A stretch of DNA of 52,569 bases from a virus (taxonomy: Duplodnaviria > Caudoviricetes). The stretch is taken from IMG/VR virus record IMGVR_UViG_3300046807_000026, positions 1-52,569 of that record, one strand, 5' to 3'. Made by a program: the position numbers and the translations under genes. The notes under the pieces are model-generated. The model did no database searches. It was not told the DNA's origin and saw only the letters and a program-made list of their open reading frames with translations. This document shows positions 1 through 52,569 of the stretch, piece by piece. Positions within the stretch are counted from its first letter, which is position 1, and each line of letters starts with the position of its first letter.

Positions 1-2
1 CA

Positions 3-1382
3 ACAAGTGCAAATACTGCATCAACTATTGTAAAAAGAGATGCTTCTGGTAATTTCTCAGCAGGTACAATTACTGCTACTTTAACTGGTAATGCAAGTAC
101 AGCTACAAAATGGGTGACAGCTCGTAACTTATCCCTAACTGGTGATGGTACTGCTACTCTATCTTCTGTAGATGGTTCTGCAAACGTTTCTGGTGCTTTT
201 ACACTAGCAACTGTTAACTCAAATGTAGGTTCCTTTGGTGGTTCTACAGCCATTCCTGTAATTACTGTAAATGCTAAGGGTTTGGTTACTGGTGTTACAA
301 CAGCAAGTATTTCATCTAGTTTAACTATTGGTTCTACAACTATTGCATTAGGTACTACTCAAACTTCATTAGCTGGTCTAACAGAATTAACAGTAGACAA
401 TTTAAATTTTAATGGTAACACAATTAGTTCCACTAATGCAAACGGTGATATCGTTATTAGTCCTAACGGTACGGGTGCTATTGATGTATCTAGTCACAGA
501 ATTACTGGTGTAGCTACTCCTGTAAATTCAACAGATGCAGCCAATAAAGCTTATGTTGATAATGCTATTTCAGGATTAGACTGGAAAGAAGCTGCTCATT
601 TAATGTCAGTAACTAATGTTGCATTGACAGGTTCTACAAATACACTTGTAATTGACGGACATAGTGCTTTAGATTCAGCAGATAATGGTTATCGTATTTT
701 ATTAACTGGACAAAGTGTTTCAGTTAATAATGGTATTTATGTTTATTCTGATAATGGAACCACTTATTCATTAACTCGATCTACAGATGCAGATACTTAT
801 CAGGAACTTATTGGTGCTTCCATCTATATCCTAGAAGGTGTTAATTATGGTCGCACTGGTTGGGTTCAGACTAATCATTATCTAACAGATTTTTCAAGTC
901 AGATTTGGGCACAATTCTCTGGTGCTGGTGCTTATGTTGCTGGTAACGGTCTAACATTAACTGGTACTACTTTTGATATTGGTGCTGGTTTAGGTATCAC
1001 AGTTAATGCTAATGATTTAGCTCTTGCGAGTTCTGTAGCTGGTGCTGGTTTAACATATACTTCTGGTGTTCTAGATATTGTTGGTACTGCAAATAGAATT
1101 ACAGTTAACGCTGATTCAATTGATATTGCTTCTACATATGTAGGTCAATCAAGCATTACTACATTAGGTACAATTACTACAGGTACTTGGAATGCTACAA
1201 CAATTGCTGTACCCAACGGTGGTACAGGCTTGACAACAGCTACTTCTCGTGGTATCATTTATGGTAATGGTACATCTGCAATGGGTGTCACAGCAGCTTC
1301 TACAATTGATGGTAGTTTCTTACGTGGTGATGCTTCTGGTAATCCTTACTGGTCCAACTCTATTGACGGTGGAACATACTAA
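3..1382 (+). CDS. Fibre-like virion protein, 5'-truncated by the window edge
   Basis: The frame is open from position 3 (TSANTASTIVKRDASGNFSAG...). Gly/Thr/Ser-rich, with phage fibre motifs (DAANKAYVD, TVNAKGLVT, GGTG) and C-terminal IDGGTY. Confidence 0.75.
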   Translation, partial: TSANTASTIVKRDASGNFSAGTITATLTGNASTATKWVTARNLSLTGDGTATLSSVDGSANVSGAFTLATVNSNVGSFGGSTAIPVITVNAKGLVTGVTTASISSSLTIGSTTIALGTTQTSLAGLTELTVDNLNFNGNTISSTNANGDIVISPNGTGAIDVSSHRITGVATPVNSTDAANKAYVDNAISGLDWKEAAHLMSVTNVALTGSTNTLVIDGHSALDSADNGYRILLTGQSVSVNNGIYVYSDNGTTYSLTRSTDADTYQELIGASIYILEGVNYGRTGWVQTNHYLTDFSSQIWAQFSGAGAYVAGNGLTLTGTTFDIGAGLGITVNANDLALASSVAGAGLTYTSGVLDIVGTANRITVNADSIDIASTYVGQSSITTLGTITTGTWNATTIAVPNGGTGLTTATSRGIIYGNGTSAMGVTAASTIDGSFLRGDASGNPYWSNSIDGGTY

Positions 1383-1389
1383 TTAATTC

Positions 1390-1416
1390 AGGGCGGTTTT
1401 TACCGCCCTTTTCTTT
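1390..1416 (+). terminator. Rho-independent terminator
   Basis: agggcggt-tttt-accgccct stem-loop followed by a T-rich run. Confidence 0.7.
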
Positions 1417-1434
1417 ACCTTATTAGGAACATAA

Positions 1435-2373
1435 ATGGCAAGTACAGTACAACTTAAAAAATCATCTGTAACAAATAAAGTACCATTAACAACAGATTTA
1501 GAATATGGTGAGTTAGCCCTAAATTATGCTGATGGAAAATTATATTATAAGAAATCAGATGGTACAACAATTGATTATTTCAAAGCTGGAATCGAAACAA
1601 CGTGGATTGGTTCTACAAATATTACTACATTAGGTACAATTACTACAGGTACTTGGAATGGTTCAACTATCGCTGTATCTAATGGTGGTACTGGTGCTAC
1701 TACTGCTGCAAACGCAAGAACCAATCTAGGACTTGCAATTGGTAGTAATGTACAAGCTTGGGATGCAGACTTGGATGCTATTGCTGCATTAGCAGGTACT
1801 TCAGGTTTCTTAAAGAAAACATCTACCAATGCTTGGTCATTGGATACTAGTACATATTTAACAGCTAATCAGTCTATTACAGTTTCAGGTGATGCAACAG
1901 GTTCAGGTACTACATCCATTGCATTAACTCTTGCTAATACTGCTGTCACAGCAGGTAGTTATACTTCAGCCAACATCACTGTAGATTCTAAGGGTAGAAT
2001 TACTGCAGCAAGTAATGGTTCTGGCGGCGGTGGAGCTTCTGTTGTAATGATAGACAAGGGCACTGTAACTAGTGGTACAGTAACATTTACAGTTTCTGCA
2101 AGTGGATATCAAAGATTACAAGTAGGTGGAGCTTTGATTATTGCAACGAATGGTTGGCCTACCTCTAATACATATGGTGAACTAATGTTAGAGTTAGTTA
2201 ATGGTGCTTCTGCTGTAATTACTTGGCCTTCTATCAACTGGATCAGAGGTGATGGTACAGTTACTACAACTTTTGGAAGTAACGGCGCATCATTACAAGT
2301 AGCAGGAACAGATTTTATTTCATTGTGGACAAGAAACGGTGGTACAACAATTTATGGAAAGATTATTAGATGA
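1435..2373 (+). CDS. Tail/head fibre protein with Mtd-N-like N-terminal anchor
   Basis: N-terminal VQLKKSS...LEYGELALNYADGKLY; fibre motifs GGTGATTAANARTNLGL and TVDSKGRITAA; RBS aggaa. Confidence 0.7.
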   Translation: MASTVQLKKSSVTNKVPLTTDLEYGELALNYADGKLYYKKSDGTTIDYFKAGIETTWIGSTNITTLGTITTGTWNGSTIAVSNGGTGATTAANARTNLGLAIGSNVQAWDADLDAIAALAGTSGFLKKTSTNAWSLDTSTYLTANQSITVSGDATGSGTTSIALTLANTAVTAGSYTSANITVDSKGRITAASNGSGGGGASVVMIDKGTVTSGTVTFTVSASGYQRLQVGGALIIATNGWPTSNTYGELMLELVNGASAVITWPSINWIRGDGTVTTTFGSNGASLQVAGTDFISLWTRNGGTTIYGKIIR

Positions 2374-5300
2374 CTTTTTCAGCTAAAATATCACAAAAGA
2401 ATGCTATTCCCGGTTCAGATTTTTATACTACACTTGATGGTAGAAGTAAGAATACAGTATCTAGTGATGGAAACAATACCTTAGTTGTGGGTTCATTAGG
2501 TATTATTGACTTTAGCAATGATAATGGCTTAACTTGGTATGCATCTAAATCATACCCATCAATAGGTGCTGGTACTGTAAATAAAATTATTTATGCCAAT
2601 GGGCAGTTTGTTGCTGCCACTACTGTAGGCATCTATATTTCTAAAACTGGAGATGCTTGGTACAGAACTGTTAGTACTAATTTTCATAGTATTCAATATA
2701 ATGGTTCAATCTACGTAGGTGCAGCAGGCAATGGTGTATTTTCAAGCACTGATCTGATTACGTTTACTTCAAGAAAAACTACAACTCGTGGTGGAACAGC
2801 GGATATTGTTTGGACAGGTGTTGCTTTTATTGTCACATTTAGTGGTAATGGTATTGTGTTCAGAAGTACAGATGGTATTAATTGGACATTATCAAATCAG
2901 ACGTTAGATACTTATACTTTTTCATATGACGGAACCTCTTGGTTAGCACATAGTTCTTATGGTTATGGTAGAACAAGTACAGATGGTATTAATTGGAATA
3001 CTTGCATTGATGGTCTTACTCAATCTCAATTACCTACACAGACTATTTGGGATTCTACTAATTCACGATATGTAGCTTCACTAGGTAACTTAACTTCCTT
3101 AACTGGAAGTGGACATATGGCGACAAGTATGGATGGTAAAACTTGGACAAACAGACTCACAGATGCATCTAATGCTTATTTGGGTATTGCTAGAAATGCT
3201 AACACATTTGTAGGTGTTGGTTACACTGGTAAAATTGCATATAGTACTGATTCCGGTACAAACTGGACAAAGCTGCCTAAAAGTTTCTTATTACCTGCTA
3301 GTTCTTGGAACTGGTGTACAGGAAACAGCTCACGATTTATTGCCTCAGGGAATACGGCTACAGCTATGGTTGTAAGCAGTGACGATGGTATTTCTTGGGA
3401 TATTCGAGTAACCAGTACAACTTTTGCAGGTTATACTTTAACAGGTGCTGGCTATGTTGTTTGGAATGGGACAATGTTTGTAGGTATCATATCTACATCT
3501 ACTCAATCCAGAACGATTTACAGTAGTGATGGTATTACTTGGACAATGGGTGGTGCATTACCAAGTTTAGGTTCTTGGACTGCTCTAGCTTGGAATGGTT
3601 CAGTATGGGCAACTGTTAGAAGTGGTTCAAATGCAGCAGCTTATTCCACAGACGGTATTAATTGGACTTCAGCAACACTACCTGTTTCAGCAAACTGGAA
3701 TCATGGTGCTGGTATTATTGGTGGAAGAATTACATGCTGTGTAGATAGTGCAATTACTACTGTATATACGACTGACGGTATTACATGGACTCAAGGCTCC
3801 ATGAGTGCTTCTCGTTCTTGGCAAGGTATGGCTTCCAACGGTACTAGATTAGTGGCAACTGCTTATTCTTCTTCTGTTGCTGCAGTTTCTACAGATGGTA
3901 TTACTTGGACTGAGTATGCATTACCAGTATCAACTACTTGGCAACGAGTGGCATCAACTGGTACTGCATTTTGTGTACCATCAAATAGTTCTGCAATTGT
4001 AGCTGTTTCTACAGATGGACAAACATGGGTTCAAAAAGCAATCGGCTTTACTGGCGCTGGTCCTTGTGGAGCAAGCAGTAATAGATTCTGTGTTTTAGCT
4101 TTTTCATCTTCAAGTAGTTCAGTTTCTTTTAATAATGGTAATGCGTTTGCAACACCTCCCGGTAACTTCGCATGGAATAGTGTAACTTATGGTAATAGTA
4201 AATTTCTTGCAGTAGGAAGTTCAGGTAGTACTGCTACATCGGTTGATGGTATTAATTGGTCTTATAATGTTAAAGTTCCAGTAGCTTACACTTTACCTAC
4301 ATCAATAAACTGGGGTCCAATAGTTTCTGATGGGACTACTACAGTTATTAGTAATGGACCGCAATTAACTAATACTACTTATTTAAGTAGTACTAATTCA
4401 GGTGATTCATGGACGCAAAGAGCATTTCCTGTAAATACACTATGGTCGCCATATTCATGTTTATATGCTAATGGTACTTGGGTTTTTGTTGCAGCTTCTG
4501 CAGGTTGGGCTAACCTTCTTACATCAAGTGTATTATACTCTTCTAACGGCACAACTTGGAATACAAGTAGTATACCATCAAATCAGGTATCTTGCTTAAC
4601 CTATGGTGCTGGAAAATTTTTAGTAACAACAACCTCATCTCAATCTTATCAATCTGTAGATAACGGAGTTAATTGGACATCTTTCTTTTTAACATCTTCT
4701 GGACCATGGCAAGCAGGAGCTTATGGTGCATCAAAATTTGTTTTTGCTGTAGGTGGTCCAAATACAATTAGTAATAAAGTTGTTTATGGAGATGTTGGTA
4801 ATTGGACTGAAACAACATTACCGCTTAGTAAAAATTGGATGAAAATGCTATGGACAGGTTCCATGTTTATTCTAATCGGTGGTTGGAATACTTATACTAA
4901 CGAGTATTTAACATCAACTGATGGTATTAGTTGGACAGTTAGAACTTTTCCTATTTCTAGTACATGGATAAACGCAGCATTGGATTCTTCTAATAACATT
5001 TGCGTTATATCTGGAGGTGCTGTAGCTAATAATAAAACTTTAGTATCTTCTGATGGTATTAATTGGAAAGTTGGCATCTTACCTTCATCTTCTCAATGGT
5101 TTGGTCTAGCTTGGACTGGTACAAACTTTATTACCAGCGTAGGTGGAAGTGTAAGCAGCAACGTTTATGCAATGTCTCCAGATGGTATTTCTTGGAGCTT
5201 GTCCTCAAACACTGGAATTCCATCTCCAAATGCATTTAGAAAAGTTATTTATGATAATTCTAAATTTATTGCAGTTGGTGATACAGGTTCTATAGCAACT

Positions 5301-7493
5301 TCTACTGATGGAAATACTTGGAATAATGCCCCAGTTCATTCAAACTTAAACTTGTGGTCAGTAGCAGCATCTAATACTGCTTTGAGTACTTCTGCGGAAG
5401 TAACGCTACTGGTGAATGGTAATGGTGTTAATAATGGAACAATCTTTACTGACAGTAGTTCTAATGCATTTGTCCCTACAGTTTTTGGTAATGCTATAAC
5501 AAGTACTGCTCAAAGTAAATTTGGTGGATCATCAATGTATTTTGATGGTAGCGGCGATGTTATTAGATATGTTGATGATAAAAAATTTAGATTTGCTTCT
5601 TCTGATTTCACTTTAGAATTTTGGATTTATCCTACAACTACAAGCGGATCGAGAGTTTGGGTTACTACTGCTGAACCAAGTGATGGTCAGGGTTTGTATG
5701 TAGGTGCGAATAATGCGTCATTGCAATTAGCTGTAGGAAATGGTTCATTTTTTATAAATAATAGTTTTAGTTCATTTACTGCAAATACATGGATGCATGT
5801 TGCTGTTACAAAACAAGAAAACATATATAGAGTATTTAAAGATGGTGTACTTGTATTTTCAACAGTAAATACTACAGTACTTAGTAATACTAATAATGCA
5901 ATCTATATTGGTGGAAGATTGAATCCAAGGGCGTTTAACAACTATGCTCAAGGTTACATGCAAGATGTACGATTAGTAATGGGACAAGCTTTATATACCA
6001 GTAACTTTTCTGTACCAACTGCAGCTTTAACAACAACCATTCCAAATACTTCAGTTAAATATGTAGCAGGTGGAGCATCTGGTGTTACACTATATTCAAA
6101 TGATGCAAACTCTTGGTATGGTGGTTTCAGTACTTTCAGTCAAATAATTTCTGACATAGAATGGACAGGTTCCAACTTTGTAGCATGTGGTACTAGTTTT
6201 CAAGCTGCTGGTGGAGGTGGAGATTTTATTGAAACTTCTTCCAATGGTATTAATTGGACTGAAAGAACGCCCGGTTTTGGTAGCTATGTTGGTATTAGTT
6301 ATGGTGGTGGTAAAACTGTTATGACAGATGGTACTAGAAGTTTAGTATCATCAGATGATGGTCTATCTTGGAAACAATATACTGTACAACGACCAAATTA
6401 TGCCAATGGAGGTTATTCGGTAGCGGCTGCTGTAGATAATGGAGTATACGTAAATGGAGAACATGCTTTTCATGGAAGTTCCGGTGTACTTTATTCAACA
6501 GATGGTAATATCTGGAATCAAGGTGGTTTCTTTAGTAATGTACAATCAGAAGGTCCAAGATGGACGGATGTTGTTTGGACTGGTGTAAATTTTGTTTGTG
6601 TAGCAGGTAATACATTCTCATGGGATAACGTAGCATACTCTCCAGATGCTGGATATTGGAAAGGTTCTAGACTACCCTACGCTTCTCAATGGACTACGGT
6701 AACCAGCAACGGAACTTTGTTGTTGGCTAGAGATAGCATGTTAAACCAAGTATCAATATCAAATGATCATGGTGTTACTTGGTCTAAAGCATATCCATTA
6801 CCATTTTCACCAACTAACTTTATTGACAATACATTAGGTTTATTTATTGCTCTTATAAACGGTGGTTCATGTTATACATCTACTGATGGTATTAATTGGA
6901 CAGCTAGAACTATGCCGGGAAGTTATAATTGGTACGATGGTTTATGGACAGGTTCAGTATTTTTAGCAATTACAAGTAATTCTACTATTGCTGCAACCAG
7001 TATTAATGGTGTTACTTGGACCAGTTTAACTTTACCGGGAGTTGTTTCAGCAGGTATCGGTGAAAATATGGCATATGGTGGTGGGCGAATTATTATTGTT
7101 GCAGGTACAACTTGTTACTACAGTGATAATAATGGAACTACTTGGGGGACTGCTACAGTACCAGCTACTCAAAATGGTTATTACGGTGTTTCATATCTTA
7201 ACGGTAAATTTATTACTGTTCCTAGATATTTTACAGCAGGAACTGATCTTCCAAGATATAGTTCTGATGGTATAACTTGGTACATGGGTAATACCACAAG
7301 TACAAGTATTTCAGATTCATCCATTGCTAGTAATAGTACAGTGAGTATTATAGTGAGTGCATATACAGATTTACCTTATATTTCATATGATGGTATTAAC
7401 TGGTTGCAGTATTCAGTTACTCCAAGTACACAAGAGTATGTTGGAACTACTACAACATTTGTAGGTAGCAATTCATTTATAGGACAAAAATAA
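2370..7493 (+). CDS. Giant adhesin / receptor-binding protein: Asp-box (S-x-D-G-x-x-W) beta-propeller repeats plus a LamG/concanavalin-like domain
   Basis: Dozens of SxDGxxW repeats; LamG signature FTLEFWIYP...WMHVAVT...GYMQDVRL; ATGA overlap with the upstream gene. Confidence 0.75.
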   Translation: MTFSAKISQKNAIPGSDFYTTLDGRSKNTVSSDGNNTLVVGSLGIIDFSNDNGLTWYASKSYPSIGAGTVNKIIYANGQFVAATTVGIYISKTGDAWYRTVSTNFHSIQYNGSIYVGAAGNGVFSSTDLITFTSRKTTTRGGTADIVWTGVAFIVTFSGNGIVFRSTDGINWTLSNQTLDTYTFSYDGTSWLAHSSYGYGRTSTDGINWNTCIDGLTQSQLPTQTIWDSTNSRYVASLGNLTSLTGSGHMATSMDGKTWTNRLTDASNAYLGIARNANTFVGVGYTGKIAYSTDSGTNWTKLPKSFLLPASSWNWCTGNSSRFIASGNTATAMVVSSDDGISWDIRVTSTTFAGYTLTGAGYVVWNGTMFVGIISTSTQSRTIYSSDGITWTMGGALPSLGSWTALAWNGSVWATVRSGSNAAAYSTDGINWTSATLPVSANWNHGAGIIGGRITCCVDSAITTVYTTDGITWTQGSMSASRSWQGMASNGTRLVATAYSSSVAAVSTDGITWTEYALPVSTTWQRVASTGTAFCVPSNSSAIVAVSTDGQTWVQKAIGFTGAGPCGASSNRFCVLAFSSSSSSVSFNNGNAFATPPGNFAWNSVTYGNSKFLAVGSSGSTATSVDGINWSYNVKVPVAYTLPTSINWGPIVSDGTTTVISNGPQLTNTTYLSSTNSGDSWTQRAFPVNTLWSPYSCLYANGTWVFVAASAGWANLLTSSVLYSSNGTTWNTSSIPSNQVSCLTYGAGKFLVTTTSSQSYQSVDNGVNWTSFFLTSSGPWQAGAYGASKFVFAVGGPNTISNKVVYGDVGNWTETTLPLSKNWMKMLWTGSMFILIGGWNTYTNEYLTSTDGISWTVRTFPISSTWINAALDSSNNICVISGGAVANNKTLVSSDGINWKVGILPSSSQWFGLAWTGTNFITSVGGSVSSNVYAMSPDGISWSLSSNTGIPSPNAFRKVIYDNSKFIAVGDTGSIATSTDGNTWNNAPVHSNLNLWSVAASNTALSTSAEVTLLVNGNGVNNGTIFTDSSSNAFVPTVFGNAITSTAQSKFGGSSMYFDGSGDVIRYVDDKKFRFASSDFTLEFWIYPTTTSGSRVWVTTAEPSDGQGLYVGANNASLQLAVGNGSFFINNSFSSFTANTWMHVAVTKQENIYRVFKDGVLVFSTVNTTVLSNTNNAIYIGGRLNPRAFNNYAQGYMQDVRLVMGQALYTSNFSVPTAALTTTIPNTSVKYVAGGASGVTLYSNDANSWYGGFSTFSQIISDIEWTGSNFVACGTSFQAAGGGGDFIETSSNGINWTERTPGFGSYVGISYGGGKTVMTDGTRSLVSSDDGLSWKQYTVQRPNYANGGYSVAAAVDNGVYVNGEHAFHGSSGVLYSTDGNIWNQGGFFSNVQSEGPRWTDVVWTGVNFVCVAGNTFSWDNVAYSPDAGYWKGSRLPYASQWTTVTSNGTLLLARDSMLNQVSISNDHGVTWSKAYPLPFSPTNFIDNTLGLFIALINGGSCYTSTDGINWTARTMPGSYNWYDGLWTGSVFLAITSNSTIAATSINGVTWTSLTLPGVVSAGIGENMAYGGGRIIIVAGTTCYYSDNNGTTWGTATVPATQNGYYGVSYLNGKFITVPRYFTAGTDLPRYSSDGITWYMGNTTSTSISDSSIASNSTVSIIVSAYTDLPYISYDGINWLQYSVTPSTQEYVGTTTTFVGSNSFIGQK

Positions 7494-9040
7494 TGCCAAT
7501 ACGTAAATACGTACCAAATTTTAGTTATAATGCTATTACTAAATCTATAGATAAATATGTTGCAGTTTCAAATAATGGAGCAATTACCACAAGTAGTGAT
7601 GGTCGATCATGGAATTATGTTATCAGTGGAACAACCACAGGTCTAACTTCTATTTTATATTCATCAGCAACATATATTATAGTTGGAGTTTCTGGATTAA
7701 TTCGTACCAGTACCGATTTAATGACTTGGTCATCTAAGTTTTCTGGTACATCCAATCAGCTTAATCAGGTAGTGTTGGGAGGGGGTAATACCTCTACCCA
7801 ACCTCTAGCTTCTACATCTTTATTGATGCGCATGAATGGAGCCAATGCAAGTACTACTTTTACAGATAGTAGTTCTAATAATTTTACAATCACTACAGTT
7901 GGTAATACAATAAATAGTACTGCTGATTTTAAATATGGCACAGCCAGTGCTTATTTTGATGGTGTTGGAGATTACTTAACAGCTCCTGATAGTAGTGCTT
8001 GGGATTTTACTGGTCAATTTTGTGTAGAGTGCTGGTTTAAATGCACAGGTAATAGTGGTGCAGCACAATCTTTAATAAGTAATTATAGATGGTCTATTGG
8101 TACTAATACTGGTTGGGGTCTTGAAGTAACACCGGGAACTGGCAAAGCTTATTTCCGTGCAAATGATGGTAGTTTGTGGAACGGTATTGCTTTCCAATTA
8201 ACCGGAACAACTACTATTCAGCTAAATACATGGTATCACATAGCAGTTACTCGTGACTCATCAAATATGACTAGGCTTTTTCTTAATGGAGTTCAAGAAG
8301 CAAGTGGTACTATGTCACTTAACCCAATCAACACTCAAAATGATCCTTTAAGAATTGGGTGTAATTTTGGTGATGGTGAAGGTAAGTCTCCAGTTTTTGG
8401 TTATATTGATGACATAAGAGTAATTAAAAATGAAGCAATTTATACTTCAAATTTTACACCACCATTAAGTGAACTTACTACTTATACAACTACAACTAGT
8501 GTGAATGCAAATTTTATTACTGTTGGTAATACTGGCACTGCTCTAATATCAGCAGATACCAATACTTGGTACTCTTGTGCAACTGGAACTGCTAATGCTT
8601 TAAATGGTGTAACATATGCAAATTCTTTATATGTAGCCGTTGGTGCATCTGGTACAATAATTACATCACCAGATACAACTATATGGACTGTTAGAAGTTC
8701 TGGTACTGCTCTTAGTTTAAATAAAGTAGTTTATGGCAATGGAAGATTTGTGGCAGTTGGAGCATCAGGTGCTTGTTGTTATTCGATAGATGGTATTACT
8801 TGGACATTTAGACTTTTAGGTTCTAGTGGAATTAGTAACTATACAATGAATGATATATGTTATAATAACTATTCTTTTATTGCTTGTACATCTGGTGGTA
8901 ATATTCTAGTTTCTCCAGATGGTATTGTTTGGGAATTATATCATACACCAACAATTACAGCATTAAATAGTATTATCTCAACAGGAAATACAACAATAGC
9001 AGTTGGAAGTAATTCCACAATCGTCATAACATATACATAA
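7493..9040 (+). CDS. Beta-propeller plus LamG domain virion protein, paralogous in architecture to the upstream gene
   Basis: SxDGxxW repeats; FCVECWFK...WYHIAVTR...GYIDDIRV. Confidence 0.75.
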   Translation: MPIRKYVPNFSYNAITKSIDKYVAVSNNGAITTSSDGRSWNYVISGTTTGLTSILYSSATYIIVGVSGLIRTSTDLMTWSSKFSGTSNQLNQVVLGGGNTSTQPLASTSLLMRMNGANASTTFTDSSSNNFTITTVGNTINSTADFKYGTASAYFDGVGDYLTAPDSSAWDFTGQFCVECWFKCTGNSGAAQSLISNYRWSIGTNTGWGLEVTPGTGKAYFRANDGSLWNGIAFQLTGTTTIQLNTWYHIAVTRDSSNMTRLFLNGVQEASGTMSLNPINTQNDPLRIGCNFGDGEGKSPVFGYIDDIRVIKNEAIYTSNFTPPLSELTTYTTTTSVNANFITVGNTGTALISADTNTWYSCATGTANALNGVTYANSLYVAVGASGTIITSPDTTIWTVRSSGTALSLNKVVYGNGRFVAVGASGACCYSIDGITWTFRLLGSSGISNYTMNDICYNNYSFIACTSGGNILVSPDGIVWELYHTPTITALNSIISTGNTTIAVGSNSTIVITYT

Positions 9041-9048
9041 GGAATAAA

Positions 9049-9516
9049 ATGTACGCATTAATAGAAAATGGACAATTTGTGAGAGAAGTAGATATCAATA
9101 CTGAATTTCCAAACATGTCTTTTCCAGATAAATCTTTAATTAAAGATTCAGATTTACCTGAGAATATTGTCAAATTATACGAAGGTGTATATCCCATGAG
9201 TCCAACTATTAAGGTGGTAGGACAAGAAGTAGTTCTAATAAATGGCTTATGGACAAAAAATTGGATTACTGAACCAGTGGAAGGTCTAGCTTTAGTGGAA
9301 ATCATTAATCAACAATGGGATGTTATAAGAGCTTTGAGAGACTCTATGATTTCTTCTTTTGATTGGAGAATACTACGTCACCAAAGAGAGTTGCGCTTGG
9401 GCATAACACCGACAGATAGTATTGAATCGCTTGATAAATATATGCAAGACTTAGCAGATATTACAAAACAAAGTGATCCTTTCAATATTGTATGGCCTCA
9501 AAAGCCTAATTTTTAA
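9049..9516 (+). CDS. Tail fibre assembly chaperone
   Basis: C-terminal W-x-x-I-R-x-x-R-D...DW...Y-x-Q-x-L-x-D-I-T-x-Q...WP motif typical of phage fibre chaperones; follows the fibre genes. Confidence 0.75.
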   Translation: MYALIENGQFVREVDINTEFPNMSFPDKSLIKDSDLPENIVKLYEGVYPMSPTIKVVGQEVVLINGLWTKNWITEPVEGLALVEIINQQWDVIRALRDSMISSFDWRILRHQRELRLGITPTDSIESLDKYMQDLADITKQSDPFNIVWPQKPNF

Positions 9517-9556
9517 AATATTACAATTAATATAGGAAGATCATGTAATATTTCAC

Positions 9557-9585
9557 TTGATTTTCCTATATACTTATGGTATAAT
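9557..9585 (+). promoter_or_regulatory. Sigma70-type promoter for head genes
   Basis: TTGATT-N17-TATAAT with extended -10 TG. Confidence 0.7.
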
Positions 9586-9617
9586 TATGTTTAATATGTA
9601 TATTAAAAGAGGATGAC

Positions 9618-10424
9618 ATGCAACCAGAGCAAAAAATTAGTAAAGCTAAGAGTTACGCTCCTACGGATGCGATGCGAAATAATGCTAGAAGAGGTTTAGC
9701 ACTACGAGAGAAATGGAATCGTGGTGGCTTAGATGCTTCTCAAGCTAAATCAGAAGGTGTAGGTTCCGGTGTAGCAAGAGCAAGAGATATCATTAATGGT
9801 AATCTCAGCTTAGATACAGTCAAACGCATGTACGCTTTCTTTAGTAGACACGAAAAGAATTATGCACCTAAAAAGAAGGAAGCTGATGGTGGACCTACTG
9901 CTGGTACTATCGCTTGGTTACTTTGGGGTGGTTCTGCAGGTTTAGCTTTCGCTAGACGAATTCTAAAGCAAGAAAATATTCTAAAGAGCTACATTAAAGA
10001 TATTACAGATACTGAAGTTAATTCAGAAGATATCTTATCGGGAATTAAACTACCCATTACAAAAGCAGTTGATGAAGAATTAAAACAAGCTACATTTATT
10101 GTTATGGTTCCAGAAGAAGTTGATGCACACGGTGACGTAACCAGTGAAGCTGAAGTTCGTAAAGCTTGTCATAACTTCAATAAATATAGCATGAAAGCTA
10201 ATCTATTTCATTTAGTTGAAACAGATACTTTTGAGTTTTGTGAAAGCTACTGCTGCCCTAGTGATTTTGTACTAGGCGATAAGTTTGTTAAAAAAGGTAC
10301 TTGGTTGGCAACTATTCAATCTTTAGATGATAATCTATGGGAATTAATCAAGTCTGGTGAAATTAATGGTTTGAGTATTGGTGCTTTAGCATCTGTCGAA
10401 TCAATCGAAGAGGATGATGAATAA
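9618..10424 (+). CDS. Prohead protease (XkdF-like serine protease) with an extra N-terminal domain
   Basis: C-terminal half VMVPEEVDAHGD...H...KKGTWL...LWELIKSGEINGLSIG; lies upstream of the scaffold and capsid genes. Confidence 0.75.
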   Translation: MQPEQKISKAKSYAPTDAMRNNARRGLALREKWNRGGLDASQAKSEGVGSGVARARDIINGNLSLDTVKRMYAFFSRHEKNYAPKKKEADGGPTAGTIAWLLWGGSAGLAFARRILKQENILKSYIKDITDTEVNSEDILSGIKLPITKAVDEELKQATFIVMVPEEVDAHGDVTSEAEVRKACHNFNKYSMKANLFHLVETDTFEFCESYCCPSDFVLGDKFVKKGTWLATIQSLDDNLWELIKSGEINGLSIGALASVESIEEDDE

Positions 10425-11644
10425 TGGCAACACAACGAAAAGCTAAAAGAAAGCTATCCGATATTAGCTTTGAAAAAGAAGGGGCTCACGTAGCTCTTAC
10501 TTCAAAGCAACAAGGTGGTCCAGCTAATACACACGATTATGCACTTGTACTAAAAGCTAATAAGTTTAGCGAAGAGTTTGTACAGAAGATGCAACAAGTT
10601 CGTGTAACCATGGAACTACCTGATTTTCTACGTAAGTTCTTTTCTATGTACGGAGAAGATGCAGAAATTCTGGCTCGTATGATGGGTTATGAAAAACCTG
10701 CACAAGCTGTAGAAGATATGCCTTCCGATTACGAAGATTACATTCAATCTAAACTAGAAGCTTTTGAGATTTTGAAATCTGCTAATAGTACAGAAACTCT
10801 TTCCGAAGTTCTGTCTGAGTTAGATGAAAACGAATATTTGGCTATGTTAAATGATCAAGCTTTGATTGAAAAAGCATTTGAAGAACTAGAAAAAGCTTAT
10901 AAACCTAAAGTTGGTGACATGGTATCATGGAATTCCAGCGGTGGTCAAGCTACAGGTAAAGTTACTAAAATCGTAAGTAATGGTACTATGCAAGTTCCTG
11001 ACACGGAATTTACTCTAAATGGTACTGAACAAAATCCTGCTGTAATGATTAAAATTTATAGAGATGGTAAACCTACCGACACAATGGTTGGTCACAAAGC
11101 TGGAACACTCAGCAAAGTATCCAAATCTCTAACACAAGAATCTGAACCTGCTGCTTCCGCAGACGGTACTGATACCTCAACAAACGCTGGCGTTGAGAAT
11201 ATTGAAGGGGTGTCTACCTCTGTTAACAAAGAAGAATTGGAGAAAACCAAGATGGAAGACGAATTGAAAGTCGAAACCGTTGAAAAAGCTCAATTTGAAC
11301 TTGTACAAAAAGCTCTAGACGAGCAGAAGGTACAACTACAAAAAGCTATGGAAACAATTGCTCAATTTGAAGCTGAGAAAAAAGAAGCTATCAATAAAGC
11401 AAAAACTGAAAAAGTTAAAGCAATCGTTAAAGACGAAAGCAAGGTAGAAGCAATCGCTAAGGCTGCTCTATCACTAGAATCCGAAGATGACTTTACTGCA
11501 TTCCTCGCTGCTATGCAAGCAATGATGACTACTGTAGAAACATCTGAGATGTTCGTAGAAAAAGGTGCTTCTACTCAAGAAGAAACCATTGTTCAAGAAT
11601 CTGCTGTGGCAAAATTACTTAAAGCCAAGCAAGTAACTAAGTAA
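10424..11644 (+). CDS. Head scaffolding/maturation protein with an inserted Tudor/SH3-like module
   Basis: Charged coiled-coil C-terminus; located between the protease and decoration genes; internal KVGDMVSWNSSGG...GKVTKI module. Confidence 0.6.
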   Translation: MATQRKAKRKLSDISFEKEGAHVALTSKQQGGPANTHDYALVLKANKFSEEFVQKMQQVRVTMELPDFLRKFFSMYGEDAEILARMMGYEKPAQAVEDMPSDYEDYIQSKLEAFEILKSANSTETLSEVLSELDENEYLAMLNDQALIEKAFEELEKAYKPKVGDMVSWNSSGGQATGKVTKIVSNGTMQVPDTEFTLNGTEQNPAVMIKIYRDGKPTDTMVGHKAGTLSKVSKSLTQESEPAASADGTDTSTNAGVENIEGVSTSVNKEELEKTKMEDELKVETVEKAQFELVQKALDEQKVQLQKAMETIAQFEAEKKEAINKAKTEKVKAIVKDESKVEAIAKAALSLESEDDFTAFLAAMQAMMTTVETSEMFVEKGASTQEETIVQESAVAKLLKAKQVTK

Positions 11645-11661
11645 TATAAAAGGAAAATAAA

Positions 11662-12057
11662 ATGCCACTAATCGCAACAGAAGCAAAACGTCTTTCTAAC
11701 GTTGTTAAACAAGAACTCTTCCCTGAGTCTGCCTACTGCCGTGTAGCTGTTACCTATAATGGTACTGCTGCTACTCTAGTTCCCGGTACTGTTCTCGGTA
11801 AAGTTACCGCTGATGGTAAATACAAAATTGCTGTAGAGACTGCAACCGATGGTTCAAAAGTCGCTGACGCAATCGTAATGGTTGAACAAACCGTTGCTGC
11901 TACTACTGATACCAAAGTTCTATGCATGGTACGTGGTCCAGCTATCGTATCCAAGGACGGTTTAGTTCTAGATGCTACATACAACCTAGATGCTGAAAAA
12001 GCTGCCGTATACGCTGCTCTAGAAGCCAAGGGTATTCTCTGCAACGATGCAGTTTAA
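11662..12057 (+). CDS. Head decoration protein (lambda gpD-like)
   Basis: PGTVLGKVTADGKY...DGS...VRGP motif; immediately precedes the major capsid gene. Confidence 0.8.
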   Translation: MPLIATEAKRLSNVVKQELFPESAYCRVAVTYNGTAATLVPGTVLGKVTADGKYKIAVETATDGSKVADAIVMVEQTVAATTDTKVLCMVRGPAIVSKDGLVLDATYNLDAEKAAVYAALEAKGILCNDAV

Positions 12058-12097
12058 TATCCAACAGATTACCGAATAATAACACAAGGAAATTATA

Positions 12098-13111
12098 ATG
12101 CAAACTCGTAGTTTTGAAAAACCATTTGAACTAGTCGATTACACAGAAGAACTACTCTTAGTTCCTAATAAGTGGGGCTTGATCAACGAACTAGGTCTAT
12201 TCTCTGAAGAAGGCGTAGCTCAACACAGCGTTACCGTTGAATCCAATGAAGGCACACTCGGTCTAGTTACCGACAAAATCCGTGGTGAACGCAACAACGT
12301 AAACAAGAGCGACACTCGTGCTCTACGTTCATTCGCTATCCCTCACTTCCCACTAGATGACGGAGTTAAGCCTGAAGACGTACAAGGTAAACGTGCTTAC
12401 GGTTCTGCTGATCAAGCTGAAACTGAAGCTGCTGTTATCGCTCGTAAGCTAGAGCGTATCCGTATGAACCACTCAGTAACTCTAGAAGCTGCTCGTGCTT
12501 ACGCTATCACTAGCGGTGCGATCTACGCTCCTAACGGTACTGTTGCTGGTAACTTCTACACTGATTTCGGTGTAACCCGTAAGTCCATCGACTTCGTACT
12601 CGGTACTTCCACTACTGACCTAAACGCTAAGTCAGAAGAAGGTATTGCTCACATTCAAGACAACATCCTAAGCGGTGAAGTCGTTAGCAACATCGTAGTT
12701 CTTTGCTCACCAGCTTTCTTCGGTAAGCTAATCAACCACGCTACTGTTAAAGAAGCTTACAAGTACTACACAAGCACTCAAGAGCCTCTACGTAACCGTC
12801 TAGGTTCTGGTGTATATCGCCGTTTCGTACACGGTGGTGTTGAGTACATTGAATACCGTGGTTCTTACAATGGTACTGCTCTAATCCCTGCTGGCGAAGC
12901 TTACATGCTACCACAAGGTACTGCTGACATGTTCAAAACTTACTTTAGCCCTGCGAATAAATTTTCCCATGTCAACACAATTGGTGAGCAAGCCTATGTA
13001 TTCACATACCGTGATCCAAAGGATAGCGAAATCCAAATTCAATCAGAAGCTAACTTCTTGAACTTGATTCGCCGCCCACAAGCTGTTATTCAGCTAACCA
13101 CTTCTAACTAA
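12098..13111 (+). CDS. Major capsid protein (HK97 fold, lambda gpE-like)
   Basis: 337 aa; IPHFPLDD motif and C-terminal RPQAVIQL; synteny; strongly biased codon usage consistent with high expression. Confidence 0.9.
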   Translation: MQTRSFEKPFELVDYTEELLLVPNKWGLINELGLFSEEGVAQHSVTVESNEGTLGLVTDKIRGERNNVNKSDTRALRSFAIPHFPLDDGVKPEDVQGKRAYGSADQAETEAAVIARKLERIRMNHSVTLEAARAYAITSGAIYAPNGTVAGNFYTDFGVTRKSIDFVLGTSTTDLNAKSEEGIAHIQDNILSGEVVSNIVVLCSPAFFGKLINHATVKEAYKYYTSTQEPLRNRLGSGVYRRFVHGGVEYIEYRGSYNGTALIPAGEAYMLPQGTADMFKTYFSPANKFSHVNTIGEQAYVFTYRDPKDSEIQIQSEANFLNLIRRPQAVIQLTTSN

Positions 13112-13125
13112 TCATTAGATAATTA

Positions 13126-13148
13126 GATTCCCGCTTCGGCGGGTTTCT
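13126..13148 (+). terminator. Terminator hairpin after the major capsid gene
   Basis: cccgc-TTCG-gcggg followed by ttt. Confidence 0.65.
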
Positions 13149-13224
13149 AACATAAGTATTGCAATGTAACATACTCGGTGTTATATTACAGTATTTATGT
13201 TAGATATAACATAAAGGATATATT

Positions 13225-13629
13225 ATGACAATTCATGCACTTAGAATCGAACTAGGAGATACATCTGCTGAGTTTCCTATTATGTCTGATGACGAATACA
13301 ATTACTTTCTTGGTAAACACGACTGGAACATTAGTAGAGCAGCTATGGATGCCGCTAAGAGTATCATGCTCAAGCTTTCAATGCGTACTGATGAAACAGT
13401 AGATATCTTTAGTATTAAGGGTGCTTCTGCTGCTAAAAACTACATGCAAGCATTGCAGATGTATATTAAGAATCCTGATCTCAATACAATGTATGACAAG
13501 ATTCAAGGTTACGCTGGTGGTATCTCTAAGTCAGATATGCAAGCCAACGATGCTAACTTAGATAATAACATTGTTAACCAACCTACAGATTTACAATTTA
13601 TTGTTCGTCCTAGTACATTTGGTATTTAA
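13225..13629 (+). CDS. Head-tail adaptor
   Basis: LRIELGDT...SDDEYNYFL motif; directly follows the major capsid gene. Confidence 0.65.
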   Translation: MTIHALRIELGDTSAEFPIMSDDEYNYFLGKHDWNISRAAMDAAKSIMLKLSMRTDETVDIFSIKGASAAKNYMQALQMYIKNPDLNTMYDKIQGYAGGISKSDMQANDANLDNNIVNQPTDLQFIVRPSTFGI

Positions 13630-13642
13630 CTAAAGGAACGCT

Positions 13643-13999
13643 ATGGACAGATATTTAGCGATTACTTCAAGAGCTATCAGTGAACACGGTAAGAATTGTA
13701 CTTATACAATAGTTACTGAAGGTGCTTATGATATTGAAACTGGTAGCACAACTAATACTGAAACAGTACATACTGTAAGAATGTATAAAAAGCACATTAG
13801 AGCTAGTCAGTATAATTTTCCAAATATGATCGGCAGAGATTCTGCACTATTTTATTTAGCTAATAATAACTTGAGTTTTGTACCTGCACCTAAAGATAAG
13901 ATTACAATTGATGCAGTTACTTACACAGTAGATTCTGTAACCGAACATACTGCTGATGGTCTTGTGATTTTATACAAGATTCTAACTGTTAAAGGTTAA
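13643..13999 (+). CDS. Head closure / head-tail joining protein
   Basis: GAYDIETG motif, small beta-rich protein, synteny. Confidence 0.6.
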   Translation: MDRYLAITSRAISEHGKNCTYTIVTEGAYDIETGSTTNTETVHTVRMYKKHIRASQYNFPNMIGRDSALFYLANNNLSFVPAPKDKITIDAVTYTVDSVTEHTADGLVILYKILTVKG

Positions 14000-14001
14000 T
14001 C

Positions 14002-14493
14002 ATGCAGATTACATGCGATACTTCAAAGTTAGAAGAAAGCCTAAAGAAGTTCCATGAAGAAGCTGTTCGTAAGATGGAAGGTATGGTGAGAAAGTTCTCA
14101 CATATTGTAGCATGGACAGCAATTGATAATACACCTCTTGGTGATTCCATTAAATGGGAACCTTTATATTTATTACGTCAAAAGAATTTAGGTTTAGAAC
14201 CAATTGAAGGTTTTGCTAAAGGTTCTTGGAGAGTTTCTACTGATGGTACTTTAGAAATGCAAACTCTATACGGTCAAGATTCTGATGAAATGGCAGCTTC
14301 ACTTATACAGAGCGATTTGATGGCTTACAAGTTAGGTGAAACAGTTATGATCAGCAACTTTGGTCCTTACATATTAGAGCTTGAAAATAATTTTCAAAGG
14401 TATAATAAACAACAACCGATTATACAACCAACTGTTGATGCTGTATACAGAACATATCAGTTGAATTTGGATGACTATTATAAGGCAAGTTAA
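14002..14493 (+). CDS. Neck / tail completion protein (HK97 gp10-like)
   Basis: TP...G-x-AKGSW...ISNFGPYILELE motif, synteny. Confidence 0.6.
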   Translation: MQITCDTSKLEESLKKFHEEAVRKMEGMVRKFSHIVAWTAIDNTPLGDSIKWEPLYLLRQKNLGLEPIEGFAKGSWRVSTDGTLEMQTLYGQDSDEMAASLIQSDLMAYKLGETVMISNFGPYILELENNFQRYNKQQPIIQPTVDAVYRTYQLNLDDYYKAS

Positions 14494-14900
14494 TGGCAAT
14501 TATAGAAATTAAAAGAGCAGCCGAAAGAAAACTAAATGCATTAACTCCTGCAGTAACTACAGCATGGGAAGGTGTTAGTTTTGATCCACCGAATGGTATT
14601 TACCAAAGAGTACAATTTACTATTCAATCTCCAGATGATCCTGTACTCGGTACTGGCTTTCATAGGGAAAGAGTAACAATGCAAGTATTCGTAGTCGGTG
14701 CTGCAAACAAAGGAACTTCCGAAGTTATAAATCGAGCCGAATTGATTCGTAATCATTTTGCAAAAGGTTTAGTATTACAAGAAGGTAACGTAAGAATACA
14801 CGTATTAAGAACTCCACAAGTTGCTGGAAATACTGTTGTATCTGAGAGAATAATTTGTCCTGTGCTAATCGAATTGGTTGCAGAAGTTTATTCTTATTAA
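14493..14900 (+). CDS. Tail terminator protein
   Basis: TAWEGVSFDPP motif; directly precedes the tail tube gene. Confidence 0.65.
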   Translation: MAIIEIKRAAERKLNALTPAVTTAWEGVSFDPPNGIYQRVQFTIQSPDDPVLGTGFHRERVTMQVFVVGAANKGTSEVINRAELIRNHFAKGLVLQEGNVRIHVLRTPQVAGNTVVSERIICPVLIELVAEVYSY

Positions 14901-14966
14901 TAACAAGGTTGCTGAACCTAAATCAGTACATTTGCAAATGTTGATAATTTAAATTAAGGAAATAAT

Positions 14967-16172
14967 ATGCCAATTTCAAAAGGTACAGCCAAACAGGTTG
15001 CTTACAAGAAAGAAACTACTTTTGGTACTCTAGCAGGTAATACTTCTGGAAAACTACTACGCAGAGTTACTGCCAACTTTAACCTAGCAAAAGAAGCTTA
15101 TGAATCAAACGAAATTCGTGTTGATCGTCAAGTAGCTGATTTCCGTCATGGTGTTCGTTCAGCCGAAGGTACTCTAAACGGTGAACTTTCTTCAGCTTCC
15201 TATTCTGATTTCATGGGTTCTGTAGTAGGTAAAGACTTTGCTGCTGTTACTCTTGGTGCTGCTGCTCAGGTTACAGTAACTGTTGTCGGTACAACTTATA
15301 CGCTAGTTCGTGCAACTGGTTCATGGTTGACAGACGGTGTTAAGGTCGGTATGGTAGTTCGTGCTTCTGGTTTGACTACTAGTGGTGATAACGGTAAAAA
15401 CCTATTGGTCGCTTCTCTAACCGCTACAAACGCTGTCGTTGTCCCTTTAAACGGTTCTACAATGACTGCTCAAGGTACTGCTACAAGCGTAACCTTAACT
15501 GCTCCCGGTAAGCAAACTTTTGTTCCTGCAACTGGTCACACTGATGATTCCTACACTGTAGAAGAATTCTACTCTGATATCGCTCAGTCTGAAGTTTACA
15601 CAGGTATGAAAGTTAATAGTGTTGCTGTTCAGCTACCTGCTACTGGTCTAACTACTGTTGACATTGGTTTCGCTGGTAAAGACCTAACACAAACTGGTAC
15701 TACACAATACTTCACTTCACCAACTGCACAAGGTACAACTGGTATCTTCGCTGCTGTTAACGGTGTCCTACTTGTGAACGGTGCTCCTGTTGCTCTAGTA
15801 ACATCTGCTGATTTTACTATCGAACGTGCCACTGAGAATGCTACTGTAGTTGGTTCCAACTCTATTGCTGATATCTTCACTGGTCGTATTCGTGTTACTG
15901 GTAATATGAGTGTTTACTTCCAAGATGCTGCTTTCCGTGATTACTTCAATGCTGAATCAACAGTATCTCTAGTTTTGACAGTTACCTCTGATACTAGTGC
16001 TACTGCTAACTTCGTTGCTTTCGCAATCCCTAAAGTTAAGCTAGGTACTTTCACTAAGGATGATGGTGAACTCGGTCTAATCTCTTCTTCAAGCTTCCAA
16101 GCTTTGTTGAACGATGTTACTACTGCCGGTCTACCAGCTACTACAATCCAAATTCAAGATTCTGCAGCTTAA
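14967..16172 (+). CDS. Major tail tube protein
   Basis: KKETTFG...YESNEIRVDRQVAD...GRIRVTGNMSVYF, typical of siphovirus tube proteins. Confidence 0.85.
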   Translation: MPISKGTAKQVAYKKETTFGTLAGNTSGKLLRRVTANFNLAKEAYESNEIRVDRQVADFRHGVRSAEGTLNGELSSASYSDFMGSVVGKDFAAVTLGAAAQVTVTVVGTTYTLVRATGSWLTDGVKVGMVVRASGLTTSGDNGKNLLVASLTATNAVVVPLNGSTMTAQGTATSVTLTAPGKQTFVPATGHTDDSYTVEEFYSDIAQSEVYTGMKVNSVAVQLPATGLTTVDIGFAGKDLTQTGTTQYFTSPTAQGTTGIFAAVNGVLLVNGAPVALVTSADFTIERATENATVVGSNSIADIFTGRIRVTGNMSVYFQDAAFRDYFNAESTVSLVLTVTSDTSATANFVAFAIPKVKLGTFTKDDGELGLISSSSFQALLNDVTTAGLPATTIQIQDSAA

Positions 16173-16195
16173 TAACTGCTAATATAACTTGATAG

Positions 16196-16232
16196 AATCC
16201 CTTCGGTCAAAAGCCGAGGGGATTTTTTTTTT
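16196..16232 (+). terminator. Rho-independent terminator
   Basis: aatcccttcggt/gccgaggggatt stem followed by a poly-T run. Confidence 0.85.
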
Positions 16233-16255
16233 ATTGCTTTAATGATTTACACCTC

Positions 16256-16284
16256 TTGATTTATCTTAAAAATTATGTTATAAT
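16256..16284 (+). promoter_or_regulatory. Sigma70-type promoter
   Basis: TTGATT-N17-TATAAT with extended -10. Confidence 0.7.
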
Positions 16285-16318
16285 CAGTACTTCATTAACA
16301 ATAATAGAAAGGAATATT

Positions 16319-16732
16319 ATGACGTTTGATCTAACAAAACATAATTACACAGAGATTGCCGAAGCAGGTTATAAGTTTGAATTGAAACTTCCCGGTACTG
16401 GAGAAGGTACAGGAGTATTCATTACAGTTCGTGGTGATCAGTCTAAAACAGTAAAAGCCTTTGCTCGTAAGAAGTATGCTGAGTTTAAGCTACGTGAACA
16501 ACAAGCTAAACGCAGAGGTAAAGAAGCCGAAGATATGACGCTAGAAGAAGCTGAAGAACTCAGTATTGAATCTGCTGTTGTACGAGTAATCGGTTGGGAA
16601 AATATTACCGAAGATGGTAAACTAGTTCTCTTTACAAAAGAAAATGCTGAACGTATTTTCAAAGACTATTCGTGGATTAAAGAAGCCGTGATGGAGGAAT
16701 CAGGTCAAATCCTGAACTTTCGATCCGAGTGA
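16319..16732 (+). CDS. Tail assembly chaperone (gpG-like); start reassigned to ATG 16319
   Basis: Lies between the tube and tape measure genes; VIGWENI motif; RBS gaaagga before ATG 16319. Confidence 0.8.
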   Translation: MTFDLTKHNYTEIAEAGYKFELKLPGTGEGTGVFITVRGDQSKTVKAFARKKYAEFKLREQQAKRRGKEAEDMTLEEAEELSIESAVVRVIGWENITEDGKLVLFTKENAERIFKDYSWIKEAVMEESGQILNFRSE

Positions 16733-17111
16733 AATTGAAGAAGCCATTTCTTTTGCTAAACAAGAGTTTGGTTTCGGTAGGCGTTCAAGTGATGGTTCTA
16801 CATTAAGAGATCAGTTAAATTCCGTATGGAGACAAACAGGTATAAAACCGAAAGAGCTTGAAGATATTGTCGAGCTACCTGAGAGTTGTGTCCAAGTATG
16901 GAAATGGTTTATTGATTTGCATAATGCAAGAGGGTCCAATGGTTTTGGTATCAATCCAATATCTTATACAGAGATTAAATGCTACTTTGATTTGATTGAT
17001 ATGAAACCGGATGATTGGGAAATAACTCTAATCAAATCATTCGATAATGAAGCAATGAAAGCTTACGCAAAAGAAGCTGAAGCTGAACGCAAGAAAAGCA
17101 CAAAGAAATAA
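16716..17111 (+). CDS. C-terminal part of the frameshifted chaperone (gpGT-like), reached by a +1 shift
   Basis: The +1 frame is open 16716-17111 with no ATG/GTG/TTG in its first 67 codons; content resembles gpT-like proteins (WKWFIDL...NPISYTEI). Confidence 0.7.
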   Translation, partial: TFDPSEIEEAISFAKQEFGFGRRSSDGSTLRDQLNSVWRQTGIKPKELEDIVELPESCVQVWKWFIDLHNARGSNGFGINPISYTEIKCYFDLIDMKPDDWEITLIKSFDNEAMKAYAKEAEAERKKSTKK

Positions 17112-17190
17112 ATAGTAGCCTTCTAACGAGGGCTTCTATATTTACGATTTTATACAGATTGTAAATATAGAATTATATATTGGAGTAATC

Positions 17191-17976
17191 ATGGGCTTAT
17201 TTAAAATTTGTAGTAAGTGCAAGTTAGAAAAATCATTTGAAAGTTTTAGTAAGAATTCTCAAAGGAAAGATGGTTTATATCCAACTTGTAAACAATGTGT
17301 TGCTGAATATAATAAAATTAATAAAGAGAAAAGAGCAGCAACTAAGAAAGTTTATTATGAACTTAATAAAGAGAGAATTTCTCAGCGAGCTAAGGAAATT
17401 TATGTCGAAAACCGAGAAAAGGTTATTGCTCATACAAAGAAATATCGTGAACAGAATAAAGAAAAATATGCACAATATTTAAAAGATTATTATTTAAAAA
17501 ATAAAGACAAATTTAAAATATATGCTGAAGCCAATAGAGATAAAATAAAAGAGAGTGGTCGTATTCGGCGTAAAAGTAACTATTTAATTATTACTAAGTA
17601 CGAAGCTCTATATAGGGTAAATAATAGAAAACTCTTAGCACAAAAGGCAAGAGAGTATTATGCAACAAATACTGCTAAATGTAATAAGCGTTTAAATGAT
17701 TATCGTAAAAATAATCCCGAAAAATTTCTAGCTTTAGCTAACAAACGCCGTGCCGCAAAATTAAATGCTACACCTAAGTGGTTGACTAATTCAGATTTTG
17801 CAGAAATTGAAGAATTGTATTTGTGTGCAAGAATGTTTAGATTGTACACAGGTGAAGAATATCATGTAGATCACATCGTGCCGTTACAAGGTAAGACTGT
17901 CTGTGGTTTACATGTGCTATGGAATCTACAAGTTATTCCTGCAAAAGAAAATCTAAGTAAATCGAATAAGATTTAA
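17191..17976 (+). CDS. Free-standing HNH homing endonuclease
   Basis: N-terminal CxxC...CxxC; C-terminal [34 protein letters not shown]. Confidence 0.85.
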   Translation: [261 protein letters not shown]

Positions 17977-17989
17977 ATGAAAGTAAAAC

Positions 17990-20900
17990 ATGGAATTAAG
18001 TACCTTAAAATTCGTAGTAGATACGAAAGAATTAGTAGACGCAGCTAAAAAGATTGATGCTCTGGCAGTATCTGTTAGTAAAGTAAATAAGCCAATTGCA
18101 ACCGCTGCTCTGGAATCAGAGAAGTTAGCGCAAGCTCAAGCTAAAACAGCACTAGCTGCTGCCAAAGTAGAAGAGGCAAATACCAAAGCTGCTATTGCTG
18201 CCGAAAAACTAGCTAAGGCTCAGACTGTAGTAACTGATTCTAGCAAGACTCAAATGTCGATTCTTGAGAAGCAACAGAGTATTACAAGTTACATGTCAGA
18301 AGGTCTATCCAAAGGTATGGCTACTGTCATGTCTTATGGTAAAGCTGCTGGTCTTGCTGCTGATGATTTAAAGTTATTACTCGATACTTTACAGACACAA
18401 AAGAAATTTTCAGGTGATCCATTCGATAAGAGTTTAAGTGGAGTTACATCTTTAAAAAATGAATTAGGTATTCTTAAAGAAGTACAAAGATTATATGGCT
18501 CTGGTGTTGAATTAACCTCAAAACAAGTACGTGAGTTAGCATCAGATAAAGAACGTTTAATGGTTAAGCTTAGAGAAGAAGGTGCTTCTTTATCCACCAT
18601 GAAATCCAGTTTAAGAAGTCTTAACAGTGAATACATTACTCTTGCAACGAGTATAAATAAATTCTCAGATGCAGAGACTCAGATGATAAAACAGCAAAAA
18701 GATGCTGCTAAAGCTACTGCATATCTTGCAGATGCTGATGCTAGATTAGCTGCTGCTCTAGCTGATACAAATAAAGCACTTGATAAACAAGCTACTGATG
18801 CTCTTGTAAAATACGAGAAAGCACTAAAACAATCAGGTATGTCTGCTGATGAAGCTGCTGCTAAATTATCTGTAGCTAAAAAACAATTTGAAGGTATTGC
18901 TGATAAAAAGCAAGCTGATAGATTACAGTACTTAGCTCGTGCTATTTCTGTTCAAATGGGTGACGTAGGTATTTCACTCGCTTCTGGTATGAATCCTTTG
19001 TTGGTTATGATTCAACAAGGTGATCAGATTCGTGGTGCTATTCAACAAGCTGGTGCCAGTGGTAAAGAGCTAGAGAAAGCTATGGCTGGTGCTGCAGGAC
19101 AGATTGCTACATCATTCTTGCAAACTGGTAAAGCTATCGGTGGATTCTTTGTCAATGCTGTTAAATCAGCAGGTAACGCTATTTTTGGTTTACCAATAGC
19201 AGTAGGTGTTTCTGCTTTCGGTGCTTTAACTGGTAACGTTGAAACCAGTGCTGCGGCTTTTGATAGATTAAAAATTGCAGCAATAGCATTTAGTAAAGTA
19301 GGTATTGTAGCTGTGATTGCTACTCTCGCTACTCTTGCTACTGTAATGTATGAGTCTATAAAGTTTGAACGTGAATTATCAGTAAATCTAGCAACTACTG
19401 GTTCTAACATGAAAATGAATAGAACAGAAGCAATTGCATATGCACAATCTCTAGCTTCTGCTGGAAAGTCCACTTATCAATATGCTACTGTACTTAGTAC
19501 AATGGCTAAAGAAGGTTATAATGCTGGAGCTAATTTCAAATTAGTTGCGGATTCTGCAATCGAAATGGAAAAGTACGCTGGTACACCAATTGCAAATACT
19601 GTAAAAGCTTTTGAAGAACTATCAACTAAGCCAGTAGAAGGAATTGAAAAACTAGCTAAGGAAATGCGTGGTGTTTCCCCTGAAGTTGTAAAATTAGTCA
19701 ATGAACTTGCAAGACAAGGTAAAGTTGCTGATGCTGCATCTGTTGCTATAAAAGAGATGGCAAGAATCAACGCTGCTGCTGTTAAACAAATTGCTGCTGA
19801 CGCTGGATACCTTGAAAGAATCTGGTTAGATGTTATTGACAACATCGCAAAAGGTTGGGCTAGAGTAAAAGGTTTTGTATTAGGTTGGGGCACAGAGGAT
19901 ACACTCAATGTTCAACTTATGCAAAAACAAAAACAATTAGCAGGTTTCAAAGAAGGTGATACTCGTCCTTTGATTGCTGCTGAGAAAACAAAAATTGAAA
20001 ACGAAATCAGAGGTTTGCAAGAACAGATTGAACTTCAGACAAAAGCCAAATCTTTACGTGAAGCAAACGATGTCAAAGCTAAAGCTGAAACTGAATGGCA
20101 AGGTCTTTTGAATAAACACCTCGCAAAAGAATCAGAGATTAAAAGAGATTTAGCTGAAATTGAAAGAGTTGGTTTGAAGGCTGGTAAAGATGCTGTAGAA
20201 ATTCAAAAATTAAAAAATGAATATCTAGCTAAACAACCTAAAACCGCAGTCACTGTTCAAGCAAGTAAAGATTTAAGTATAATCCAAAAAGATTATGGTG
20301 AACAATTAAAACTTGCTGAAGGTTTTGCTAGAGATGAACGGTCTATTTTAAAAGCTCGTTTTGATGCAGGTCTAATTGAACGTGCTGATTTTATTGCACA
20401 AGACACTGATTTGTTAAGTCGTTCTGAACAAAAGCAATTAGATGTTATTAATAGCTTTAGTGCCAAGTACAGAACAGCTTATGAAGATCAAGCTACTCTA
20501 CTATCTCAAGCTTTTACTAAAGCTAAAGACCCTGAAAATAAAAAACAACTTCAAGAACAATTAGTTAATTTAACTAAAGATTTTGTTGAGTTTAATGCTA
20601 CTGTTGAGGATACAAAAGCAAAACTAGGTTCAGCATTTAGTGCAAGAGAACAAGTTGCTTTGTTAGAATTTGAAAAAGCTGCTTTTGCTAGTACAAAAAC
20701 TTTTAAAGAATATGTCAAATCTCAAGAAGATGCTGCTGAAAATAAAAGAGTTGATCTTGAGCTTCAGGATAGACTAACGAATGCTTATGGTGCAGAAGCT
20801 GCAAGTATTAAAGCTGTTGCTGATGAAACTAAGAGACAGACTGCTGAAGTTTCCAAGTTCACTAAAGCACAAGAAGAAGCTTACAAGCAATATTTGATTG

Positions 20901-22597
20901 TACTAAACAATCCAAATTCTTCTTTAGCTGAGTTAGAAGCTGCTGGTGGTGCTTACACTACGGCGATGATCAATGCTAATAAGGCAATCGACATTGCTAG
21001 AACTAGTATTGTACAAGCTGGTATTGATGCTGAAGTTGCTTATTACAGAGAAGAATACAACAAACTAAAGAGCAGTATTGCTGATGCAATTACTACAGCT
21101 TTATTTGATGGTGGTAAAGCAGGTGGTAAGAAACTTCGTGATATTTTACAAGCTGAATTACGCAAGCCTATTACAGTATTTGTAAATGCTGTAGTTAACA
21201 GCTTAATGGGTAATTCAACAGGTGCATCTGGTGGTAATCTAATGGGTAATCTTGCCAGTTCATTTATCTCTAAAGCTGCAGGTAGTATCTCTATTGGTGG
21301 TGGTTCATTAGCTGCTGCTGGTGAAGCTTTTGGTACTGGTTTCATGACAACCATACAAGGTGGTTCAGTTGCTGAAGCTGCTGGTGCATATAGTGCCGCT
21401 GGTATGCAAGGTGTTAGTACTGGTTTATCTGCTGGTGCTCAATTAGCAACTGCTGTACCTTACGTAGCTGCTGCACTTGTTGCTTTGAATGCTCTTGGTG
21501 CTTTCCGTACTACTAAACAAGTTGGTGGTGGTATCTCAGGTACACTAGGTGAAGGTGATATCAACAGTTACGCTACAATGCGTAAATCAGGTACTCTATT
21601 CAGAGGTCCATCATACTGGAGAGAAAACCGTGGTGAGTTCTCTGGTTCTGATGCACTACAAGCTACTTTTGCTGATCTAAAGAATTCAACTAGTATGATG
21701 GCAGAAGCCATTGGTAAATCTTCAGATGACATTGCAGGTTACACTAAGAAAATTGAAATTAGTTTTGATGGTTTAACTGACGCACAGATTCAAGATAAGA
21801 TTGCTACGACTTTTAAAGATGTAGGTAATGAACTTGCTGCATTGGTACTAGGTGCTGGTGCTACTGCTGAACAGTTGAGTTCTTTATACAATAATGTAAT
21901 GCAACAGCGTTATGATCTTGAAACCAAACTACTTGAGTTACAAGGTGATACTCTTGCTTTACGTGAAAGAGAACGTGCTAAAATCTACGATAGCAATAAA
22001 GCATTGTACGATCAAATTACTGCACTTGAAGATAAGAAAGCTGCTGACGAAGAAGCTGTAAGAGCTATGGAAAAGCTTACCAGTGTAACAACTACTATTG
22101 TAGACGAGATTAATCGCTTACGTGGTGTTAACACTAGTCAGTCTGGTCTAGAGGCTCAATTCGCTATTCTAACTGCTCAGGCTCGTTCTGGTGACTTAAC
22201 TGCACTAGCTCAACTACCTGAAGTTACTAAAGGTCTAGAACAAATCGCAGCTTCTACTGCTGTGAATGCAACTGATATTATTTTTGCTAGAGCTAAACTT
22301 GCTCAATCATTGCAAGATACATTGGGTTACACAGGTGGTTTCAATACCTCTTCTGCAACTTCAATGGCAACTGTCAGTGCTGTATCTAGTTCTGGTACTT
22401 CTGTATCTTCTAACGTTAGTGCTAACTCTAGCAACCAAGAGTTGTTAGCTGCTTTAGTTACTGAAATGCAAGGTCTACGTGCTGAAGTCAGAGCAGATGT
22501 ATCACACAATGCTAAGACAGCTAAGATTCTAGAACGTGCTAACCAAGATGGTGAAACACTAAGCGTATCAGCTACTATTGATGGAGGTGTAGTTTGA
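17990..22597 (+). CDS. Tail tape measure protein
   Basis: 1535 aa, Ala/Lys/Gln-rich and helical; lambda-type motif QMGDVGISLASGMNPLLVMIQQGDQI; follows the chaperones. Confidence 0.92.
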   Translation: MELSTLKFVVDTKELVDAAKKIDALAVSVSKVNKPIATAALESEKLAQAQAKTALAAAKVEEANTKAAIAAEKLAKAQTVVTDSSKTQMSILEKQQSITSYMSEGLSKGMATVMSYGKAAGLAADDLKLLLDTLQTQKKFSGDPFDKSLSGVTSLKNELGILKEVQRLYGSGVELTSKQVRELASDKERLMVKLREEGASLSTMKSSLRSLNSEYITLATSINKFSDAETQMIKQQKDAAKATAYLADADARLAAALADTNKALDKQATDALVKYEKALKQSGMSADEAAAKLSVAKKQFEGIADKKQADRLQYLARAISVQMGDVGISLASGMNPLLVMIQQGDQIRGAIQQAGASGKELEKAMAGAAGQIATSFLQTGKAIGGFFVNAVKSAGNAIFGLPIAVGVSAFGALTGNVETSAAAFDRLKIAAIAFSKVGIVAVIATLATLATVMYESIKFERELSVNLATTGSNMKMNRTEAIAYAQSLASAGKSTYQYATVLSTMAKEGYNAGANFKLVADSAIEMEKYAGTPIANTVKAFEELSTKPVEGIEKLAKEMRGVSPEVVKLVNELARQGKVADAASVAIKEMARINAAAVKQIAADAGYLERIWLDVIDNIAKGWARVKGFVLGWGTEDTLNVQLMQKQKQLAGFKEGDTRPLIAAEKTKIENEIRGLQEQIELQTKAKSLREANDVKAKAETEWQGLLNKHLAKESEIKRDLAEIERVGLKAGKDAVEIQKLKNEYLAKQPKTAVTVQASKDLSIIQKDYGEQLKLAEGFARDERSILKARFDAGLIERADFIAQDTDLLSRSEQKQLDVINSFSAKYRTAYEDQATLLSQAFTKAKDPENKKQLQEQLVNLTKDFVEFNATVEDTKAKLGSAFSAREQVALLEFEKAAFASTKTFKEYVKSQEDAAENKRVDLELQDRLTNAYGAEAASIKAVADETKRQTAEVSKFTKAQEEAYKQYLIVLNNPNSSLAELEAAGGAYTTAMINANKAIDIARTSIVQAGIDAEVAYYREEYNKLKSSIADAITTALFDGGKAGGKKLRDILQAELRKPITVFVNAVVNSLMGNSTGASGGNLMGNLASSFISKAAGSISIGGGSLAAAGEAFGTGFMTTIQGGSVAEAAGAYSAAGMQGVSTGLSAGAQLATAVPYVAAALVALNALGAFRTTKQVGGGISGTLGEGDINSYATMRKSGTLFRGPSYWRENRGEFSGSDALQATFADLKNSTSMMAEAIGKSSDDIAGYTKKIEISFDGLTDAQIQDKIATTFKDVGNELAALVLGAGATAEQLSSLYNNVMQQRYDLETKLLELQGDTLALRERERAKIYDSNKALYDQITALEDKKAADEEAVRAMEKLTSVTTTIVDEINRLRGVNTSQSGLEAQFAILTAQARSGDLTALAQLPEVTKGLEQIAASTAVNATDIIFARAKLAQSLQDTLGYTGGFNTSSATSMATVSAVSSSGTSVSSNVSANSSNQELLAALVTEMQGLRAEVRADVSHNAKTAKILERANQDGETLSVSATIDGGVV

Positions 22598-23160
22598 CAA
22601 CTACTGTTCAATTAAAACGAGGTACTAGGGCTAAAATAGATGCCCTAGCTTCTACAGGGGGTTTGCTGGAAGGTGAACCCCTTTTTATTACCGATGAAAA
22701 AAAGTTAGCAGTAGCTAGTACAAATAATGCTTATACTACTGCAGCAATGCTTGATAGTAATGGAGTTGTATTAACACCAAACAGACCAGTATTTCAAGGG
22801 TATTTTGGTTCTTACACAGGTAATGCAACAAATTATTCTCCACAATTATTAACAGATTTTGCTACTAATGTTATTGTGAATAGTACAAATTCATCTATTA
22901 CAGTACCAATTACTGGAAAATATTTAGTACAAGCACATCAACTGGTAAACACGACTTCAACACAATCATATTTGAGTATACGTCAAAATGGTGGTACATT
23001 TAAATACGCATACTCAAATAATGATGATAGTTATGATTTACAAATAAATTGTATAATTAATTTATCAGCTAATGATGTTGTAAGTTTTTATTATCAAGGT
23101 ACTACTACTTATTCTTGGACAGGACCACACTCTTCAGTATTTTTAACATTTTTAGGATAA
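22594..23160 (+). CDS. Short fibre/spike with Mtd-N-like anchor and C1q/TNF-like C-terminal domain
   Basis: TTG start with RBS ggaggt; VQLKRGT...LLEGEP; PVFQG...TVPITGKYLV...INLSANDVV...F-x-x-FLG. Confidence 0.6.
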   Translation: MTTTVQLKRGTRAKIDALASTGGLLEGEPLFITDEKKLAVASTNNAYTTAAMLDSNGVVLTPNRPVFQGYFGSYTGNATNYSPQLLTDFATNVIVNSTNSSITVPITGKYLVQAHQLVNTTSTQSYLSIRQNGGTFKYAYSNNDDSYDLQINCIINLSANDVVSFYYQGTTTYSWTGPHSSVFLTFLG

Positions 23161-23162
23161 AC

Positions 23163-23432
23163 ATGCAATATATTATTGAATTAACTGAAGCAGAAAATAA
23201 GGCATTATCTTATGTTGCTACAAATCCACAAGCATGGATTAACAATGCTATTAAATCAAGATGTGTTAATGCAGTTGAAAATATTATTCCAATTGTAATT
23301 AATAAATGCATTGAAACAAATACACAAATTCCTAATAATAAGGATGACATGGTACTCTTAGCTTTTGAACAAGGTTGGGTTGAAACCGCAGAAGCAAAAG
23401 AAGTTAAATTTTTAGCTTCACTTAGAACATAA
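23163..23432 (+). CDS. Hypothetical protein, partner of the C1q-like fibre
   Basis: ATG 23163 after RBS agga; helical protein. Confidence 0.55.
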   Translation: MQYIIELTEAENKALSYVATNPQAWINNAIKSRCVNAVENIIPIVINKCIETNTQIPNNKDDMVLLAFEQGWVETAEAKEVKFLASLRT

Positions 23433-23444
23433 GAAAGATAAGTT

Positions 23445-25082
23445 ATGAATTTAGTAAAACCAGAAAGTATTACAACTACTGGTGCTATTACTAGAAGTAC
23501 TATAGGTACTTATTTTAATAGTTCTGGTGTTATGCAAACTGCAGCTATTGATGCTGTGCGTATTAATTATGATCCGTATACAAAAGAGTTTAAAGGTGTA
23601 TTGATCGAGAATGCATCTACGAATCGTATTTTGTATTCTGAACAACTTGATCAGTATCCTGCATATGGTAAGTATAATGCTTCAATTTCAGCAAATAGTG
23701 CAATTGCTCCAGATGGTACAACAACTTTTGATGGTGTAATAGCTTCAGCTACAAATACAGAGCATTTAACAGAACAAGAAATAACTTCAATTACTCCTGC
23801 CACTAATCATACTTATAGTTTATATATCAAAAAGGGTATTTCTGAAAAGACACAAGTTAGAATATATGGTGGAGTTACAGGTTATATTGGTGAGTTTATT
23901 GGATTTACTTTTGATTTCAACACAAAGAGTATTACTCCGTGGATCAATAGCTCTACAGGTTCTATTGCTGAATGTAATTTTGAACAAATTTCTACAGATA
24001 TATACAGAGTTTGGATAACAGGTATTCCAACTATAGATGCAACTAAAGTTTTATTTAGATTGGTACTAATTCAACCTAATACAGGAAATCTTGTATATAC
24101 TGGAGATGGTACTAGTATCTTAGTATATGTATGGGGTTGGCAAGCTGAACTCGGTAACTTAACAAGTTATATTAAAACAACTACTGCTGCAGTTACTCGT
24201 GCTGCTGATATTATTACAGGTTCCGGTTTAGTTTATACAAACTTAACAAATGCCTATGCTGAATGGTCTTCTGGTACTACTTATGCAATAGGTACATATG
24301 TATCATACGGAATTTATGGAACATATCTTAGCTTACAAAATAGTAACTTAAATCAAAATCCTTTAACTGCTACAACCTATTGGACTCGAACTGGACCAAC
24401 TAATAAGATGGCTGCATTCGATGATCAAATTAGTAGTACATCAACTTCTACATCTGATATTATTTTTGCGGTTACTGCATCTTCTATTGATACTATAGCT
24501 TTGCTAAACGTCAATGGAAGTAGAACTGCTGTAGCTGTATCTGATGCAAGTTTGAAAATACCTATCTATCATAATACACAGCAGTTAACTGGTGGAGATT
24601 CAGTTGATTGGTATGGTTATTTCTTCTATGATGCAGATACCGTTAGAAACACTAGTATTTATCTAGATATTCCAACAGCATCAAATGTATTGATTAGTGT
24701 AAAAATAACTGGAGTTGGAACAACTGCCATTGGAACGTTTGTTACGGGTGTACTGAAAAATCTAGGAAATACTCAATATGGTGTTAGTGCTGGTATTATT
24801 GATTACTCCAGAAAAGATACTGATGAATTTGGTAATGTAACTTTCATTAAACGAAACTACAGTAAACGAATTAACGCCAGTGTTTCACTTACAAATTCTA
24901 ACTTGAATAAAGTACAACGTATCTTATATCAAATTAGAGCTACCCCTGTACTCTGGCTTGCTAGTACAGATATTCAATTTGAAGAACCATTAATTACATA
25001 TGGATTCTATCGTGATTTCTCTACTGAAATTTCATACCCTACTCATTCTATCTGTAATCTACAGATCGAAGGTTTAATTTAA
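23445..25082 (+). CDS. Tail tip / distal tail structural protein with a carbohydrate-binding-like insertion
   Basis: Follows the tape measure; GVLIENASTN...WGWQAE...TRAAD lectin-like module; C-terminal GIIDYSRKDTDEFGN. Confidence 0.55.
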   Translation: MNLVKPESITTTGAITRSTIGTYFNSSGVMQTAAIDAVRINYDPYTKEFKGVLIENASTNRILYSEQLDQYPAYGKYNASISANSAIAPDGTTTFDGVIASATNTEHLTEQEITSITPATNHTYSLYIKKGISEKTQVRIYGGVTGYIGEFIGFTFDFNTKSITPWINSSTGSIAECNFEQISTDIYRVWITGIPTIDATKVLFRLVLIQPNTGNLVYTGDGTSILVYVWGWQAELGNLTSYIKTTTAAVTRAADIITGSGLVYTNLTNAYAEWSSGTTYAIGTYVSYGIYGTYLSLQNSNLNQNPLTATTYWTRTGPTNKMAAFDDQISSTSTSTSDIIFAVTASSIDTIALLNVNGSRTAVAVSDASLKIPIYHNTQQLTGGDSVDWYGYFFYDADTVRNTSIYLDIPTASNVLISVKITGVGTTAIGTFVTGVLKNLGNTQYGVSAGIIDYSRKDTDEFGNVTFIKRNYSKRINASVSLTNSNLNKVQRILYQIRATPVLWLASTDIQFEEPLITYGFYRDFSTEISYPTHSICNLQIEGLI

Positions 25083-25094
25083 TAAGGAAATAAT

Positions 25095-26156
25095 ATGGCT
25101 ATTACAGCTTTACCAACACCACCAAGTAGACAAGACCCTACGAACTTTAATGATAGGGCTGATGCTTTCCTTGGTGCATTACCTACATTTCAAGCTGAAG
25201 CTAACGCTTTGCAAGTAAATGTGAATACAAGCGAAGCTAATGCTGTTGCTTCTGCTGCTGCAGTTCTAGCAGCTACCAACATCGTAAAATGGGTTAGCGG
25301 TACAACATATGCGAATGGTGCTGTTGTATGGAGTCCTATCAACGGTCTAGCATATCGCAGAATTACAACTTCTGGTTCTGGAACAACTGACCCATCTGCA
25401 GATACCACTAACTATAAACAAGTTAACGGTACTGGTGATGTAGGTACTTCTGGTGATCAAACTATTGCAGGTACTAAAACATTCACCTCTACCATTATTG
25501 GAAGTATTACTGGTAATGCTGGTACTGTTACCAACGGTGTTTACACTACTGGTAATCAGACTATTGCTGGAACTAAAACATTTACTAGTACTATTTTATT
25601 AGCTGACAATGGTTGGAGATTCAACTCAGATGGTGGTCAAGATACAGGTATGTACTGGATTGCAGATGGACGAATTGGTGTTCTCTGCAATAATAGTACA
25701 GTCGGTGAGTTTAATGCACAAGGGTGGACTGGTCAAGCTGCTTCACTTTATATTCCTGTTTCTGCAGGTAATTCTTATGTTGCTGTTACAACTAATGCAC
25801 AGAGTGGTTTCAGTACTAACAATAGTACTTATTATAAAATAGGCGGTAGAATTGTAACGCTAGGTTCTGGTGCTGTAAGAATTAAGGTTGTTGTGTATCT
25901 TGGTTTTGATTCTTCAGGATACTATACTTGTCCAGCATATTATAAAGTTTATAAAAATGGTGTAGCAATTACTGGTGATATTTTTGTGAATAGTGGTACT
26001 CCAGTTACATGGACAGGAGATTTTACTTGCAGCAATGGAGATACATTTGAAGTTTATGGTAGACCTAATCTTAATGGTTATGGAACAGCAGGTAACATAT
26101 CTTCAGGTTTTGCAAACTATCCTTCTATTTCACCTGCTATTGCTTATATTGGTTAA
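25095..26156 (+). CDS. Tail fibre protein
   Basis: N-terminal ITALPTPPSR...F...ADAF; duplicated G-x-QTIAGTKTFTSTI shaft repeat. Confidence 0.7.
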   Translation: MAITALPTPPSRQDPTNFNDRADAFLGALPTFQAEANALQVNVNTSEANAVASAAAVLAATNIVKWVSGTTYANGAVVWSPINGLAYRRITTSGSGTTDPSADTTNYKQVNGTGDVGTSGDQTIAGTKTFTSTIIGSITGNAGTVTNGVYTTGNQTIAGTKTFTSTILLADNGWRFNSDGGQDTGMYWIADGRIGVLCNNSTVGEFNAQGWTGQAASLYIPVSAGNSYVAVTTNAQSGFSTNNSTYYKIGGRIVTLGSGAVRIKVVVYLGFDSSGYYTCPAYYKVYKNGVAITGDIFVNSGTPVTWTGDFTCSNGDTFEVYGRPNLNGYGTAGNISSGFANYPSISPAIAYIG

Positions 26157-26162
26157 GGAGAC

Positions 26163-26411
26163 ATGATGTATTGTATTAGTGTTAATGAAGAATTTAGAAT
26201 TGCAAATGTATATGATGATTCTGTTTACTTAGATGAAGGTGTAATTGTATTTCCAATTACAGAAGAACAATTTAAAACCATCAGGGAAACAAGTTATCAT
26301 AACGATTGGTTATTTAAAGATGGGCAGTTAATATCTGATCCATTGGAGAAACCTGATCCTTATGCTCCTTTACCAAAACAAATTAATAAATTACCAGTGG
26401 AGATTCTATGA
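26163..26411 (+). CDS. Hypothetical protein (possible fibre chaperone)
   Basis: RBS aaggag; follows the fibre gene. Confidence 0.5.
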   Translation: MMYCISVNEEFRIANVYDDSVYLDEGVIVFPITEEQFKTIRETSYHNDWLFKDGQLISDPLEKPDPYAPLPKQINKLPVEIL

Positions 26412-26764
26412 GCCAACCAGACATTAATATCGGATGTGTAGCTAATCTGTATTCCAGAATGATGCATTTTCAAAAAGCTGGTGATGTAGAGATTGGTCAT
26501 ACTCATCAGTTTGATCACTTAACTTTACTAGCTAAGGGTCGTTTAAAAGTAGTTGTAGACGGTAAAGAATCAATCTTTACTGCACCTCAAATGATTTATA
26601 TTAAAGCAGATAAAGTACACGAGCTTACTGCTTTAACTGATCAGACAGTTGCCTACTGTATCCATGCATTACGTGATAAAGATAATAACGACATTCTTGA
26701 TCCCAGTATGATTCCTGAGGGTGTAAATCCAATGGAACTAGCTGGTAAATTAATCACAAATTAA
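26408..26764 (+). CDS. Cupin-domain protein
   Basis: GHTHQFDHLTLLAKG...HELTA cupin metal-binding motifs. Confidence 0.8.
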   Translation: MSQPDINIGCVANLYSRMMHFQKAGDVEIGHTHQFDHLTLLAKGRLKVVVDGKESIFTAPQMIYIKADKVHELTALTDQTVAYCIHALRDKDNNDILDPSMIPEGVNPMELAGKLITN

Positions 26765-26767
26765 TCC

Positions 26768-26796
26768 TTGATTTTTATCAATCCTAATGATATAAT
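26768..26796 (+). promoter_or_regulatory. Sigma70-type promoter for the lysis cassette
   Basis: TTGATT-N17-TATAAT with extended -10. Confidence 0.7.
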
Positions 26797-26811
26797 AGTA
26801 GTTATCATAAT

Positions 26812-26833
26812 AGACCACCTTCGGGTGGTTTAT
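26812..26833 (+). terminator. UUCG hairpin (terminator or attenuator) before the lysis genes
   Basis: agaccacc-TTCG-ggtggttt. Confidence 0.55.
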
Positions 26834-26868
26834 TCGTTTATAACTCAGATAGTGAAAGTAGAAGTAGT

Positions 26869-27096
26869 ATGCCAGAACAAATTGAACACCGTGTTATTAA
26901 ACTTGAATTAAAAGTTGAAGATCATGCAGAAGAATTGAAAAAGCTTCAGGATATTTCTACTGATCTACGTAATTCATTAACAGGTATTGAAAAAACTTTA
27001 AACCAAATTAAGTATCTAGCAATGGGTGCTGTATTAGTAGTACTAACTCAATCAATGGGTATTACTAATGTATTAAAAATGATTGTCGGGTTATAA
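26869..27096 (+). CDS. Membrane protein, coiled coil plus C-terminal TM (holin/antiholin- or XhlA-like)
   Basis: Heptad N-terminus, hydrophobic C-terminus, first gene of the lysis cassette. Confidence 0.5.
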   Translation: MPEQIEHRVIKLELKVEDHAEELKKLQDISTDLRNSLTGIEKTLNQIKYLAMGAVLVVLTQSMGITNVLKMIVGL

Positions 27097-27302
27097 TGAA
27101 ATTATATAGCAACTGGAAAGACATTGTTAGGAAAGCATGGAGTATTAAATTTATAATCCTTGCTGGAATTCTATCTGCTTTTGAAGTCATTCTACCTTTA
27201 TATTTTGATATGTTTGATCGTGGTACATTTGCGGCTCTAAGCTTTGTATCCGTATCTGCAGCATTTGTAGCGCGTATTGTAGCTCAAAAGGATATCGAAT
27301 GA
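27096..27302 (+). CDS. Holin (2 TM)
   Basis: NWK...KAWS motif, two hydrophobic helices, directly upstream of the endolysin. Confidence 0.7.
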   Translation: MKLYSNWKDIVRKAWSIKFIILAGILSAFEVILPLYFDMFDRGTFAALSFVSVSAAFVARIVAQKDIE

Positions 27303-27778
27303 AAATGAAAATGAGATCGTTAGCTGCAGGTCTGGTTTTATCCGCAGGTGGATTAATTACAGTTGCTCTACACGAAGGTTACAGAAGTGATGCATACATA
27401 CCAGTAGCTGGAGATGTTGCTACAATCGGTTTTGGCAGCACAACTAACTCCGATGGTACTCGGGTATTCATTGGACAAAAAACATCACCAGAAAAGGCTT
27501 TAAAGCGTCTTAATGAGGATTTGGAGGTGTTCGAAGAGGCCGTTAGAAACTGTGCTCCTGTTCCCATGTACCAATATGAATACGATGCTTACGTGTCTCT
27601 TACTTATAACATTGGAGTATCTGCGTTTTGTAAATCAACATTAGTCACTAAGTTGAATACTTTTGATTATGCTGGAGCTTGTAAAGAGATTCTTAAATGG
27701 GATAAGTTCAAAGGTAAATCATTGCCCGGATTAACTAAACGTAGAAAAGAAGAATATAATGCTTGCATTGGTCAATAA
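27299..27778 (+). CDS. Endolysin, GH24 lysozyme, probable SAR type
   Basis: E-x8-D-x5-T catalytic pattern (HEGY...AGDVATIGFG); YNIG and GLTKRR motifs; Gly/Ala-rich hydrophobic N-terminus. Confidence 0.9.
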   Translation: MKMKMRSLAAGLVLSAGGLITVALHEGYRSDAYIPVAGDVATIGFGSTTNSDGTRVFIGQKTSPEKALKRLNEDLEVFEEAVRNCAPVPMYQYEYDAYVSLTYNIGVSAFCKSTLVTKLNTFDYAGACKEILKWDKFKGKSLPGLTKRRKEEYNACIGQ

Positions 27779-28262
27779 TATACAAACTTTAGTAGTAAAA
27801 GCTGCAGTAATTGTATGTGTACTTCTTGGTTTATTTTTTGTGCATAACTGGCAGGTTAATACTGCTGTAAACAAAGCTGTAGCTACTCAAAAAGCAGAAT
27901 ACGACAAACTAAATCAATCTTTACAAACTAAAAGCATTATATCCGAAGGCAGCATTAAGAATGATGTGAATTCAATAATAAAGGAAAAAGATGCTAAGAT
28001 TAAAGATATTACTTATAAGTATAACGCTACTATTGACAGCTTGCGCCAGTACTCAAAAAGTGCAAGTACCACAAGCAATATTACCTCAAATTCCAGCAAT
28101 GCAGAAAGCACCAAAGGAATTGCTACAGAGGGATTATTTGAGCGACATGCAGAAGTCTCTCTTGGAATTGCTAAAAATGCAGAAGAATTAAAGCAGCATT
28201 TAAACGCTTGCTACCAACAGTATGATACTGTAAAAGATCAATTAGATATTTATCGCAAATAA
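27759..28262 (+). CDS. i-spanin (Rz-like)
   Basis: N-terminal TM followed by coiled coil; follows the endolysin. Confidence 0.75.
   Translation: MLALVNNIQTLVVKAAVIVCVLLGLFFVHNWQVNTAVNKAVATQKAEYDKLNQSLQTKSIISEGSIKNDVNSIIKEKDAKIKDITYKYNATIDSLRQYSKSASTTSNITSNSSNAESTKGIATEGLFERHAEVSLGIAKNAEELKQHLNACYQQYDTVKDQLDIYRK
27991..28191 (+). CDS. o-spanin (Rz1-like) lipoprotein embedded in the i-spanin gene
   Basis: +1 frame inside the i-spanin; RBS aagga; signal peptide with lipobox LTAC; Pro-containing mature part. Confidence 0.8.
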   Translation: MLRLKILLISITLLLTACASTQKVQVPQAILPQIPAMQKAPKELLQRDYLSDMQKSLLELLKMQKN

Positions 28263-28307
28263 AAAACCCCTAGAGGAAACCTTACGGAATCTTCTAGGGG
28301 CTTTTTT
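28261..28307. terminator. Bidirectional terminator between the convergent late and replication arms
   Basis: A-run, cccctagagga...tcttctagggg stem, T-run. Confidence 0.85.
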
Positions 28308-28317
28308 ACGTCTGTAC

Positions 28318-28560
28318 TTATCGTACAAATTCTTTCAATTGTTCTGCTGACATAGAACCTGTATAACGTTTTACAACTTGTGTTTCTTCCATCAGGATTA
28401 GTGTTGGTACTCCACGAATATTAAACTCAGTCGTAGCTATAGGATCAGCATCAATGTCAATTGTAGAGATTGGAATTCCAAGATTTGCAGCTTGTGCTAC
28501 TTTCACCATCGGTCCACAAGTTTTACACCAATGAGCCTTAAAGATTACTAAATTTTTCAT
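28318..28560 (-). CDS. Thioredoxin
   Basis: WCKTC CxxC motif and IRGVPTL cis-Pro motif; downstream of the RNR genes. Confidence 0.85.
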   Translation of the reverse strand: MKNLVIFKAHWCKTCGPMVKVAQAANLGIPISTIDIDADPIATTEFNIRGVPTLILMEETQVVKRYTGSMSAEQLKEFVR

Positions 28561-29117
28561 TTACCATGCCTTTCTGTATATAAATAACCATTCTCTTTTA
28601 GCGATTCAATTGCTGATTCTCTTGCTTGTATTGCAAGTTGTTTTGCCAAATCTTCACCATATTTATTAACACTAAAAGATTTACTCTTTTGTTTACCTTC
28701 ACCATCATACCATAATCCTCTCCAAGAATTAATAACAGGAGAATAAGACACACCTGTTATACCTGAAGTATTATGCGACATTTTTTTAACATTGTGTGCA
28801 TTATCAAATGATAGTACCATTTTTAAATTTGAAATTCTATTATTATGCGGATTACCATCAATGTGATCAATAACATATCCTTCTGGAATTATACAAAGAT
28901 TTTCCATTTCAAATATAATACGTTGAATATAATAGGAGCGACTATTGATACTTACAGCAGAGTTTTTGGGTGTACCATCTTCATAGAATCTTAGACAACC
29001 CGCATTTGTATCTTTTAATACAATTACATTATTGAACTTAGGATTTCTACGTGTATATTTCCACTTCAAACATGTTGGGGATGATTCATCATAATAGAAA
29101 ATATTTTCCCAATTCAT
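28557..29117 (-). CDS. HNH homing endonuclease with AP2-like C-terminal domain
   Basis: IDHIDGNPHNNRISNL; SGITGVS...W...KSKSFSVNKYG. Confidence 0.85.
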   Translation of the reverse strand: MNWENIFYYDESSPTCLKWKYTRRNPKFNNVIVLKDTNAGCLRFYEDGTPKNSAVSINSRSYYIQRIIFEMENLCIIPEGYVIDHIDGNPHNNRISNLKMVLSFDNAHNVKKMSHNTSGITGVSYSPVINSWRGLWYDGEGKQKSKSFSVNKYGEDLAKQLAIQARESAIESLKENGYLYTERHGK

Positions 29118-29134
29118 AATAATCTTTCATATGA

Positions 29135-29150
29135 AGGAGCCGAAGCTCCT
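29135..29150 (-). terminator. UUCG hairpin after nrdA
   Basis: aggagc-TTCG-gctcct on the minus strand; weak U-tail. Confidence 0.45.
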
Positions 29151-29154
29151 ATTG

Positions 29155-30849
29155 TTACATGCAAGCTTCACATTCACCCTTACTGGCTTGTACACCAGCT
29201 TGAGTATAAATATAATACAACGCTAAGATATTAGGATCACGGAAAGCTTCAGCGTGAACTTCAGCAATCCAAGCAGGGTCTTCATCTGCTGCAAAGAATA
29301 GATTTAACGACTGCCACTGATCAATATATCGACTACGTGCAGATGCTAATCTTAACACAGCTTTCTGGTTGATTTCAAAAGCAGTTTTAAATACTTGCTT
29401 TTCATCTTCAGTTAACCATTCCACATGCTGGACCGACCCTTGTTTATCTGTAATCTCTTGAACATGTTTCTTGGTGTAAACACCTTTCTTTTTCATTAGC
29501 TCAAGTAGTACAGGATTCAAACGATCAATCTCACCAGCGGAAGTAGTTTGATTGTAACTCATAGCTGGATCAGGATTAATACCTTCTGATACTCCACCCA
29601 TTAGTAATGCAGTTGATTTGGTAGGTGCAATAGCAATCAAGTGCGTATTACGAATACCATAACCTTTACACCATTCCGGTTCACCTAAGAGAACAGCCAT
29701 TTCTTTGGTAGCTTTTTGTGCTTGTTCCCAAATATCAGCTTGAATCTCTTGACTTAATCTGTGTGCATCAAAGCCTTCAAACGGTAGCATCTCTTGCATA
29801 AACAAAGTATGAATACCGCATAGACCCAAACCAAGTGCTCTGCTCTTTTCAGTAAACCGAACAGCTTTCTCTAGACCGTGAATACCTTTGGCTTTCTCAA
29901 TAAACTCAGAAGCTACACAATCCAAGAAGATAGTTGCCCAATAAGCTGCATCTGTACCCTTCCATTCTCTGCGTTTAGCTGCATTCATTGAAGATAGCAC
30001 ACAAGTATATGTATGGTCCAAATCATTGAACAGCATAATCTCAGAGCATAGCTGTGAGTTATTAATCTTCAGTCCACGATCTACATAAGTAATTGGACGT
30101 TTAGCATTTGCTTTGTCAATAAAGAAGAAATAACCTTTACCAGTTACCATCTTAATCTTCATAGCTTTTTGGAATCGCTGAATCGCATCTTGATCACCAG
30201 CTTCCAAGCGATCAATAAATGACTGTCGAATTGTCCAACCTGCGTTTAGATCATCTGGTTCAGCTAAGATATGATCAGAGATTTCGTTGAAGTCACCGTG
30301 TTCAATATCTAAGTAGAAAGCCCACGCACCTCTACGTGCAGTACCTTGTGCAATATTACGCATAGCGTTAACATGCTCTTTGATAACTGGTAGAACACCA
30401 GAAGCTTTACCGCCTACACTGATCTTTGATCCACGAGGACGAACTGCACTTAGATCAGTTGCTGTACCAAAACCATATTTAGTTAACATAGCAACTTCAT
30501 GTAAGTTACTGTAGAAACCATCAACAGAATCGTCAGCAATGGTTCCTGAGCATGATACAGGCATTCCACGGGTTGTTCCCATGTTGGCTAGTACAGGAGT
30601 GCTAGGTGATAACCAACCGTTCCACAGCAGCTTAAAGAACTCTGCTTCAGCAGTAGGAAGCATCGGAACGTGTTTTGCTGCAGTACGGGCTATCCTCTCA
30701 AACTGACCACGTACAGAACGACCTTCGGTTTGATATTCATATTTATCTTTGAACATCTGATAACCTGCAGTTGTATACCATTCAGGAACCAAACCTTGTT
30801 CCTGTAGTTTCTTGCGCTCTTCACTTAGTTCTTTATAAATATTACTCAT
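29155..30849 (-). CDS. nrdA: Ribonucleotide reductase class I alpha subunit (start MSNIY...)
   Basis: SPSTPVLAN, PVSC, SQLCSEI, IAPTKST, tandem YY, C-terminal CEAC. Confidence 0.93.
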   Translation of the reverse strand: MSNIYKELSEERKKLQEQGLVPEWYTTAGYQMFKDKYEYQTEGRSVRGQFERIARTAAKHVPMLPTAEAEFFKLLWNGWLSPSTPVLANMGTTRGMPVSCSGTIADDSVDGFYSNLHEVAMLTKYGFGTATDLSAVRPRGSKISVGGKASGVLPVIKEHVNAMRNIAQGTARRGAWAFYLDIEHGDFNEISDHILAEPDDLNAGWTIRQSFIDRLEAGDQDAIQRFQKAMKIKMVTGKGYFFFIDKANAKRPITYVDRGLKINNSQLCSEIMLFNDLDHTYTCVLSSMNAAKRREWKGTDAAYWATIFLDCVASEFIEKAKGIHGLEKAVRFTEKSRALGLGLCGIHTLFMQEMLPFEGFDAHRLSQEIQADIWEQAQKATKEMAVLLGEPEWCKGYGIRNTHLIAIAPTKSTALLMGGVSEGINPDPAMSYNQTTSAGEIDRLNPVLLELMKKKGVYTKKHVQEITDKQGSVQHVEWLTEDEKQVFKTAFEINQKAVLRLASARSRYIDQWQSLNLFFAADEDPAWIAEVHAEAFRDPNILALYYIYTQAGVQASKGECEACM

Positions 30850-31834
30850 TAGTTTCCTTTTTCCATACAAAATCTGCACTATCCCAACTACGATGATACT
30901 GGTTACCCATACCACTGAAGAAGTCATTAAAGGTGTAATCATTGATACCTTTATAGAACCATTCAGAAATCGGATTATACTTCACATCATACTCTTTAGC
31001 AAACCCTAATTGTTTCAAGCATTCATTAACTCTTGACTGCACAAAGTTCTCAAGTTGATGAGCAGTGATACCTTTGATTTCACCTTGTTCAAATAACTTA
31101 GCGATAATCTGACATTCATGCTCATATAGTTTTTGTGCTACTAAACGAACTTGAGCTTCAATTGCTAACTTATGTAGTTCAAAAGTTTCGGGTGAAAGAG
31201 TTTGCTTTAGCTGCTCTAGCTTATATTTAAAAGCCCAAGCACCACCAGTAGAATGCATATTTTCATCACGTACTGAGAAGTTAATCCCACGTACAATATT
31301 CATTAACTTATTCTTACCTTGAGATTGATAATGCTTTAAGAATGCAAATGATGAATACAAGATTACACCTTCTACCATTGAAAAAGCAGCTAATGAAATC
31401 AAATCATCAGGATGATCAATAATTTCACCGATGTGTTCCACCCGTTGGTTCAATACTGGATCATTTAAATATGATGTATAAAACTCTGGTGTATCAATGT
31501 GCAATAACTGATTGATCTTGTTGTAAAACGGTGCATGAACTGCTAGTTCAAACATAGAGAATACAGATGCCATCCTATGAAATTCTGCACCATTAAACAT
31601 ATTCTTAAATCGTCCACCCCAATATTCTGAACCAGCATGTGTTTCATAGATACTGAATAGTTTCAGTGTAGTAATAACTGCATGTTTTTCTGCAGGGGTG
31701 AAATTCACCAATACATCCTGAATATCTTTCTCTACTTTGATTTCATCTGGCAACCAAAATACTTTTAGCTGCTGATCTGCAAACTCAACTGGTTCCTGTC
31801 GTTCATTGATAGGTAACAAGTATTTTTCTAGCAT
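30842..31834 (-). CDS. nrdB: Ribonucleotide reductase class I beta subunit
   Basis: FWLPDEI, VEGVILYSSF, RDENMH, DFF...Y C-terminus. Confidence 0.93.
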   Translation of the reverse strand: MLEKYLLPINERQEPVEFADQQLKVFWLPDEIKVEKDIQDVLVNFTPAEKHAVITTLKLFSIYETHAGSEYWGGRFKNMFNGAEFHRMASVFSMFELAVHAPFYNKINQLLHIDTPEFYTSYLNDPVLNQRVEHIGEIIDHPDDLISLAAFSMVEGVILYSSFAFLKHYQSQGKNKLMNIVRGINFSVRDENMHSTGGAWAFKYKLEQLKQTLSPETFELHKLAIEAQVRLVAQKLYEHECQIIAKLFEQGEIKGITAHQLENFVQSRVNECLKQLGFAKEYDVKYNPISEWFYKGINDYTFNDFFSGMGNQYHRSWDSADFVWKKETNE

Positions 31835-32248
31835 TTAATCTTCCTCTGTTGTTGTTGCGTATTTATCTCTGGATTCTAACAGTGCCTGTGCATCTTCTGT
31901 TTCGTATCTAGCACGATAAATGTCTTCTGTTAATTTACTTCCGCTTGCTTTATCAATTGCTTGTCTACTTGCGTATCCATTATTGATCCAAGCTTCATCT
32001 AATCGTTCCTCGCCAACCCACCGACTGCATACAACAACTTCGTTAAATCTATTTCTGTGTTGCAAACCATCTTGTCGCTGATATGGTCGATCTACATTCA
32101 TTCCTAAAGAATAAAGAAAATTCTTAAATTCTTCATCCTTGTGTTCAAACTCACTTGAGTAATTTGGCATTACTTTAACAATCTCCGATTCGGAAATAAT
32201 ACATAAAGCTACAATTGCATTTGGGCGAGTTAGTTGTTTTTTATTCAT
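31835..32248 (-). CDS. Hypothetical protein
   Basis: 137-aa ORF with RBS, first gene after the 32281 promoter. Confidence 0.6.
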   Translation of the reverse strand: MNKKQLTRPNAIVALCIISESEIVKVMPNYSSEFEHKDEEFKNFLYSLGMNVDRPYQRQDGLQHRNRFNEVVVCSRWVGEERLDEAWINNGYASRQAIDKASGSKLTEDIYRARYETEDAQALLESRDKYATTTEED

Positions 32249-32280
32249 TGTTACTACCTTTCAGAATAAATGAGAGTCCT

Positions 32281-32309
32281 ATTATATCACTGCTTATTAG
32301 TTAAATCAA
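32281..32309 (-). promoter_or_regulatory. Sigma70-type promoter for the nrd operon
   Basis: Minus strand TTGATT-N17-TATAAT with extended -10. Confidence 0.7.
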
Positions 32310-32440
32310 GGTTTTGTTGATTTATCTTTTTTCTTCTTATGCAACTGACGATGTTCATACAGCATCTTAATTGCAACAGCATACATTGTTACAATAATGG
32401 CTACCAGTATCAGTAAACTAGTTACTTGTAAAATAATCAT
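32306..32440 (-). CDS. Small membrane protein (44 aa, not in the ORF track)
   Basis: MIILQVTSLLILVAIIVTMYAVAIKML...; RBS aagga; overlaps the upstream stop. Confidence 0.45.
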   Translation of the reverse strand: MIILQVTSLLILVAIIVTMYAVAIKMLYEHRQLHKKKKDKSTKP

Positions 32441-33000
32441 TTACTATCCTTTTCTTTGAGTTTAGGGTCCAGCATAAATTCCAATAGGAACATTGCATTA
32501 ACAGCCACAGCAGCCATGTGAAGCATATCTGGTACGCTGCTATCGGTGTCATACAGTTCGCCTCTTCTATGTGCCTCTAAATGCCTGTAAAGAGCATCTA
32601 GATATCGCTGTTCAGCACCCTGTACTTTCTTCCAGTTATCTCGTTCTTTGTACTTTTTAAGACCGACTGTAAGATTCTTAGCAATTTGTTCTAATGCATG
32701 AGATGGAATTAAGCTATATTGTAACTTATCCTGATCATACTTAGTGCCAATTGGTTGGTTTTCTTGCATAGTAATTGTACTTGTAGGTTGCCAATCTTTC
32801 ATTTGCTGAGTGCTTGATCGTAAGTCTACTGAAGCTGGTACAAAATATGAATCAGTTTCAGAACAACTCATGATTCTATTTGCTTCTGTACAACCTCTAC
32901 TATCATTGCGAAATGCACACGAATTACATTCGTAAACACCTTCTTTATCCAATACTGGTGTATAAACTTTACCTTTAACTGTAATATCTTTTAAACTCAT
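32437..33000 (-). CDS. dATP/dGTP diphosphohydrolase-like protein (DUF5664 family) with Cys-rich N-terminus
   Basis: GTKYDQDKLQYSLIP...G-x-KKY...NW...YLDALYRHL...H; start at MSLKD after RBS aggagg. Confidence 0.75.
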   Translation of the reverse strand: MSLKDITVKGKVYTPVLDKEGVYECNSCAFRNDSRGCTEANRIMSCSETDSYFVPASVDLRSSTQQMKDWQPTSTITMQENQPIGTKYDQDKLQYSLIPSHALEQIAKNLTVGLKKYKERDNWKKVQGAEQRYLDALYRHLEAHRRGELYDTDSSVPDMLHMAAVAVNAMFLLEFMLDPKLKEKDSK

Positions 33001-33001
33001 T

Positions 33002-33505
33002 TCAATCCTCCTTAAATCCATTTTCAAGTAGTTCTTTAGGAATGCAATTGCTAAGATCATTACTCTCAAAGTCAATTGGCTTCATAACTTTATCGTTGTG
33101 GTTTTTGATAACAAACAAATCATAGTTTGAATTGTACTCTACATTTACCACAATACCATCTTCTTCATATTTCTGAGCAGTTTGAATCGCTGTCAATTCT
33201 TTTGCTGGAAACTTAGTTAAATTATTGTATGCAGTATCACGCATCGCTTTATTACCATCGACACCAAGTTGTTCTAGCTTTTGCAATAAACCCAATGCTG
33301 TAACTAAAACATCAATTACACCATCTACAACTTCTTTTGCATTGTTCTTGTCAATACCTTTTTCTTTAATTTCTTTAGTTTCCTCTAGAATTAATTTGTA
33401 TTGAAAATCAATATCTTTTAAAGCAGTGAGATTATGCTTACCTGCAATTTCATTGAAAGCATAGCAGTCTAGTTGGAAATCTGAAATATTGTAATCAGTA
33501 ATCAT
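33002..33505 (-). CDS. MazG/PRA-PH-like NTP pyrophosphohydrolase
   Basis: LILEETKE...EVVDGVIDVLV...NNLTKF...KVMKP. Confidence 0.7.
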   Translation of the reverse strand: MITDYNISDFQLDCYAFNEIAGKHNLTALKDIDFQYKLILEETKEIKEKGIDKNNAKEVVDGVIDVLVTALGLLQKLEQLGVDGNKAMRDTAYNNLTKFPAKELTAIQTAQKYEEDGIVVNVEYNSNYDLFVIKNHNDKVMKPIDFESNDLSNCIPKELLENGFKED

Positions 33506-33687
33506 AGGTCTTCCTTTTTAGTATTTTTGATATAATCGAGGTCGTACATAGCATCTTCTGTAGCTTGTTTCAGATAAGCTAACCAAAATAAAGGTAGAAG
33601 AATCAACCATACAAAAATTACCAAAAACTTTAGATTGTGTTTGATCATCCATTTAACCCAAGGTTGCAACATATAAGCTCCTTTCAA
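33502..33687 (-). CDS. Small membrane protein
   Basis: Single TM segment. Confidence 0.5.
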   Translation of the reverse strand: MKGAYMLQPWVKWMIKHNLKFLVIFVWLILLPLFWLAYLKQATEDAMYDLDYIKNTKKEDL

Positions 33688-33692
33688 GAGAC

Positions 33693-33718
33693 AAAAAATC
33701 CCCGAGAATTACTCGGGG
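33693..33718 (-). terminator. Rho-independent terminator
   Basis: ccccgag/ctcgggg stem plus T6 on the minus strand. Confidence 0.75.
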
Positions 33719-33758
33719 TGTGAATTCAAATTGTAAATGCTATTGTAGCATAACTTTG

Positions 33759-34718
33759 TTACATCAGCAAGCTCTTTCGCTTTTCTTTTGTAGTTTTCGG
33801 TGTTCTATGACGATGTACAGCACCGCATTCATTACAACGTACTTCATCAAAAGAATTCAAAGCTGTTTCTACTGTGCGACCTGTAGCTTCAACTTCTGAG
33901 CTACCACATACACGACAACGAACGAGATCGTCATTGTAGTACAAAGCTGCATTAAAGTCAGAACCAGCACGCCCTAACTGACGAGTACGCAAGTAAACTT
34001 CATATAGTAAGTCTACATCTTGTAAGCAGTATTCTACCATCTGTTCCATCGCTTCTTCATCACCTTCTTGAACTTTACGCCATAGTGAAATACCACCAGT
34101 GCTGATCTTACGACCTAGACCGAAGAATTCACCAATTGCATCCAAGCGATTGCTAGGTAGTTTCAAGTACTTCTTAACCAGTTGTAGAGTATCTAGTACT
34201 TTAACTTGTGGTAGTGGAGGAAAACCATTGTAGATTGCTCTTGCTTGTACAACTTTATGATCAAATCCTAAACTGTTGTGTGCAAGTACAGCATCTGCCT
34301 CTTCGTAAAGTTCAAACAACTTTGCGATAATTCTGGAATCATCTTTATTTAGTACTTCTTCTGGTGTTAAGTAAATGCTTTGTGTGTCATTACTACCCAA
34401 CCAGCGCCAGCAAGCACATAGAATCCAACCACCATTATCTAAGATATTGTCTTGTGATAGGTTAACTTTGAATCGACCAAATGTAAGTGCAGTAGCTGCT
34501 GCAGTTTCAGTATCAAATACTAAAATCTTTGGACCTTCAGTTTGCTTGAATGCTACTTCATCTGGATTATGGAAAGGATATGGATCAGCAATCCAACGGT
34601 TCCAAATATCATTAACAGTGCTTTTACCAATTCCTAGCTCTTCTGCAACTTTTCGACTACTGATACCAGCACCAGTCATTTTCACAACTTGCTCTACGAT
34701 CTTATCTGAATGCTTCAT
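33759..34718 (-). CDS. DnaQ/RNase H-like 3'-5' exonuclease with N-terminal HTH and C-terminal Zn ribbon
   Basis: VFDTET, AHNSLGFD, YCLQDV exonuclease motifs; SSRKVAEELGIGKSTV HTH; CRVC...CNEC. Confidence 0.8.
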   Translation of the reverse strand: MKHSDKIVEQVVKMTGAGISSRKVAEELGIGKSTVNDIWNRWIADPYPFHNPDEVAFKQTEGPKILVFDTETAAATALTFGRFKVNLSQDNILDNGGWILCACWRWLGSNDTQSIYLTPEEVLNKDDSRIIAKLFELYEEADAVLAHNSLGFDHKVVQARAIYNGFPPLPQVKVLDTLQLVKKYLKLPSNRLDAIGEFFGLGRKISTGGISLWRKVQEGDEEAMEQMVEYCLQDVDLLYEVYLRTRQLGRAGSDFNAALYYNDDLVRCRVCGSSEVEATGRTVETALNSFDEVRCNECGAVHRHRTPKTTKEKRKSLLM

Positions 34719-34903
34719 TCTACATTTCCTTCCGTTACGGTTGCATCATGTTTGTATATCCAATTTAAAGCATTGAATTGCCCATCTCTTTCTCTTGTCC
34801 AATAAGACTTGTCATCAACGAATCTTACTTCGAATTCTTCACCGATATGTTTATTGTACCAAAGAAGACTGTTGGTGCATTTTATAACTCTAATCTTCAT
34901 CAT
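34715..34903 (-). CDS. Hypothetical protein
   Basis: Coupled ORF within the operon. Confidence 0.55.
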   Translation of the reverse strand: MMKIRVIKCTNSLLWYNKHIGEEFEVRFVDDKSYWTRERDGQFNALNWIYKHDATVTEGNVE

Positions 34904-35403
34904 TGCTCCTTTGCATTGTTGATAGTGTTGCGGATTGTATCATAATTATAGGTTCGTGTCAATAGAATACGTTGAAATAACTTCTTACGCTCTACTCCAT
35001 TCTTTCCTGCAGTCTGACCTAAAGATATTAATACGGCATCTTTTTGTGCTTCTTTTAGTTTATTAAACTCAGTATTAACCTTTTTGATCCAACCGTTGTG
35101 ACGATATCGAGTGTCTGGTTCCTTCTCCAAGTAATCAGCGCACTCTCTAAGCAGTGTAGGTAAATCATTAGGATACCACCATGCAATCAAGCGCACAAAG
35201 GCATTCTCAGCTTTACCTGCAAAAGCATTGACCTGACGATGTAGTACACCTCTTACAAGCTGAGTTTCATCGTGTGCATGATCAAGAACGTGCTGCTTAA
35301 CTGGAATTTCTAAACCAGTTACAGCGCACTTATTATCTTGCTCTTTTGTAAGTAACTCTCGTACCTTTTTAACATCTGCTGTGTTGTATAGGTCAATCGT
35401 CAT
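34900..35403 (-). CDS. Recombination endonuclease VII-like
   Basis: EQDNKCAV...VLDHAH...VRGVLHRQVN. Confidence 0.8.
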   Translation of the reverse strand: MTIDLYNTADVKKVRELLTKEQDNKCAVTGLEIPVKQHVLDHAHDETQLVRGVLHRQVNAFAGKAENAFVRLIAWWYPNDLPTLLRECADYLEKEPDTRYRHNGWIKKVNTEFNKLKEAQKDAVLISLGQTAGKNGVERKKLFQRILLTRTYNYDTIRNTINNAKEQ

Positions 35404-35611
35404 TAGTATTTAACCTTCGCTCTAATCGGTCGATGATATCGTCCATTTCACCAATTACAGCTTCCAAGTTACAAATCTCTTCTGCAGCTTCTTCAAGTAA
35501 ATCAGAGATTCTATCCGGTTTACCTTCCTGCACTGATTTCCGTGAGTTAATACTTCTACGAATTTCTGCTCGTTTTCTTAAACGAAAAATCAACGAATCT
35601 TCATTGCTCAT
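35393..35611 (-). CDS. Hypothetical protein
   Basis: Coupled ORF; DLLEEAAEEI helix. Confidence 0.6.
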   Translation of the reverse strand: MSNEDSLIFRLRKRAEIRRSINSRKSVQEGKPDRISDLLEEAAEEICNLEAVIGEMDDIIDRLERRLNTNDD

Positions 35612-36582
35612 AATATAATTCCTCTTTCATCCATAAAGTCATATACATCACTTGGATCATTCCAACTGCGTTTCATATAAGCGCATTTCCAATACAAGTT
35701 CAGCATGTCTTTCCAAGTTGCGTTATGTTCTTGACCATGACAATCAGTGTACTGAAATTCATCAGGATACAATCTCTTGAATTCAGAGAACATGATCTGC
35801 ATGATTTCTTTTTCTGTACTAGCATCGAGTAATGCTTTCATTGCATAGCTAGGTCCATATCTGATCTTGGACAACTCATAACCTTTATAAGTATCAGCAG
35901 CATCACCAGATAGTACTTGTAAGGCTAAGAACTTTAAACCATTACCTTTGACTGTGCTTTTAACTTTATACAGTGTACCAACATCAGGTATCAGTTCAAT
36001 CTTTGGATTATCTACAGTCCAGTTAAAGAGGCTAATTCCTTGGCACTGGTAGCTATCCTTATCTACGCTTGCTAACACGGCTTCCTGACCGTTATAGAGG
36101 GCTTCGTAGGAGCGTATGGTGACTACATCATCTACCTCTAAACCATTATCAACAACCTTTGCTTTGTACTTGCGTCTTAGATGATTTCTAACAGCAGTCA
36201 AATGCACAGGTCTAATGTTGTCCTCTCTGTTGCTTTTATAAGGTGAAGGCAAAGGTAACTTATGTCTGAAGGTTTCTCCACCACCAATATAAATCTCAAC
36301 ATCGTCACACCAAGTTGACTCCATAAGTTTTTCAATGCTCTTGTTTGCAGTACTGATGGCAAATGAAATATCGACAGGATGCTGATGATCTGTAATCTCA
36401 TAATCTTCTGCTTTAAATTCCATTTGTTTGTTTTCTAGAAACTTCTTGAATTCAGTTCTTGTATCAAACTCTTTTTCTCTACCTGATTTTAAATGCTTTA
36501 CAATAACTGTACGAGTCTCAGCAGCGGCAGCATGTTTGTACGCCACTAGATCACCATCGACAATTAAGAGTCTTTTACTCAT
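35608..36582 (-). CDS. 5'-3' exonuclease / flap endonuclease (T7 gp6-like)
   Basis: IVDGDLVAY, YKSNR, LEVDDV, SVDKD, GDAAD motifs. Confidence 0.85.
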   Translation of the reverse strand: MSKRLLIVDGDLVAYKHAAAAETRTVIVKHLKSGREKEFDTRTEFKKFLENKQMEFKAEDYEITDHQHPVDISFAISTANKSIEKLMESTWCDDVEIYIGGGETFRHKLPLPSPYKSNREDNIRPVHLTAVRNHLRRKYKAKVVDNGLEVDDVVTIRSYEALYNGQEAVLASVDKDSYQCQGISLFNWTVDNPKIELIPDVGTLYKVKSTVKGNGLKFLALQVLSGDAADTYKGYELSKIRYGPSYAMKALLDASTEKEIMQIMFSEFKRLYPDEFQYTDCHGQEHNATWKDMLNLYWKCAYMKRSWNDPSDVYDFMDERGIIL

Positions 36583-36935
36583 AGGCTCTTCTCCTTTATT
36601 AGATATACAAATACTTCCAGTCCATGTTGTCTAGCTTGTGTAATCATGTTTGCAGTACCTTTACTCTCACCGTCCCATACAGCAATCAATGCATCTGCAT
36701 ATTCAGCCATCTGTAGGTTACGCAATGGTCCAGCACGTTTACCATACTTGTTCCAATCTGCAGGAAATCTTTGAATTGAAATACCATTATCTTTGGCAAA
36801 AAGTTCACCAAGATAGTCTACACCTTTGGCAGCACCTGAAACAATTTCTGTAGCTTGAAAACCAGATTTATGGTATGCAGTTTTTACAACATTGTAATCT
36901 GTGATATTTCTACCACCAGCAATAATAACCTTCAT
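36579..36935 (-). CDS. SLOG-family (YspA/DUF2493-like) protein
   Basis: IIAGGR, IVSGAAKGVD, AGPLRN-x-x-M, WDGESKGT. Confidence 0.85.
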   Translation of the reverse strand: MKVIIAGGRNITDYNVVKTAYHKSGFQATEIVSGAAKGVDYLGELFAKDNGISIQRFPADWNKYGKRAGPLRNLQMAEYADALIAVWDGESKGTANMITQARQHGLEVFVYLIKEKSL

Positions 36936-36946
36936 AGGCTCTCCTT

Positions 36947-36977
36947 AAAGAAAAACCCGAGGGTATTAGCCTCGGGT
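36947..36977 (-). terminator. Rho-independent terminator
   Basis: acccgagg/cctcgggt stem plus T-run. Confidence 0.75.
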
Positions 36978-36983
36978 AAAATA

Positions 36984-37202
36984 TTAGCTTCGGCTAATGT
37001 CGATAGCTTTCAGAATTTCATCTGACTTAGCTTTCAGTTCATCAACCTTATTTTTAACAATTGCTTTTGCTACTGCACTAACGATTGCTGGATCAAGACC
37101 TGACTCTTTAGCTTCATCTTTAATATCTTTAGCTTCTTCAGCAAGTGATTGCTCTTGAGTATAAATACGAACTAGTTTTGAGATTGCTTCTTTCTGATTC
37201 AT
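36984..37202 (-). CDS. Small dsDNA-binding protein (GapR/T4 DsbA-like)
   Basis: EEAKDIKDEAKESGLDP motif. Confidence 0.6.
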   Translation of the reverse strand: MNQKEAISKLVRIYTQEQSLAEEAKDIKDEAKESGLDPAIVSAVAKAIVKNKVDELKAKSDEILKAIDISRS

Positions 37203-37203
37203 A

Positions 37204-37413
37204 TTATACCTTTTTATTGATGATTGCTTTACTGAATACAGTCAAGTTCAATAGAACTACTGCTGCCCATTGATAGAAACCAAATGGAATTGCAAGTACT
37301 GGAAATAGTGTATTGAGTGACCAAATAATAGCAAATGGTCCAAATACAATTAATAGCATTGCGAATACCAACAACGTGATGATTGTAATAATATCTGTAG
37401 TTTGTTTAGTCAT
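37204..37413 (-). CDS. Membrane protein
   Basis: Two hydrophobic segments. Confidence 0.6.
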   Translation of the reverse strand: MTKQTTDIITIITLLVFAMLLIVFGPFAIIWSLNTLFPVLAIPFGFYQWAAVVLLNLTVFSKAIINKKV

Positions 37414-37426
37414 AATAACCTTTCAA

Positions 37427-38068
37427 TCAAAATGGGATATCTTCTTCATCTTCAGCAGCAACTTCAACCTTAGCACGAGCTTTTGGCTTTGCTTCAGCTT
37501 TAGGAGCAGCTTTTGGAGCTTCTGCTTTTGGTTCATCATCGAACTCACTACCAGCTTCATAAGCAGCAGTTTCATCCGGTACATATTCAATCATGTCAGT
37601 GACTAGAACGTTCTTCAAGTACAGTGAAGTAGTACCGTTGGTGCGTTCAAACTTATCAATACTGATTGAACCGTAAGAACCATTTGCAGGTAACTTGCTG
37701 TTGGTAACATCTACTAGAGCTTTGCCAACTTTCTCAAACACTTTTGGTTTGTATAGATCAGGTACAGGCTTACCAGTTTTACCTAGCTCTGTGCTCTTGC
37801 GTAGAGTAACTACCCAAATGTTTTTACCGGCATCTTCTGGAGGTGCTACTTTATAGATTGATTCAAATTCAACAGTCTTGACTTTCTTGATTGAAGTCTT
37901 GGCAGCAATATTCTTAGTGAACTCTTCGTATTGATCTAGAATATCTTCATCTGTAATTGCTACAGAAGCTTTCCATTCATCTGGCTTTGCTGGCTCTCCT
38001 GCTTTAACGTAAGCTTTTTGAGGCTTGTTTAGTGACACATAGAGAAGCATACCTGTTAGTTTTTGCAT
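37427..38068 (-). CDS. Putative single-stranded DNA-binding protein
   Basis: Acidic tail ending EDEEDIPF; NGS motif; own strong promoter. Confidence 0.65.
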   Translation of the reverse strand: MQKLTGMLLYVSLNKPQKAYVKAGEPAKPDEWKASVAITDEDILDQYEEFTKNIAAKTSIKKVKTVEFESIYKVAPPEDAGKNIWVVTLRKSTELGKTGKPVPDLYKPKVFEKVGKALVDVTNSKLPANGSYGSISIDKFERTNGTTSLYLKNVLVTDMIEYVPDETAAYEAGSEFDDEPKAEAPKAAPKAEAKPKARAKVEVAAEDEEDIPF

Positions 38069-38131
38069 AATATTTCCTTTCGACTATTAATAAAAGACTC
38101 TACTTGTAACGGAAGTAGTAACCGAAGTGCA

Positions 38132-38160
38132 ATTATATCAAACTGCAAATGCTTTGTCAA
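38132..38160 (-). promoter_or_regulatory. Consensus sigma70 promoter
   Basis: TTGACA-N17-TATAAT. Confidence 0.85.
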
Positions 38161-38179
38161 TAGTTATTTGACTTTATTT

Positions 38180-38254
38180 TGGTGGGTCAGACTGGACTTG
38201 AACCAGCACTATCTCGATTATGAGTCGAGGGCTTCACCTTTAAGCTACCGACCC
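38180..38254 (-). tRNA. tRNA with CAT anticodon; probably Ile2 (lysidine, reads AUA), alternatively elongator Met
   Basis: Cloverleaf with anticodon arm CTCGA-CTCATAA-TCGAG, T-arm with TTCAAGT loop and encoded CCA. G1-C72 excludes an initiator. Anticodon and T arms resemble bacterial tRNA-Ile2. Confidence 0.88.
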
Positions 38255-38566
38255 TTATTCGTAAACTGTAACTGTTTTCTGTTTTGGTTCTACAAAAGCA
38301 AAACCTTGGTATTCTGTACCGTAGTGCGATGCATACCAACCGTAAAACTTAACAAAGCATTGTTCACCGCCTTTGCTAAATTTCCATACACACCAGTAAT
38401 CAGAACCTTGGTCTTCACCACCATATTGATCAACTGATTCATAAACAATTAGCTGATTATCTAATGCAGTTTCAGCATCACCTTCGCAATATTCTTGCAT
38501 CATGCATTTCAAGGAATCTTCATCTAATTCCTCAAATATGATCTCTAAAGTTTTTTTAAGACTCAT
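38255..38566 (-). CDS. Hypothetical protein, paralog B
   Basis: YGGEDQGSDYW...KFYGWYAS; start MSLKK after RBS aggag. Confidence 0.7.
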   Translation of the reverse strand: MSLKKTLEIIFEELDEDSLKCMMQEYCEGDAETALDNQLIVYESVDQYGGEDQGSDYWCVWKFSKGGEQCFVKFYGWYASHYGTEYQGFAFVEPKQKTVTVYE

Positions 38567-38576
38567 ATAACACTCC

Positions 38577-38933
38577 TTATTTCTTTTCAAACACAGTGAT
38601 TGTTTTTTCTACAGCTTGTACTTCGTAGAATTCTTCATAAGTTGAACCTTCATAAGATGCATACCAACCATCAAACTTGATGAATACAACTTCGTTTCCA
38701 TTAGAGAATGAGTATACCCTCCAATAATCAGAACCTTGGTCTTCGCCACCGTAGCGATCTACGAGTTCAAAACTGATGTTAGCTTCTGCAAGTTGTTTTC
38801 TAAAGTCTTTTACAGTTTTATAATCCCAACTATCCTCTCTGGATTTAAACTCACCATTGTGAAACTCATCTTTAACTTCAGTATCAGCTTTAACAAACAG
38901 TGCATTGATTTTATTAATCAAACGTTCAGTCAT
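38577..38933 (-). CDS. Hypothetical protein, paralog A
   Basis: YGGEDQGSDYW...KFDGWYAS. Confidence 0.7.
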   Translation of the reverse strand: MTERLINKINALFVKADTEVKDEFHNGEFKSREDSWDYKTVKDFRKQLAEANISFELVDRYGGEDQGSDYWRVYSFSNGNEVVFIKFDGWYASYEGSTYEEFYEVQAVEKTITVFEKK

Positions 38934-39406
38934 ATTACTCCTTTAGTAAAATTTGTTTTTGGATAATAGATACTATCCGCTTCAAGTCTTGCTCGAATTG
39001 CATCTTCAAGAGACTCACCATAATATAACAGAATTTGGACGCCATTCTTACTTATTCTAGCTTCATACATATTTCTGTCTTTTCTCCATCTGACACCTCG
39101 CACTCCTATGGTGTTTTCTTTTCTTAGATTTCGATCATAAGATTGTACACTTGTTGTAGCCCACTCACAGGTTTTTTTACTATATATTTTAGCAGAATTG
39201 ATTCTATTTAAGGTCATACCTTCTGGTCGCAAACCCATGTCTTCCATGAAATTTTCAAAATCATACCATCTTTTACAAACTACAATACCTTTACCTCCAT
39301 ATTTGTCATAATTTGTATTATTAGGGTTATTACATCTTTGTAACATGTTGGTCCAACTATAATAAGTAGGTGTACCATACATTCCATGTTTTATTTTACG
39401 TCCCAT
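38930..39406 (-). CDS. HNH-type homing endonuclease with AP2-like tail, possibly degenerate
   Basis: HGM...W-x-x-M-x-x-RC...YGGKGI-x-VC-x-RW...F-x-x-DMG-x-RP...CEWAT. Confidence 0.75.
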   Translation of the reverse strand: MGRKIKHGMYGTPTYYSWTNMLQRCNNPNNTNYDKYGGKGIVVCKRWYDFENFMEDMGLRPEGMTLNRINSAKIYSKKTCEWATTSVQSYDRNLRKENTIGVRGVRWRKDRNMYEARISKNGVQILLYYGESLEDAIRARLEADSIYYPKTNFTKGVI

Positions 39407-40208
39407 TCAACACCTTTCTAACTGTAACAAATTTATTTTCATCATACAAATCTAAAACATCAGTATAATTATCTATTGCGTAAGAACGAAACCAACCAGA
39501 ACATAGTGTAGTACAAATCTTATTTACTGACTTGTAAAACGCTAGTTTAGATGGTGTTTTCCAATCGCTAGGTACTAAAAACCTTTCAGTTGAAATAACA
39601 TAAGCTTCTTCTGCAATGCATCTAAGTTTGTCTGCATGGCTTAGATTGTACCACAGATTTTTATCACACCACGCTAAACTTGAATCTTTTTGCAATTTTT
39701 TATACAAAGGCTCTTCGTGATAAGCAAACAATTCATGCAAGTAATCATGATTGTACTTCTTAGTTACTGCATCATCAAAGAAATCTTCTACTGTTTGCAT
39801 CAAGTTTGGATTACCTTGTGGATATGCTGACATAGTAAGCTTAATTCGTTTGTGCAATATATCTTCATCCTTGTCGGTAAAGAACGGACGAAATACTTTT
39901 AAGTACGTATTGTATTGTGTCATATGCTTTTCAAACTTACGATCACGCCATAGGTGACTGCGCTTGACAATTGCAAGACCAATAGGGTTAACTACATAGA
40001 CTCTTTGACCTCCAATTGTAATGTAGTGCGTACTGGCATAATTCAATAGATCGTAGTTACCAATTGTATCAAACGTATGATTTTCAATACGCAAGGCACG
40101 ATCTTGAATTTTATGTTCGCTAATAATATCCCAATCTGAATCTGGTCTTACTTTGAAGGTAGCACTCCAGTATTGTAATGCTTGTGAACCAATCAGTAGA
40201 TTTTTCAT
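39396..40208 (-). CDS. Putative nucleotidyltransferase-fold protein
   Basis: N-terminal LIGS...DWDII resembles the pol-beta superfamily hGS...DxD signature; RBS aaggag. Confidence 0.5.
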   Translation of the reverse strand: MKNLLIGSQALQYWSATFKVRPDSDWDIISEHKIQDRALRIENHTFDTIGNYDLLNYASTHYITIGGQRVYVVNPIGLAIVKRSHLWRDRKFEKHMTQYNTYLKVFRPFFTDKDEDILHKRIKLTMSAYPQGNPNLMQTVEDFFDDAVTKKYNHDYLHELFAYHEEPLYKKLQKDSSLAWCDKNLWYNLSHADKLRCIAEEAYVISTERFLVPSDWKTPSKLAFYKSVNKICTTLCSGWFRSYAIDNYTDVLDLYDENKFVTVRKVLNGT

Positions 40209-40220
40209 GTTTACTCCTTA

Positions 40221-40545
40221 GTTATAGTTCAGTATATTCCGTATCTTAGTTTCAGTTAACTGTCTAGGCGCAAACAGGCCATCGTCCAACTTTAACCCAA
40301 ATAGTAAACCACGTTCGTTTACCCAACCTGAAATATACTGAACTATAACCTCTGGTCCCTAAACCAGTATTATAGTGTCTTTTCCTATTGGACGACAATC
40401 CGCAGGTCTAAGAAATCCGAATGCGAAGTCCACCATCACTCGCATCTTTTTCCAATTCCCCGCTACGCAGGGAGGTTGATAGGGCTTGCACCTACCTCGG
40501 GTTGTACTCACTTCTAGGGATATGAAGCTTGCAGAGAACCGGGAC
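40221..40545 (-). ncRNA. Unassigned structured RNA (one ~330-nt RNA or two adjacent RNAs)
   Basis: No ORF in the track; higher GC than flanks; many stems including a perfect 18-bp inverted repeat (40221-38/40332-49) and a T-loop-like hairpin; lies in a tRNA operon. Confidence 0.55.
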
Positions 40546-40553
40546 TAATTTTA

Positions 40554-40643
40554 TGGTGGACAAAAGGAGAATTGAACTCCTGTCTTCCTCCTATGCTATT
40601 AGGAAGTTTCACATCAGCATCAGATGATTAACCCATCTTGTCC
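40554..40643 (-). ncRNA. tRNA-like RNA lacking canonical D and anticodon arms
   Basis: Acceptor stem GGACAAG/TTTGTCC plus ACCA; T-arm AGGAG-TTCAATT-CTCCT; non-canonical middle. Confidence 0.7.
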
Positions 40644-40648
40644 ATATT

Positions 40649-40725
40649 TGGTGCGAGTGGAGGGATTCGAACCCCCGACCAATGGTGTAGAAGACCAGTG
40701 CTCTATCCAACTGAGCTACACTCGC
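40649..40725 (-). tRNA. tRNA-Arg(TCT)
   Basis: GCGAGTG acceptor, D-arm GCTC-AGTTGGATA-GAGC, anticodon loop CT-TCT-AC, T-loop TTCGAAT, encoded CCA. Confidence 0.95.
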
Positions 40726-40734
40726 TTAACCTCA

Positions 40735-40764
40735 ATTATACATCAGTTTTCAATCCCATGTCAA
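40735..40764 (-). promoter_or_regulatory. Promoter for the tRNA/ncRNA operon
   Basis: TTGACA-N18-TATAAT, about 10 nt upstream of tRNA-Arg. Confidence 0.75.
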
Positions 40765-40909
40765 CATTTCGCAAAATATTTTCTTTGATGTTCAAATTAG
40801 CTAACTTGTTCAGATCAGACTTAGGCATCTGCATACAAGCCCTGAGCATACCATCTTTATACTGTTCCAAAGTATGATGATCTTTATTGTACTTATAAAT
40901 GTAACTCAT
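40736..40909 (-). CDS. Small hypothetical protein (57 aa, not in the ORF track)
   Basis: MSYIYKYNKDHHTLEQY...; RBS aaaggt. Confidence 0.45.
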   Translation of the reverse strand: MSYIYKYNKDHHTLEQYKDGMLRACMQMPKSDLNKLANLNIKENILRNVDMGLKTDV

Positions 40910-41026
40910 AGAATAACCTTTATGATGTAATCGTGCTTAATACCTGAAGATAAAAATGCAAGTTTAGCTTCATATTTGTTTTGTGCAGTAATAATAAAGT
41001 GCCCAAGCTTAGGTTGCTCATATTCT

Positions 41027-41230
41027 TTATAAATCACATAGTACTCTTTCATAGTTCCAACCTCCAATTTCATGTGTTTTAAAAGTAGCTTTAGAGATGC
41101 TGATTACATGCTCAGGTAACTGCTTATGAGTACCAGCAAACCATTCATCTTCAAAGCAGCATTGCATCTTAGCAAGATCATGCTCATAAATTACATCATA
41201 CACCCAAAACGGTAAAGCACTCCAACTCAT
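41027..41230 (-). CDS. Hypothetical protein
   Basis: ORF with RBS ggag. Confidence 0.55.
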   Translation of the reverse strand: MSWSALPFWVYDVIYEHDLAKMQCCFEDEWFAGTHKQLPEHVISISKATFKTHEIGGWNYERVLCDL

Positions 41231-41400
41231 GATTGTACTCCAAAATATTCCTTGAGAATTTTACGAATGTCTCTAGCGTAATATTTAGCTACAGAATCGG
41301 CTATACCTGCGTACTCGAAACGATTAGCTAAAAACTCCAGCATTTCTTTTGGATTGGTAGCGACAGGATTATTACAACCACAATCACAATCTTCTTTCAT
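41227..41400 (-). CDS. Small hypothetical protein (57 aa, not in the ORF track)
   Basis: MKEDCDCGCNNP...; directly follows the polymerase stop; ATGA coupling with the next gene. Confidence 0.5.
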   Translation of the reverse strand: MKEDCDCGCNNPVATNPKEMLEFLANRFEYAGIADSVAKYYARDIRKILKEYFGVQS

Positions 41401-41401
41401 A

Positions 41402-43588
41402 TTAAACCTTTCTAATAACTAGCTTTTCAGCTTCATTCACATAGTAATCCAAGTCAACATCATAACCGAAATCAGCGATGTTGTTGCAGGTCTTTACATT
41501 CCAAGATGTATCAATACCCAATCTACGATCTGACTTATCTTCACTATCTTCCAATGCTGGCATCAACTTGATCAGCTTACCACCAGTCTTACAAGGGTAG
41601 TACCTGCAGATGTTCTGTTGTTGCTCTACACGACCATCCTCAAATTCTAGCACAAGCTTTGAACTGCGAGGAACTTTTGTGCGTAGCATAAAGTCAAAGA
41701 GATGACCTTGATCAAGTCGCTCTTGAATGAACTCACGCACATCCTTGCCATGCAGCATAGCAGCTTCTGCAGCCATTGGAATGACTAGACCACCTTGGTT
41801 TTGATGCCATCCCAAATCTTCATACTGGTATGCACCCTTACGCTTTGTCTTACCATTTGTGTACACAGCAATGTAGTTGTTAACATCACGAATGTACATG
41901 TTCTGGTAATCCACGAATTCCAAATCAAGCTTTACATCCTTTTGCCACTGAGTGCAAATTGCATTGTATTGCTCTTCAGTATCTCGTGTCATGGCTACAG
42001 TTAAACCGTCTGTATTTAGTTGCACAAGTTTGAGCTTTGGAATCTGCAGCAAACGATCTGCAAGCATCAACAAAGATAGTTGACCATTGATAGTAATTGA
42101 CATTGTAAACTTTGGATCATAGAACACAGAGTATTTATCATTGCTCTTACCATATGTACCATTCAGTGCAAGTTTAAGCATTGCATTTTCTGCAGTGTTC
42201 TTTGCATATGACTTACGTTGCTCATACATGTCTTTGTAGATAACACAGAACTCTTCACCAAGATGCTCAGGGTAAATCTTATTTGAGATAGCAATGTTTG
42301 GATACATTGAACTAACGTCAGCATCACGAACCATGTAAGTTTTACCAGCACTGACGATCTTTTCAGTCAATGACGCATGTACACCACCTACACCGAAATC
42401 AATGCGATAACCGTCTACAAGGACGTTCAGTGTCTCAGCAATACGGTAGCATCCCCAATAGGATTTCTTGGGCACTCTGACCTTTTTAGGCTTCTTACTG
42501 AGGTCTGGACAACCATCTGCATCTAATACATGTTCAGTCACATGCTCACCGTTTGCATCAAATAGATATTCTGTAGCTTTGAGTTCTTCAACTTCAATCC
42601 AACCCATAGGATGTTGATTCTTGAAGTCATCAGTATCTCGCTCAGTTGGTACTCCCTTGAACTTCTTGCGCTTTACAGTAAGTTCTGCATACTTTGTAAC
42701 TTTACCAAGATTGTGCTCTTCAATATCTGAAAACACACCTTTAGTCTCAGTGATAACCTGCTTAGAAAACCAGTCATAAACAGCTTGAAATTCTGGACGA
42801 TCAAACTTATAGTACTTGAACAAACAGTCTTTGATTGCGATCTTGTCTCGCTTGGTTTGCATCATTACTTTCTTACCATCTTTGAACTTGTACAGCTTAA
42901 CACCTGAATCCTCAAGCTTCATTTGAAAGTATTCAGCACCAATCTTTGTATCATCTGCATTAGTAAAGTCACGACCAAGCTTAATACTCAGATTATCCCT
43001 GAATTCAATTTGTGTAAGAGACTTCAGATAGAATGCAAGCGTACAGCGCACATCATGTAGGTTGTAGGTTTTTAGCTTATCGATTTCAGCATCGGTCAAT
43101 TCAGCATCTACAGCATAAGGCAAGTCTTCAATGTTGTCCATACGCATGTTGAATTCCAGCATCTTTAGACCAGTGGCTTTCGCCTTGTTGTTAAAGTGAT
43201 GAATGCGGTACAAGTCAACTTGTGGAATAATTTGTTCATCGGTTTTGATGCTGTGACCGAAACCGTTATCTTTGAAAGAGTCAATCTGCTTTTGTGCAAG
43301 CTTGTGTACAGCAGCAGCAACTTGCTTACCACTCTTAGATTCCCAAGACCTGCGGTTAGTCAATACCTCGTGCAGGATTGGATAGTCGAATCCCACGTTG
43401 TTAAAGCCTACCAAACGACCTGCAGTAGCTTCAATATGATCTACACAAGCGTAGATACGACCAAGTTCATTTGTGCGATCAGAAACCTCAAATACTCGTG
43501 CGAACTTACCATCTGCACGAATGACAGCAAACGTAAACGCTGATTTGTACGTTTCAATATCATAAATCCAGTCTCTTGTCAAATCCAT
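41402..43588 (-). CDS. DNA polymerase, family B, with 3'-5' exonuclease domain
   Basis: YDIET and GFNNVGFD exonuclease motifs; DVSSMYP, KLALNGTYG and NTDG polymerase motifs. Confidence 0.9.
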   Translation of the reverse strand: MDLTRDWIYDIETYKSAFTFAVIRADGKFARVFEVSDRTNELGRIYACVDHIEATAGRLVGFNNVGFDYPILHEVLTNRRSWESKSGKQVAAAVHKLAQKQIDSFKDNGFGHSIKTDEQIIPQVDLYRIHHFNNKAKATGLKMLEFNMRMDNIEDLPYAVDAELTDAEIDKLKTYNLHDVRCTLAFYLKSLTQIEFRDNLSIKLGRDFTNADDTKIGAEYFQMKLEDSGVKLYKFKDGKKVMMQTKRDKIAIKDCLFKYYKFDRPEFQAVYDWFSKQVITETKGVFSDIEEHNLGKVTKYAELTVKRKKFKGVPTERDTDDFKNQHPMGWIEVEELKATEYLFDANGEHVTEHVLDADGCPDLSKKPKKVRVPKKSYWGCYRIAETLNVLVDGYRIDFGVGGVHASLTEKIVSAGKTYMVRDADVSSMYPNIAISNKIYPEHLGEEFCVIYKDMYEQRKSYAKNTAENAMLKLALNGTYGKSNDKYSVFYDPKFTMSITINGQLSLLMLADRLLQIPKLKLVQLNTDGLTVAMTRDTEEQYNAICTQWQKDVKLDLEFVDYQNMYIRDVNNYIAVYTNGKTKRKGAYQYEDLGWHQNQGGLVIPMAAEAAMLHGKDVREFIQERLDQGHLFDFMLRTKVPRSSKLVLEFEDGRVEQQQNICRYYPCKTGGKLIKLMPALEDSEDKSDRRLGIDTSWNVKTCNNIADFGYDVDLDYYVNEAEKLVIRKV

Positions 43589-43603
43589 TTGTACTTCTCC
43601 AAT

Positions 43604-43645
43604 AAAGAAAACCTAGAGTCTATCACAACTCTAGGTCTACGTCAA
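43604..43645 (-). promoter_or_regulatory. Promoter for the DNA polymerase overlapping a terminator hairpin
   Basis: TTGACG-N17-TAGACT at 43617-43645; acctagagt/actctaggt stem plus T-run on the minus strand. Confidence 0.6.
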
Positions 43646-43647
43646 GC

Positions 43648-45381
43648 TTAATTTTGGTTGTTCAACCAGTCATCTAAGTTATGCAAAGTATGCGTATCGT
43701 TATCATAGTAGACGTTACCAGCAGGTCCAGTCAATCCACAAATACGATTCTTACTAAGTACAACTTTGGTTGTATTGCGTTCGGTTGGGTCTTCTGCGTA
43801 TTTATTTCGACTTAGCAAGATATTAGCTGAAGCTGACTTAATAATAGTAGAACTACCCTGAATTTCTTCTTCTGTGAATGCTCCACCTTGTGAAGAATTT
43901 TGTACTCCAGAAGCTGATTTACGAACGTGGTTAATAAAGATCAAAGTTACATTGTGACTCTTAATGATACCTTTGGACCATTTCATAAATAATGCTTGGT
44001 CTTCATTTGATAAACCATCAAGAATGTCCTGTAAAGGATCAAGCACAATGATTCTACAACCGCATGATACTACAAGTTCTTCTACTGTATCTTGAATCTC
44101 TTCGATTGTACCATCACGATTATCAAGTAGGTAAAAGCGATGCTGACCATCTTCATTGTAGAAAAGCTCGTTTGCTTTATCACGTACTTTGTCAGATTCC
44201 AGCAAATCTTTCTTTGCATTATCATCTTGAATTAACGATAGCTTACGACTCAAATGCCGACCTAATAAAGTCTCTCCATATTGACCTGAATCTAACTCCA
44301 TAGAAACAATACCGATTTTATGCGGTGAATTGAAAATCCAGTGATAGATCATTTCATTAACGAAAGATGTTTTACCAAGACCAGTACCTGCAGCAATATT
44401 GATGATGTGACCCAATGGTAGACCACCAACAAGCATCTCATTCAGTGTATTCATGAATGGTGGAAACGGTACTTTCGCAACTGTAGCTTGAGCTAGAATC
44501 TTATCGTACAGTTCACCAGAACCAAGTACACCAACTGGTGTGTATCGCTTTGCTTCATAGAAGTTACGTACAAACTCTTCCTCTTTACCTTCTTCAAGAT
44601 AAGTATTAGGGTCTTTGTATCGCATGTGCATAATCTTAACTTTACCCTTAGGTAGAGCCTTGACTACTTCTTCTGTTGCTTCTTTACCAGCTTTGTCATT
44701 GTCATAGCACACAATAATTTGATCGAAGGTGTCGAAGAAACGATATTGAGCAGCAATTTGTTTGTGTGAATTAGCACCTGTAGTAGGGCTAACAACAGCA
44801 GTTTCATAACCAGAACCACGATTCTTGTTATAATCCGAAAGCATTTGATAAGCAGATAACGCATCTAGTTCACCTTCTGTGATTAGAATATATTTTCCAC
44901 CACGGTTAAATTTAAACTGCATGAACAATTCGCATTCAGCACCAGTGCGACCTTTGGAATAAAAGTTCTTTGGTACTTCACGGATTTTGTATCCTACAAT
45001 CTGACCATCTTGAGTAGCTGGATAATATTGCTCTTCAACATCACCATCTTCATCATACGCATAACGTACACCAAAAGGCTTTGTGGTTTCATCTCTTAGT
45101 CCACGAAAACCTTTACCAGCAACACCAGTTATAGATTTGATATAATCATTCTCTTCCAGTGTCATAGCAGGTTTACCACTAGGTTTAATTTCCATACTCT
45201 TTTCTTCCTTTGTAATTGATGTTCTAACTCGTGTAGTCTTCTTGGAATTTTGTTCCTTGAATTCACTAGATGGTACAGTATGTTCACAGACAAAGCAATG
45301 CGAAGAATTTCCTTCATACACTGCTTTGCCATCTGAACTACCGCACTTTTCGCAATTGGTGTGCTTTACGAAATTTGCCAA
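43648..45381 (-). CDS. Primase-helicase (T7 gp4-like)
   Basis: Zn finger CEKC...CFVC; TOPRIM TEGELDA and DNDKAG; Walker A GTGLGKTS; INHVRK and KNR motifs. Confidence 0.93.
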   Translation of the reverse strand: MANFVKHTNCEKCGSSDGKAVYEGNSSHCFVCEHTVPSSEFKEQNSKKTTRVRTSITKEEKSMEIKPSGKPAMTLEENDYIKSITGVAGKGFRGLRDETTKPFGVRYAYDEDGDVEEQYYPATQDGQIVGYKIREVPKNFYSKGRTGAECELFMQFKFNRGGKYILITEGELDALSAYQMLSDYNKNRGSGYETAVVSPTTGANSHKQIAAQYRFFDTFDQIIVCYDNDKAGKEATEEVVKALPKGKVKIMHMRYKDPNTYLEEGKEEEFVRNFYEAKRYTPVGVLGSGELYDKILAQATVAKVPFPPFMNTLNEMLVGGLPLGHIINIAAGTGLGKTSFVNEMIYHWIFNSPHKIGIVSMELDSGQYGETLLGRHLSRKLSLIQDDNAKKDLLESDKVRDKANELFYNEDGQHRFYLLDNRDGTIEEIQDTVEELVVSCGCRIIVLDPLQDILDGLSNEDQALFMKWSKGIIKSHNVTLIFINHVRKSASGVQNSSQGGAFTEEEIQGSSTIIKSASANILLSRNKYAEDPTERNTTKVVLSKNRICGLTGPAGNVYYDNDTHTLHNLDDWLNNQN

Positions 45382-45390
45382 TTCTACTCC

Positions 45391-46419
45391 TTATTCATTT
45401 TTGATCAACCATTTATTTGAGATAGCCTTAAAACTACGATCATGAATACTGTTACTCTTGAATACAAGACCTTCACGTTCAGAAGCATTAAGTTCTGATT
45501 TACCTTCAGCTTGTGCAAGAATACCTGAAACACTTTCACCTACAAGCGAAATGTCTTCAGCAAGAATTGGTACATGCTTTAGACCCAAACGCTCACATGC
45601 AGCTTTAAGCTGGACTGGCAAGATATACTGTGCCGTATGAGTATTGTACATGTCATAGACGTAGAAGTCAAGCTGAGTTTTGTACTGATTACCTTGGATG
45701 CCTTCACCAATCATCTCACCTTGAATTGCCATACCCTTCATAAAATTACGGCGCATAATATCCTCAATTTGGAACTTACGTGCTACTTTCCAGAATGAAT
45801 TTGCTTCATCTTCTTTCAAGTCAAGATTACGTGAGCATACATGGAATACGTCTTCATCGTCTAGATAGAACGTGCAAGATGAACCGTCAAGTTTTTCAGT
45901 AATAGACCAAGTATCTTCTTGGAATATACCATTGAATTCTTTTACAAGATTTTGTACACGCTCTTGGTCAGTCTTTGGTACTAACGTAGGGAAATTGCCT
46001 CGTGCCATACCAGCAAGTTGAGCATTCATTGGACGTTCCCATTTGATGATATTTAACCACTCAGTTACATCGTCACCTTCACTCAAGGATGACCAACAGC
46101 CTTGCTTTTCAACACATGAGGAAATAGGTAGCAATAAACCTTGTGAAATTTGACCACGTAGTTTAATTGTACGTAGACGTTCACCCTCTACACCTTCAAA
46201 TACTTTTGGAAAGTGTCCAGCTTTGGTTAGAAATGGTGCAAGGGCTGTTGGAACCCACGAATCCGGTTCCGCATACACAACCAAATCGTTAATTTGGTAC
46301 TTACCAACTGAGTCAACTACCCACCAGCCATCTACACGATAAGCACAAATTTTATCTGCACCTTCAATAGACTTTACTTCTGCAATTTTACGAATCGTTG
46401 CGAGTTTTCTTTCTGTCAT
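45391..46419 (-). CDS. RNA ligase (Rnl2 / DRB0094 family)
   Basis: N-terminal RKLATIRKI...LRGQISQGL; PKTDQER, TEKLDGSS, QGE, REGLV, FKAISN. Confidence 0.9.
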   Translation of the reverse strand: MTERKLATIRKIAEVKSIEGADKICAYRVDGWWVVDSVGKYQINDLVVYAEPDSWVPTALAPFLTKAGHFPKVFEGVEGERLRTIKLRGQISQGLLLPISSCVEKQGCWSSLSEGDDVTEWLNIIKWERPMNAQLAGMARGNFPTLVPKTDQERVQNLVKEFNGIFQEDTWSITEKLDGSSCTFYLDDEDVFHVCSRNLDLKEDEANSFWKVARKFQIEDIMRRNFMKGMAIQGEMIGEGIQGNQYKTQLDFYVYDMYNTHTAQYILPVQLKAACERLGLKHVPILAEDISLVGESVSGILAQAEGKSELNASEREGLVFKSNSIHDRSFKAISNKWLIKNE

Positions 46420-46430
46420 TTGTTTCTCCT

Positions 46431-47345
46431 TTACATATCATCCTTATGTCGAATGCCGACCAGTACTGGAAAGCGAGGTAGATTATAACCTGTTCCAACG
46501 TCAAAGTACTTAACTTTTGCAAGTTGACCCATCAATGTTTCCCTGCGTTCCCACAAGTCTTCTCGAATTGCGTCAGTCATACCACTACCACAACTGAATG
46601 TATCGCCTTTAGAGGTGCGTAGAATCAACGATCCCATTGTGTCTAGGGCTACCATACCATCTTTAGCTGTAGAGCGTTCTGTGCGTCCTAGCTCATTAAT
46701 CTTTGCAGCGTTAGTATTTGTGTACTTAGGCTCCCAACCAATGATTTCAAATTCGTTATCAACAAAGCGTTTGACCTTTTGTAGTTCTGGATTCTTAGTA
46801 CCAGAGCGACCACGTTTATATTTAGCATCGGTATCACGAATCATAACACCTTCTGCACCTTGAGCCAGCATTTCCGCTTCAAATTCATCAAGCTGCTCAT
46901 CACATGATATAGAATAGTGCGGTAATACTTCTACTCGCAATGGTAAACGATCATCACGATCCATATTAACCAAATGAGCGTAACGCTCCAACCAAGTAGA
47001 TGTAGGATGAAAGCGGTCAAATACCCAAAAAGTAAAATCTGGTTCACCCTCAATACGCATAACTCCAGAAGTACTTTGATTAAATACATCAGGTGCGTTC
47101 TTATTACCAATGATTAGTTCACCATCTAGGCCATCCAGTAAACCACCTGTCCATTGGTTCTTAAAATAAGCTTGAATAAACTTGTTTGGAATTGGTTTAA
47201 GGCTACGTGAGTAAGCTACACCACCGAATACAATGCAGCGAATACCGTCAAGTTTTTCTGACATATAACGGTTTGTTGGTTGTGTTTTGACTTTAGTTTG
47301 CTCAATTGCAAGCTGCGGCTTAAAGCCTTCTGGAATTGTCATCAA
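46431..47345 (-). CDS. ATP-dependent DNA ligase
   Basis: EKLDGIR, LDGEL, EGVMIR, K-x-K, RFPV motifs. Confidence 0.92.
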   Translation of the reverse strand: MMTIPEGFKPQLAIEQTKVKTQPTNRYMSEKLDGIRCIVFGGVAYSRSLKPIPNKFIQAYFKNQWTGGLLDGLDGELIIGNKNAPDVFNQSTSGVMRIEGEPDFTFWVFDRFHPTSTWLERYAHLVNMDRDDRLPLRVEVLPHYSISCDEQLDEFEAEMLAQGAEGVMIRDTDAKYKRGRSGTKNPELQKVKRFVDNEFEIIGWEPKYTNTNAAKINELGRTERSTAKDGMVALDTMGSLILRTSKGDTFSCGSGMTDAIREDLWERRETLMGQLAKVKYFDVGTGYNLPRFPVLVGIRHKDDM

Positions 47346-47438
47346 TGTTCTCCAATCTTAAAAATGCGATAACGTTTGTTGCCAAGCTTCAAGTATACAC
47401 CAGCATAGTAGAAAAGTTTAGGACTTTGATAAATTAAT

Positions 47439-47609
47439 TTAGGAATTGTCATCTTCATCATCCCATTCTTCAATGATCCGTTGAGCTTCTTCAAAACCTT
47501 CCCAATTATCTACGCCAGCAGCTTCAAGAGCATACAACCAACGATCTCGATTAAGTAGTTTGTCGTATTCTGCTTGTGGAATGGTTACAACTTTATCAGA
47601 ACTATTCAT
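47439..47609 (-). CDS. Small hypothetical protein (56 aa, not in the ORF track)
   Basis: LYALEAAGVDNWEGF motif seen in small phage proteins; RBS ggag. Confidence 0.6.
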   Translation of the reverse strand: MNSSDKVVTIPQAEYDKLLNRDRWLYALEAAGVDNWEGFEEAQRIIEEWDDEDDNS

Positions 47610-47971
47610 TTAGTTTTCTCCTTGACTTTACCTTTAAGAGTATCAAGCTCTTCTGCAAGTTTATACTCAATAAGTTCCAATGTCTGTTTACCAATATTAC
47701 TTTCCATAACTTTTTCACCAGTGTAAGCACCTGCCATCATCCACATTGTGCGTTCGCTTGGTAGCAACGTACCGATTGTACCACAAGCTAGAATCACAGC
47801 AATAGGCCATGAATAGAACTTACCTCTTTTATTCCAATAGTCGGCATTAGAAAGTAAATAACCTACTACGTATAAAACATAGAAAACACATGTACTAGCA
47901 AATATGAAACCTAGAAATTTTGAAATACTGCTAATAACACCAGCCATATAAATTAGAAAAACTAAGCTCAT
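47606..47971 (-). CDS. Membrane protein
   Basis: Two to three TM segments. Confidence 0.65.
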   Translation of the reverse strand: MSLVFLIYMAGVISSISKFLGFIFASTCVFYVLYVVGYLLSNADYWNKRGKFYSWPIAVILACGTIGTLLPSERTMWMMAGAYTGEKVMESNIGKQTLELIEYKLAEELDTLKGKVKEKTK

Positions 47972-48114
47972 TGTTGTACCACCTGTAAAATCATGTTAAT
48001 ACCTTGAATAACCATCTGCTGCTCCATTGGATTCAACTGATGCCATGTACGTTTATCACCAAACTTTGCAGCTACTGCAGACCAAAATTTCTCTACATCT
48101 GATTGATTACTCAT
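47968..48114 (-). CDS. Small hypothetical protein (48 aa, not in the ORF track)
   Basis: MSNQSDVEKFWSAVAAKFG...; coupled to neighbours at both ends. Confidence 0.5.
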   Translation of the reverse strand: MSNQSDVEKFWSAVAAKFGDKRTWHQLNPMEQQMVIQGINMILQVVQQ

Positions 48115-48697
48115 TGATATGCCTTTCTGTATAACCATCTAATTTTAACATAGGAAAAAGAGACTCTTTAAACTTGATTGCATTTTGTAGTGCAATTTCT
48201 TCTCCAAGAATACCTATGTTAAACGATTTTATAATAGTTTTTGTTTGTAATTTAACTAAAACTCTGTAGTAATGATTGTAATCACCACATCCGTTTGGAA
48301 TTCTAACACGACTAATGGAAGGATATCCTGTTTTATTATTTATATTCTTTTTACGATTTCTGCCATTTATTAAATGGTCCACCAGTCTTAAATTTTCAAT
48401 ATTGTTATTAAAAGTATTACCATCAATATGATCTACAAGTTTATCAACTGGTATACCTTTATGTGCGAGACAGTAGACAATTCTTGCTGCTGTATACTCT
48501 TTATTTTTAAAACCAATAACCCAATAATTTTTAGACTTATAACCAGCAGTGTCATCTTTAAATCTATAATTGCTATGAGACTTACCTCTCATTCCACAAT
48601 CTTGTAACCAACGCAATCCACTAGGACTTGTTGGATCAATATAAAACCACTGTGATATTTCAGAATATTCTAAACTTTTCATGGTAGTTTTACTCAT
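48107..48697 (-). CDS. HNH homing endonuclease (same family as 28557-29117)
   Basis: VDHIDGNTFNNNIENLRLV; shared SP-x-x-L-x-W start and YTERH end. Confidence 0.85.
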   Translation of the reverse strand: MSKTTMKSLEYSEISQWFYIDPTSPSGLRWLQDCGMRGKSHSNYRFKDDTAGYKSKNYWVIGFKNKEYTAARIVYCLAHKGIPVDKLVDHIDGNTFNNNIENLRLVDHLINGRNRKKNINNKTGYPSISRVRIPNGCGDYNHYYRVLVKLQTKTIIKSFNIGILGEEIALQNAIKFKESLFPMLKLDGYTERHINE

Positions 48698-48888
48698 TTA
48701 GTTTTCTCCTTTAAGTTACCATTTTCATCATAATATGGACGACCTTCATGAATAGCTAACAAAAGTTCTTGCACTCTATTAGCTAAATGCAAGTCTCGGT
48801 CTGAGACTACATATCCTGCATTATACAGTAAAGATTTGATTGCAGCCAGACGACTAACCGCATCTTCAAAATTATCTTTATAATGCAT
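48694..48888 (-). CDS. Hypothetical protein
   Basis: Coupled ORF. Confidence 0.55.
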   Translation of the reverse strand: MHYKDNFEDAVSRLAAIKSLLYNAGYVVSDRDLHLANRVQELLLAIHEGRPYYDENGNLKEKTK

Positions 48889-49300
48889 GGATGCGCTCCT
48901 TTCGATAATTCCATTCTTGGATCATCAAGTCCTCTACGTAAGTTCCCTTGATGTGCGTTTGAGTCTCAAGTATAGCAGCAATGTGATCATCTTCCATATC
49001 ACACAAGTAAATATATTTTCCGTATGGTAGAAGTTCACCGTACTTACCGTAGGACTTCCACACAAAAGCTTCACGAATGGTTTCAAAAGGATCACTCAGG
49101 TATACATCCATTGGTGTTGCAGGTGTTGTATTTACGCTACGGCGTAAGTAATCGTTACCACCGTCTACTACGTAAGTTTCACCGGATACTTTATCCAAGT
49201 GCTCTTTATAGTCATATCGGTTATAGCTACGCAGGTAAGTACCATCTGGTGTCATAATAGCGTTGCAAATAATAGTTTCACTCTTCGCTTTCATCTTCAC
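48878..49300 (-). CDS. Conserved-looking hypothetical protein
   Basis: VDGGNDYLRR motif. Confidence 0.65.
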   Translation of the reverse strand: MKMKAKSETIICNAIMTPDGTYLRSYNRYDYKEHLDKVSGETYVVDGGNDYLRRSVNTTPATPMDVYLSDPFETIREAFVWKSYGKYGELLPYGKYIYLCDMEDDHIAAILETQTHIKGTYVEDLMIQEWNYRKERIHAL

Positions 49301-49433
49301 TCCATACTTCTATAATTTCAGGGTCATGTGCAGAGGCATCAAAGAATTGTAATGCATATTTGATAGCTTCAGCTTCATTGCACACATCGCATTCGATTTG
49401 TTCTTCAACTTGTATTGTTACGTAATATTTCAT
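49278..49433 (-). CDS. Small acidic hypothetical protein (51 aa, not in the ORF track)
   Basis: MKYYVTIQVEEQIE...; RBS aaggag. Confidence 0.5.
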   Translation of the reverse strand: MKYYVTIQVEEQIECDVCNEAEAIKYALQFFDASAHDPEIIEVWSEDESEE

Positions 49434-49663
49434 GTATTAATCTCCTTAAATAATTTCAGAACTTCTCTTACTGCAGGTACATACATGTCAGCTTTTTCAC
49501 CCCATGACCAACCAGCATCAAGAAATATATCTTCGATTTGTTTGTCGGTTAGATCAACCCATTCTGAACGTTTTATACCAGCTTTATAGCCATTATCATA
49601 AGCTGTTTTAATAGCTTGTTTAACTTCATCAAGTGCATTTAAAGCTTCTTGTATTTTACTCAT
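49430..49663 (-). CDS. Hypothetical protein
   Basis: Start MSKIQ after RBS aggag; WVDLTD motif. Confidence 0.6.
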   Translation of the reverse strand: MSKIQEALNALDEVKQAIKTAYDNGYKAGIKRSEWVDLTDKQIEDIFLDAGWSWGEKADMYVPAVREVLKLFKEINT

Positions 49664-49869
49664 GTGTTTTTCTCCTTTAACCAACTTTCAATAAGTTCTG
49701 CCAGCATAACATCGGATTTTCCACCTTGAATTTCAAGAGATAGTTTTTGTTCATCTGTTAAACCAACCCATTGCTTTGCTTCCAACCGATCATTACGAGC
49801 ACGTAACAAACGATTTTCTTGCTCTAATTCATCAATTTCATTCTGCATACGCTCTTCTGCTGTACTCAT
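49660..49869 (-). CDS. Hypothetical protein
   Basis: Coiled coil plus WVGLTD motif. Confidence 0.6.
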   Translation of the reverse strand: MSTAEERMQNEIDELEQENRLLRARNDRLEAKQWVGLTDEQKLSLEIQGGKSDVMLAELIESWLKEKNT

Positions 49870-50039
49870 AGTTTCTCCATCTTAATGTTACGCAAACTTG
49901 AACTCTTACGCATTTGATGTAAGTGCCAGTTTGCACTTTTATCATCACAAGCGTAAGAACGATTTGAGATTGTACCATCGTTTTTAACTTCTTGCCATGT
50001 CAACCGAATATTTTTAATGTCTTTTGCTTTTAGCTTCAT
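49866..50039 (-). CDS. Small hypothetical protein (57 aa, not in the ORF track)
   Basis: MKLKAKDIKNIRLTWQE...; ATGA-coupled on both sides. Confidence 0.5.
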   Translation of the reverse strand: MKLKAKDIKNIRLTWQEVKNDGTISNRSYACDDKSANWHLHQMRKSSSLRNIKMEKL

Positions 50040-50350
50040 GATCCCATCCCTTCAGATGCAATTGGTTTGTACACTGTATTACGAGTGATGATTGTACCAT
50101 CAAAAAGAACTTTTCTAACAACTGATGTTCTTACATCAAAGCAGTTACCTAGTGCTGGATGAGCGATCACATACTGTAGATGTGCTACAGGTTGCTTAGG
50201 ATCACCATTCCAGTTAGAAAACTGCGGTACACCTATATAGTATACTACTGGTTTTTCTTGTTCTTTCTCTACGTAAGCAAGTTTCGGAATGCACCCATGT
50301 TGCATACAGTGCTGTACTGTTTCGCATTCATCGCAAATAACTCTATTCAT
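50036..50350 (-). CDS. Hypothetical protein with N-terminal Cys cluster
   Basis: Start MNRVICDEC after RBS aggag. Confidence 0.6.
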   Translation of the reverse strand: MNRVICDECETVQHCMQHGCIPKLAYVEKEQEKPVVYYIGVPQFSNWNGDPKQPVAHLQYVIAHPALGNCFDVRTSVVRKVLFDGTIITRNTVYKPIASEGMGS

Positions 50351-50406
50351 AAAATACTCCTTTACTTTGTTGATTTCTTGCACTCATACCTGCATTGTAC
50401 TACAGA

Positions 50407-50502
50407 TTAACCCAATGTTAACCTAAGATCAACCTGAGTTCAACCTTGAGACTAACCCTTCAACTTAACCTTCGCTAACCCCCGTAACCCCCTTGATGAC
50501 CT
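50407..50502. repeat. Array of (T/C)AACC motifs at ~11-bp spacing; candidate replication origin or protein-binding array
   Basis: AACC at 50409, 50420, 50431, 50442, 50454, 50467, 50477 and 50486, in an intergenic region at the strand switch. Confidence 0.6.
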
Positions 50503-50504
50503 GA

Positions 50505-50533
50505 ATTGTACCAACATCTGCAAGTCTTGTCAA
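50505..50533 (-). promoter_or_regulatory. Leftward sigma70 promoter
   Basis: TTGACA-N17-TACAAT with extended -10. Confidence 0.8.
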
Positions 50534-50566
50534 TACCCTAACGCAAAAATAATTTAAAAATATTTG

Positions 50567-50595
50567 TTGTGTTGTGCAAAAAGTTGTGCTACAGT
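50567..50595 (+). promoter_or_regulatory. Rightward promoter (divergent)
   Basis: TTGTGT-N17-TACAGT with TG extension and an upstream A/T-rich UP-like tract. Confidence 0.45.
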
Positions 50596-50628
50596 AGAGC
50601 CTTCAATCAACAACCGAAAGGAACTGAA

Positions 50629-51054
50629 ATGCTACTCAAGAATGAATTCTCACACATGATCAACCACCTTGGTCTAGAAGACGGTGAACTAGCTTTGGCT
50701 GAAATTGTATGGGAGAAAGCCGAACGAGCAATGCAAGGTAAACCAGTACAGGAAGCTGCACTTCTTAAAGAGCCGTATGTATTTACAGCAACAAAACGAG
50801 CAACTAATGAATTTACACGAGAAGAAGCTCAATTCATGACTGATCTTACACGAGACTTTCTTCGTACTGCACAATCAAACATGCGAGTTCTTCGTAACGA
50901 AATTCAAAGTGTTTGGCTACTGTGTGATCCAGATGACGAACGAACAGATCATTATTTCAATGAACTAAATACTTTGCGTAGTTATCAACGTAAAATTAAT
51001 AGTTCACTACGCAAACTTGAAAGCATTCAACATAAACTGAAGAAACAACGCTGA
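50629..51054 (+). CDS. Hypothetical protein
   Basis: ATG 50629 after RBS gaaagga. Confidence 0.65.
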   Translation: MLLKNEFSHMINHLGLEDGELALAEIVWEKAERAMQGKPVQEAALLKEPYVFTATKRATNEFTREEAQFMTDLTRDFLRTAQSNMRVLRNEIQSVWLLCDPDDERTDHYFNELNTLRSYQRKINSSLRKLESIQHKLKKQR

Positions 51055-51401
51055 TGAAACTACGGAAACGCTACACTATTATTGCTACGTGCTTTGATCG
51101 TAAAGGTCGAGTACTTGGTTCTGGTACAAACAATTACAACAAGTCGCATCCATTGATGCAGCATTTTGCTGTAAAAGCTGGAGAGTCTAACGACAAGATT
51201 TATGTACATGCAGAACTAGCTGCTGTGCTACAATCTGGACGTAAAGATATCCATAGTATCTTAGTGCAGCGTTTCCATGAAAATGGTGATATGGCAGTTG
51301 CTAAACCATGTCCAACTTGTCAAGCTATGCTCAAAGGCTTTGGTGTTAAGCTTGTTCGTTATACATCTGAAGAAGGAATTCAAGAATATGAAATTTTATA
51401 A
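51054..51401 (+). CDS. Zn-dependent cytidine-deaminase-fold protein
   Basis: HAE and KPCPTC motifs. Confidence 0.8.
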   Translation: MKLRKRYTIIATCFDRKGRVLGSGTNNYNKSHPLMQHFAVKAGESNDKIYVHAELAAVLQSGRKDIHSILVQRFHENGDMAVAKPCPTCQAMLKGFGVKLVRYTSEEGIQEYEIL

Positions 51402-51636
51402 TCCGTTTAAAGCGCACATTGTGCAATTTTCTAATGGTAAATATGCTATACGCAGGTGGAGTGTACTATCTTGGGAATATAAAGAACATACCACATATGG
51501 TAAGGAATCTGTTTATTGGTGGACCGCTATGGAGTATGTCAAAAAGTGGTGCATGGTAGATACACTTGAAGAAGCGAAAGCTTTACGTGATAAACGTAAG
51601 ATTAAAGTTAAGAAAGTACAGGTGATTCATGGCTAA
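51388..51636 (+). CDS. Hypothetical protein
   Basis: ATG 51388 after RBS aagga. Confidence 0.55.
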   Translation: MKFYNPFKAHIVQFSNGKYAIRRWSVLSWEYKEHTTYGKESVYWWTAMEYVKKWCMVDTLEEAKALRDKRKIKVKKVQVIHG

Positions 51637-52072
51637 TCAGAAAGACCTTGATGAAACTTACATGGGTACTGCTATACTACATAGCAAACTATCTAAGGCA
51701 CGTAGAGCACAGGTAGGAGCCATTCTAGTAACTAGACAGGGTGTTACCCTCAGTGGCTTTAACGGGACCGCTGCAGGTCGCCCTAACGATTGTGAAGTAT
51801 TTCAAACAGTGCATGACAATGGACCTATTTACGTTACTAAACCAGAAGTTATCCACGCTGAACTCAACTGCATTATGAAAGCTGCTCGTGAAGGTGTAAG
51901 CTGTGTAGACGCTACAGTTTATGTTACACTAGCACCTTGTGTACAGTGCGCTGCTATGATGCTACAAGCTGGAGTTAAGCGTGTTGTATATCTGCAACAG
52001 TACAGAGATGATTCTGGTGTAAAGCTACTGCAGGAATCAAATGTAATGGTACAATTGTACGATCAACTTTAA
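51629..52072 (+). CDS. dCMP deaminase
   Basis: QVGA, GFNG, HAELN, TLAPCVQCA motifs. Confidence 0.9.
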   Translation: MANQKDLDETYMGTAILHSKLSKARRAQVGAILVTRQGVTLSGFNGTAAGRPNDCEVFQTVHDNGPIYVTKPEVIHAELNCIMKAAREGVSCVDATVYVTLAPCVQCAAMMLQAGVKRVVYLQQYRDDSGVKLLQESNVMVQLYDQL

Positions 52073-52084
52073 GGAGAAATAGAC

Positions 52085-52384
52085 ATGGCATTGAAAGATC
52101 AAAAAGACGTATTGATTGCTTGGATCAATGGTGAGACTCTGCAAGTTAAAAATTCAAATGGTACTTGGAGTGATTGCCTTCCATTTTCTACATTAGATAC
52201 TTTACGTCTTAATGAATTTACATACCGCATCAAACCAAAAGAAATTGTAACTACTACGCATATTAAACCTGATTCATATAACAAAGGACTTCATGTCACT
52301 TATTCTGGAAAAGTTTACCCTCACAATCTTCGTCTAACGTGGGCAGAAGATGGTGAAACACTATTGAAAGCAGAGGTTATCTGA
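52085..52384 (+). CDS. Hypothetical protein
   Basis: AW-x-x-G-x-x-LQ...YRIKP motif; RBS aaggag. Confidence 0.65.
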   Translation: MALKDQKDVLIAWINGETLQVKNSNGTWSDCLPFSTLDTLRLNEFTYRIKPKEIVTTTHIKPDSYNKGLHVTYSGKVYPHNLRLTWAEDGETLLKAEVI

Positions 52385-52569
52385 TGAAAACATATAAAAC
52401 AACAGTAGTTGTAGAGTCAGAAGTAGAAATTCGTATTAATCCAAATGTAGATACTGCAGAATTAATCAAAGAATTTAGCGAATGCATCTTTGGGGTAGAC
52501 AGCATTGAAGAACTTGTGGAGTTTGCGTCTGCTTGTATTGCAAGAGATGAACGTAATTTTATTGAAGGT
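52384..52569 (+). CDS. Hypothetical protein, 3'-truncated by the window edge
   Basis: ATG overlapping the upstream TGA; open to the end of the window. Confidence 0.55.
   Translation, partial: MKTYKTTVVVESEVEIRINPNVDTAELIKEFSECIFGVDSIEELVEFASACIARDERNFIEG

Follow-up and report, generated by a model that had tools for sequence, protein, structure and literature searches.

In bacteriophage T4, RNAs C and D have tRNA-like ends and are processed by RNase P, and tRNA repair by Rnl1 and Pnkp counters PrrC. Pol-beta-type nucleotidyltransferases are marked by a helix-capping hG[GS] motif, with DxD on the strand that comes next, and alanine acceptors carry G-U as the third acceptor pair. PMC3014915 places small structured RNAs of unknown role (rnaC, rnaD) among the co-transcribed T4 tRNA genes; that region also holds free-standing homing endonuclease genes. 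In PMC10435456 the MenT enzymes add nucleotides to tRNA acceptor ends, the hG[GS]...DxD definition is also paraphrased, and a C-terminal lysine and aspartate (motifs III and IV) are named as catalytic. Extra small RNAs in phage tRNA clusters have been known since T4, with their function still unknown, and the locus described here defines two further such families, both backed by covariation and both absent from Rfam 15. The locus resembles the T4 cluster in having structured RNAs among phage tRNAs and a homing-type endonuclease gene, and it differs in its ~330-nt RNA with loop-loop pairing and a three-way junction and in a tRNA mimic that lacks a D arm; host and phage family also differ, and the likeness to RNAs C and D is one of setting, not of compared sequence.

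The window, the whole stretch of 52,569 nucleotides that was analyzed, comes from a freshwater siphophage of DC31-like type (a 52.6-kb record, ~66% complete by CheckV estimate), and the unit described here lies in its replication arm. All elements that the earlier note had listed (promoters, tRNAs, RNAs, the 270-aa gene, the HNH gene, and the paralogs) are present on the minus strand, as follows.

40735..40764, minus strand: promoter TTGACA-18-TATAAT, sigma-70-type, 12/12 consensus positions
40649..40725, minus strand: tRNA-Arg, anticodon TCT, CCA encoded (ARAGORN; Rfam RF00005, 70.5 bits)
40554..40643, minus strand: 90-nt tRNA-like RNA (TLE), CCA-ending (12 distinct copies aligned)
40221..40548, minus strand: ~330-nt structured RNA (alignments, RNAalifold)
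40369..40398, minus strand: promoter-like site TTGTCG-18-TATAAT, 10/12, inside the ~330-nt structured RNA
39396..40208, minus strand: 270-aa protein, Pfam DUF7275 with DUF7277 (E 1.1e-55 for DUF7275)
38930..39406, minus strand: free-standing HNH endonuclease gene (phrog_374, E 1.8e-46)
38577..38933, minus strand: paralog 1, 118 aa, phrog_8206/18295, small alpha+beta protein (pLDDT 91.5)
38255..38566, minus strand: paralog 2, 103 aa from an ATG preceded by AAGGAG, 42% identity with paralog 1
38180..38254, minus strand: tRNA, anticodon CAT, CCA encoded (ARAGORN; Rfam, 64.3 bits)
38132..38160, minus strand: next promoter, TTGACA-17-TATAAT with TG, sigma-70-type, 12/12
45391..46419, minus strand: RNA ligase, PF09414 with a PHA02142 OB domain (context only)

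The next promoter is at 38160, as noted earlier, and matches the consensus perfectly; no terminator-like site was found on the minus strand between the promoters at 40764-40735 and 38160-38132. The 75-nt segment carrying the upstream promoter is 79–91% identical in relatives. Given the weaker site at 40398-40369 within the non-coding RNA, one promoter serving the whole unit is likely but not certain. The weaker site is a doubtful promoter because some relatives carry a changed -10 element (TACAAC in L131; TATAAA in L130 and L123); its two hexamers coincide with the loop of a covarying hairpin and with a single strand that is invariant. The two tRNAs said to bracket the unit were called by both ARAGORN and Rfam, and the tRNA with anticodon CAT is predicted to be either tRNA-Met or, if lysidine-modified, tRNA-Ile. 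The phage has 36.9% G+C, and AGA is its commonest arginine codon (37% of Arg codons in 44 ORFs of the window). On established phage biology, tRNA-Arg(UCU) and tRNA(CAU) would supply decoding needed by an AT-rich phage.

The CCA-ending tRNA-like RNA of the earlier note proved to have helices kept by compensatory changes, and its ends were set here at 40554-40643. It is composed of an acceptor-like stem of 4–6 bp (four invariant and two weak pairs), a T arm, and a CCA end preceded by a discriminator A; the D arm is replaced by 10 unpaired, variable nucleotides, and two hairpins are present, one of 4 bp with the invariant loop UGAUGCU and one of 7 bp with the invariant loop AUAGCA. The segment GUCCACCA is invariant across the 12 distinct copies. 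Compensatory changes occur in 7 of 22 pairs (2/5 in the T stem, 3/4 in hairpin 1, and 2/7 in hairpin 2), and 95.5% of aligned cells are paired, compared with 47–59% when the structure is slid along the alignment, indicating that the TLE is under selection for structure, with the T arm, the acceptor-type stem, and the discriminator with CCA all selected for. An ordinary tRNA was rejected, as RF00005 gave 18.4 bits (gathering threshold 29) with no ARAGORN call, the D arm is absent, and the candidate anticodon loops have a G at the place of U33 (UGAUGCU) or only 6 nt. A tmRNA was likewise rejected: RF00023 and RF04321 gave 10.1 and 19.8 bits against a gathering threshold of 47, ARAGORN found none, and there is no tag frame. 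Like tmRNA and viral tRNA-like structures, the TLE has a T arm, an acceptor-like stem, and an ACCA end with no working anticodon arm, and it weakly resembles the acceptor piece of the tmRNA models (19.8 bits); unlike in tmRNA, its third acceptor pair is A-U and not the alanine-type G-U. The TLE reads as a tRNA mimic keeping only the end-recognition half. Its position varies: some relatives have it after tRNA-Arg, others after tRNA-Met. In 4 of 18 pattern-matched records it lies within arrays of 6–19 tRNAs with no enzyme homolog, by a search that recovered the enzyme in 3/3 positive controls.

What had been noted as ~330 nt of structured non-coding sequence is one RNA with long-range pairing and not loose structure. 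Its 5' domain presents a hairpin loop, AUAUCCCUA, at 40515-40523, which is complementary to a second hairpin loop, UUUAGGGA, at 40356-40363, and a 20-bp closing stem (40330-40349 with 40221-40240) encloses a three-way junction; a T-loop-like hairpin and a variable inserted hairpin are also present. Compensatory changes are seen in 25 of 65 pairs, and the structure is 96.3% paired, compared with 35–43% when slid, a value reached by none of 500 shuffles. The 3' core occurs in 25 distinct contexts, all of which keep the 5' loop. The loop-loop contact is likely, and the alignments indicate that the element is one pseudoknotted RNA under structural selection. No Rfam 15 family matched 40221-40548, either at the gathering score or, with 3 kb searched, at E ≤ 10, and 15 loci of relatives gave tRNA matches only. 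A covariance model of the RNA matches 28 of 56 enzyme loci, none of two T4-like loci, and none of four loci with the TLE only, and the loci that carry it all come from one phage group sharing gene order. Every copy located is on the strand of the enzyme gene and upstream of it, in 28/28 model hits and in 26/26 exact-core copies with enough downstream sequence (four further copies were too short); among these copies and hits none lacked the enzyme gene.

The 270-aa protein was predicted from its hGS...DxD signature to be nucleotidyltransferase-like, and both the fold and the motif residues agree with this. DUF7275 matches with 188.9 bits (cut-off 27) and DUF7277 with 26.9 bits, just under its cut-off of 27; both match all 38 aligned homologs at E ≤ 1. 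The model (pLDDT 90.9) has an N-terminal domain of nucleotidyltransferase fold and a helical C-terminal domain. The hG[GS]...DxD motif of the Pol-beta-type superfamily is present, with Leu-5, Ile-6, Gly-7, and Ser-8 at strand 1/helix 1 and Asp-25 and Asp-27 on strand 2; Leu-5, Ile-6, Gly-7, Ser-8, Asp-25, Asp-27, and Glu-42, the last on strand 3 and a candidate third acidic residue, are invariant in the 38 sequences, as are Lys-82, Lys-150, Lys-230, Asp-146, and Asp-155. Among the best 10 of 48,161 chains (VIA), eight are nucleotidyltransferase-fold enzymes (Z 5.1–7.4) and two are AbiE-type antitoxins. The top match is MenT1 (Z 7.4, rmsd 4.0, 125 aligned residues), followed by MenT4 (7.1), TglT (6.9), and ANT(2'') (6.7), and Foldseek puts the same nucleotidyltransferase set first (best E 3.3e-3). 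The search of 39396-40208 proposed earlier places MenT/AbiE-type enzymes nearest at Z ~7; these scores are middling (Z < 8) and may reflect a common fold arrangement. The comparison provides a first structural reading for DUF7275/DUF7277, as a predicted nucleotidyltransferase nearest tRNA-end modifiers. The likeness to MenT/AbiEii (DUF1814), with the best structural matches at Z 6.9–7.4, extends to the two-lobed form, the N-terminal Pol-beta-type core, the hG[GS]...DxD motif, and a small adjoining gene. In contrast, the partner in the window is downstream and has another fold, and the gene sits on lytic-type phages and giant viruses and not in a bacterial toxin-antitoxin locus. The AbiEii profile PF08843 is matched by none of 38 family members at E ≤ 1 and by nothing in the ~66%-complete record, and no sequence-profile link of the 270-aa protein to any named nucleotidyltransferase family was found.

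The two small genes 3' of the enzyme are tandem paralogs, as claimed, matching the same PHROGs at the identity given above. The fold of the partner is a small curved-sheet alpha+beta arrangement for which NTF2/IraD-like matches are weak (best Z 5.1); a language-model lead to small phage proteins including Tad3 scores 0.83, below the tool's bar, and none of 39 members shows a shared Pfam family. All 66 enzyme-seeded IMG/VR loci with at least 1400 nt downstream have a partner gene after the enzyme gene, and one was still seen in 7 of the 14 loci, out of 80, that are too short. Conversely, of 78 loci seeded with the partner, 74 have the enzyme gene immediately upstream (three lack it, one is too short), and in L105 a single 382-aa ORF fuses the two. 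The enzyme-paralog pair is the only constant part of the unit, and these counts indicate that the small partner is obligate for the enzyme in one large clade. The HNH gene of the earlier note is confirmed by its phrog_374 match, and it overlaps the stop of the 270-aa gene. It is missing at the same spot from DC31 and 19 IMG/VR relatives, and of 80 wider loci two, the distant relatives L072 and L073, have a 62%-identical HNH gene at this junction. Because it is present or absent among close relatives, it is evidently a mobile insert of the homing endonuclease type, and in its insertion between conserved genes and its presence/absence polymorphism it shows nothing unusual for free-standing phage HNH homing endonucleases.

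The unit had been proposed as one functional module, perhaps a tRNA protection or repair system or an RNA-guided one. The HNH insert, the mobile TLE, and a large RNA found in half of the loci speak against a single module, no sign pointed to an RNA-guided system, and the comparisons indicate a mosaic of parts with separate histories. The expected co-occurrence of enzyme homologs with the RNAs and tRNAs held as a modest tRNA excess and failed in that the large RNA reaches only 28/56 loci and bracketing decays. A tRNA lies within 1 kb of the enzyme gene in 20/22 loci at ≥57% protein identity and then in 10/14 and 7/16 as the proteins diverge, and tRNAs on both sides fall from 14/22 to 3/14 and 1/16. 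Of 15 named phages from other genera, seven have the enzyme gene within 10 kb of a tRNA gene (3.14 expected, P 0.016) and five have it within 5 kb (1.92 expected, P 0.027), where the expected counts assume random placement and kinship among seven Straboviridae is uncorrected. In Shewanella phage Thanatos-2 the DUF7275 gene is followed after 11 nt by the only two tRNAs of the genome, Arg-TCT and Met-CAT, which are not close in sequence to those of the window. Together with the RNA upstream in every locus found, the tRNA excess and Thanatos-2 suggest an enzyme-tRNA tie beyond inherited order.

The reading we prefer, and to which we give about an even chance, is a phage tRNA/stable-RNA island and a separate enzyme-partner module within one promoter-to-promoter unit. 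The TLE and the ~330-nt RNA would be stable RNAs of the tRNA cluster, counterparts of T4 RNAs C and D, and may be cut from a common precursor by tRNA-processing enzymes, with RNase III perhaps cutting the ~330-nt RNA at the 20-bp stem. The conserved two-gene module encodes the DUF7275/DUF7277 nucleotidyltransferase together with a small alpha+beta partner, present once or twice, that may be its regulator or specificity subunit, and the HNH homing endonuclease has landed between them. The enzyme may add nucleotides to the 3' end of an acceptor-stem-type RNA, as its MenT neighbors do, and by this analogy an RNA 3' end is tentatively proposed as its substrate, at somewhat less than an even chance. 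In this clade, inherited gene order accounts for the RNAs and the enzyme being on one transcript; the parts probably have separate jobs, and nothing in the evidence demands that they cooperate. Should the enzyme instead act on or with the co-transcribed RNAs, which we consider unlikely, this may take the form of CCA-end extension or repair of phage tRNAs, of a TLE marked as decoy for acceptor-end nucleases or transferases, or of a particle containing the ~330-nt RNA with the paralogs as partners. The nearest structural neighbors extend tRNA acceptor ends (PMC10435456), the TLE retains the parts that MenT-like enzymes read (T arm, acceptor stem, and encoded ACCA end), the ~330-nt RNA precedes the enzyme gene wherever found, DUF7275 genes lie near tRNAs in excess and in the Thanatos-2 arrangement, and an RNA ligase is encoded 5 kb upstream. 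However, the parts are separable, the ~330-nt RNA is absent from half of the enzyme loci of the group, tRNAs are 11.7–82 kb from the DUF7275 gene in the other 8 of 15 named phages, and the family is spread over at least 734 deposited phage records, including T4-like phages of E. coli, and over giant viruses. A counter-defense kit, in which the RNAs would serve as decoy or scaffold for enzymes by which the host cuts or blocks the ends of tRNAs and the DUF7275 enzyme, as a phage-borne relative of the tRNA-end nucleotidyltransferases acting on acceptor-type 3' ends with its partner, would rebuild or mask those ends, is similarly improbable; if true, it would explain the gene beside tRNA-Arg(UCU) and tRNA(CAU) in unrelated phages. 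Cooperation of enzyme and RNAs would be a novel means for phages to answer immunity directed at tRNAs; failing that, the analysis still separates three independent unknowns that gave the impression of a single system.

We also give little credence to the ~330-nt RNA being a cis-acting leader of the enzyme-partner operon and not a free stable RNA, although it ends 1 nt short of the Shine-Dalgarno sequence AAGGAG (40214-40219) of the 270-aa gene, with the closing stem at that edge, and lies directly upstream of the enzyme gene in most loci. Such a leader might sense a ligand, a tRNA, or a protein, or offer a site for RNase III, and in this way govern how the downstream mRNA is translated or how stable it is, and the conservation of the RNA far above that of the protein (an identical 25-mer at 42–91% protein identity) is consistent with this. 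The spacing argues against it: the enzyme gene usually starts 112–139 nt after the core, but in 9 of 26 exact-core loci it starts at 207–225 nt, with a tRNA-Met occupying the gap in the four of these with an ARAGORN call, and in L053, L102, and L104 the RNA is 745–970 nt upstream, with another gene and two tRNAs between in L053. A tRNA-Met or other sequence thus separates RNA and gene in some loci; moreover, the RNA leaves the Shine-Dalgarno sequence free and is not followed by a terminator. Finally, within the mosaic island the enzyme might not act on RNA but nucleotidylylate a protein or small molecule, like ANT(2''), LnuA, and MNT-type enzymes with this fold, perhaps in host takeover or counter-defense, with the paralogs as target, inhibitor, or sponge-like partner. 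This is a minority reading, rather unlikely in our judgment, which draws on ANT(2'')-Ia, LnuA, and uncharacterized minimal nucleotidyltransferases within the ten best structural matches, on the NTF2/IraD-like and Tad3 leads for the partner, and on the wide spread of the family in phages without a nearby tRNA. Against this, the best matches and the only ones spanning both domains (model residues 1–245/247) are MenT1, MenT4, and TglT, the gene is in mild excess near tRNA genes, and the partner leads have no Pfam family support.

The RNA ligase of the Rnl2 superfamily noted in the same genome arm is supported by its match at 45391-46419 (PF09414, 103.8 and 101.7 bits, cut-off 27; PHA02142 OB domain, 76.6 bits). 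As in T4, a phage with its own tRNAs thus carries an RNA ligase of the nucleotidyltransferase superfamily; unlike Rnl1, this ligase is Rnl2-type with the PHA02142 OB domain and lies among replication genes, between a DNA ligase (46431-47345) and a primase-helicase (43648-45381), which also counts against its joining the unit in one system. No link between it and the unit was found, and Pnkp-type end-healing profiles (PNK3P PF08645, AAA_33 PF13671) were unmatched in the 52.6-kb, ~66%-complete record, a further point against the enzyme and RNAs forming one repair system. Both RNAs occur in a cultured phage-host pair, in which Limnohabitans phage DC31 carries the ~330-nt RNA, the enzyme, and the partner, and are thereby accessible at the bench.

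The window spans an entire virus record of 52,569 bases. Its minus-strand stretch running from one promoter to the next was read in the earlier note as a candidate for a single RNA-protein or tRNA end-repair or decoy system. All of the elements listed for this tRNA-bracketed unit were found on the minus strand, and the RNA ligase of the same record is also present, as follows.

Elements of the promoter-to-promoter stretch, and the RNA ligase gene of the window
40764-40735, minus strand, perfect sigma-70-type promoter, opening the stretch
40725-40649, minus strand, tRNA-Arg(TCT)
5 nt, minus strand, spacer between tRNA-Arg(TCT) and the tRNA-like RNA
40643-40554, minus strand, tRNA-like RNA, 90 nt
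40548-40221, minus strand, large RNA region, ~330 nt, without a credible reading frame
40208-39396, minus strand, 270-aa gene (DUF7275/DUF7277), here the enzyme
39406-38930, minus strand, HNH gene
38933-38577 and 38566-38255, minus strand, two paralogous small genes, here the partner family
38254-38180, minus strand, tRNA(CAT)
38160-38132, minus strand, next perfect sigma-70-type promoter, closing the stretch
45391-46419, RNA ligase (PF09414 with the PHA02142 OB domain), flanked by DNA ligase and primase-helicase

No terminator-like sites were found on the minus strand between the two promoters. The sequence AAGACACTATAAT was rejected as a promoter: it has a single occurrence in the window, with matches below chance expectation, and its -10 element is altered in some of the aligned relatives. 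The tRNAs and the ligase of the window have ordinary explanations. The G+C content of the window is 36.9% and arginine is most often encoded by AGA (37%); a phage-carried tRNA-Arg(UCU) is the expected remedy. The ligase gene is positioned among replication genes, and kinase-phosphatase profiles matched nowhere in the window record. Comparison of relatives identifies the HNH gene between enzyme and partner as a mobile insert. Among named phages the closest relative is Limnohabitans phage DC31, a siphophage from freshwater with a 76-kb genome (PMC12195039). In the 5724-6145 region of DC31, an HNH-like ORF separates the conserved promoter, together with the first bases of tRNA-Arg, from the 3' half of that tRNA; a tRNA at 5724-5799 is nevertheless called by Rfam (44 bits) and looks recombinant or rebuilt.

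The evidence from relatives on a single system is divided. Every copy of the large RNA that was found lies upstream of an enzyme gene, as seen in 26/26 exact copies with enough sequence and in 28/28 covariance-model matches. In contrast, the phages carrying it have a common gene order, only 28 of the 56 enzyme loci give a covariance-model match for it, it can be separated from the enzyme gene by a tRNA or by more, and the HNH gene is a mobile insert. Proximity to tRNAs fades as protein divergence grows, with a tRNA within 1 kb of the enzyme in 20/22, 10/14, and 7/16 loci, and 11 of the 52 fully flanked enzyme loci have no tRNA at all. The elements listed in the earlier note are confirmed. Their union into one RNA-protein or tRNA-repair system is not supported by these comparisons and is unlikely.

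A much tighter association is observed between the enzyme and partner genes. A partner-family gene follows the enzyme gene in 66/66 loci with at least 1400 nt of downstream sequence, from a set of 80 enzyme-seeded IMG/VR loci. Starting from the paralogs, the enzyme gene is located just upstream in 74 of 78 loci, with three lacking it and one being too short. In one relative (L105, 1133-2281) a single 382-aa ORF joins the enzyme to a partner domain; this contig also holds a second enzyme-partner copy and may be a chimera of two phages. Given this linkage in both directions among IMG/VR loci, the enzyme-partner pair is the sole part of the "operon" acting as a unit, and the tight gene pair is newly described here. 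T4-like homologs of the enzyme have other neighbors, and their downstream genes are unrelated to the partner. The AlphaFold model of the partner is confident (pLDDT 91.5), with a fold that has no informative relative (best Z 5.1, IraD, NTF2-like), and no Pfam family matches the protein. Leads from the ESM Atlas (Tad3 and T4 Y04K) were weak, under the bar of the tool, and a Pfam check did not confirm them. Prediction of a complex between the enzyme and paralog 1, both supplied as alignments, resulted in a score of 0.00 against a mark of 0.32, which speaks neither for nor against a complex. In one subclade, a 161-165-aa protein with a diverged partner C-terminal sheet lies between enzyme and partner (L056, 1125-1619; L062, 944-1435; L065, 4806-5303; L102, 1737-2222).

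The 270-aa protein belongs to Pfam DUF7275 with DUF7277 and also to phrog_2141, and it has 606 identified homologs of comparable length, almost all of them unnamed. Across 38 aligned sequences, Leu-5, Ile-6, Gly-7, Ser-8, Asp-25, Asp-27, Glu-42, and His-44 do not vary, nor do many residues of the C-terminal part. The AlphaFold model is confident (pLDDT 90.9), and a Foldseek comparison with the PDB placed MenT1, a fungal nucleotidyltransferase-like protein, ANT(2'')-Ia, and TglT at the top, with weak E-values (best 3.3e-3). An exhaustive VIA search ranked MenT1 first (Z 7.4, root mean square deviation 4.0 over 125 residues), followed by MenT4 (7.1), TglT (6.9), ANT(2'') (6.7), and then 5uvd, 4ok0, 2ewr, and LnuA. 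Two AbiE-type antitoxins (6y8q and 1zel) are also within the first ten, unrelated helical proteins come after, and only the MenT-type matches span both domains of the enzyme. Compared with viral models, the enzyme matches other DUF7275 proteins, including those of giant viruses, and then, weakly, poly(A) polymerases. At the sequence level, phmmer and profile searches against PDB sequences gave chance matches only (E 0.5-1.5). Members of the family share no Pfam family besides their own, with no sequence profile link to a named family, and the ESM Atlas leads (DUF6036/AbiEii) were weak and under the bar of the tool; judged by its sequence, the enzyme is not a DUF1814 member. A search for longer proteins in which the enzyme is fused to other domains found none, an absence that the tool grades as weak evidence. 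From the predicted structure we conclude that the enzyme is a nucleotidyltransferase-fold protein with its metal-binding motif intact, structurally nearest to the MenT group, in agreement with the fold proposed in the earlier note. MenT enzymes extend the acceptor ends of tRNAs with nucleotides (PMC10435456), and by analogy an RNA 3' end would be the most likely substrate class of the enzyme. This model-based structural assignment for DUF7275/DUF7277, which is widespread in phages, is new; "DUF7275" has no mention in the literature covered. The Mom protein has a GNAT fold and is not relevant here.

The two RNAs of the stretch constitute, by comparative analysis, two new RNA families with sound covariation support. 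The 12 distinct copies of the tRNA-like RNA share an acceptor-type stem of four invariant pairs and two weak ones, a 4-bp hairpin with the invariant loop UGAUGCU, a 7-bp hairpin with the invariant loop AUAGCA, a T arm as the fourth common helix, and the invariant 3' end GUCCACCA. Compensatory changes are present in 7 of 22 pairs, and 95.5% of alignment cells are paired compared with 47-59% in slid controls. The RNA has no D arm, neither loop is fit for a normal anticodon loop, and it fails both tRNA and tmRNA models. A permuted two-piece tmRNA was also rejected, as this RNA is closed on itself and no tmRNA is called by ARAGORN. The tRNA-like RNA has two placements in close relatives: that of the window, behind tRNA-Arg, and one downstream of the paralogs, behind tRNA-Met. 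Of 18 pattern-matched records, four carry it within arrays of 6-19 tRNAs, and in these four (fragments, 4-62% complete) an enzyme homolog was absent in a search whose positive control worked. These arrays show the tRNA-like RNA to be an independent member of phage tRNA clusters. Literature searches turned up no relevant work on decoys of the tRNA-like kind in such clusters. Relatives also have a 99-102-nt tRNA-like gene, absent from the window, directly after tRNA-Arg(TCT) (L004, 2575-2673; L007, 2344-2442; L016, 2327-2425; L017, 2882-2981; L091, ~620-530 nt upstream of the enzyme). ARAGORN types this gene as Arg-acg or Pyl-cta and Rfam calls it a tRNA at 40-50 bits; judging by its length, it may contain an insertion or intron.

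For the large RNA, the stretch from tRNA-Arg to the enzyme gene was aligned from 11 phages and folded with RNAalifold. Compensatory change is observed in 25 of 65 pairs, with 96.3% of cells paired compared with 35-43% when slid, and no shuffle attains the observed value. A three-way junction is closed by a 20-bp stem, invariant on both strands, whose end adjoins the Shine-Dalgarno sequence. The loop of the 5' hairpin, AUAUCCCUA, and that of a later hairpin, UUUAGGGA, are complementary over six bases and are paired by RNAalifold; this loop-loop pairing is likely rather than proven, as only invariant or one-sided (G-U) changes are seen. The 5' loop is present in 25/25 distinct contexts of the 3' core, so the whole is one RNA of ~330 nt. 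A core 25-mer is identical in 30 IMG/VR stretches, where the enzymes are 42-91% identical to that of the window; a looser 17-mer scan gave four extra matches, rejected as chance occurrences inside coding repeats. No Rfam family matches the large RNA in the window or its relatives. Group I intron, RNase P RNA, 6S, T-box, HEARO/omega RNA, ROOL/GOLLD, Y RNA, and hammerhead were rejected as identities of the RNAs, there being no Rfam match and, where checked by eye, a misfit in arrangement. The DC31 paper (PMC12195039), in the passages covered, does not mention the region; its supplementary tables may annotate the ORFs. Among the listed records that contain the stretch, none is labelled as RNA. 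Four RNA-Seq-labelled runs share 5-9% of its words, all as contigs, and three are flagged "probably DNA". Most of the cover is tRNA-Arg of other organisms, and two short contigs overlap the large RNA in part before continuing into unlike sequence.

Other minus-strand genes of the window lie nearby. Behind the next promoter, a 213-aa protein (37427-38068), with a weak PHROG match as its only family assignment, is kept in nearly all relatives, travels with tRNAs, and is upstream of the enzyme in L053, L083, L091, and L094. A SLOG/YspA protein (PF10686; 36579-36935) is encoded upstream of an exonuclease gene. The product of 32437-33075 contains the dATP/dGTP diphosphohydrolase N-terminal domain (PF18909, E 4.7e-26), which occurs in phages replacing a DNA base, so the DNA of this phage may be modified.

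The relation of the enzyme gene to tRNAs was also assessed in 15 named phages of different genera, drawn from evenly spaced tblastn matches, in which all tRNAs were located. Seven of the 15 have a tRNA within 10 kb of the gene compared with 3.14 expected (P 0.016), and five have one within 5 kb compared with 1.92 expected (P 0.027), both values being uncorrected for kinship; seven of the phages are Straboviridae, three near a tRNA and four far. The sole two tRNAs in the genome of Shewanella phage Thanatos-2, Arg-TCT and Met-CAT, begin 11 nt past the enzyme gene and are not close copies of those in the window. These findings are a genuine, if modest, sign of a connection between the enzyme family and tRNAs. 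A recent transfer of an enzyme and tRNA cassette between DC31-like phages and Thanatos-2 was rejected, as the acceptor stems differ and the proteins are ~30% identical. A gene annotated "DprA-like" (3948-4577) comes right after the two Thanatos-2 tRNAs; BLAST found no similarity between its product and the SLOG protein of the window. The tRNA array that starts 1.25 kb downstream of DUF7275 in Gordonia phage Cucurbita opens with two "tRNA-OTHER" features (3378-3810), which may be further non-canonical tRNA-like RNAs.

What the first reader, a model, noticed from the sequence alone, without database searches (positions are those of the whole stretch)
40554..40643. Non-canonical 90-nt tRNA-like RNA with intact acceptor/T arms and CCA but no recognisable anticodon arm
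Seen: acceptor stem GGACAAG/TTTGTCC with ACCA end and a perfect T-arm AGGAG-TTCAATT-CTCCT preceded by GAC (as in the tmRNA tRNA-like domain). It starts 5 nt after the CCA of tRNA-Arg. The ~55-nt middle forms other hairpins (CTTCCTA-ATAGCA-TAGGAGG; CATC-TGATGCT-GATG) but no D-arm and no U33-type anticodon loop. Pair 3:70 is A-U, so it is not an Ala/tmRNA identity. Inference: keeping the top half intact suggests selection as a tRNA mimic (decoy for tRNases, EF-Tu, SmpB or RelA, or a nucleotidyltransferase substrate) rather than simple decay.
Basis: partly seen in the sequence, partly recalled or inferred. Interest (0 to 1): 0.72.

Follow-up and report, generated by a model that had tools for sequence, protein, structure and literature searches.

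The report
Conserved tRNA-like RNA of freshwater phages
A 90-base gene next to a phage tRNA folds like a transfer RNA but has no usable anticodon, and it is kept by compensating mutations in many freshwater phages, so it is a working tRNA mimic of unknown purpose, not a decaying tRNA gene.

Summary
On the minus strand at 40643-40554, 5 nt after tRNA-Arg(UCU), lies a 90-nt RNA with a 7-bp acceptor stem, A73-CCA and a perfect T arm. ARAGORN and Rfam do not call it.

It belongs to a discrete family. I found 24 distinct variants in about 27 IMG/VR contigs (5 to 385 kb) and 12 metagenome contigs, all single-copy and embedded in phage tRNA arrays. None was found in 185,579 prokaryote genomes or 50,697 deposited phage records.

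Four parts hardly vary: GGAC/GUCC-A-CCA, the first loop (UGNNGCU), a GAAA linker and the second loop (AAUAGCAU).

The anticodon-like loop has G33 and C37 and carries four different central triplets on near-identical bodies. It is therefore a class-II-tRNA-derived, non-decoding mimic, probably matured like a tRNA.

Its partner is unknown. The closest known analogues are T4 RNAC/RNAD, which also follow tRNA-Arg and whose roles are also unknown. This is a new variant of a known kind.

The parts
40735..40764 (-). Sigma-70-type promoter (TTGACA, 18-nt spacer, TATAAT) that would drive tRNA-Arg, the element and the RNA downstream as one transcript
   Evidence: 12 of 12 consensus matches. No terminator-like site between 40950 and 40150. 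The same promoter letters stand in Limnohabitans phage DC31. Consensus match only; transcription is not shown.
40649..40725 (-). Canonical tRNA-Arg(UCU) with encoded CCA, immediately upstream of the element
   Evidence: ARAGORN; Rfam tRNA model 70.5 bits.
40644..40648 (-). 5-nt spacer AAUAU; U at -1 relative to G1 of the element
   Evidence: Across the 19 variants, position -1 is U in 13, C in 4 and A in 2.
40637..40643 (-). Acceptor 5' strand GGACAAG (positions 1-7); G1-G2-A3-C4 is invariant in the family
   Evidence: pairs 1-4 are identical in 23 of 23 variants. Pairs 5-7 vary: 15 of 23, 8 of 23 and 21 of 23 are paired.
40627..40636 (-). D-arm substitute (positions 8-17, AUGGGUUAAU). A8-U13 and G7.U14 form a vestigial D-like stem. 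U9 and G10 are invariant. G11 pairs with C56 of the T loop (elbow pair).
   Evidence: pair 8-13 is AU 10, CG 9, UA 3, other 1; pair 7-14 is GC 10, AU 9, GU 3, other 1; pair 11-70 is UA 17, AU 4, GC 2, paired in 23 of 23.
40612..40626 (-). Hairpin 1 (positions 18-32), the anticodon-arm analogue: 4-bp stem CAUC/GAUG and 7-nt loop UGAUGCU
   Evidence: 100% paired, and 3 of 4 pairs change on both sides. Six stem versions are seen. The loop is UGAUGCU in 21 of 24 variants; the others are UGCAGCU, UGAGGCU and UGCUGCU.
40607..40611 (-). Linker UGAAA (positions 33-37); GAAA is invariant
   Evidence: G34, A35, A36 and A37 are invariant columns.
40587..40606 (-). Hairpin 2 (positions 38-57), the long-variable-arm analogue: 7-bp stem CUUCCUA/UAGGAGG and loop AUAGCA
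   Evidence: 99.4% paired, and 3 pairs change on both sides (38-57, 40-55, 42-53). The upper stem and loop hardly vary; one variant has AACAGCAU.
40582..40586 (-). Purine-rich linker AAGAC (positions 58-62). In the 91-nt forms it can instead pair with the U-rich 3' strand and lengthen the T stem.
   Evidence: pairs 59-83 and 60-82 are paired in 23 of 23, but by one-sided changes only. Pair 62-80 is paired in 17 of 23.
40565..40581 (-). T arm AGGAG-UUCAAUU-CUCCU (positions 63-79); C56 equivalent at 40574
   Evidence: 98.3% paired, and 3 of 5 pairs change on both sides. Of the T-loop positions, 54, 55 and 58 are invariant, while position 56 is C, U or A and always complements position 11.
40554..40564 (-). 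Acceptor 3' strand UUUGUCC, discriminator A, and encoded CCA
   Evidence: GUCC-A-CCA is invariant, also in the 19 variants that were found with a pattern that did not require it.
40385..40553 (-). Neighbouring, separate conserved RNA of about 170 nt that begins right after the element's CCA. It is probably part of the same transcript and is not part of the tRNA-like fold.
   Evidence: Homologues in 10 related loci with conserved blocks and 7 covarying pairs. Short contigs of 152-177 nt from 3 freshwater metatranscriptome runs cover 40385-40554. No Rfam family matches.

Best explanation
The element is the gene of a functional, non-decoding tRNA mimic derived from a class II (long-variable-arm) tRNA.

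Shown:
- It is a discrete, single-copy RNA family that sits like a tRNA gene inside phage tRNA arrays.
- Its cloverleaf is maintained by compensatory changes. The arms are the acceptor, a vestigial D mini-hairpin, hairpin 1, the long hairpin 2 and the T arm.
- A covarying pair (N11:N56) next to invariant G10/U55 fits the G19:C56 and G18:U55 contacts of the tRNA elbow. So the distance from CCA to the elbow is probably tRNA-like.

Inferred:
- It is co-transcribed with tRNA-Arg from the consensus promoter at 40764-40735.
- RNase P cuts it at U-1/G1, and its 3' end is trimmed to the encoded CCA like its tRNA neighbours, giving a stable 90-nt RNA.
- It does not read codons.
- The tRNA-like half is more than a processing handle. 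Its first four acceptor pairs plus A73 never vary while every other stem drifts. That is the signature of a protein that reads the acceptor end, as a synthetase does.
- G1-G2-A3...U70-C71-C72-A73 together with a long extra arm is the pattern of the tRNA-Tyr and tRNA-Ser genes in the same phage arrays.
- My best guess is that it occupies, or is charged by, a host factor that handles class II tRNAs. Seryl-tRNA synthetase is the most anticodon-independent candidate; a tRNA-targeting defence nuclease is another. The two near-invariant loops would make a second, sequence-specific contact. The RNA would thus act as a decoy or adaptor during infection.
For: Family and structure:
- 24 distinct variants were found.
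- The covariance model R1 scores members at 87.7-111.9 bits, and the next best hits (ordinary tRNAs) at 27.7 bits or less, over 331 kb.
- 95.0% of cells are paired against 79.8% in shuffles (0 of 500 reach it), and 11 pairs change on both sides.
- RNAalifold independently returns the three hairpins plus a 4-bp acceptor.
- Elbow pair 11-70 is UA 17, AU 4, GC 2, with no exception. Pair 8-13 is AU 10, CG 9, UA 3.

Selection on sequence:
- Acceptor pairs 1-4, A73 and CCA are identical in 23 of 23. This includes the 19 variants retrieved without requiring them.
- With both loops left free, a scan of the whole viral collection added only one variant, with one changed base in each loop.

Not a decoder:
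- Loop 1 has G at position 33 and C at position 37, on a 4-bp stem.
- Four different central triplets (AUG, CAG, AGG, CUG) sit on near-identical bodies.
- ARAGORN of 23 variants.

tRNA-gene-like setting:
- 14 of 19 variants lie 3-11 nt after a ...CCA end.
- The element sits inside arrays of up to 23 tRNAs.
- A perfect promoter stands upstream and no terminator-like site follows.

Class II link:
- tRNA-Tyr (8 of 8) and tRNA-Ser (5 of 5) of the same arrays begin with GGA, and all 8 Tyr genes have A73.
- One tRNA-Tyr has the acceptor GGACAGA/UCUGUCC-A-CCA.
- The best non-family hit of R1 is that tRNA-Tyr.

Accessory and mobile:
- It is absent from 5 of 5 relatives searched whole, including one complete 80-kb genome.
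- It is present once in 5 of 5 bearers, including a complete 385-kb phage.
Against: - No RNA evidence for the element itself. Four metatranscriptome runs held contigs for tRNA-Arg and for the RNA downstream, but none over 40557-40640. This shows nothing either way, but processing, stability and CCA status are all inferred.
- The partner is a guess. No protein gene co-occurs next to the element: its flanks are other tRNAs, promoters or unrelated sequence.
- Close relatives do well without it.
- In 15 of 23 variants acceptor pairs 5-7 are mismatched or bulged. That would be unusual for a synthetase or EF-Tu substrate.
- The synthetase identity rules I use come from E. coli and Thermus work that I recall; they were not tested here.
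- The variants are only 13% divergent on average and are related, so invariance of the loops and acceptor is weaker evidence than the counts suggest.
Confidence: 0.6

Rival explanations
1. tRNA-scaffolded small RNA. The tRNA-like half serves only for maturation by RNase P and for stability. The function lies in the two near-invariant loops, which base-pair with an RNA target or bind an RNA-binding protein unrelated to tRNA biology.
For: The loops and the GAAA linker are the most constrained parts. The layout matches T4, where small stable RNAs of unknown role follow tRNA-Arg. Another stable RNA of about 170 nt follows the element.
Against: Pure scaffolding does not explain why acceptor pairs 1-4 and A73 never vary while the T stem and hairpin stems covary freely. 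Sites complementary to the loops are not enriched in the window's mRNAs once codon usage is kept: 5 observed against 5.2 expected for loop 2, and 4 against 3.0 for loop 1. Host targets were not tested.
Confidence: 0.17
2. A pure processing signal ('punctuation'). The tRNA-like fold exists to recruit RNase P and 3' trimming enzymes, so that the neighbouring RNAs are released from a polycistronic transcript. In this window those are the 3' end of tRNA-Arg and the 5' end of the 170-nt RNA. This would resemble plant mitochondrial t-elements.
For: It lies exactly between tRNA-Arg and the 170-nt RNA, with no promoter or terminator between them. The 5' end of one metatranscriptome contig of the downstream RNA lies at 40554, the last base of the CCA (run X15, record 1).
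Against: In most other phages it lies between ordinary tRNAs, which need no extra signal. DC31 has the 170-nt RNA directly after its tRNA-Arg-like gene, without the element. Invariant loops and a covarying elbow pair are more than a cleavage signal needs.
Confidence: 0.1
3. An unusual but genuine decoding tRNA: class II, perhaps charged independently of the anticodon, that reads a codon through a non-standard anticodon loop.
For: It has a five-arm cloverleaf topology, an intact elbow, CCA and a 7-nt loop on hairpin 1. Phages with only two other tRNAs, Arg(UCU) and a CAU-anticodon tRNA, still keep it. Irregular tRNAs with odd acceptor/T splits are known from phages (PMC5389517, abstract and passages read).
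Against: The loop has G at 33 and C at 37 on a 4-bp stem. Four different central triplets occur on near-identical bodies, which would switch the codon read without changing the body. The loop of the supposed variable arm is more conserved than the 'anticodon'. ARAGORN of 23 and Rfam gives 18.4 bits.
Confidence: 0.08
4. A decaying tRNA pseudogene, or a chance resemblance.
For: The single-sequence fold is not better than shuffles (z = -1.53). The Rfam tRNA score is below threshold.
Against: The 23 aligned variants (of 24 found) keep 95% of pairs, and 11 pairs change on both sides. Length is fixed at 90-91 nt. Several blocks are invariant. It occurs in unrelated phage genomes of 50 to 385 kb.
Confidence: 0.02

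Closest known systems
Bacteriophage T4 RNAC (species 1) and RNAD (species 2) small stable RNAs
   Same: The genomic logic is the same. In T4 the order on one strand is tRNA-Arg, then rnaD (119 nt), then rnaC (139 nt), with 1-6 nt spacers. Here it is tRNA-Arg(UCU), then the 90-nt element, then an RNA of about 170 nt. T4 rnaC ends in a T-arm-like hairpin. Their roles are unknown (PMC3014915 and PMC9697503, passages read).
   Different: No sequence or model homology. R1 gives the 3' part of T4 rnaC 20.4 bits, the level of any tRNA. Lengths and folds differ. The T4 record does not show an encoded CCA after rnaC. Whether the T4 RNAs keep an elbow pair was not tested.
Class II tRNAs (Tyr, Ser, Leu) of the same phage arrays
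   Same: G1-G2-A3 / U70-C71-C72, A73-CCA, a T arm, a long extra arm between the second hairpin and the T arm, and the same gene-like placement.
   Different: No 3-4 bp D stem with a GG loop in the window copy. The 'anticodon' stem has 4 bp, the loop has G33 and C37, and there is no stable anticodon. The extra-arm loop is invariant. Linkers of 5 nt flank the extra arm.
tRNA-like domain of tmRNA
   Same: Acceptor stem plus T arm plus CCA, with a D-loop substitute that lacks a proper stem.
   Different: A3-U70 instead of G3.U70 in 23 of 23 variants. There is no tag reading frame or pseudoknots in 90 nt. The Rfam tmRNA models reach only 7-12.3 bits. One bearer phage has its own permuted tmRNA 1.8 kb away, so the element does not replace it.
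Irregular tRNAs and allo-tRNAs with 8/4 or 9/3 acceptor/T branches (Mukai et al., PMC5389517)
   Same: They were found in metagenomes and phage tRNA clusters. They have a long variable arm, a 12-bp acceptor/T branch divided unusually, some with a bulge, and were suggested to act as suppressors and/or regulatory non-coding RNAs (abstract and passages read). The 91-nt forms here may divide the branch as 4 + 3-4 + 5.
   Different: Allo-tRNAs keep a normal anticodon arm and D arm. The window copy has a normal 7/5 branch. The alternative split rests on one-sided changes only.
Other tRNA mimics (recalled, not tested here): Bacillus cereus tRNA-Other, bacterial YrlA Y-RNA-like RNAs, gammaherpesvirus 68 tRNA-like RNAs, D-armless mitochondrial tRNAs
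   Same: tRNA-shaped RNAs that are processed or recognised by tRNA enzymes without ordinary decoding, or, for the mitochondrial tRNAs, that work without a D stem.
   Different: No Rfam family of these kinds matches, even at E up to 10. None is known from phage tRNA arrays. Tests for an Rsr/Ro60 or RtcB gene were not run.

Membership tests
Canonical tRNA (Rfam RF00005) | 7-bp acceptor stem, discriminator base, CCA end | tested here: met
   The window copy has 7 pairs (one is G.U), A73 and CCA. In the family only pairs 1-4 are universal.
Canonical tRNA (Rfam RF00005) | T arm: 5-bp stem and a 7-nt loop with U54, U55, purine 57 and A58 | tested here: met
   AGGAG-UUCAAUU-CUCCU. The stem covaries, and loop positions 54, 55 and 58 are invariant.
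Canonical tRNA (Rfam RF00005) | D arm: 3-4 bp stem and a loop with G18-G19 that contacts the T loop | tested here: inconclusive
   The window copy has at most 2 pairs (G7.U14, A8-U13). Other members have 3-4 pairs with a 4-nt loop. The G18/G19-like contact is suggested by invariant G10 and by covarying N11:N56.
Canonical tRNA (Rfam RF00005) | Anticodon arm: 5-bp stem and a 7-nt loop with U33 and purine 37 | tested here: not met
   The stem has 4 bp and the loop is UGAUGCU (G33, C37). The central bases differ among members.
Canonical tRNA (Rfam RF00005) | Reaches the detection thresholds of tRNA finders | tested here: not met
   Rfam gives 18.4 bits against a gathering score of 29. ARAGORN of 23 variants.
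tmRNA | G3.U70 alanine identity pair | tested here: not met
   A3-U70 in 23 of 23 variants.
tmRNA | Tag reading frame, pseudoknots, and a match to the tmRNA models | tested here: not met
   The RNA is 90 nt. The best tmRNA-type Rfam scores are 12.3 bits (permuted) and 7 bits (beta), against gathering scores of 47 and 84. ARAGORN finds no tmRNA in the window.
T4-type small stable RNAs of phage tRNA clusters (RNAC/RNAD) | Lies directly downstream of a tRNA, in T4 tRNA-Arg, on the same strand in a phage tRNA region | tested here: met
T4-type small stable RNAs of phage tRNA clusters (RNAC/RNAD) | Sequence or structure homology to T4 rnaC or rnaD | tested here: not met
   R1 gives 20.4 bits on the 3' part of rnaC and no match to rnaD at E up to 1. 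blastn of a family member against 50,697 phage records finds no match.
T4-type small stable RNAs of phage tRNA clusters (RNAC/RNAD) | Accumulates as a discrete stable RNA processed from the tRNA transcript | not testable with these tools
   Only contigs of metatranscriptomes were on hand, and none covers the element.
Allo-tRNA / irregular tRNAs (8/4, 9/3) | 12-bp acceptor/T branch divided other than 7/5 | tested here: inconclusive
   The window copy is 7/5. In the 15 variants of 91 nt, pairs 5-7 are poor and an extended T stem (59-83, 60-82, 62-80) is possible, but it is supported only by one-sided changes.
Allo-tRNA / irregular tRNAs (8/4, 9/3) | Normal anticodon arm with a readable anticodon | tested here: not met
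   See the anticodon-arm row above.
YrlA / Y-RNA-like | Match to the Rfam model; an Rsr (Ro60) gene nearby | tested here: inconclusive
   No Rfam match at E up to 10 in 40200-40800. The 28 window proteins that I scanned hold no TROVE domain, but the plus-strand module at 114-28262 was not scanned.

The most novel reading that the evidence does not exclude
This is a new class of phage tRNA mimic. A class-II-tRNA-derived RNA has given up decoding but kept a synthetase-type identity set (GGAC/GUCC-A-CCA plus a long extra arm) and a covarying elbow. It would either be aminoacylated (most plausibly with serine) for a non-ribosomal use, or act as a decoy that soaks up a host tRNA-targeting defence nuclease or a tRNA-sensing factor. 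In part of the family the 12-13-layer acceptor/T branch is rebuilt as 4 + 3-4 + 5, using a strand from the variable region. That division has not been described for any tRNA-like RNA that I know of.
Probability: 0.25. Interest if true: 0.85.

Novelty: new variant of a known kind. Interest (0 to 1): 0.62.

Why it matters
Phage tRNA clusters have been known for 50 years to hold small stable RNAs whose roles are still unknown (T4 RNAC and RNAD). This family is a much cleaner case.

- It is short and clearly tRNA-derived. Covariation separates the parts kept for shape (the stems and the elbow pair) from the parts kept for sequence (the acceptor end, two loops and a linker).
- It has spread among phages as different as 50-80 kb viruses and a 385-kb jumbo phage.
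- This gives precise mutations to test. It would make the question of what non-decoding tRNA-like RNAs in phage tRNA arrays do directly testable.
- If the partner turns out to be a synthetase or a tRNA-cleaving defence system, it would be the first RNA decoy of that kind in phages.
- On the practical side, tRNA finders miss it, and the family is not in Rfam 15. The alignment and model built here could seed a new family.

Tried and rejected
1. **Loop-loop kissing.** Loop 1 (AUGCU) is complementary to loop 2 (AGCAU), and the MFE fold of the single sequence uses this pairing. The four loop changes seen in the family are not compensated; only GCU/AGC stays complementary. No support, though a 3-bp contact is not excluded.

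2. **Antisense targets in the phage.** Complements of loop 2 (8-mer) looked enriched in plus-strand genes. All lie in one reading frame, and synonymous-codon shuffles give the same number: 5 against 5.2. Rejected for the window's mRNAs; host RNAs were not tested.

3. **Hammerhead-like letters** around loop 1 and the GAAA linker. Rejected. The C of that motif is paired in hairpin 1, there is no room for a second stem, and a base that the ribozyme core requires (recalled) varies.

4. **Two-piece (permuted) tmRNA** made of the element's T arm and the RNA downstream. The only basis is a 12.3-bit Rfam hit (E=3.1). The element has its own covarying 5' strand. Rejected.

5. **Small ORF.** AUG-CUG-NNN-UGA runs across hairpin 1, but the third codon follows stem covariation and one variant loses the stop. 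Not coding.

6. **Expression.** Four metatranscriptome runs were laid on 40200-40800. There are contigs over tRNA-Arg and over 40385-40554, and none over the element. This shows nothing about the element, since the runs are contigs only and the phages in them may lack it.

7. **Isolated phage carrying it.** blastn of the 601-nt region and of a family member against 50,697 phage records found only tRNA-Arg matches and DC31, which lacks the element.

8. **Bacterial origin.** An exact-pattern scan of one genome for each of 185,579 species gave 0 hits. The pattern required both loops, so diverged copies would be missed.

9. **Neighbour gene as partner.** The ORF downstream is DUF7275/DUF7277 and is not linked to the element in other phages.

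10. Relatives cannot be drawn for a virus record.

11. **Literature.** Searches with the terms listed no paper whose title or abstract start describes such an RNA. Only listings were seen, apart from the four papers read. Supplementary files were not opened; those of PMC5389517 show irregular phage tRNA clusters and could hold a relative.
Full report
**1. The observation**

The window is a 52.6-kb IMG/VR virus contig, 66% complete by CheckV. The element is on the minus strand. Read 5'->3', it runs from 40643 to 40554:

GGACAAG AUGGGUUAAU CAUC-UGAUGCU-GAUG UGAAA CUUCCUA-AUAGCA-UAGGAGG AAGAC AGGAG-UUCAAUU-CUCCU UUUGUCC A CCA

tRNA-Arg(UCU) ends with its CCA at 40649, so the spacer is AAUAU, 5 nt. 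ARAGORN and Rfam at gathering thresholds report only tRNA-Met and tRNA-Arg in the window. The Rfam tRNA model gives the element 18.4 bits against a cut-off of 29 and aligns only the acceptor and T arm.

As a single sequence it does not fold better than shuffles (z = -1.53). Whether it is more than chance had to be settled by comparison with relatives.

**2. It is a family**

Searching with the neighbouring 270-aa ORF gave 19 related phage loci, and blastn found the element in many of them. Three kinds of pattern scan followed:
- both loops fixed;
- one loop fixed;
- only the anchors GGAC..UG..GAAA..GUCCACCA fixed.

In all I found 24 distinct variants of 90 or 91 nt. They come from about 27 IMG/VR contigs, counting the window, and 12 metagenome contigs, some of which are probably the same phages.

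There were 0 hits in one genome for each of 185,579 prokaryote species, and no blastn match in 50,697 deposited phage records.

A covariance model built from 19 variants (R1) separates members from everything else over 331 kb. Members score 87.7-111.9 bits, and the next hits, ordinary tRNAs, score 27.7 bits or less. Of the 13 new stretches found by the anchor-only pattern, 2 are members and share one sequence. The other 11 are chance matches.

**3. Structure**

The counts below are on the model-based alignment of 23 variants (A4), which leans towards the model. The same result holds on the MAFFT alignment of 19 variants and with RNAalifold.

Overall, 95.0% of cells are paired, against 79.8% in shuffles (0 of 500 reach it) and 45-55% with slid partners. 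Eleven pairs change on both sides.

| Part | Result |
|---|---|
| Hairpin 1 | 100% paired; 3 of 4 pairs covary; six stem versions |
| Hairpin 2 | 99.4% paired; 3 pairs covary |
| T stem | 98.3% paired; 3 of 5 pairs covary |
| Position 11 with T-loop position 56 | U-A 17, A-U 4, G-C 2; no exception |
| Pair 8-13 | A-U 10, C-G 9, U-A 3, other 1 |
| Pair 7-14 | G-C 10, A-U 9, G-U 3, other 1 |

A screen of all column pairs picked out these two extra contacts. All three states of the 11-56 pair occur within the 90-nt subgroup. Under naive independence an exact match has odds of about 1 in 1.5 million (my arithmetic from the counts), though the relatedness of the sequences makes this too optimistic.

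With invariant G10 next to position 11 and invariant U55 next to position 56, this looks like the G18:U55 / G19:C56 elbow of tRNA. That assignment is an inference.

So there is a vestigial D-like hairpin with a 4-nt loop, U9-G10-N11-N12. It has 3-4 bp in the 91-nt forms and at most 2 bp in the window copy.

The topology is a five-arm, class-II-like cloverleaf: acceptor, mini D arm, hairpin 1 (anticodon-arm position), hairpin 2 (long-variable-arm position) and T arm.

In the 15 variants of 91 nt, acceptor pairs 5-7 are poor (15 of 23, 8 of 23 and 21 of 23 paired over all variants). In those forms the U-rich 3' strand could instead pair with the purine-rich linker at positions 59-62 and lengthen the T stem. 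Those changes are one-sided only, so this stays open. The window copy has a regular 7/5 branch.

**4. What is kept by sequence**

These parts are invariant or nearly so:
- G1-G2-A3-C4 and G69-U70-C71-C72, plus A73 and CCA. They are identical in 23 of 23 variants, including the 19 found without requiring them.
- U9 and G10.
- The frame of loop 1, U-G-N-N-G-C-U.
- G34-A37.
- C41 to G54 of hairpin 2, apart from one flipped pair and one loop base.
- U54, U55 and A58.

The stems between them drift freely. This pattern points to sequence-specific contacts at the acceptor end and at the two loops, not only to a shape.

**5. Not a decoder**

Hairpin 1 has a 4-bp stem. Its 7-nt loop has G where U33 should be and C where a purine should be at position 37. 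The central bases differ (AUG, CAG, AGG, CUG) on otherwise near-identical bodies. In a decoder that would switch the codon read without any change of identity. ARAGORN of the 23 variants scanned.

**6. Setting**

- A perfect sigma-70 consensus promoter (12 of 12) lies at 40764-40735. No terminator-like site follows before the next gene.
- In 14 of 19 variants a ...CCA end lies 3-11 nt upstream.
- The tRNA in front differs between phages: Arg, Met-type CAU, Asp, Tyr, Ser or Pro.
- The element sits in arrays of 2 to 23 tRNAs.
- Position -1 is U in 13, C in 4 and A in 2 of the 19 variants (all 19 counted).

All this fits maturation by the tRNA machinery, which remains inferred.

The element is accessory:
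- Five relatives searched whole lack it. They include a complete 80-kb genome, Limnohabitans phage DC31 and Curvibacter phage P26059A.
- Five bearers have one strong copy each, including a complete 385-kb phage.
- One 286-kb bearer also has a permuted tmRNA 1.8 kb away.

The window's minus-strand module encodes DNA polymerase, primase-helicase, ribonucleotide reductase, DNA ligase, an RNA ligase (PF09414) and HNH endonucleases. No obvious protein partner lies next to the element.

**7. Origin and likely identity**

In the same arrays, tRNA-Tyr (8 of 8) and tRNA-Ser (5 of 5) begin with GGA. All eight Tyr genes and three of five Ser genes have A73. One tRNA-Tyr has the acceptor GGACAGA/UCUGUCC-A-CCA, and it is the best non-family hit of R1. 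The element is therefore most simply a derivative of a class II tRNA.

From established work on synthetase identity (recalled, mainly E. coli and Thermus), seryl-tRNA synthetase reads the acceptor stem, the long extra arm and the elbow, and ignores the anticodon. Tyrosyl-tRNA synthetase needs the anticodon. If the RNA is charged at all, serine is the best guess. This is untested.

**8. Mechanism, with odds**

| Reading | Odds |
|---|---|
| Processed, stable, non-decoding tRNA mimic whose acceptor end and elbow engage a tRNA-handling host factor and whose loops make a second specific contact (decoy or adaptor) | 0.6 |
| tRNA-scaffolded small RNA | 0.17 |
| Pure processing signal | 0.10 |
| Odd decoder | 0.08 |
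| Pseudogene or chance | 0.02 |

The remainder is left open. I put a class-II synthetase or a tRNA-targeting defence nuclease at about 0.25 together.

**9. Comparison with what is known**

The nearest analogue in layout is T4. There the order on one strand is tRNA-Arg, rnaD, rnaC, and the roles of those RNAs are unknown (PMC3014915 and PMC9697503, passages read). There is no homology to them by the model or by BLAST.

It is not a tmRNA: A3-U70, no tag frame, and weak model scores.

It shares with allo-tRNAs and other irregular phage tRNAs (PMC5389517, abstract and passages read) the long arm and perhaps an unusual branch split, but it lacks their normal anticodon arm.

No Rfam 15 family matches, even at E up to 10. 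My four literature searches listed nothing that describes it. I saw listings only, apart from the four papers read, and supplements were closed.

**10. Limits**

- There are no RNA data for the element itself.
- The variants are related and only about 13% divergent, so counts overstate the number of independent events.
- Loop invariance is partly a product of how members were found, although the anchor-only scan argues that it is real.
- Hosts are unknown, apart from the Limnohabitans and Curvibacter relatives, which lack the element.

Noticed in passing
window 40385-40553 (minus strand): A second conserved non-coding RNA of about 170 nt starts right after the element's CCA. In DC31 it starts right after the tRNA-Arg-like gene. 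It has conserved blocks (UUAGUCCCG, AUCCCUAGA, CGAGGUAGGUG, UGAUGGUG, GGAUUUCU) and 7 covarying pairs in 10 homologues. Contigs of 152-177 nt from three freshwater metatranscriptome runs cover just this stretch, one of them with adapters at both ends. No Rfam match. It looks like a stable small RNA of unknown kind.
   Followed up: partly
L001 (Limnohabitans phage DC31) 3068-3494: The tRNA-Arg gene appears split. The first 10 bases (GCGAGUGUAG) are followed by a 94-aa ORF with a weak HNH match (18 bits, below the cut-off). Then comes a 79-nt tRNA-Arg(UCU)-like RNA with the same acceptor and T arm and a normal CUUCUAA loop, but no normal D arm. ARAGORN does not call it.
   Followed up: partly
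L009 1844-1945 and L018 1827-1928: A 102-nt RNA with normal acceptor, D and T arms, but about 48 nt where the anticodon arm and variable loop should be. ARAGORN labels it tRNA-Arg(acg). In L018 it stands directly in front of the element. This is another irregular tRNA-like RNA of these phages.
   Followed up: no
L035 12992-13083, L045 3790-3881, L054 7611-7705, L056 914-1005: tRNA genes of 92-95 nt with anticodon UAU (Ile by ARAGORN) and a long extra arm, which is unusual for an isoleucine tRNA. They recur in several arrays that also hold the element.
   Followed up: no
L050 930-1035 and 3756-3872; L001 5040-5134; L019 2382-2484: Further tRNA-like sequences of 95-117 nt with good acceptor and T arms and CCA, but long inserts in the middle. 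They score 18-27 bits with R1, like ordinary tRNAs, and ARAGORN does not call them.
   Followed up: no
window 40221-40349: A perfect 18-nt inverted repeat (GTTATAGTTCAGTATATT / AATATACTGAACTATAAC, 93 nt apart) encloses the leader of the DUF7275 gene, downstream of a promoter-like site at 40398-40369. It is conserved in DC31.
   Followed up: no
window 45391-46419 (minus strand): A 342-aa protein with an RNA ligase domain (PF09414, E=6e-29) and a PHA02142 OB fold lies next to an ATP-dependent DNA ligase. It may serve in RNA or tRNA repair.
   Followed up: no
L058 6265-6783: A 286-kb phage contig that carries the element also encodes a permuted (two-piece) tmRNA with tag ANDEKFLMAA, according to ARAGORN.
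   Followed up: no
L002 (Curvibacter phage P26059A) 2912-3902: About 1 kb without annotated genes lies after tRNA-Arg(UCU). It holds several extended -10-like boxes (TGGTATAAT), T-arm-like hairpins and a 99-nt 'tRNA-Pyl(cta)' call by ARAGORN. It may hold several small RNAs.
   Followed up: no
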